Made by a program: the position numbers and the translations under genes. A stretch of 28,219 bases of DNA from a virus (lineage: Duplodnaviria > Caudoviricetes): positions 1 through 28,219 of IMG/VR virus record IMGVR_UViG_3300045902_000486. One strand, written 5' to 3'. The notes beneath the pieces are model-generated. The model was not told the origin of the DNA and did no database searches. It saw nothing but the letters and a program-made list of their open reading frames with translations. Shown one piece after another: positions 1 through 28,219 of this stretch. Each line of letters begins with the position of its first letter. Within the stretch, counting starts at the first letter, position 1.

Positions 1-21
1 AATGAAACCTTTGTTGATTAA
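1..21 (+). CDS. 3' end of an upstream CDS (…NETFVD*), possibly the major capsid gene
   Basis: Open frame AAT GAA ACC TTT GTT GAT TAA followed by a strong hairpin; product inferred from position only. Confidence 0.3.
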   Translation, partial: NETFVD

Positions 22-30
22 TTAACCTAT

Positions 31-59
31 GCCCCGCGGTAGCAATACTGCGGGGCTTT
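31..59 (+). terminator. GC-rich hairpin with GCAA tetraloop and short U tract (partial terminator or mRNA stabiliser)
   Basis: GCCCCGCGGTA-GCAA-TACTGCGGGGC-TTT. Confidence 0.65.
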
Positions 60-75
60 AATACTCAAAACAAAT

Positions 76-387
76 ATGCCATTGCACGTAATACTTGGGC
101 CGAAAGTTAAGTCGGCCAAAAAAGGTAAAAAGCCTGTAGCTGCTGCAGGTGATGTTTTCGAAGCTGAAGCCAATCTCATCATTGAGGGTGAAAACAAAGG
201 CACCGGTAAGGTGCTGGTGAAAGATGAGGGCGAAGGCAAAGCCAGTTTGATAGTAGCCAACGAGTTGGCTACATCTGTTCTGATGGGTAAGCCTGTATCG
301 GTATATGGTGGCAACACTATAGCTGATTACGATGGCGAACTGGAAGAAGGCGTAGAGCTTACTTTCAGCAAATTCTCATTCAAATAA
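76..387 (+). CDS. Hypothetical phage protein, possibly virion/head-associated
   Basis: 103 aa ORF with A-rich leader in the structural region; no recognised motif. Confidence 0.65.
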   Translation: MPLHVILGPKVKSAKKGKKPVAAAGDVFEAEANLIIEGENKGTGKVLVKDEGEGKASLIVANELATSVLMGKPVSVYGGNTIADYDGELEEGVELTFSKFSFK

Positions 388-406
388 CAATTAATCGATC
401 AATACA

Positions 407-979
407 ATGAGAAACTATTTTTCACTCCCACGCAAGCGCGGAATGGACAACATGGGTGGCATGGCAGTAGAAGTACTGTTTGCACCGCTTGATTATTTCG
501 CTGTAATTAAGAAACTGAAAACCACAACCGCACCTGGCGACAGTGTGACTATTGATGGTTCGCACACCTTTAAAGATGGCTATGGCTTTCATAAAGCATT
601 CGCCACTATTGAAAGTGTAAAGAAAATGCTGGAAAGCCAGGGCGAAATTGCCGGCCGTAGCAAGAAAGCTAAAGCTGAATTTTTCTACCCGGGTACATCA
701 AAGGCAGCTGCTGAGTTTGACCGTCAGGCGCAAAATGATGAGTTCATCTTTTTATTTAAAGACCCTAACACTGGCAAACGTTTGCAGCTGGGTAGCGAAG
801 ATTATCCCGCTATTGTAAGTGCAAACTATGATAGTGCCACACCGGCATCTGGCCGTAAAGGTTTTGCATTTACTGCAGAAGCTAACCAACTGGGTATGCA
901 GTTTTATGAGGGCGACATTGAACTAGCGCCTGAATATGGCAGCTCTGGTGCTGAAGATGAAAGCACTTACGTAGACTAG
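407..979 (+). CDS. Probable major tail (tube) protein
   Basis: 190 aa beta-rich protein resembling conserved Bacteroidota prophage structural proteins (NMGG…, FLFKD…G…LQLGSEDYPA); followed by a terminator; tube function is inferred. Confidence 0.55.
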   Translation: MRNYFSLPRKRGMDNMGGMAVEVLFAPLDYFAVIKKLKTTTAPGDSVTIDGSHTFKDGYGFHKAFATIESVKKMLESQGEIAGRSKKAKAEFFYPGTSKAAAEFDRQAQNDEFIFLFKDPNTGKRLQLGSEDYPAIVSANYDSATPASGRKGFAFTAEANQLGMQFYEGDIELAPEYGSSGAEDESTYVD

Positions 980-1013
980 TTGTAGCTAGGTTTTTTCATA
1001 TGTTAATGTTGGT

Positions 1014-1045
1014 AAGGGGCCGCTTATGCGGCCTTTTACTTTTTT
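1014..1045 (+). terminator. Rho-independent terminator
   Basis: AAGGGGCCGC-TTAT-GCGGCCTTTT followed by ACTTTTTT. Confidence 0.8.
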
Positions 1046-1049
1046 ATGG

Positions 1050-1057
1050 TATGTTTG
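1050..1057 (+). promoter_or_regulatory. Bacteroidota sigma-A -7 element
   Basis: TATGTTTG matches TAnnTTTG, directly upstream of a structured leader. Confidence 0.6.
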
Positions 1058-1100
1058 CATTGCTGTATTTCCCGATGATCCTGGTGTATTAAAATCATAC

Positions 1101-1169
1101 GTCAGGGTGGCCGTGTGGGTAACCTTCGGCATATTCTCCCATTGGGAAATACAGCACACCCTGACACCA
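1101..1169 (+). ncRNA. CI/C4-like antisense RNA candidate (three-way junction with 3' ACCA)
   Basis: 9-bp stalk GTCAGGGTG/CACCCTGAC followed by ACCA; GCCG…GG-GTAA-CC…CGGC stem-loop; TATT(C)TCCC-ATT-GGGAAATA stem-loop; 1140-1156 is complementary to the leader at 1061-1077. Confidence 0.6.
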
Positions 1170-1181
1170 TATTTTACGTGT

Positions 1182-1448
1182 ATGAGTACAACACCGGAAT
1201 CTGTTACATATGCCTATGAGCGCATAGTTGCTAGACATTTCATGCCTTGTTTTGATATTAAGGATAGTGATGAGCTGCTGAGTACTGAGCAGCTCAAGCA
1301 AATGTTTTTGAACATGGTGCCGGATTCGGAGCAAATAACCGATGCTGCTGTTTTTAATGAAATGGTGAAAGGCGGTTTTGAAATGTATAGCAAAGATGGC
1401 ATGAGCTTGTGGATGCTGCGCAAATCGAGTGTGTCCTTTAAAGGGTAA
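1182..1448 (+). CDS. Small hypothetical protein, possible winged-helix (88 aa)
   Basis: ATG at 1182 downstream of the structured RNA; LLSTEQLKQMF…VFNEMVKGGF pattern is wHTH-like; the ORF-track start at 1026 lies inside a terminator. Confidence 0.65.
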   Translation: MSTTPESVTYAYERIVARHFMPCFDIKDSDELLSTEQLKQMFLNMVPDSEQITDAAVFNEMVKGGFEMYSKDGMSLWMLRKSSVSFKG

Positions 1449-1467
1449 GAGGTTATTGGCATTTTTG
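1432..1467 (+). promoter_or_regulatory. Putative phage late promoter, copy 1
   Basis: TGTCCTTTA-N18-GCATTTTTG. Confidence 0.55.
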
Positions 1468-1496
1468 ATTTCCTTTTATTCACTAAGCGAAAATTT

Positions 1497-1868
1497 ATGC
1501 GCAAATTTTTATCATTACTTGCTTTTGCCCTAGGGGTAGTAGCGGTACACAGTTGTCCGGTTGCTGTGCCAATTGAATCGGAACGTAACGTTATCGTGCT
1601 GGATGCACCGAAAATGGACATGGTTGATATTATTAAACTGTCGTGCGTAAACGCGCAGGTTGATTATGTTATATCACCCATTGATGATTCCTGGTGTGGC
1701 ATACTGGCGATTAAAAATGATACTACAGCCGAATTGCCTTCGAATGAATTTAAACATTACATGTGGGGTAAGCCCATTGCTAGGCATGGTATGAAATACT
1801 CTCGTTATGAATCGAGGCCACCTAACAATCTTACTCATGGTGTGTTTGTGTATCAACGATTATGCTAA
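1497..1868 (+). CDS. Hypothetical exported protein or lipoprotein
   Basis: N-terminal MRKFLSLLAFALGVVAVHSC signal peptide with a lipobox-like Cys. Confidence 0.6.
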   Translation: MRKFLSLLAFALGVVAVHSCPVAVPIESERNVIVLDAPKMDMVDIIKLSCVNAQVDYVISPIDDSWCGILAIKNDTTAELPSNEFKHYMWGKPIARHGMKYSRYESRPPNNLTHGVFVYQRLC

Positions 1869-1885
1869 TTTTTATTTAGGTAAAT

Positions 1886-1912
1886 AAAAAGCCCCAGTAA
1901 TGGGGCTTTTTT
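1886..1912 (+). terminator. Rho-independent (bidirectional-type) terminator
   Basis: AAAAAGCCCCA-GTAA-TGGGGCTTTTTT. Confidence 0.85.
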
Positions 1913-1914
1913 GT

Positions 1915-1950
1915 TGTCCTTTAATGGCAATTGCCACAGTGCGAAATTGC
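1915..1950 (+). promoter_or_regulatory. Putative phage late promoter, copy 2
   Basis: TGTCCTTTA-N18-CGAAATTGC, ATG at 1955. Confidence 0.6.
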
Positions 1951-1954
1951 AGGT

Positions 1955-2317
1955 ATGATTAATAACAGTGGCATTTGGGATGTAGAAGAGGCCAAGAAAG
2001 GTCATTTCCATTCATTAGAACTGGCTCGTAAGCTTGAAAGAGTTTTTACAAAGCGTATGCCGGTTCTCGATTTAGGTTGTGGTTTGGGTTTTTATGCTCA
2101 TCACTTATCAAGTAAGGGCTTTAGTGTTACTGCCTATGAAGGTACGGAGGGTATTCACGAAATTTCCATTTTTAAGCAAATCATTACACATGATTTGACT
2201 GAGCCACTACCAGACAGTATTAAGGGGCAGGTGTTGTGTATGGAGGTCGGTGAGCATATCCCTAAGGCTAATGAACAGCAGTTTATTGATAACATTACGG
2301 CTGTTGATAAGTTATGA
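1955..2317 (+). CDS. Class I SAM-dependent methyltransferase, apparently C-terminally truncated
   Basis: Motif I VLDLGCGLG, YEGT, HDLT and CMEVGEHIP; only ~120 aa, ending after FIDNIT; ATG 1955 preferred over TTG 1931. Confidence 0.8.
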   Translation: MINNSGIWDVEEAKKGHFHSLELARKLERVFTKRMPVLDLGCGLGFYAHHLSSKGFSVTAYEGTEGIHEISIFKQIITHDLTEPLPDSIKGQVLCMEVGEHIPKANEQQFIDNITAVDKL

Positions 2318-2940
2318 GCCTGCTAAAATTAGGTTTCGATAAAGTGTATTGCCTTAACCTTACGCGCAGATTGGATAGGCGTAAACATGCGGAGGCACAG
2401 TTTGAAAAAGTAAACCTAAAAGTTGATTTTTTCCCGGCAATAGATGCACGTGAGTTAGGCATAAAGTGCGATAACGAAAGATTGACATATGGTATGGTAG
2501 GATGCTACTTGAGCCATTATATGATACTGCAGGAAGCTTTACGAATGGGGTATGAAAGGATATTGATATTTGAGGATGACCTTACATTTATAACTGGTTT
2601 CAATGGCTTAATGAACCACGCAGTGCCTATTGTTCCTGATGATTGGGAATTCCTTTACTTAGGTTATAGCTACGCAAATGTGTATGAGAAGTATCGTAAA
2701 ACAGAAATTCCTGTTAATGAATATTGGGTTATTCCCGGTCACAATTGGGGCACGCAATGCTATGCTATAAATGGGCGAAATACTATTATTAAATTACTGG
2801 ATGGGCTGAAAAAAATAAATGACCAGGTAGATGTTCAACTCACATTTAAAGTGCTGAAACAGAAGTGTATTAAATTTTACGCTATTAAGCCCTGTGCTGT
2901 TGGTCAACTCAAAGACCGTTCTGATGTACAGACTAGATGA
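2314..2940 (+). CDS. Glycosyltransferase family 25
   Basis: YCLNLTRRLDRR, FPAID, GMVGCYLSH, ILIFEDD, LYLG and GTQCYAI motifs typical of GT25 (Lex2B/LgtB-like). Confidence 0.9.
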   Translation: MSLLKLGFDKVYCLNLTRRLDRRKHAEAQFEKVNLKVDFFPAIDARELGIKCDNERLTYGMVGCYLSHYMILQEALRMGYERILIFEDDLTFITGFNGLMNHAVPIVPDDWEFLYLGYSYANVYEKYRKTEIPVNEYWVIPGHNWGTQCYAINGRNTIIKLLDGLKKINDQVDVQLTFKVLKQKCIKFYAIKPCAVGQLKDRSDVQTR

Positions 2941-3626
2941 AATTAAGCGATAAAATACATTGCCTTACTTATAAAGATGCCGTATTGTTTTACGAAAAAT
3001 ACCACGGATTAGGATCCTGGTCGCGTAAAACTCGTTATGACCGTTCAAACGAAACAGTGTTGCTCAATAAGGCCAAGCTATGCCTGCACCGGTTGTTAAG
3101 AAATGGCATTGATGTGATTCTTGATGATATAGATAAGCCGGTGATTATTGCCCCGGTCAAAACGACAAAACAAGTCGTTGAAAAGAAAGAATTGCCAAAC
3201 GAGGCATTACTATCCCTTGACAGCAATGAACTACACGAGAAAAAACAGATTGCATCAAGCTTATACAAGGCTGCAGGTGCAGCCAGAGCTGTTACCAATA
3301 GCACAGACCCGGAAATGAGGCGTACGGCTTGCCTGTTTATCATCCGCGCAATGAAACGCAACCGCGAGCTGTGGGATGATATAAACTACTATGAGCAACA
3401 CGGGCGGTGGCCGGAAACAAATATGGTAGGCATAAGCGAAGATATTGCTCAGATGAGTGTGCCGGAGCTTATTCAGAAACAGAAAAACCTGCGCCCATGG
3501 CTTAGCAAAGAGAAAAAAAAGATTGACCAGGAAAGCGACCCAGTAAAAAAGGCACAACGGCAGTCGAATTATGATGCTCAGCGGCATGTGCTGGTTCAGG
3601 TAGAAGCAAGATTGAATGAATTATGA
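2937..3626 (+). CDS. Hypothetical helical phage protein upstream of terminase
   Basis: 229 aa, ATGA-coupled to the GT25 gene; coiled-coil C-terminus. Confidence 0.75.
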   Translation: MKLSDKIHCLTYKDAVLFYEKYHGLGSWSRKTRYDRSNETVLLNKAKLCLHRLLRNGIDVILDDIDKPVIIAPVKTTKQVVEKKELPNEALLSLDSNELHEKKQIASSLYKAAGAARAVTNSTDPEMRRTACLFIIRAMKRNRELWDDINYYEQHGRWPETNMVGISEDIAQMSVPELIQKQKNLRPWLSKEKKKIDQESDPVKKAQRQSNYDAQRHVLVQVEARLNEL

Positions 3627-3706
3627 GCCTGCTTAAAGTATCGGAGATAAAGGTAGCGGACCGGCTCAAACTTTGGCTTATCGCATTATGCGAAGAACCA
3701 AAGTGA
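3623..3706 (+). CDS. 27-aa coupled mini-ORF (MSLLKVSEIKVADRLKLWLIALCEEPK), possible gene remnant
   Basis: ATGA overlap with the preceding stop; fills the gap before terS. Confidence 0.35.
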   Translation: MSLLKVSEIKVADRLKLWLIALCEEPK

Positions 3707-3724
3707 ATGATTTATTAGATTTTT

Positions 3725-4330
3725 ATGGGTGATTATACACTATTTGATAAGCTGCTGAAATGGGTGAGCACACCCGAAAAACGCAGGGGCGAACTTGACT
3801 TATCGCCAACCGATCAGGATTTACTGGTGCGGTATAAATTTATTGATGACCAGTTTCGCAGACACAGGCCAGCGTTAAGCAAACGCCAGATCATTACCAT
3901 TTACTGCGACAGGTTTAATGTGAGTGAACGCCAGGCGTATTATGATATAAAGGAAACGCAGAAACTGTACGGTACCATGTTTAAAGATGATAAGGATTAC
4001 ATGAAAACCGTGCAGGTGGAATGGTATAAGCAGCTTCGTTCAATAGCTGAACAAGATGGCGATTATATGTCGGCTGTAGCAGCCAGTAAGCATATAGATT
4101 TGTTGCTAGGTTTATTAAAAGATGATGAAACTGGTGGCATCGTGCTTCCATCTACCATTCAAATCGTAATAAAGGGCAACGAATCAAATAAAACTTTGAA
4201 TATGGATGCGTTGCAAAAGCTTCCTGAATCAGAGTTTGAACAAATACTTGATGATAATAGCAGCTCGCTGCCGGATCCGGAGCAAATAAAATCTCAGTTG
4301 GATGAACTTGATGTGAGCGATGATGAGTGA
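3725..4330 (+). CDS. terS: Terminase small subunit (putative)
   Basis: HTH-like RQIITIYCDRFNVSERQAYYDI, helical oligomerisation region, overlaps the start of terL. Confidence 0.7.
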   Translation: MGDYTLFDKLLKWVSTPEKRRGELDLSPTDQDLLVRYKFIDDQFRRHRPALSKRQIITIYCDRFNVSERQAYYDIKETQKLYGTMFKDDKDYMKTVQVEWYKQLRSIAEQDGDYMSAVAASKHIDLLLGLLKDDETGGIVLPSTIQIVIKGNESNKTLNMDALQKLPESEFEQILDDNSSSLPDPEQIKSQLDELDVSDDE

Positions 4331-5990
4331 AAACGATATTGACATATCTGAAATAACGTACAACAAACCGCAACAAAACTTTATGCTGCATTTGTGGCGT
4401 GGTGCGATAAAAAAAGCTAATAACATCTGGGGGCGTGCTACGGGTAAGAGTACGGTTATTGCTGTACTGATTGATATGATTGTGCGAACCATGCCAAGGG
4501 CTACGTGGAGTATTCAAGGAGCCACATTTCAACAATTGCTTACTTTAACGCTTCCCGGTACTTTTGAGGGTTTAGAAAAGTTAGGTTATCGAAAGGATGT
4601 AAATTACTTTATCCGTAAACGACCTGATGGTGTGAATATGCCTTATTGGACACCTTTCAAGTTTGATAACTTCATCACATTTGTAAGGCCTGATAGAAAT
4701 TGCGTGGGTTTTGCTTTGCTAAGTCAGGATAGGGAAGGCTCTGCACGTGGGCCTTCGTTTGATGGCAATATAACCGATGAATCATTAACTATCGATTACG
4801 AGCGTTATGCCCGTGAAACCAAAGCTACAAATCGGGGTCATGAAGAGTATTTCAAAAAGCATCCGCTGCATCACGCTGAGTTTCATTTTTCATCAATGCC
4901 ATTCGGTGCTGATGGTCAATGGTTGTTAAAGCCATCCCATTACTACGAAGATGAGGGTTATGATTTTAGAGCATTGCGTAACCGCATGATAGATCTACAG
5001 CTGCAGTTTATAAAAGAACGAGATAAAAAAACAAAGCTCGAAATATATGGACTGATACTTCAGCTAGATAAAAAGCTTAGGAGCTTTCCATCTAAAAACG
5101 GTTTCTACTATTCTGAAGCAAACGCATTTGATAACCTCACCAATCTTTCATTAAGATATATACACGACCTGCACGATGGCATGACAGAAACTATGTTTCT
5201 GATTGAGGTTTTAAATAAGCATATTAATAAAATTGACGGTGGTTTTTACTCTAGTCTTGACCGGGTTAAGCATGGTTATAAAGGCTCATTCAATTATTCG
5301 TTCCTTGATAGCCTCGATTTCGATTTATCAAAAATAAAGTCTTTAGATAGCCGACAAGATAAAGACTGTATTGATAACTTACCGCTCGATATTGGTATGG
5401 ATTTCGGGGTGCACATAAATTGGTTAGTAGTAGCCCAGGAACTAAAATCTATTAACCGCATAAACTTCATTAAGAATTTCTATGTGAAAGCTCCGAAAAT
5501 TGTTGACCATGTTGTGTTGGATTTCTGTGAATATTATAAGCATCACAAAAAGAAAGAGGTTAACCTTTGGCCCGATGCACAGGGAAATGTGAAACAGATA
5601 AACAGTACGCAGGCATTAACCGACCAAGTGGTGAAGATACTGCGTGATAATGGATGGATAGTGCATGTGAAGAATAGGGGCAAGCGCAACCCAAGCCACA
5701 ACGATAAGTATCTCCTATGGGCATTGCTATTGCTTAGGCGAGATAAGATATTCCCTGAGGTAGGATTTAATCTTATCAATTGTAAAGAGTTAATAGTATC
5801 GATGGAGTTAGCACCAGCCATTGATGATGGTAGAGCAGGTATAAGAAAGAACAAATCATCAGAGAAACTATTCAAACAAAATCGAGAGGAAGCAACTGAC
5901 GGAAGCGATGCAGCAGACCAGATAGTATTTGGTAAGTATGCAAATCTGTTGAAGTATAAGCGAGCATTACCATTCCTTACTAATCTTTAG
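4320..5990 (+). CDS. terL: Terminase large subunit
   Basis: Walker A GRATGKST, Walker B ITDES, RNase H-like nuclease IGMDFG…WPDAQG…DGSDAAD. Confidence 0.9.
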   Translation: MMSENDIDISEITYNKPQQNFMLHLWRGAIKKANNIWGRATGKSTVIAVLIDMIVRTMPRATWSIQGATFQQLLTLTLPGTFEGLEKLGYRKDVNYFIRKRPDGVNMPYWTPFKFDNFITFVRPDRNCVGFALLSQDREGSARGPSFDGNITDESLTIDYERYARETKATNRGHEEYFKKHPLHHAEFHFSSMPFGADGQWLLKPSHYYEDEGYDFRALRNRMIDLQLQFIKERDKKTKLEIYGLILQLDKKLRSFPSKNGFYYSEANAFDNLTNLSLRYIHDLHDGMTETMFLIEVLNKHINKIDGGFYSSLDRVKHGYKGSFNYSFLDSLDFDLSKIKSLDSRQDKDCIDNLPLDIGMDFGVHINWLVVAQELKSINRINFIKNFYVKAPKIVDHVVLDFCEYYKHHKKKEVNLWPDAQGNVKQINSTQALTDQVVKILRDNGWIVHVKNRGKRNPSHNDKYLLWALLLLRRDKIFPEVGFNLINCKELIVSMELAPAIDDGRAGIRKNKSSEKLFKQNREEATDGSDAADQIVFGKYANLLKYKRALPFLTNL

Positions 5991-6052
5991 GGCGCATACC
6001 TTCGGTACCGGGCTTTACGCGCTACACGGTAGCTAGCTTCAATCCCTTGCGC
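5990..6052 (+). ncRNA. Flavo-1-like structured RNA or repeat element
   Basis: GGGCGCA…CGGGCTTT…GCTTCAATCCCTTGCGC resembles the Bacteroidota Flavo-1 motif as recalled; GCGCA/TGCGC, GGG/CCC and GCTAC/GTAGC pairings. Confidence 0.5.
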
Positions 6053-6054
6053 AC

Positions 6055-6445
6055 GCTTACCATTCAAAGCATACAATGCATTGAAAGGTAAGCTATAATG
6101 TGGATGAGTGCATTGTTACTCATGCACACATCCTTGTGTGGCATTAAGTCGCCTATTCTCTACGTTCATATGTTCGCACGCCTAAGGCAAAGCTCACTCA
6201 TTCACTCGTTCACATGCGACACAATGCCACACCGATATAGGCGTGAACACTTGTGCCAAGAGTTCACAATATAGGGGCGGCCTATGTGTATCCCACGCCA
6301 AACCAGCCACACATAGGGGCGCAGCCCGCAGGGCTGCCGTTTCAGATTTCGAAAAAAACGGAACGGAAATTCCATTTTTTTGGATAGGCGACGCGGTGAG
6401 AAGTTGACACTTGGTTGCAACCTTTTTCAAAAAAGGTGCAGCCAA
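6055..6445. repeat. Chain of inverted repeats in a non-coding tract
   Basis: Hairpins at 6055-6093 (GCTTACC…GGTAAGC), ATGAGT/ACTCAT, GTTCAC/GTGAAC, ATAGG/CCTAT, GCAGCCC/GGGCTGC and 6411-6445. Confidence 0.7.
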
Positions 6446-6596
6446 AAACCTAAAAAACAAATAATTGCATTTCAATCATTTGCAGCTGTAAATGCCATGA
6501 TATCAATATATTATAAATGTTTGATAATCAGATTAATAAAATTGAATAATTTAATACAAAATCAGCGTAAAGCCTTGTAAATACAAGGTGTTTGAC

Positions 6597-6604
6597 TATC
6601 TTTA
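6597..6604 (+). promoter_or_regulatory. Probable -7 promoter element (variant)
   Basis: TATCTTTA, one mismatch to TAnnTTTG, ~25 nt upstream of ATG 6629. Confidence 0.5.
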
Positions 6605-6628
6605 CAATGCCGTTAAAAATTTAACAAC

Positions 6629-7045
6629 ATGACAACAAAAAACAATGGCTCTGCAACTCAAGGAGTGGCAACCAAAACAGAAACAAAAACTGCACAAGTT
6701 GAAAAAAGCACAACTACCATTGCGCCTGATGGTGGAGCAGTTGAAGCAAAACTTGACAAAAGCAAAACGCAAGTTTTGACAGTTGCCGACCGCATCGCAC
6801 GGAATGAGCAATTAAACAGCCTTGTAGACAAACATGCTACTTACAAGGAAACCCAACAGAAAATTGAAAGCTTTGCCATTGGCAGTGATGAACACAGCCA
6901 AAGTTTGCAGTTAAAAGACAGCAAAGGCAACACATTCACAACCGCCCACCCTGCTATTTTAAAGCCTGTACTGGCTTTAATTCGTGAGCAGGTTAAACAA
7001 CAGGTCGGAGTTATCGAATCTGAAATTCTTGATTTTGTAATCTAA
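6629..7045 (+). CDS. Hypothetical protein (low-complexity T/K-rich N-terminus, helical C-terminus)
   Basis: 138 aa ORF with promoter and A-rich leader. Confidence 0.8.
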   Translation: MTTKNNGSATQGVATKTETKTAQVEKSTTTIAPDGGAVEAKLDKSKTQVLTVADRIARNEQLNSLVDKHATYKETQQKIESFAIGSDEHSQSLQLKDSKGNTFTTAHPAILKPVLALIREQVKQQVGVIESEILDFVI

Positions 7046-7052
7046 ACAGGCT

Positions 7053-7106
7053 AACAACACAACAGCCCGAAAGCATACGCAATCGGGCTGTATATGTGTT
7101 GTTTTT
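7053..7106 (+). terminator. Long intergenic hairpin (attenuator, terminator or RNase III site)
   Basis: AACAACACA-ACAGCCCGA…TCGGGCTGT-ATA-TGTGTTGTT followed by TTT. Confidence 0.6.
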
Positions 7107-7140
7107 AATGCCGTTAAAAACTAACAAGGGAGACAAAAAT

Positions 7141-7992
7141 ATGAATAACAGAGCATTTTTAAACAAACCGCTGCAAAATGATGATATATACATCAGTTCA
7201 GAGGTGCAGCCACTTGCAATAATTACCGGTATGCCGACCAGGAAAGGACTTGAAAAAGCCGTTATTTCTGCCGGTACTTTGGTAAATGTAGTTTCTAAAT
7301 CATACGCACATTTGCCGAATGAAAATTTCTTTCTTCATGCCGAAGAAGCTTTGATTAATGCGGAGATAAACTATAAAACCCGCAGTATTAACAGAGAAAA
7401 CCGCAGTTTTGCCGTTGATTATATTCTGGATGATGAAAACTACACGGTAACAGTGAAGAATGGCAAAGACAAAATAAAACCGATGTTGCGCTTTACTAAT
7501 TCCTATGATGGAAGCTGCCGAACTTCGGGCAGATTTGGCTTTTATCGTGAGGTTTGCAGTAATGGCTTACACGTTGCACATGCGCAAATCGGATTTTCTA
7601 TTAAACACAGGGGCGATATGTTGCGTGTGGTTATTCCTGAAATTCGGGCACTGGTTAATAAATTCATGGATAATGAATTTTATACGATAACCCGAAAATT
7701 TGAGAGAATGAGTGAAACCGAAATACACGACATCCCCGAAATTGTGAAAGGTATCGCAGAGCAGAGCGGACTTTTTAAGTTTGAGAAATCAGACCTAAAT
7801 CCCGACCCTTCATTAAATGCTCAACTTGTGATGCAGGTTATTGAGCGAGAGCAGGCACTACTTAACGAAGTGCCGAACAAGTGGCTTGTATATAATGCGT
7901 TCAATGAGTTGATACACGGCAAGTTGAAAATGACATTTGAAGCACAGCGAAAAGCAGACGCCAAAATTTTGCAACTGGTAGAAACCTACTAA
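7141..7992 (+). CDS. DUF932-family protein
   Basis: VNVVSKSYAHLPN and FTNSYDGS…FYREVCSNGL signatures; ATG 7141 preferred over 7096. Confidence 0.85.
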   Translation: MNNRAFLNKPLQNDDIYISSEVQPLAIITGMPTRKGLEKAVISAGTLVNVVSKSYAHLPNENFFLHAEEALINAEINYKTRSINRENRSFAVDYILDDENYTVTVKNGKDKIKPMLRFTNSYDGSCRTSGRFGFYREVCSNGLHVAHAQIGFSIKHRGDMLRVVIPEIRALVNKFMDNEFYTITRKFERMSETEIHDIPEIVKGIAEQSGLFKFEKSDLNPDPSLNAQLVMQVIEREQALLNEVPNKWLVYNAFNELIHGKLKMTFEAQRKADAKILQLVETY

Positions 7993-8014
7993 TATTTATA
8001 GGCTACCATATCGC

Positions 8015-8051
8015 AGGGCTATCCGTTTATACACGGGTAGCCCTTTTTTTT
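8015..8051 (+). terminator. Rho-independent terminator
   Basis: AGGGCTATCCGT-TTATAC-ACGGGTAGCCCT followed by a T run. Confidence 0.85.
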
Positions 8052-8055
8052 CGCG

Positions 8056-8082
8056 GCCACTTTCTTTTGAAAAGAAAGTGGC
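8056..8082. repeat. Perfect palindrome with 13-bp arms
   Basis: GCCACTTTCTTTT-G-AAAAGAAAGTGGC. Confidence 0.8.
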
Positions 8083-8148
8083 ATCAAAGAAAGTTTATGG
8101 CATTGTTGAGCGCAGGGGCGCGGGTGTCAGATTTATTTTATAAATGTA

Positions 8149-8178
8149 TTGACATTAATAAAAAAAGTATTATATTTG
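8149..8178 (+). promoter_or_regulatory. Consensus Bacteroidota sigma-A promoter
   Basis: TTGACA at 8149-8154 and TATATTTG (TAnnTTTG) at 8171-8178. Confidence 0.75.
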
Positions 8179-8235
8179 CATATCAATTAACAATTAAACC
8201 GGAGCGCCACCGGCCTAAAAACTGGCAGAAAAATC

Positions 8236-8604
8236 ATGACAACAGAAAAATTAAACCAAATTATTCAAGCTGCTATTGACAATGGCACAGCTCAGTATCT
8301 TACTACTGATCACATTGAAAATCTTAAAGGTAAACGTATCATCACTAAGTACTTTGGCTATCGTGGCCAAAATGGTGTTGATTCTTTTGTAGTAGACAAG
8401 GTAGTGCCTTGCCACACAACTTGGGCTAACCGGGATGAAGCCTACCATGCGAAAAAAGCTGCGGAAAATCCTCGTGAGTATCACAATAAGGTTACTATTA
8501 TCGGAGAAGGAGATTACCGCACCTGCATTAATGCGTATACAGATGAAGGTATATTCTGGTGCAGCGATTCTGATCGTTATGTTCAATTTGTGATTGCTGA
8601 ATAA
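8236..8604 (+). CDS. Hypothetical protein, first gene of the accessory operon
   Basis: 122 aa, AAAAATCATG start context. Confidence 0.8.
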   Translation: MTTEKLNQIIQAAIDNGTAQYLTTDHIENLKGKRIITKYFGYRGQNGVDSFVVDKVVPCHTTWANRDEAYHAKKAAENPREYHNKVTIIGEGDYRTCINAYTDEGIFWCSDSDRYVQFVIAE

Positions 8605-8605
8605 A

Positions 8606-8938
8606 ATGGGCGCAAAAATCAAATGTTACTCGGTGAGGCTGGATAGCCTCACCAGTATTTCCGAAAAGGCATACAAGGCAACTGCATTCGATGGCAGCAC
8701 AGCTATTATTCCTAAAAGTATGGTAATGGGTAAGGATTATGATGTTCAGAAATCTGATGCTTACTGGATTAGCTGTTGGATATTGGAGCAAAAAGAACTG
8801 CAATACAGTACCAAAAAAGAGGCTTGGTTTGATAGGGATAGCGGTAAAATGTTGCCTACTTACACAGTTGAGAAGCATGTTCCGGCTAAGGTTGAGGCCG
8901 TTGAAGTTCAGCCAAACGATTATTTAAAAAGAGACTAG
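8606..8938 (+). CDS. Hypothetical Bacteroidota phage protein (beta-rich)
   Basis: ATG 8606 immediately after the previous stop; CYSVRLDSL…SEKAYKA…DGSTAIIPKS…YWISCWIL. Confidence 0.8.
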   Translation: MGAKIKCYSVRLDSLTSISEKAYKATAFDGSTAIIPKSMVMGKDYDVQKSDAYWISCWILEQKELQYSTKKEAWFDRDSGKMLPTYTVEKHVPAKVEAVEVQPNDYLKRD

Positions 8939-8940
8939 TC

Positions 8941-9159
8941 ATGACCGAATATAAAATTGAAAAAAGAGTAATAGGAACAGAAAGCGTTAAAACAGTTTAC
9001 GATGGTATGTATTATAATGAAGCTGTAAAAACACTGGCACGCCTAAAGAGCAACTTTGCAGAACTGGTGATAGATACCAAGGAAGATTTTACTGCTGTAA
9101 ATAATGAATTTCCATTGGGTGTTAATTACAAGGTGGTCGCTTATGAATTTACTAGATAA
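8941..9159 (+). CDS. Hypothetical protein (72 aa)
   Basis: Tightly packed within the operon. Confidence 0.7.
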   Translation: MTEYKIEKRVIGTESVKTVYDGMYYNEAVKTLARLKSNFAELVIDTKEDFTAVNNEFPLGVNYKVVAYEFTR

Positions 9160-10345
9160 CCAACTAAACGCCATTACAAAGCTCCAACACCTAAAAGTTG
9201 GAGCCTTGTATATGGATCCTGGAACGGGTAAAACACTTACTGCGTGGAAGCTGGCCGAAAGTATTCCCGGCTTAAAATACGTGCTTTGGTTTACCCCATT
9301 TCAAAACAAAGCCAATCAGGCGCAAATGCTTGCTGAATATGGTGCACTAAACATTGATTTGGATATTGTTGGTATAGAAACCATAAGCAGCAGCGACCGC
9401 ACCTATTTAAACTTATACAAGAAGCTCGAAGAAAGCAATTGCAGTGTTATTGTAGTGGATGAAAGCCTAAAGATTAAAAACAACGATGCCAAACGAACCA
9501 AACGCATCATAGAGCTAGGTAAGCTTACCGAGTATCGGCTCGTTTTAAATGGCACACCTATAAGCAGAAACCTACTGGATGCCTGGGCACAGTTTGAGTT
9601 TCTTTCGCCTAAAATTCTAAACATGGGTTTTGCCGAGTTTAAAAACACGTTTTGCGAGTACACCCGAATAACCAAGCGATTTGGAAGCTATAAACAGTAC
9701 ACTAAGGAGTTTATTACCAAGTACCACAATGTAGATTATTTATACTCCTTAATTCAGCCTTATGTGTTTGAGTGCGACCTTAGCCTTGAAGTTGGTAAAC
9801 AATACATTGACATTGACTTTAACCTGGATAAAGAAACCAGTGAGGAGTATTACCGGCTAAAAGAGGAGTACCTAGACAACGAGAAGCTGCAATACATGAA
9901 CAACAACATCTTTTTGGAGCTAACCCAAAAGATGCAACACCTTTACACCAACAGCAGCGAGAAGTTTGAGATACTGGATAAATTCCTCAAAGAAACCGAT
10001 CGAAACAAGGTGCTCATATTCCGCAAATACCTAAGCGCTGAAGCTGAACTAAAAAAGCGTTACCCGGATGTGCGTGTTTTATCTATCCAATCCGAAAGCC
10101 TTGGCTTGAACCTACAAGACTACGATACCATCATTATTTGGGATAAGGTATGGGATTACGCCCTCATAAAGCAAATGGAGCACCGTATATGGCGCATCGG
10201 GCAACAGGCTGAACATTGCCGATTTGTAAACCTGAATGGCAATGTTGGCCTCGAACGCCTTATTATTGACAACATCAACAAAAAACAAAACCTACTCACG
10301 TATTTTAAAACCAAAGCTTTGAAGGAGGCAATAAAAGAATTATGA
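9143..10345 (+). CDS. SNF2-like SF2 helicase/ATPase (compact)
   Basis: Motif I MDPGTGKT, II VVDES, III LNGTP, V LGLNLQ, VI QMEHRIWRIGQ; ATG 9143 preferred. Confidence 0.9.
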   Translation: MNLLDNQLNAITKLQHLKVGALYMDPGTGKTLTAWKLAESIPGLKYVLWFTPFQNKANQAQMLAEYGALNIDLDIVGIETISSSDRTYLNLYKKLEESNCSVIVVDESLKIKNNDAKRTKRIIELGKLTEYRLVLNGTPISRNLLDAWAQFEFLSPKILNMGFAEFKNTFCEYTRITKRFGSYKQYTKEFITKYHNVDYLYSLIQPYVFECDLSLEVGKQYIDIDFNLDKETSEEYYRLKEEYLDNEKLQYMNNNIFLELTQKMQHLYTNSSEKFEILDKFLKETDRNKVLIFRKYLSAEAELKKRYPDVRVLSIQSESLGLNLQDYDTIIIWDKVWDYALIKQMEHRIWRIGQQAEHCRFVNLNGNVGLERLIIDNINKKQNLLTYFKTKALKEAIKEL

Positions 10346-11319
10346 GAGCCAAACCACCAGCTAAATTGTATAATAAAGACAAATCTGTATTAGATGCAGC
10401 TTATGAGCGCATAAAATTGGTTTTTGACCGATATACAGACGAAAAGATATTTGTTAATTTCTCAGGCGGGAAAGATTCTACCTGTGTTTTATTCCTATGT
10501 TTTAAATATGCTGAAAAACACAACCGAAAATTCAACATAATATTTATTGATCAGGAAATTGAAAACATTACCACCATCCATTACATTGAGTCAATACGTG
10601 AAAAATATAAAGAGCAATACCTTAAATTTTATTGGGTTTGCCCACGTATGTGGCGTAAGGTTACCTTTTTGGATGATAAAGTAATTGAAGTATGGGCAAA
10701 TGATGAGAGTAAAAATGTAAGGCCGTTGCCAGCGGATTGCTTTCATCATGACATGACTATGAAGATGCCGAAAAAAAGCAGCTTAATTCGGAAAATATCA
10801 GCATCTTTTTATGCCGAACAAAAGCTAAATGGCTGTGCGTTTTTGCTTGGTTTAAGAGCGCAAGAAAGTCTGCGTAGATATGTTGCTGTAACATCTCGCG
10901 ATGGTATTAGTGGAATACCATGGAGTAGTAAAGGCACTGGTTCTCGAAACTTTAACTTCTATCCTATTTATGATTGGTACGATAAGGATGATTGGAAATT
11001 TATTGCCGACAACAATATCCCATATAACCCAATTTACGATATGTACTATCAAAAGAATATGCCCGTGCAGGAGATGCGAACGGCATCAATCCTAAATGTG
11101 AATGCCCTTAAAAAGATTGAACTTATCAAAGAGGTTGATATCGCCTATTACGATATGATTATTCGCAAAATTGCTGATATAGCAATTATGGAAGATAAAG
11201 AAATTCGTGTTCAAAAAATTGCCAAGGCAAAGGCCATTAAAAAAAGAGGAGCCAGCAAAGATCATAACATGAAACATTTTAATAGGCTTAAAGAAGAACT
11301 AAAAGCAAACGAATTATGA
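10342..11319 (+). CDS. PAPS-reductase-family PP-loop protein (IbrA-like)
   Basis: PP-loop FSGGKDS, FIDQE, LLGLRAQESLRR, YPIYDW…DDW…YNPIYD and EMR motifs. Confidence 0.88.
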   Translation: MRAKPPAKLYNKDKSVLDAAYERIKLVFDRYTDEKIFVNFSGGKDSTCVLFLCFKYAEKHNRKFNIIFIDQEIENITTIHYIESIREKYKEQYLKFYWVCPRMWRKVTFLDDKVIEVWANDESKNVRPLPADCFHHDMTMKMPKKSSLIRKISASFYAEQKLNGCAFLLGLRAQESLRRYVAVTSRDGISGIPWSSKGTGSRNFNFYPIYDWYDKDDWKFIADNNIPYNPIYDMYYQKNMPVQEMRTASILNVNALKKIELIKEVDIAYYDMIIRKIADIAIMEDKEIRVQKIAKAKAIKKRGASKDHNMKHFNRLKEELKANEL

Positions 11320-11861
11320 AAATAGAATTCCCATGTTTAAATGTAAGGTTAGTGCCAATTGCTAAGGTACAACCTAATGGCTATAACCCTAATAAAATGG
11401 AAGCCAAAATGTTTAGGTTGCTAAAAAAAAGTATTACCGAAGATGGATTGACCATGCCAATTGTTACTTATTACGATGCTGTAAATGATATTTATGAAAT
11501 CGTGGATGGGTTTCATCGTTACTCAGTATTGCTAAAAATGAAGATACAAGAAATCCCTGTTTCTGTTATTGAAAAGCCTATTGAAGAGAGAATGATGAGC
11601 ACCATACGGCACAACAAAGCAAAAGGCACACATCAGCTAAAGCTTGTTAGCAACATATTTAATAAGCTATTAGAAAAAAAAGAAATGGCCGATGTTGCCG
11701 ATGGAATAGGTGCAGAAGCTGAAGAAGTTGTTATTTACCGAAAAGGAGGCATTTTGAAAGATGAGTTTAAAGATTTAAAACATTCAAACAGTTGGGAGCG
11801 TAATCCAGACGATAAAATTTTATACACTAAAAAGAAATACGATGAATACGAAGAACAATAA
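11316..11861 (+). CDS. ParB/Srx-like protein (IbrB-like)
   Basis: PNGYNPNKM, SITEDGLTMPIV, EIVDGFHRY and STIRHNKAKGTH motifs. Confidence 0.88.
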   Translation: MKIEFPCLNVRLVPIAKVQPNGYNPNKMEAKMFRLLKKSITEDGLTMPIVTYYDAVNDIYEIVDGFHRYSVLLKMKIQEIPVSVIEKPIEERMMSTIRHNKAKGTHQLKLVSNIFNKLLEKKEMADVADGIGAEAEEVVIYRKGGILKDEFKDLKHSNSWERNPDDKILYTKKKYDEYEEQ

Positions 11862-12198
11862 ACCACCCGCTTTCCTCCTATGCGAGAACCCAATGATTGA
11901 CAAATCTGATGGCAGATTGTTTATCCTACACAACCGTGAGCCTCGTTTATTGGCAGAAGTTCACCACTTTGAAGATTTATCCGAAAATCAAATTTTATCA
12001 ATACAGATGGATTGGGCTGTTTATCAAAGATTAGATTACCATCCTGAAACAATTTTTTTTGTGCCTATCTGGTTTGATGATATTGAACTTCAAAAAACAG
12101 ATGTTAGCATTCTAACTGATAAAATGACGGGTGCTCTTCGCAGAATGGCCGACTGGTATAAAGCCTATTTAATTTGGGAGGATAGTCAAGATGAATAA
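11842..12198 (+). CDS. Hypothetical Bacteroidota protein
   Basis: FLLCENP…FILHNREP…LRRMADWYKAYLIWED; overlaps both neighbours. Confidence 0.75.
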   Translation: MNTKNNKPPAFLLCENPMIDKSDGRLFILHNREPRLLAEVHHFEDLSENQILSIQMDWAVYQRLDYHPETIFFVPIWFDDIELQKTDVSILTDKMTGALRRMADWYKAYLIWEDSQDE

Positions 12199-12379
12199 AC
12201 CACACGGATTGAAAGGCAAAGTAAATAACCCGGAAGGCAAGCCGTCAAAACATGGTCCAACGGAAATGGTCAGCAAAAGACTACCGGTTGACCTGATGGA
12301 GCGAGTCCGTTCACGCACTAGTAATGTTACCGAATTTATAAGACAGGCTCTCGAAGCCAAACTACAAAAGCCCGATTAA
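12191..12379 (+). CDS. Ribbon-helix-helix DNA-binding protein
   Basis: MVSKRLPVDLMERV…NVTEFIRQALEAKL fits the CopG/Arc RHH pattern. Confidence 0.75.
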   Translation: MNKPHGLKGKVNNPEGKPSKHGPTEMVSKRLPVDLMERVRSRTSNVTEFIRQALEAKLQKPD

Positions 12380-12391
12380 TCGGGCTTTTTT
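12366..12391 (+). terminator. Rho-independent terminator closing the accessory operon
   Basis: AAAAGCCCGATTAATCGGGCTTTTTT. Confidence 0.85.
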
Positions 12392-12393
12392 GT

Positions 12394-12429
12394 TGTCCTT
12401 TATAAGGAACCTTACCATACCGAAATTCG
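12394..12429 (+). promoter_or_regulatory. Putative phage late promoter, copy 3
   Basis: TGTCCTTTA-N18-CGAAATTCG, ATG at 12436. Confidence 0.6.
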
Positions 12430-12435
12430 CTATTG

Positions 12436-12801
12436 ATGGTTAAGCCAATAGTGGAATTAAAGCAAGTACTGTCCGACATGGAAAGGCTCGACAGGTACGG
12501 AAAGCCCGTGCCTTTCGATATTGTTTTTAAAACTGCCAATGACAAACTCAATACCGGTGGCGATACCATCACACTAAAACAGGTACGCCTGGCATTTGTA
12601 ACCAAAACTGGCAACCGCACGCTCAACCCCAAAAACATGATAGCCCGCAATGAGGCCATGCTGAAACAAGGCCGTGCGCCACAACATGTGAAAAATGGCA
12701 CCATCAATATGGTGGATGAAGCCGGAAACATTACAAAATGCCATATCTGGCTTATCGATGAATTTAATGGTAAAACAGTAAAGTGGCACGTACATGGATA
12801 A
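12436..12801 (+). CDS. Hypothetical phage protein preceding the portal
   Basis: PFDIVFKTAN…TGG…HIWLIDEFNG pattern; overlaps the portal start. Confidence 0.75.
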   Translation: MVKPIVELKQVLSDMERLDRYGKPVPFDIVFKTANDKLNTGGDTITLKQVRLAFVTKTGNRTLNPKNMIARNEAMLKQGRAPQHVKNGTINMVDEAGNITKCHIWLIDEFNGKTVKWHVHG

Positions 12802-14161
12802 GAAGAATATTGTAAAACAGGGCAATAAAACAACCTTTTTCACAGCAGGCGCTCCGGCAGTATATAGCACCCATGCAATAAAAAGCAGCGCAGTGGCTAA
12901 AGCCAAAACAGCAGAAACCGATGCAAAAACCATAAAGGATCTGCTTGACCCTGATAAGGCTACAAATACTAATGAATGGATTCCCTGGGGCGATAATGAC
13001 AGTTTTCCCGACCTGCTTTTAAACAAACTATCGTTGCTGGGTGTGGGCCGTGCTGCCCTTTCAACCAATGCTGACCTACACTATGGGTTAGGGGTTAAAT
13101 GGTGGAAGGATGAATACACCGATACCGGTAAGCGGGTATCGAAGCTTATAAAGTTTGATGATTGGGTAAGACTGGAGCGCGATGAAAATATTGAATTGGA
13201 AATAGCTCAGGCAGTTGACAGCTGTGAGCATTTTTATATCGCCTTTGTTCAGTTTATGTGGAATAAAGGCAAAACCCGGATAAACTGGGTACGCACGCTC
13301 AACACACCATTTGTGCGACTGCACAAGCAAGATACCAGTGGCACAATCAAAAAAATACGCTATTCAGCAAAATTTCCTGTTGTACCAGGCACCGGTGAAT
13401 ATCAGGATATTGATGTTTACTCATTCTACCATAAAGGTGTTGATCCCAAAGAGTTTGACACATTTGTATTGCCAATTACATACGGCAGCTGGGGTAAACT
13501 CTTTTATCCGGAGCCTGATTATTACGCTGTATTCCGTAATAAGTGGGTTGACATTGCCATTGGTGTACCTGCACTCATCAATGCCATTTACGAAAACTTT
13601 GCCACCCTCAAATACCACATCCGCATTCCTAAAGAGTATTTCATCAGTAAATACAAAGATTGGGAGCAAAAAACTGAGGAGCAACAAATCGAAATTTTTG
13701 AGGAAGAACAAATCAAAATGAACACTTTCCTAACCGGGAAAGAAAATGCAGGTAAAGCCTTTATCACAATCTATGGTATTGATGAGAACGGCAATGAAAT
13801 ACCCGGATGGGAAATTGAACCAATTAAGAATTATTTGGAAGCTACTGCAGAGCTGCCAAACAACTCAGCTGCCAATAGCGAAATTTTATTCGCCATGTCG
13901 CTCGATCCTTCGTTGCTCGGTTTTGGTATTCCTGGTGGAAAGGATTTGAGCGGCAGTGGCAGCGACAAACGCCAAGCAAGAAGCAATAAGGTCGCAAACC
14001 TCAAACGCGAGAGGCTGGTAACCCTGCAGATAGCTAAAATGATAGGGAAGTTAAACGGTTATTATACCATAGAACCTGATGCATACCCTGATTTCTTAAG
14101 CAGCGATACATCACAAACTCTTGATCAAAATCCAACCGGCAGCCAAACTATTAAGCAATGA
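12794..14161 (+). CDS. Portal protein
   Basis: 455 aa; IPWGDNDSFP, FYPEPDY, KYHIRIP, FLTGKENAGK and SGSDKR motifs of Bacteroidota phage portals. Confidence 0.8.
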   Translation: MDKKNIVKQGNKTTFFTAGAPAVYSTHAIKSSAVAKAKTAETDAKTIKDLLDPDKATNTNEWIPWGDNDSFPDLLLNKLSLLGVGRAALSTNADLHYGLGVKWWKDEYTDTGKRVSKLIKFDDWVRLERDENIELEIAQAVDSCEHFYIAFVQFMWNKGKTRINWVRTLNTPFVRLHKQDTSGTIKKIRYSAKFPVVPGTGEYQDIDVYSFYHKGVDPKEFDTFVLPITYGSWGKLFYPEPDYYAVFRNKWVDIAIGVPALINAIYENFATLKYHIRIPKEYFISKYKDWEQKTEEQQIEIFEEEQIKMNTFLTGKENAGKAFITIYGIDENGNEIPGWEIEPIKNYLEATAELPNNSAANSEILFAMSLDPSLLGFGIPGGKDLSGSGSDKRQARSNKVANLKRERLVTLQIAKMIGKLNGYYTIEPDAYPDFLSSDTSQTLDQNPTGSQTIKQ

Positions 14162-15168
14162 TTATTACTACCATAGAAGAATTAAAGGCCGCATTTAGCG
14201 CTCCAAACGTAAATAATGACGTTACGGGTATTCAGTCTTATTTAAAACTGGCAGAGTCGTTTATTATGCCATACATCAGCCGTGATCAGTGGGATGCTTT
14301 GGTTGAGTATTACAATGAAGGCAACACTCCTGATACTCCCAATGAGTATTTTGATAAACTGCTTTCAGCTGCACGTATCCCATTGGTCCACTATGCTTAT
14401 TACCTCTATGCCGATGATGGCGACATGAACATATCGGACAAAGGCTTTACTAGGTTTGAAACCTCTGATGAGAAAACACCATACGCGACACAGATGCGTA
14501 GGTTTAAACGTGCAAGGTTGCGTGATGCGTGGCAAGGTATGCACGACATGCTTATGCTGCTTAATGGTAATATGAGCGAATTTCAAGATTGGGCAGGCAG
14601 TGAGGAATATGCCGAGTTAAAGAAATCGTTCATATGGAATGTAGAGCAATTCCGAAAGTACAGAAAAATTGAAGGCATGCGTACACTGGATGCTATTCGT
14701 CCATCGCTGAGAAACATTCAGGAAGATTTGATACAGGCAAATATTGGACATGATTTGTATGAGCAACTGCTAGATGAATGTTTTGAAGATGAATACAGCG
14801 AGGATAATCTTAAAATACTGCCTTACATCTACAAATCAATGGCTCACTTATCCATTGCAAATTGTATCGATGAAAACATCATCGAATTCAATGAGAATGG
14901 TGCCAGTTTAATATCATTCGAAGGTGCGCAAACCGGTGCCGGTGATAAGCAAAACCCTGCCGACTTTAGCAGCCTGCAATTCATCAAAGATGAAGCATTG
15001 AAAAAAGGGCATGCCGCTATGAAACAATTGCGTGACTACCTGAATGCAAATGCATCTGCTGATAAGTATACAGCATACTTCGAATCGGATTTATACCTAG
15101 ATCCTAACGACAGTACCAAAACCACAACATTTAAAAATAAATCAGGAGGAACATTTTTTGGCGTATGA
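14158..15168 (+). CDS. DUF6712-like protein (putative head-tail connector)
   Basis: Two internal helical repeats (AESFIMPYI…/IQEDLIQANIG…); directly follows the portal. Confidence 0.65.
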   Translation: MIITTIEELKAAFSAPNVNNDVTGIQSYLKLAESFIMPYISRDQWDALVEYYNEGNTPDTPNEYFDKLLSAARIPLVHYAYYLYADDGDMNISDKGFTRFETSDEKTPYATQMRRFKRARLRDAWQGMHDMLMLLNGNMSEFQDWAGSEEYAELKKSFIWNVEQFRKYRKIEGMRTLDAIRPSLRNIQEDLIQANIGHDLYEQLLDECFEDEYSEDNLKILPYIYKSMAHLSIANCIDENIIEFNENGASLISFEGAQTGAGDKQNPADFSSLQFIKDEALKKGHAAMKQLRDYLNANASADKYTAYFESDLYLDPNDSTKTTTFKNKSGGTFFGV

Positions 15169-15320
15169 AACACGGAGACACACTATCAGCAATTAGCATT
15201 TGGATATTCACAATAATAGGTTGGGCAGCGAAGCTTATCCCACTATTGCAAGTGCTAAGCTTAACACTGGCAATTTTCGTTTCAATTTTAGCAATCATTA
15301 GACACTTCACAAAAAAATGA
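15165..15320 (+). CDS. Small membrane protein (51 aa), holin/antiholin candidate, absent from the ORF track
   Basis: MKHGDTLSAISIWIFTIIGWAAKLIPLLQVLSLTLAIFVSILAIIRHFTKK; ATGA-coupled at both ends; hydrophobic with a basic tail. Confidence 0.75.
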   Translation: MKHGDTLSAISIWIFTIIGWAAKLIPLLQVLSLTLAIFVSILAIIRHFTKK

Positions 15321-15514
15321 ATAAAAGCACATTATCAACGATAATAGGCCTTGTAGTTGCTATTGCAAACGCATGGGTTAATGTAGACTGGGATAATTTT
15401 ATGTGGAATACACAGCACATAGCTCCTCTTGTGGTATCAGGCTTGATAGCACTTGGTGGTTATATGACCAAAATTGAGAACCCCGTTAAAAAAAAGAACA
15501 ATGAGAGCAATTAA
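15317..15514 (+). CDS. Putative holin (2 TM)
   Basis: 65 aa, two hydrophobic segments, charged C-terminus, directly upstream of the endolysin. Confidence 0.65.
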   Translation: MNKSTLSTIIGLVVAIANAWVNVDWDNFMWNTQHIAPLVVSGLIALGGYMTKIENPVKKKNNESN

Positions 15515-16163
15515 GTACATTGTATATCACTGCACCGGTGGCGCTCAAACACAAACGCTTGAATCTATTCAAAAGCATTGGCGCGATGTGATGAAATGGA
15601 ATCGACCCGGATATCACCACCTCATCATGCCCAATGGCACGGTGCATAACTTGCAGCCCATTGAACAACCAACCAACGGTGTTGCCGGGTATAATGCTAA
15701 TAGTATTCACATTGCCTACGTTGGTGGCATCGATAGCAGAAGCCGCATAGCTGATAACCGCACCGATGCGCAAAAACTAGCCATGAAAAATCTGGCAGCA
15801 ACATACGCACAAAGATTTCCTGCAGCACAGCATGTTGGCCACCGTGATTTTTCACCCGACAAAAACCGGGATGGCATCATCAGCTCCAATGAATGGATTA
15901 AAGCTTGTCCATCATTCTCTGTAAAAACATGGCTTGTAGAGCAGGGTATTATGAGTACCGTGCCGCAGCCTAAAGTGATGAAAGCCGTTAAAACTTTAGG
16001 AGCCAGTTTAAATATAAGGTCAGGTCCTTCAGTATCTCACCGTATTATAGGTTCGGTGCCCAATGGTGCGGCACTTATATTACTCGAAGTTGGTTCACAA
16101 TTTTCGCTTGTTCAAGCTAATGATAAATTGACTGGCTGGGTATCTAATCAGTTTATAGGATGA
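15501..16163 (+). CDS. Endolysin: Amidase_2 N-acetylmuramoyl-L-alanine amidase plus SH3b domain
   Basis: YHCT, GYHHLI, GHRDFSPD and KACPSF zinc-amidase motifs; C-terminal LNIRSGPS…IIGSV…GWVS. Confidence 0.9.
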   Translation: MRAIKYIVYHCTGGAQTQTLESIQKHWRDVMKWNRPGYHHLIMPNGTVHNLQPIEQPTNGVAGYNANSIHIAYVGGIDSRSRIADNRTDAQKLAMKNLAATYAQRFPAAQHVGHRDFSPDKNRDGIISSNEWIKACPSFSVKTWLVEQGIMSTVPQPKVMKAVKTLGASLNIRSGPSVSHRIIGSVPNGAALILLEVGSQFSLVQANDKLTGWVSNQFIG

Positions 16164-16750
16164 AAGATTATAACTACATAGGTTGGCTCATAGCCATAGC
16201 ACTGCTCATATATATATATGTGAGTCAGCGGCACTGTGGCAGCGTTACACAACATGCCGATACCAGCACCACTGTCGTATATGTGTATGATACCAACACA
16301 TACACTCCACAGGTGCCACCCCCAACACCACGCTCATCTGTAATCCGATTGCCCGCGCCTGCGGCTGCATCGGACAAACCGCTTACTCCTGTAGATACCG
16401 CTGCCATCGTACACGCGTATTTTATGGCGCATTTTTATGAGCAAACCATCCAAGATTCAAACATTACAGCCACCATACGCGACAGCGTTTACAACAACAA
16501 TATTACCTGGCGAAACTTTTCTTACCGCCTGCTTAGGCCAACGGCCATCATCACCAATACCATCATTAAGCCGGTAGAAGCACGTAATCAACTGTACGCA
16601 GGTTTCGGAGCCAGTGTGGGAGTTTTGGGAAGTTCTCCCACAATTGGTCCTGAATTACTTTTTGTCACAAAAAACAAAACCGCATACCGTGCCGCGTTTC
16701 AACTACCTGGCACTGTATCAGCTAGTATATATTTCAAGTTGGGTAAATGA
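16160..16750 (+). CDS. Membrane-anchored lysis accessory protein (spanin-like candidate)
   Basis: N-terminal TM, Pro/Thr-rich linker, C-terminal amphipathic beta strands; follows the endolysin. Confidence 0.5.
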   Translation: MKDYNYIGWLIAIALLIYIYVSQRHCGSVTQHADTSTTVVYVYDTNTYTPQVPPPTPRSSVIRLPAPAAASDKPLTPVDTAAIVHAYFMAHFYEQTIQDSNITATIRDSVYNNNITWRNFSYRLLRPTAIITNTIIKPVEARNQLYAGFGASVGVLGSSPTIGPELLFVTKNKTAYRAAFQLPGTVSASIYFKLGK

Positions 16751-17610
16751 TAGAATTACAAATACACACAACCAAAGGTTATACATCACACTTCATTCCA
16801 GAATGTTGGGATGAGCTTAGTCGAGAGCAACTCGTTATGTATGCTGCCATTGTTTATCCATATCGAAAAAAAATGTTTCGCATCGAAAATGACACCGATA
16901 TTGTAGTGAATGATGGTTGGGAAGACGTATATCAGCGTGTTAGTTTAGGAATGCTGTATGCTCTGCTTAATATACCTCACGAGCAATTTATTCTACTTTC
17001 TGATGAGTTTATACACGATCTGCTGTATGGTATGCGTGTACTTAATTTTATTTTTATGGAATACGATTTAGAGCCAAACCTTATTGCATCTGTGGATACG
17101 AACGGAAAAAAATATTATGGTCCATCCAGTTTTGAGTTGCTTACCTGGGATGAATTTTCATTTGCAGATACTCATTTTATTGATTTTGTAAAAACGGCAA
17201 ACGAGGATAGCCTCAACTTGTTTTTTGCAGCACTATATCGCTTGGCCAAAAATAAATACAATCCAGCCGATCCGAATACAGATGGTGATATACGTGAGCC
17301 GTTCAATATGCACACAATTGAGTATCGTTTGTCCGATATAAAATCAGTTTCTCAAGCTGAAAAAATTGCAGCGTTAATATGGTACGAGTGTCAGCGTGAG
17401 GTAATGATAAACGATAATGATATTGTTTTTACCGGTGCGGAAACTACTGAACAAATGCCACCTGCCGAAACTGTACTACACATTGCCGGAGGTTTGGCAA
17501 ACTTTAACCTTGTAAGAACATCGCCAGCATTGTTGGTTGTATCCGACCTTAAGCGGATTATACTTGAATCCAAAAAAATGAAAAAGAACAATGGCAATCC
17601 GATCAATTAA
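16747..17610 (+). CDS. Hypothetical tail-region protein (assembly chaperone-like)
   Basis: IPECWDELS, YYGP…LTWDEFSFAD, FFAALYR; coupled within the operon. Confidence 0.6.
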   Translation: MIELQIHTTKGYTSHFIPECWDELSREQLVMYAAIVYPYRKKMFRIENDTDIVVNDGWEDVYQRVSLGMLYALLNIPHEQFILLSDEFIHDLLYGMRVLNFIFMEYDLEPNLIASVDTNGKKYYGPSSFELLTWDEFSFADTHFIDFVKTANEDSLNLFFAALYRLAKNKYNPADPNTDGDIREPFNMHTIEYRLSDIKSVSQAEKIAALIWYECQREVMINDNDIVFTGAETTEQMPPAETVLHIAGGLANFNLVRTSPALLVVSDLKRIILESKKMKKNNGNPIN

Positions 17611-18157
17611 ACAATTCTTCGATTACATGGAAGCACTGGCTGCTAACCATGTTGATATTAACCACACACCCACAAATCCGAGATTTGCGCGTGTGTATCT
17701 TGATGATAAATCCACCGACCCATTTGGTAGGGTAAATGTGAATGAACTTTTTAATAAGCTTAAAACAAACATGAAAGGCACTATACTGGTTGCAGTTGCC
17801 TACAATGCATTTGGACAGGATGATGGAGGTGATAACCGCATGCTGGTAAAACGGCCTATGTTTTTTGTACTAGATAAAGCCGACCCTAACAACCTTGATG
17901 CAGTACAAGATTGTATTGATAAGTGCGTGGGTATTGCACAGGAGCTCATAGGGTATATTGATGAAGACTATTTTGTGGCTCAAACTGAAGACGGATTAAT
18001 TGAAGAAAAGCTGTTACTTGACTTCAATGATTTATCTATAGGCCCAATCCCACCATCCGTACAAAGGCTGTGTGGCGCAAAAGTTGATTTCAGTTTCCGG
18101 CAGCCGCATGAAAAGGCATTGGTTTATAACCCCACCAAATTTAATACACCTATATAA
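17591..18157 (+). CDS. Putative tail completion/terminator protein
   Basis: 188 aa alpha/beta protein in the tail module; function inferred from position. Confidence 0.5.
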   Translation: MAIRSIKQFFDYMEALAANHVDINHTPTNPRFARVYLDDKSTDPFGRVNVNELFNKLKTNMKGTILVAVAYNAFGQDDGGDNRMLVKRPMFFVLDKADPNNLDAVQDCIDKCVGIAQELIGYIDEDYFVAQTEDGLIEEKLLLDFNDLSIGPIPPSVQRLCGAKVDFSFRQPHEKALVYNPTKFNTPI

Positions 18158-18159
18158 GT

Positions 18160-19755
18160 ATGGCAGTAACAGTATTGGCACAACCTCAGCAGTTTGCGGC
18201 AATAAAAAACCCTATGGTTTTAAGGCTTGAAACCGATAATCATTGGGAAACAGCACCCGTAAAATCACGTTGGGGGTTCAGAGTAAATAATTTAAGTGGT
18301 CCGATTAATGATGATACCATTACGATCGGATACAATAACAACAGCTTTATTTTTGTTTTCAAAACAACCGTAACAGGCAGCGACCCCATTAATTGGATAC
18401 GAATTAAGGGCATATCAGAAAGCATAGTGGATTACCTAGAACATGTGGCTGAGCGAATAAGTAATATCATCACCGAATATGTTATAGAGTACTTTTATGA
18501 TCCAGATGATGATGTACATGGAATTAAAATACTTGCTAAAGAAGGTTCCGAAAAATGGAATTTAACACTAACATCTTCAGACGTAACAAAGCTTTCGAAC
18601 TGGAGCTTGTTACTTTTGAATTATACTGCAGGTGTTCAGAAAACTAATTATCGTCTGTTTTGCAGATTATTCGTAGAAGAAGAACCCGGAAGCACCATAT
18701 TTAAATTTGTGAAAGAACAGGATGCGCACGTTGATATCAATGGTATAGCTGAATTTCAGGTAAACAGATTGTTTGTGTTTGACAATAGCTATGCACCATC
18801 TAATGAGGTCGTAAGCGATTATCCATGCATATACAGATATTATTTGCAGTGGGGCGAAAAGTATGGAGAGGATATTGTTTGGTATGCCACCGGCAGCGGT
18901 AGTAGCAGCAATTATAAGATTGCATTAAATGGTGGATTTTCAACCGAAGTATTCCCTCAATTAATTGATATATACACCGAACAACTTAGCGGGGAAGGGC
19001 ATAAGCTGCTTAATGTCTTACCTCGTATTATGGTTATAAACAAACATTGCCCTATATGGTTATATTATTTCCTTGCCTCGGTAGATGAGGATTTGTTGTC
19101 AGTTGAGATAACAGCATATTATGAAGATGAAATTTCGCCACAATTAGTAAGTTTTTCTGCCGGGAGTGCAGGTGCTCATACAGTTACCGCCATTGCCGTT
19201 GGGCCATCGCAGATATCCGAAAACATGGAGATTTCACTATTAACACATTACTCAGTAAAGATTACTCGTAATACTGATTCACAAAGTAGTGAGTCGTTTC
19301 TTTTTATAATCAGCGAAGTGCAACACGAATTTAATCGCTATTTTATATACAAAAACAGCCTTGGTACTTACGATACACTATGGTGTAGCGGTGAAGCTAA
19401 ATCACGAACAATTCATGAATTTGAAGAAGCTAAAATTATGCTGCCGGCAAATTATACAGCATCCGATCGTGAAATATTAAACTACAACAAAACATACTCA
19501 AAAGACGTTGATGTGCCGGTAGGCGTTAATTCACGCGATTTACGCTTTGACCCACAGCAGTGGGCGCAATGCCTTAGCGATTTACTGAATAGTGATGATG
19601 TTTTCGAAGTTATTGGTGATCAGCTTTTACCCATAGTTGTATTAAATAAAGCTGTTGAATTGCCTACTGATGCACAGTCTATTGTAAATTTCGACCTAAA
19701 GTATAAATACGCACATACACACTCATCTTTTACCCCTAAATGGCTGTATGAATAA
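18160..19755 (+). CDS. Tail structural protein (distal-tail-like)
   Basis: 531 aa beta-rich protein with C-terminal YFIYKNSLGTYDTL…DLLNSDDVF pattern. Confidence 0.6.
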   Translation: MAVTVLAQPQQFAAIKNPMVLRLETDNHWETAPVKSRWGFRVNNLSGPINDDTITIGYNNNSFIFVFKTTVTGSDPINWIRIKGISESIVDYLEHVAERISNIITEYVIEYFYDPDDDVHGIKILAKEGSEKWNLTLTSSDVTKLSNWSLLLLNYTAGVQKTNYRLFCRLFVEEEPGSTIFKFVKEQDAHVDINGIAEFQVNRLFVFDNSYAPSNEVVSDYPCIYRYYLQWGEKYGEDIVWYATGSGSSSNYKIALNGGFSTEVFPQLIDIYTEQLSGEGHKLLNVLPRIMVINKHCPIWLYYFLASVDEDLLSVEITAYYEDEISPQLVSFSAGSAGAHTVTAIAVGPSQISENMEISLLTHYSVKITRNTDSQSSESFLFIISEVQHEFNRYFIYKNSLGTYDTLWCSGEAKSRTIHEFEEAKIMLPANYTASDREILNYNKTYSKDVDVPVGVNSRDLRFDPQQWAQCLSDLLNSDDVFEVIGDQLLPIVVLNKAVELPTDAQSIVNFDLKYKYAHTHSSFTPKWLYE

Positions 19756-21856
19756 CATTGCTATTAAAATTAACGGAACATTCCTTGAACTCGATGATGT
19801 AACAATAAGGTTTAAAAAAGAAACCACATTATTTAGCAGCTCGGTTGTACCGGTATTATACAGCTTCCCCTTTCGGCTGCCAGATACACCTAAAAACATA
19901 AAAACGTTAGGCTTTATCAACTTGCCTGAAGTAAGCACATCATTAAACATAGAGTTCAGCTGTGAATTTTATTTGTTTGGCAACTTCTGGATGAACGGAA
20001 TTATTGAAGTGAAAAAATACTATACAGGAGCATTCGATTGCAATTTATACTCAGGCATCGATAAAACCATTCGCCAAATACTAAGCACACCTATGCGTGA
20101 GCTTGATTTTGGCAAGTGGAATTCATTCAGTTTGTTCGATGAAATTAGGCCTTACTACATTGCTGAATATACAATAGACAACCCTGGTGGTATTAGTTAT
20201 AATGTAGATGGCGTTTCCGCATCATACAGCACTACCTGGTTTGCAGCATGGGCAGGTAATGTTGCTGATACCATTCAGAATTTTATAGACGATGCCAATA
20301 GTAAAACTTCAATAACAGGTATGCAGTTAAGCGTACTAAGCGGTCCTACACCCAATCTGTCTGGTGGGTGGGTTTTCACATTTTTGGCGATTGGTACTAC
20401 AAACAGCATGGTTGGTCCGCAAAGTATTGCCGACCAGCTTACTAAAGAGCGATTAATTATCAAATGTCTTAACAATACCTTTGATTATCTGACGCAAGAA
20501 CACGCCAATGCATTGGTTAATGAGGAGTATGGGAGCTGGTATGAAGATACTTTTGGGAAAATTCCGTACCGCTTTCCACTCATAAAGAACACAATGCACA
20601 CCGGTGTTGAGTCTACCAATCCGCTTGAAAATAAATACAACCGTTGGGACTTTGCTGCACAAGAATATTCATTCCAGGACACTACAACTTATGGACTGGT
20701 GGAATGGTTCGGTTACAGATATTTTGCAATATCTGTTTGCCCGTTTATCAGTGAAATATTTGCAGCAATTCAACGTACAACTAAATATTCAATCGAGTAC
20801 GATCTGTTTAAAACAACACTGGCCGATTTGCTGCTCATTACAAATGGCATGCTCACTCCTAAAGATTATACAGAATGGCAGCAATCGCCAAATTATATCG
20901 ATTTGAGGTGCAGTATGCCTGATATGACCATAGAGGAGTTTTTAATGGGTATTAAACAGTTATTCTATCAGAATTACACTATTGATTATCGATATAATAA
21001 AATAATAACCAAACCATTTGCCGAAATCATACAACACAATAATCCGCTTGATTTAACCGGCTCAGTAATTAAAAAATATGGTTATGAAACAAATCAAAAA
21101 TACAGTGAAGGTTTTGACCTGCATTATCAATATGACACAAACGATCAGTTGGTAAATGAAAGAATAAAAACGTACGTCAAGCAAAAGTTAAAACCCCCTG
21201 TATCAAATATTGGAGCACTTCCGGCTACAGATAATGAACAAGCTGATATACGTTATGTTCAGGAAATTGATAGCTACTATACTGCAATGGTTAATCCTCA
21301 AACGCTAACAACCACATGGGTATATTTTTGCGATGGTCAGTTAAATTTTAGAAAAGGCAATGCAGCTGTCACTATAAAACCGGCACTATCACCTATCCTC
21401 ATGAGCCGCGAAACCGATGGTGAAAGTGAGATATTGCTTCCGGAACTTAAACAGGCGGCAAAAGTTAAAGAGCAATCTCAGGATGAACACACATTTAAGG
21501 GTAGGCTTGCGTTTTGGTACGGACTGCAAAACGACACAACCAACCGAAAATACCCATTTGCCAGCTATCACAATCGTGATGCACAAAACAATGAGATAGG
21601 CGATAATACACTAAAATATGACACAGATATAGGTATACATTCAAGGTATGCACAACCCTATCTTGATTTTCTGAAAAATACAAGACCATTCCAGTTTGAA
21701 ACATTAATGAAGCCCGAAGATGTATTAAGTTTCGATGATAATCGTCCGGTACGCATAGAAAGTATTAATTATATAACACATACCCTTGATTTTAGTGTAA
21801 GTAATAAAACAGCAGCAGAGCTGGTTAAAGTAACCATGGACATCTATAAACTATGA
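19748..21856 (+). CDS. Tail tip/baseplate hub-like structural protein
   Basis: 702 aa; YSFPFRLPDTPKN N-terminus, MPDMTIEEFL, C-terminal RIESINY. Confidence 0.6.
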   Translation: MNNIAIKINGTFLELDDVTIRFKKETTLFSSSVVPVLYSFPFRLPDTPKNIKTLGFINLPEVSTSLNIEFSCEFYLFGNFWMNGIIEVKKYYTGAFDCNLYSGIDKTIRQILSTPMRELDFGKWNSFSLFDEIRPYYIAEYTIDNPGGISYNVDGVSASYSTTWFAAWAGNVADTIQNFIDDANSKTSITGMQLSVLSGPTPNLSGGWVFTFLAIGTTNSMVGPQSIADQLTKERLIIKCLNNTFDYLTQEHANALVNEEYGSWYEDTFGKIPYRFPLIKNTMHTGVESTNPLENKYNRWDFAAQEYSFQDTTTYGLVEWFGYRYFAISVCPFISEIFAAIQRTTKYSIEYDLFKTTLADLLLITNGMLTPKDYTEWQQSPNYIDLRCSMPDMTIEEFLMGIKQLFYQNYTIDYRYNKIITKPFAEIIQHNNPLDLTGSVIKKYGYETNQKYSEGFDLHYQYDTNDQLVNERIKTYVKQKLKPPVSNIGALPATDNEQADIRYVQEIDSYYTAMVNPQTLTTTWVYFCDGQLNFRKGNAAVTIKPALSPILMSRETDGESEILLPELKQAAKVKEQSQDEHTFKGRLAFWYGLQNDTTNRKYPFASYHNRDAQNNEIGDNTLKYDTDIGIHSRYAQPYLDFLKNTRPFQFETLMKPEDVLSFDDNRPVRIESINYITHTLDFSVSNKTAAELVKVTMDIYKL

Positions 21857-22236
21857 GCAACAATTACAAACTATTAGAAGAATACAATGCCGGTATTGTA
21901 AAGTGGGGCAGAAGTACATCTAAAAATATGCGTCAGGAGATGCAACGCATGCAAATTAACCAGGGCGAGCACACACGCACATTACGCTCGGGATTTGGTA
22001 AAGATAAATTAGGTGAGATAAACAGAGCATCATTTCACATAAGCCGTGTGCTGGTATATGTGCATAAAGGTGTAGGCCGTGGATGGCCAATTAGCCGAGC
22101 AGGTCAGTCATCCAACTTTGGCAGAATACCTAAGCCATTTTTTAACCCGGTTATTGATAAAAACATAAACGCACTGGCAGAGCATGTCGCAAAAACAAAA
22201 GCAGATATGATTGTAAAAAATATTCACATTCGTTAG
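21853..22236 (+). CDS. Neck/HK97 gp10-like protein (putative)
   Basis: Basic 127 aa protein with VYVHKGVGRG…RIPKPFFNPVI. Confidence 0.6.
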   Translation: MSNNYKLLEEYNAGIVKWGRSTSKNMRQEMQRMQINQGEHTRTLRSGFGKDKLGEINRASFHISRVLVYVHKGVGRGWPISRAGQSSNFGRIPKPFFNPVIDKNINALAEHVAKTKADMIVKNIHIR

Positions 22237-22245
22237 TTTTGAAAT

Positions 22246-22551
22246 ATGATATTTAGCAAAAGCCAAAAACAATTACTTACAGAGCCCGCAGTTAATAAGC
22301 TGGTTGATAATGTTAGGAATATAGATACACTAATGGCTGCTAATATGATAAAACTAGATGCTGATACATTTTATCTGCATACATTCTGTTGGCATGAAAA
22401 AGATGCTACTTTTCGTAGAAACTATGTGCATAGCTTATCCCAATACTTTATTCTAAAAAACAACGGCAATGATTTGCCTTTTCGAGTGATGGATACAGAT
22501 AATAATCCAATGGCGGAATATAAACCGGGTGGCATAGTTATGTTGTTATAA
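22246..22551 (+). CDS. Hypothetical protein
   Basis: 101 aa ORF; no recognised motif. Confidence 0.6.
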   Translation: MIFSKSQKQLLTEPAVNKLVDNVRNIDTLMAANMIKLDADTFYLHTFCWHEKDATFRRNYVHSLSQYFILKNNGNDLPFRVMDTDNNPMAEYKPGGIVMLL

Positions 22552-22552
22552 C

Positions 22553-22588
22553 TGTCCTTTATAACACTGATTTTTATGGCAAAATTTG
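22553..22588 (+). promoter_or_regulatory. Putative phage late promoter, copy 4
   Basis: TGTCCTTTA-N18-CAAAATTTG upstream of the tape measure gene. Confidence 0.6.
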
Positions 22589-22607
22589 GGTATAATTTAT
22601 ATGCCCA

Positions 22608-25600
22608 ATGTCGCAAACTGTTAATCGCAGAATTTCTATTTTTATTGACTCAGCCCAGGGCGAAGCCGCTCTTGAAAAGCTATATGCAAGGCAAACCAAA
22701 TTAGCCACATCTACAGCTAAACTAAAGCAGGGTTCTGATGAATGGGTGAAGGGCATGGAAGATCTTGGCCGCGTAGAGAAGGAAATTGTTCAACTTGAGG
22801 GGCAAATGGCCGGTAGATTAGGTCCAACACTTAAACAGCTGAAAGAAGAGCAAAAAATGCTTAATAGAGAATTGAACAAAATGCCAATAGAACTACGTGC
22901 AGCTAGCAATGAATCGCAACGCTTACGGCAAGTAGAAGCGGCCATACGAAGGGTTAATAATGAGGCCAAACAAACCGGTGGATGGTTTAGCCAGTGGAAA
23001 GGCGCAATGGCGGCTGGTGCCGCAGGTGTTGTTGGCGGCAACCTTGTTAACTCTGCACTAGGTGGTGTGAAAGATTACATTACTGGCAGTGTAGCTGCAG
23101 CTGCTAAAGTAGCCGATCAATTAGCAGATGTGCGCAAAACCACCGGTATGACAGCCGATGAAGTGGACAGGCTAAATAGCGCATTAGGCATGATAGATAC
23201 ACGCACCAGCGCAAGCGAACTTCGTGAAATGGCTAAAGTTGCGGGCCAGTTCGGCATCGCTCAGGATCAGATACTGGGATTTGTGCAAGCTGTAGATAAA
23301 GTAAATGTAGCGCTCGGTGATGAATTTGGTGGCAATGCAGAAGCCATCGCAGCTGAAATGAGTAAGCTGAGAAATGTTTTTTCAGACATAAAATCAGATA
23401 ATGTAGGTATTGACATAGCTCATATTGCCAATGCATTAAATGAGCTAGGAGCCAGTGGTGTGGCCACTAGCCCTGTTATCTCCGATTTTGCAAACCGAAT
23501 AGGTGGCGTAGGTATACCGCTTGGTTTAACATCTGCAGAAGTGTTAGGGCTTTCCGCTACTTTACAAGAGTTAAACGTTAGTACAGAAAGAGGTGGTACT
23601 GCCATTGGTAAAATTCTGAAAAAGATGCTCACCAATACCGAAACTTTTGCAGAAGTAGCCGGTATGAAAATTGAAGATTTCACCGACCTTCTCAATAGAG
23701 ATTTATATGCAGCTTTTGTTAAGGTTATGGAAGGGGCAGGCAAATTCAGCGGAAAAAGCACTGTGTTGGCGAAGTTGATTGAAGATTTGGAAGTAAACGG
23801 TGCCGGAGCTAGTGAAGTTTTTGCAAAATTGGGAAACAATACAGATTTGCTCCAAAAGCGTGTTGATTTGGCCAATAAAACACTCAGTGACACAGCCAGC
23901 ATTAACGATGAAGTCGCAATAAAATCAAACAACCTTGCTGGCGAACTCGATAAATTAAATAAACAATGGGTTAAGTTTACATCTGGTCCTGGTGCCAAAT
24001 TGGGTGAAATGTTTTTAGCCACTGTAAACGGCATGGTTGATGGGGTAAAACTACTTATGTCAGGGGGCTTTAGTCAAGTTATGGATGAAGTAGATGCCAG
24101 GGCGCAAAAAGCTTTCGATGACTTTAAGGCAAAGGAGGAAGAAAAAGCTAATATACGAACTAAGTATATGATGAGCATTCAGAAATTGAGTGTTGAGCAA
24201 TTGGAAAAAGAACTTATGATTCAAAAAACCATTCGAAGCGGATGGAGAGTTACTATGGATTCGGCTATAAGATCAGGAGATATTGATAAAATAAAAGAAG
24301 CAAAACAGGCATACCAAGATCTATCTGCTAAGATGAAGGATATTGATAAACTCCTTAAAGATAAACAGAATGGGCTGCTAGCCGATAGAGCAGTAAAAGA
24401 TGAAGAGGCAGCGAAGAAAGCAGCAAAAGCCGCTCAAAAAATGGCTGATGACTTTAAAAAGCTACAACAGGAAATTGCAGATTTACAAGAGAAAACCTAT
24501 CAGGATGGATTAGATAAGCATGAAAAAGAATTACGTGCGGTTGAGGTTAAGTATCAAAAGCTCATGGCCAGAGCAGTGGGCCATACAAAAGAATTGCGGC
24601 AGCTGCAGGAGCTGCTATACAAAGAACAAGCCCATTTACTTGATCAGTGGATTGCCGAAAACAGCAAAAACCTCGACAAAGAGGCCAAAGATTTTATACG
24701 CAAGGAGCGTGAAAAAACAGATGCGTTAAAAAAAGAACATAAGGACCGTATTGATGCCGAGATTAACAGAATGATGCTGCAGGCTGATTTGGACTTGGCA
24801 CGTGCAAAAACCGATGACCAGCGCATTCAGGCCGAAAAAGACAAATTGTTGGCACAAACCACCAGGCTGCTCGAAAATGATAAACTAACGGCTGAAGAGC
24901 GAAGATTAATTTGGGAAAAATATGATACCGATATAGCTGCCATAGAACAAAATGCACAGTTGAGAAGAATATCTGACATGCAGAGCTATTCTTCAGAAGT
25001 GATGTCTGTATTATCCACAATATCACAATTTTATCAGGCAGTATTAAGTAACGATTTGGCTGCTCTGCAAATGTCAAGCCGACTAAGACTTGAAACAGAG
25101 CAGCGTACTCATTCTCAATCTTTAAACAATATAAAAAACACTCATGCTCAGGAAATATCCATGTTGAATTCTAAAAAAGAACGTGGTAAAATGACAGAAG
25201 CTGAGTACAATTCTGAAATAAACCGCCTTACTACTGAAAAGAATGATAAAGAGTTGCGTGAGATGCAGCGCTTTGAAAATGAAAAATTCAGAATACAAGA
25301 AGAGCAGAACAGGAGAGAGCGTGAATCTAGACGCAGAATGGCAATCATGCAAAAAATTGCTGCAGTTACTGATGCTGGGATAGACTTAGCTGTTCTGGCA
25401 TTCAAAGCAGCTGCACAAGGCTTTTTAAACCCACTCACCAATTTCAAACTTGCAGCAGCCACTTTTAAGTTCGGATTGTTATCAGCAATGCCTATTCCAG
25501 AATTTGTTCATGGTGGTACCACAGTAAAAGCAATGGGTCAGCAATCAGGCAAAGTTTACAATACTACTTACGTAGGTAGTATAGCAGGTGGTGGTGTAGC

Positions 25601-25931
25601 TGATAAGCCACAATTAGGCATAATTGGTGAAAAGGGCCCTGAGCTTATCATTCCCAACTGGCTCTTTACTCACCCCAAAATGGTAAACACGATGGGTGCA
25701 CTTCAAGCTATGATAAGCGCAAGGCAATTTGAAGATGGTGGCAGCACAGCCCCAGTTACTTTGCCTGCTTCATCAAATAACGATGAACGTATAAGTGCTT
25801 TAATCAATCAGAATAACTCAGTGATGATGTTATTGTTAGAACGACTTAATACACCATTTTACGGCACCATCATATACGATCAGTTGGAAGATGTGCTAGA
25901 GAGGATGAACTCTATAAAGTCTAAAGCTTAA
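22608..25931 (+). CDS. Phage tail tape measure protein (TP901-type core)
   Basis: 1107 aa; LADVRKTTGMT…IDTRTS…ELREMAKVAGQFG core, long coiled coils, C-terminal GGG…IIGEKGPELIIP. Confidence 0.93.
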   Translation: MSQTVNRRISIFIDSAQGEAALEKLYARQTKLATSTAKLKQGSDEWVKGMEDLGRVEKEIVQLEGQMAGRLGPTLKQLKEEQKMLNRELNKMPIELRAASNESQRLRQVEAAIRRVNNEAKQTGGWFSQWKGAMAAGAAGVVGGNLVNSALGGVKDYITGSVAAAAKVADQLADVRKTTGMTADEVDRLNSALGMIDTRTSASELREMAKVAGQFGIAQDQILGFVQAVDKVNVALGDEFGGNAEAIAAEMSKLRNVFSDIKSDNVGIDIAHIANALNELGASGVATSPVISDFANRIGGVGIPLGLTSAEVLGLSATLQELNVSTERGGTAIGKILKKMLTNTETFAEVAGMKIEDFTDLLNRDLYAAFVKVMEGAGKFSGKSTVLAKLIEDLEVNGAGASEVFAKLGNNTDLLQKRVDLANKTLSDTASINDEVAIKSNNLAGELDKLNKQWVKFTSGPGAKLGEMFLATVNGMVDGVKLLMSGGFSQVMDEVDARAQKAFDDFKAKEEEKANIRTKYMMSIQKLSVEQLEKELMIQKTIRSGWRVTMDSAIRSGDIDKIKEAKQAYQDLSAKMKDIDKLLKDKQNGLLADRAVKDEEAAKKAAKAAQKMADDFKKLQQEIADLQEKTYQDGLDKHEKELRAVEVKYQKLMARAVGHTKELRQLQELLYKEQAHLLDQWIAENSKNLDKEAKDFIRKEREKTDALKKEHKDRIDAEINRMMLQADLDLARAKTDDQRIQAEKDKLLAQTTRLLENDKLTAEERRLIWEKYDTDIAAIEQNAQLRRISDMQSYSSEVMSVLSTISQFYQAVLSNDLAALQMSSRLRLETEQRTHSQSLNNIKNTHAQEISMLNSKKERGKMTEAEYNSEINRLTTEKNDKELREMQRFENEKFRIQEEQNRRERESRRRMAIMQKIAAVTDAGIDLAVLAFKAAAQGFLNPLTNFKLAAATFKFGLLSAMPIPEFVHGGTTVKAMGQQSGKVYNTTYVGSIAGGGVADKPQLGIIGEKGPELIIPNWLFTHPKMVNTMGALQAMISARQFEDGGSTAPVTLPASSNNDERISALINQNNSVMMLLLERLNTPFYGTIIYDQLEDVLERMNSIKSKA

Positions 25932-25953
25932 TTTCCAATTATTATGATTTTTA

Positions 25954-25961
25954 TATATTAG
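25954..25961 (+). promoter_or_regulatory. Possible -7 element giving a near-leaderless moron transcript
   Basis: TATATTAG ends 4 nt before ATG 25966. Confidence 0.4.
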
Positions 25962-25965
25962 CCGC

Positions 25966-26217
25966 ATGAAATACATCATCATAATAACAGCCGTAATATT
26001 ATCACTAGCAACAACTTCGTGCGATAAGTGTAAAAACTGTAAAGAACATACACAAATTATCACAAACAGGCCGATACCAGGATATCCGGTTAAAATTACA
26101 AAAGAGTATCAGGAGTGCGAAAAAGCCGATGAAATTCACAATACATCGGTAAAAAAAGTTACCAATGTTGGCGACACAATTGAGTACACAGAAACTGTAG
26201 TGTGGGAGTGTAAATGA
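25966..26217 (+). CDS. Small Cys-rich lipoprotein (moron)
   Basis: Signal peptide ending LATTSC, then DKCKNC…EC…EC. Confidence 0.75.
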   Translation: MKYIIIITAVILSLATTSCDKCKNCKEHTQIITNRPIPGYPVKITKEYQECEKADEIHNTSVKKVTNVGDTIEYTETVVWECK

Positions 26218-26750
26218 GAGTAAAATCAGTTGCTACAATAATCCTGTCATGTCTTAGCGCATTCATTTATGCGCAAGACGTTCTTAAGTTGAAGGATAAC
26301 GTGCCTGAACGTGTTAAAATTCTTTCAGAAAACAAGAATGAGTTGTACTTTATAATTTATGGTGACACAAACAATAAAATCAGAGTTGCACCCAAATTTG
26401 CGATAGATTATTTTAAATATAATGATACGCTTAGTTACGCTGATTCAACATTTATAAAATCAAATATTGGTTGGTCTATAAATGATGCTGATAGTATCCC
26501 ACTAACAAAGAGTTATAATTATAATGCCCGTAACAAACTTGCTGAAGCGGCCGATGTCTACAAAAAGAATTTGAACATTCGATTAGTTGCTGCATTATCA
26601 GGATCAGCATTAATTACTGTAGCGGCTCTAAGTGGTTTTAGTGTTTTGTATCCTGTTGTTGGTGTTGGGTTAGTTATAGTTTATGCTTATGTCATATCAA
26701 ATGATTATAAGTTTGCTAAGCTTTTGGCAGATGCTGCAATAAAGCCTTAG
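26214..26750 (+). CDS. Exported/membrane protein (moron)
   Basis: Signal peptide ending AFIYAQD; two C-terminal hydrophobic segments; ATGA-coupled. Confidence 0.75.
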   Translation: MRVKSVATIILSCLSAFIYAQDVLKLKDNVPERVKILSENKNELYFIIYGDTNNKIRVAPKFAIDYFKYNDTLSYADSTFIKSNIGWSINDADSIPLTKSYNYNARNKLAEAADVYKKNLNIRLVAALSGSALITVAALSGFSVLYPVVGVGLVIVYAYVISNDYKFAKLLADAAIKP

Positions 26751-26755
26751 CTCTA

Positions 26756-27964
26756 CTATATATTAAAAATCTTATCCATATTCATAATCTGTTTCTTTGC
26801 AGCATTCCGCGCCATGTGCACATAAATCATTGTTGCCCTTATATCGCTATGTCCAAGTATTTCCTGTAATACCACAACATCACCACCATTACTAATGAAT
26901 TGGGTAGCAAAAGTGTGCCGGGCAACATGAAAAGTTATATCTTTATTAATAATAGCGGATTTAGCAATACGTTTTAAAGATCTGTTCATTTCCTCTGCGC
27001 TGTAGTTTACAAAGTCACATTTTTTTAGCCACTGATAGTATTTACGGGCAGTTTCGTTTAAGTGTATTGTTACACGTTTACCAAGGCGTTGTGTTTTTAC
27101 AGGAATGAATGTAATACAACCATCTGAGTATCTCATTTCATGTAACCTTTGGCTGTCGCTTACACGAATACTTGTAAAGCATGCAAACAGAAATTTTGCA
27201 AGTGTTACTTTATCTGTCATTGTTATATTACCATTATCAAACAATTCGTTTAACTTTAATAATTCATCCACTTCCAGGAATGTACGACTGCCCTTAATTG
27301 ACTTAACTTTAATGACCTTAAAAGGGTTGTCTATCCTTACATTATTACGTTGTATAGCCAGATTGATGTACGTACGTATATGTGATTTTGCTTTTTGTCG
27401 CGTATTAAATGAATCATTAACCTGATTACGTCCTCTTTTACCGCAGCTACCAGCTAAGTATCTTTTATGCCAGCCATCAAACTTTTCAATAAAGTCAGGA
27501 GTTAGTTCAGAAAAAAGTATCGTGCGTTTATATTTCTTAAGCTTGGTAAGAGTGGACTTCTGACCTTTATATGTTCCCTTTGAAATAACATCGTACTTTA
27601 ACCTCCTTTCCAGTTCAGTTTCCATAAAGTTAATAAAGTCATTTCTGTTTGCCTGCCCTGAGTACTCATCTAGAAATTGTTTTGTTGATAGTTCTTTCTC
27701 CATTAAATGGTAGTCAACAAATATTTTGTTGGCTTTTGCCAATGCCTGTTCAATGATTAAATTATAGTCTTTCATCGATTCAGCTCCGGCTGTTACTCTT
27801 CTTTTTTGTTCATCCCAGTACTTAGGCTGTATGTATATGTTTAGTGAAACAACCTTTCTGGTTCCGTTTATAAAAAACTGAATGGCCACCGGTGCCATGC
27901 CATTTTTGGGGTTGAACTTATCTTTTCTCAGTATTACTGTGGCTGTACACTTGTTTTTACTCAT
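26756..27964 (-). CDS. int: Tyrosine recombinase / phage integrase
   Basis: N-terminal arm-binding domain, SAM-like domain, catalytic R (TSIRVSD), HVARHTFAT and LGHSDIRATMIY. Confidence 0.96.
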   Translation of the reverse strand: MSKNKCTATVILRKDKFNPKNGMAPVAIQFFINGTRKVVSLNIYIQPKYWDEQKRRVTAGAESMKDYNLIIEQALAKANKIFVDYHLMEKELSTKQFLDEYSGQANRNDFINFMETELERRLKYDVISKGTYKGQKSTLTKLKKYKRTILFSELTPDFIEKFDGWHKRYLAGSCGKRGRNQVNDSFNTRQKAKSHIRTYINLAIQRNNVRIDNPFKVIKVKSIKGSRTFLEVDELLKLNELFDNGNITMTDKVTLAKFLFACFTSIRVSDSQRLHEMRYSDGCITFIPVKTQRLGKRVTIHLNETARKYYQWLKKCDFVNYSAEEMNRSLKRIAKSAIINKDITFHVARHTFATQFISNGGDVVVLQEILGHSDIRATMIYVHMARNAAKKQIMNMDKIFNI

Positions 27965-28036
27965 GGGTGTAGTGGGTGTATTTTGGGTGTAGTTATGTAT
28001 TTTTATTAATCATTTTATTTGGTTGGGTGTAGTTAT
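27964..28036. repeat. Four TGGGTGTA direct repeats, probable integrase arm-type sites
   Basis: TGGGTGTA at 27964, 27973, 27984 and 28024; TTGGGTGTAGTTAT exact at 27983 and 28023. Confidence 0.7.
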
Positions 28037-28067
28037 ACTTCTATCGTAAATATCTGACTATTAGAAT

Positions 28068-28101
28068 AAAAAAAGCTGTTAATAGTAATTAACAGCTTTT
28101 T
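28068..28101 (-). terminator. Terminator downstream of the tRNA
   Basis: AAAAAGCTGTTAAT-AGTA-ATTAACAGCTTTTT; T run on the minus strand. Confidence 0.75.
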
Positions 28102-28103
28102 AG

Positions 28104-28177
28104 TGGTCCCGACAGGATTCAAACCTGTAACCTTCTGATCCGTAGTCAGATGCTCTATTCAGTTGAGCTACGGAACC
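28104..28177 (-). tRNA. tRNA-Arg(ACG), probable prophage attachment site; CCA not encoded
   Basis: Reverse complement GGTTCCGTAGCTCAACTGAATAGAGCATCTGACTACGGATCAGAAGGTTACAGGTTTGAATCCTGTCGGGACCA folds into a cloverleaf with anticodon ACG. Confidence 0.97.
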
Positions 28178-28195
28178 ATTCCGTAGAACGGGCTG

Positions 28196-28203
28196 CAAAT
28201 ATA
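28196..28203 (-). promoter_or_regulatory. -7 promoter element of the tRNA
   Basis: TATATTTG on the minus strand, 18 nt upstream of the tRNA. Confidence 0.7.
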
Positions 28204-28219
28204 GCCCTAAATGAATTTA

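Follow-up and report, generated by a model that had tools for sequence, protein, structure and literature searches.

Is a small gene lodged among the virion genes of a Bacteroidota phage governed by an antisense RNA of the kind that phages P4 and P1 make? The question is raised by a non-coding stretch in IMG/VR virus record IMGVR_UViG_3300045902_000486 (Duplodnaviria; Caudoviricetes), of which positions 1 to 28,219 constitute the window (the whole stretch of DNA that was analyzed, 28,219 nt), and by an earlier, sequence-only reading that saw in it a CI/C4-like RNA switch. P4 CI RNA is built of a stalk, two stem-loops and a bulge, and is matured by RNase P; P4 kil and P1 icd are precedents for the genes that stand under such RNAs.

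The window is a single virus record with an integrase gene beside a tRNA gene, a tape measure gene and an amidase gene; a longer, 36.5-kb record of the same phage adds a 341-aa probable capsid gene upstream (its function assigned by position). (The tRNA, anticodon ACG, lies at 28104-28177 on the minus strand and is a likely attachment site.) Upstream of the locus in question is a 190-aa virion-module gene (407-979, plus strand; phrog_19897, annotated "unknown", E 0.0017), which is tail-tube-like by position only. Its named relatives come from Hymenobacter and Adhaeribacter (~45%), and through it the Polaribacter phage Leef_1 is a distant relative (35%); together these support assignment of the phage to the Bacteroidota.

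The cassette is bounded by terminator-like hairpins, the first of which (1011-1040, predicted) ends the upstream operon, the second lying at 1886-1911. All its parts are on the plus strand. The leader opens with a box of the form TAnnTTTG (TATGTTTG, 1050-1057), which we take to be the Bacteroidota -7-type promoter consensus and which would place the start of transcription near 1061-1063; by itself the box is weak evidence, there being 22 TAnnTTTG matches in the window. Then come a target, or "address" (1061-1077), a relay strand (1078-1100) and a 69-nt element (1101-1169), in the predicted fold of which a stalk (1101-1109/1157-1165) encloses a stem-loop P2 (1110-1130), a second, P3 (1137-1147), and a bulge (1148-1156). 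The antisense segment (1140-1156, drawn from P3 and the bulge) is complementary to the address over 17 bp with one G-U pair. Box, address, element and complementarity thus lie where the sequence-only reading had put them. No other long-range helix in the 28-kb window is as long as this one of 17 bp (the next has 13 bp), and in five local shuffles the longest was at most 12 bp.

What does such an RNA fold into? Taken alone, 1101-1169 has a minimum free energy (MFE) structure of -29.2 kcal/mol with a 9-bp stalk, an inner hairpin capped by a GUAA (GNRA) loop, a second hairpin, a 9-nt bulge and an unpaired 3' ACCA (z -3.4; 2 of 200 shuffles were equally good), as had been claimed; six of the last eight nucleotides of the antisense segment are predicted to be unpaired in the free RNA. 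The MFE structure of the full leader (1055-1185) differs: 1061-1077 is paired with 1140-1156, and a rival hairpin, 1078-1089/1097-1108, captures the 5' strand of the stalk (z -4.1; 0 of 200 shuffles), bearing out the competing hairpin that the sequence-only reading had proposed. Absent from that reading is a further pairing, which is predicted to cover the start codon in the state that has the stalk. According to the predictions, the relay strand has two partners: the 5' strand of the stalk if the leader helix forms, and the start-codon region (1180-1197) if the leader is blocked. With the leader blocked in silico, the freed 1081-1100 pairs with 1180-1197 and the probability that the AUG is unpaired is 0.01, versus 0.17-0.36 in one calculation and 0.46 in another. 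The relay duplex scores -15.5 against a shuffled mean of -6.6 (p 0.002).

Some other readings of the leader were discarded. A 5-codon mini-ORF at 1075-1092 was rejected, its ATG being missing in lake variants of the sequence (described below), and an intrinsic terminator at the stalk is unlikely, with 2-6 U among the next 8 nt. Beyond its two known exact sites the antisense segment has no exact match in the 36.5-kb phage record, and at up to two mismatches there are 12 matches in that record against 14 for a control. The best extra match (-20.9 kcal/mol), at approximately 18240-18259 on the minus strand and antisense to a 531-aa gene, is probably due to chance.

Related loci (designated by L numbers) show how far the design extends. 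Tracking of neighboring genes yielded L033, L044, L052, L116 and L070. A scan for promoter, helix, stalk and ORF in series, run over 78 terminase-linked loci (1.0 Mb), gave seven matches, versus none in a shuffled 1.0 Mb: this phage, two loci with a homologue of the ORF, L075 with an unrelated gene, and three that were discounted on inspection by eye. Seven ORFs were then made into a profile, which picked seven new loci by protein alone from overlapping samples of 15, 5, 401 and 301 genomes. A complete leader is present in five of these; of the two leaderless loci one, situated within an operon, is the weakest match (E 7e-4) and the other has a broken gene. (L149, in G518:C14, has a broken copy of the small gene behind a promoter box without an intact leader helix, which suggests decay of the cassette.) L071, L099 and L140, which are matches to the architecture, and likewise L027 and L053, were put down to chance by eye and stand outside the count of 11 that follows.

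In all, the layout is present in 11 of 13 loci with a homologue of the ORF: a TAnnTTTN box, a leader helix of 10-19 bp, a stalk of 7-12 bp and an ATG 106-144 nt from the box, which lies 10-13 nt ahead of the leader helix in every one of the 11. The observed lengths of leader and stalk helices were reached by none of 60 shuffles in each locus. The stalk units measure 69-83 nt, their inner hairpins varying in number and shape in the predicted folds, and G is among the first two stalk bases in nine of the 11. Ten of the loci directly follow a homologue of the 190-aa gene and one (L070) follows terminase, so that the position inside the late structural region, which the sequence-only reading had called unusual, is the usual one.

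The leaders are 36-59% identical to that of the window; because three related pairs (57-71%) are found among them, the 11 loci represent about eight lineages. It is in these pairs that the covariation asked of homologous leaders is seen. The leader helices of L033 and L116 differ by six both-sided and three one-sided changes in 19 pairs, and those of L052 and L146 by one both-sided and two one-sided changes in 13 pairs. A comparison of L148 with L150 (six both-sided changes of 10) was not counted as covariation; its register is uncertain. On these comparisons of sequence, the conserved, covarying two-state leader RNA is real.

Other searches mark out how the family is distributed. Six more loci with the 190-aa gene have no leader combining a 13-bp helix with a 7-bp stalk. 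A DNA pattern of the RNA scaffold, applied to IMG/VR, found 14 stretches, only this phage being real, and a second found five, with only this phage and L033 real. ORF-based scans returned only this phage from viral contigs and nothing from GTDB genomes or cultured phages; the sole match of the ORF-based metagenome scan (L018) is false and lies opposite to a Flavobacterium-like housekeeping gene. From 401 genomes the first profile recovered its own seed genome and, besides that, a single weak, stop-ridden match, and a covariance model made from a single sequence recovered no homologues. Separately, in a related phage of high GC content, L075 (13780-14170), a similar promoter-leader-stalk layout stands before a 69-aa ORF that is unrelated to the 88-aa gene, so that other kinds of gene may be under the control of this design.

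A closer comparison is offered by relatives in lake-type metagenomes. In all six runs compared, out of eight that contain a small share of the sequence, 1097-1175 is kept with 3 differing letters of 79, and outside it likeness drops below 80%; no RNA run turned up among the sequencing runs with this element. Two close relatives of the 88-aa protein encoded behind the leader, with ORF starts matched in the lake contigs, are 64-66% identical to it, so that the RNA core (76/79 nt) is conserved far beyond the protein. Changes in paired positions were read by eye from the 30-letter loose ends of the matches. So read, the commoner lake variant replaces A with T at 1141 and, in compensation, T with A at the leader partner, 1076; two more leader pairs are kept through one-sided changes and the last pair is lost. 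The same variant changes 1084 from G to A and 1194 from C to T, turning a G-C into an A-U pair of the relay helix and a proline codon into serine; its 6-bp helix on the AUG itself appears shortened. The rarer (P0004-type) variant has mismatches at 1076/1141 and 1084/1194 and keeps the rest of both helices. One of the two protein relatives begins at the same position as the ORF at 1182, which supports that start; the other carries an N-terminal extension. Two longer gene calls were rejected as over-extended: a 140-aa reading from 1026 (P0002) and the 103-aa start of P0004, whose extension equals the window's RNA element read in a frame that there is out of phase.

Does the family switch as the window is predicted to? 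Blocking the leader in silico raises the probability of the stalk from 0.0 to 0.64-0.99 in 10 of the 11 loci; in L150 the stalk is present with or without blocking. In the free unit four to six of the last eight antisense bases are exposed in 10 of 11 loci, and binding in trans is predicted to be favorable even against the finished cis fold, also in 10 of 11 (-11.2 kcal/mol in the window). The cis partner of the leader is complete only 80-107 nt later, a delay that opens a kinetic window; in the nascent RNA of the window itself, however, the leader is only 0.4 unpaired. The addresses are predicted to be orthogonal, own pairings scoring -23.2 versus -5.1 for those of other loci (the own values are partly circular).

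What the stalk does to the gene appears to vary. Relay and start-region sequences pair better with their own partners (-7.6) than with others (-4.6; permutation p 5e-5, the loci not being independent), and the mean openness of -10 to +12 drops in nine of the 11 loci, but the change is slight or absent in the window, L147, L148 and L150. Strong closing of the AUG, from 0.38-0.64 to ~0.01 unpaired, is confined to the window, L116 and L044; the start region of L151 closes from 0.62 to 0.17, and blocking leaves the AUG of L146, L147 and L148 at least as open as before. The relay clamp is better than its own shuffles in only four of 11 loci (the window, L044, L146 and L151), the significant pairing in L146 falling downstream of the AUG, and it is therefore not how every locus responds; elsewhere the stalk may act by setting off termination or cleavage. 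A second antisense target downstream, the start codon included, of the kind represented by seqC or a2b2 in P4 and C4, was looked for and not found in these loci (own -8.6 versus other -8.4, p 0.40; the window, at -6.0, ranks 9 of 11).

The gene behind the leader (1182-1448) encodes an 88-aa protein that has no Pfam, PHROG or PDB (solved-structure) sequence family and no match to a toxin, Icd or an antirepressor. Its structure model, built on a six-row alignment (pLDDT 84.8), has helices at 8-17, 35-45 and 54-63 and a hairpin at 68-81; the best structural matches, RFX5 (Z 6.6; 75 residues at rmsd 3.3) and Fur (Z 6.0), are winged-helix domains and fall below the decisive range, and the Foldseek rows are weak (E 0.039 or worse). 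The model is suggestive of a winged-helix-like fold. The Atlas name "5-formyltetrahydrofolate cyclo-ligase" (score 0.92) is an automatic label on mostly viral clusters of 83-94 aa and was not taken as function.

The window differs from the other loci in having, after the 88-aa gene, a 123-aa ORF with a hydrophobic N-terminus (1497-1868, from the ORF list), a second cassette gene in this lineage only, and an added terminator. The ORF has no homologue among loci L001-L065 besides this phage and no usable Atlas match; part of it (1515-1577) is also found in lake-type contigs, followed by the same terminator. Behind the second bounding hairpin stands a TGTCCTT motif (hairpin and motif spanning 1886-1921), putatively a late promoter element of this phage group; terminator and motif occur in two copies in the window, at 1887-1923 and 12366-12402. 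In most related phages the operon that follows is headed by this motif, TGTCCTT, a candidate phage-specific late promoter. In eight of the 10 other loci the small ORF stops 2-11 nt short of a GTCCTT/TGTCTT motif, and by eye no hairpin intervenes. Relatives free of the cassette typically lead from the terminator straight into GTCCTT and then into the next operon (by eye), and there too we infer the motif to be a late promoter element. The cassette, present at the site in one of 19 related viral loci and two of 10 GTDB loci, is an optional insert between terminator and putative late promoter.

Some observations on the neighborhood may be added. The methyltransferase ORF, of 128 aa in the window (1931-2317), reaches 192 aa in the longer phage record (L001:3750-4328), by deletion or as a difference in assembly. 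A family 25 glycosyltransferase-like gene follows the cassette both in the window (2314-2940) and in L044 (6169-6780). After the terminase gene, at 5991-8100, comes a non-coding stretch with inverted repeats, followed by two genes, a 138-aa ORF and one of the DUF932 family, with a 38-nt repeat (6601-6638 and 7102-7139) common to their leaders; this looks like a second insert.

What, then, is the cassette? Probably a P4-CI-like, self-made antisense switch on the winged-helix-like gene, with repression in trans as its most likely mode; that the RNA is processed, that it acts in trans and which sign its control has are what we infer from the analysis. That one layout is kept with entirely different pairing sequences in ten related phages makes a lock operated by a self-made antisense RNA likely. 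The promoter would make the leader RNA and a nuclease (by analogy, RNase P) would cut the 69-nt folded RNA from it. In the transcript by itself (state A) the leader would be paired with the antisense segment, the stalk absent and the start region more open. The small RNA would bind the 5' end of new transcripts through its unpaired bulge, with the 80-107 nt up to the competing cis partner still being transcribed; with the leader so occupied (state B) the stalk would form, and in the window the freed relay strand would pair over the AUG and the codons next to it, shutting off the gene. Since leader binding creates the stalk, the small RNA would also promote production of more of itself. State A is more stable than state B by 7-12 kcal/mol in most loci, so that the first RNA molecules would need a further route. 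The gene would be on only as a pulse in a cell without the matching RNA and off in a lysogen, and related phages with different addresses would be insensitive to each other's RNA. A more ambitious extension is less likely than not: Leef_1-like Bacteroidota phages might carry self-amplifying, address-coded RNA locks with a single target and a relay strand, in which the small RNA frees the stalk and so catalyzes its own maturation, and which gate a winged-helix regulator together with read-through into the packaging operon, giving each lineage a private channel of immunity or timing at the late-gene junction.

Need the RNA be cut free at all? Every pairing in question is available in cis, and one can picture a leader that releases no small RNA, its choice between states A and B being made by a protein (possibly the winged-helix product), by decay of the 5' end or by pausing of RNA polymerase. 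The variable 3' CCA would suit such a leader, as would the appearance, among the weak Foldseek rows, of the RNA-binding ROQ winged-helix domain (E 0.07). We regard it as unlikely: from one lineage to the next the sequences of leader and antisense segment change completely within a constant layout, a pattern better matched to specificity between RNAs than to a site for a protein, the compact stalk unit with its exposed antisense end recurs, and in the lake relatives only that unit is near-invariant. Chance inverted repeats, or an element acting at the level of DNA without any RNA role, are scarcely credible in the face of the G-U pairs, the compensatory changes, the fixed spacing from the promoter box and the shuffles of the 11 loci and of the 1.0 Mb, none of which reproduced the pattern.

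If the antisense switch is granted, its purpose need not be control of lysogeny. The same RNA mechanism could serve addiction or killing, the small RNA as antitoxin and the winged-helix protein as a toxin like Kil or Icd, stabilizing the prophage or aborting competitors; kil and icd are themselves precedents, and the cassette is optional, bounded by terminators and found at a second site in L070. Yet no toxin family is matched, the predicted fold resembles nucleic-acid-binding domains, and the closeness of the ORF's end to the GTCCTT/TGTCTT motif suggests coupling to the downstream phage genes, all of which makes such a module rather improbable. Might the sign be reversed, the small RNA turning the gene on, or cleavage at the stalk freeing a translatable 3' mRNA? 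IsrK of Gifsy-1 opens a ribosome site in trans in a P4-like leader (PMC4825925); cleavage at 1101 would take the relay strand away, and the AUGs of L146, L147 and L148 that stay open on blocking would be compatible with activation. The closing of the AUG in the window, L116 and L044, and of the start region in L151, runs the other way, and we consider activation quite improbable.

If the self-made antisense lock is what the cassette provides, CI/C4-type immunity RNAs, which have been characterized in phages of Proteobacteria, would have a counterpart in Bacteroidota phages that is unrelated in sequence. The natural address pairs of the eleven loci would offer Bacteroidota genetics a collection of RNA switches, already at hand and predicted to be orthogonal, and they make RNA-based heteroimmunity of phages directly testable. 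A literature search found no such RNA described in Bacteroidota phages; subscription papers and supplementary motif lists, largely outside that search, may hold similar motifs.

How close is the likeness to the known systems? The window RNA would work like P4 CI and P1 C4 and is not a member of their family. The Infernal check that the sequence-only reading had called for gave no match in the window to the Rfam models C4 (RF01695), c4-2 (RF02944) and c4-a1b1 (RF03163) at E<=10, and 10 homologous loci (67,739 bases) have no match to the C4 families at the gathering threshold. What stands of the original claim is a conserved leader with two predicted states, one of them paired to the RNA's 5' end, that precedes a predicted winged-helix-like gene in a phage of Bacteroidota type; membership of the Rfam C4 families and a second target are not supported. 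The traits in common are a unit of ~70-80 nt with a closing stalk, inner stem-loops and a single-stranded antisense part, present in the predicted folds of all 11 loci, and a complementary site upstream in the RNA's own leader, corresponding to seqA or a1b1. The RCCA anchor of RNase P is described in PMC11143913; ACCA follows the stalk in only two of the 11 loci (the window and L150), so that cutting by RNase P rests on analogy, and a GNRA loop is seen by MFE in four, neither being the family-wide feature that had been supposed.

P4 CI is a processed leader RNA that pairs with seqA and seqC (PMC4825925); as is proposed for the window RNA, it is a small RNA from its own untranslated leader that pairs with an upstream complementary site. 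The window RNA differs in lacking a seqC-like downstream target and any sequence match, and its shut-off is predicted to come about through the relay strand or through formation of the stalk rather than at a second antisense site; the host phylum is Bacteroidota, and the cassette sits in the virion region, not in a replication operon. C4 RNA is ~77 nt long with three stems (P1-P3), is cut by RNase P from a longer transcript and has a variable specificity loop that separates phages (PMC5320573); C4 is listed for Proteobacteria and phages in Weinberg 2010 (PMC2864571). Whereas C4 of P1 and P7 applies two short loops to a1b1 and a2b2, the window family uses one contiguous pairing of 10-19 nt, and the downstream gene is winged-helix-like (predicted), with no match to Icd or an antirepressor and none of the RNA to the covariance models. 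The IsrK/orf45-anrP leader of Gifsy-1 (PMC4825925) has in common with the proposal made here two alternative folds, a self-encoded RNA acting in trans and control at the start codon; IsrK activates and is the 5' piece of its leader, whereas the candidate small RNA proposed here is the internal stalk unit, with a predicted repressive effect. If our reading is right, the CI/C4 design is a general one that needs neither a second target nor a conserved CCA, and what the Bacteroidota version adds to it is a single target, addresses that can be exchanged, a constant position ahead of the packaging operon and, in part of the family, a start codon predicted to be clamped by the relay strand.
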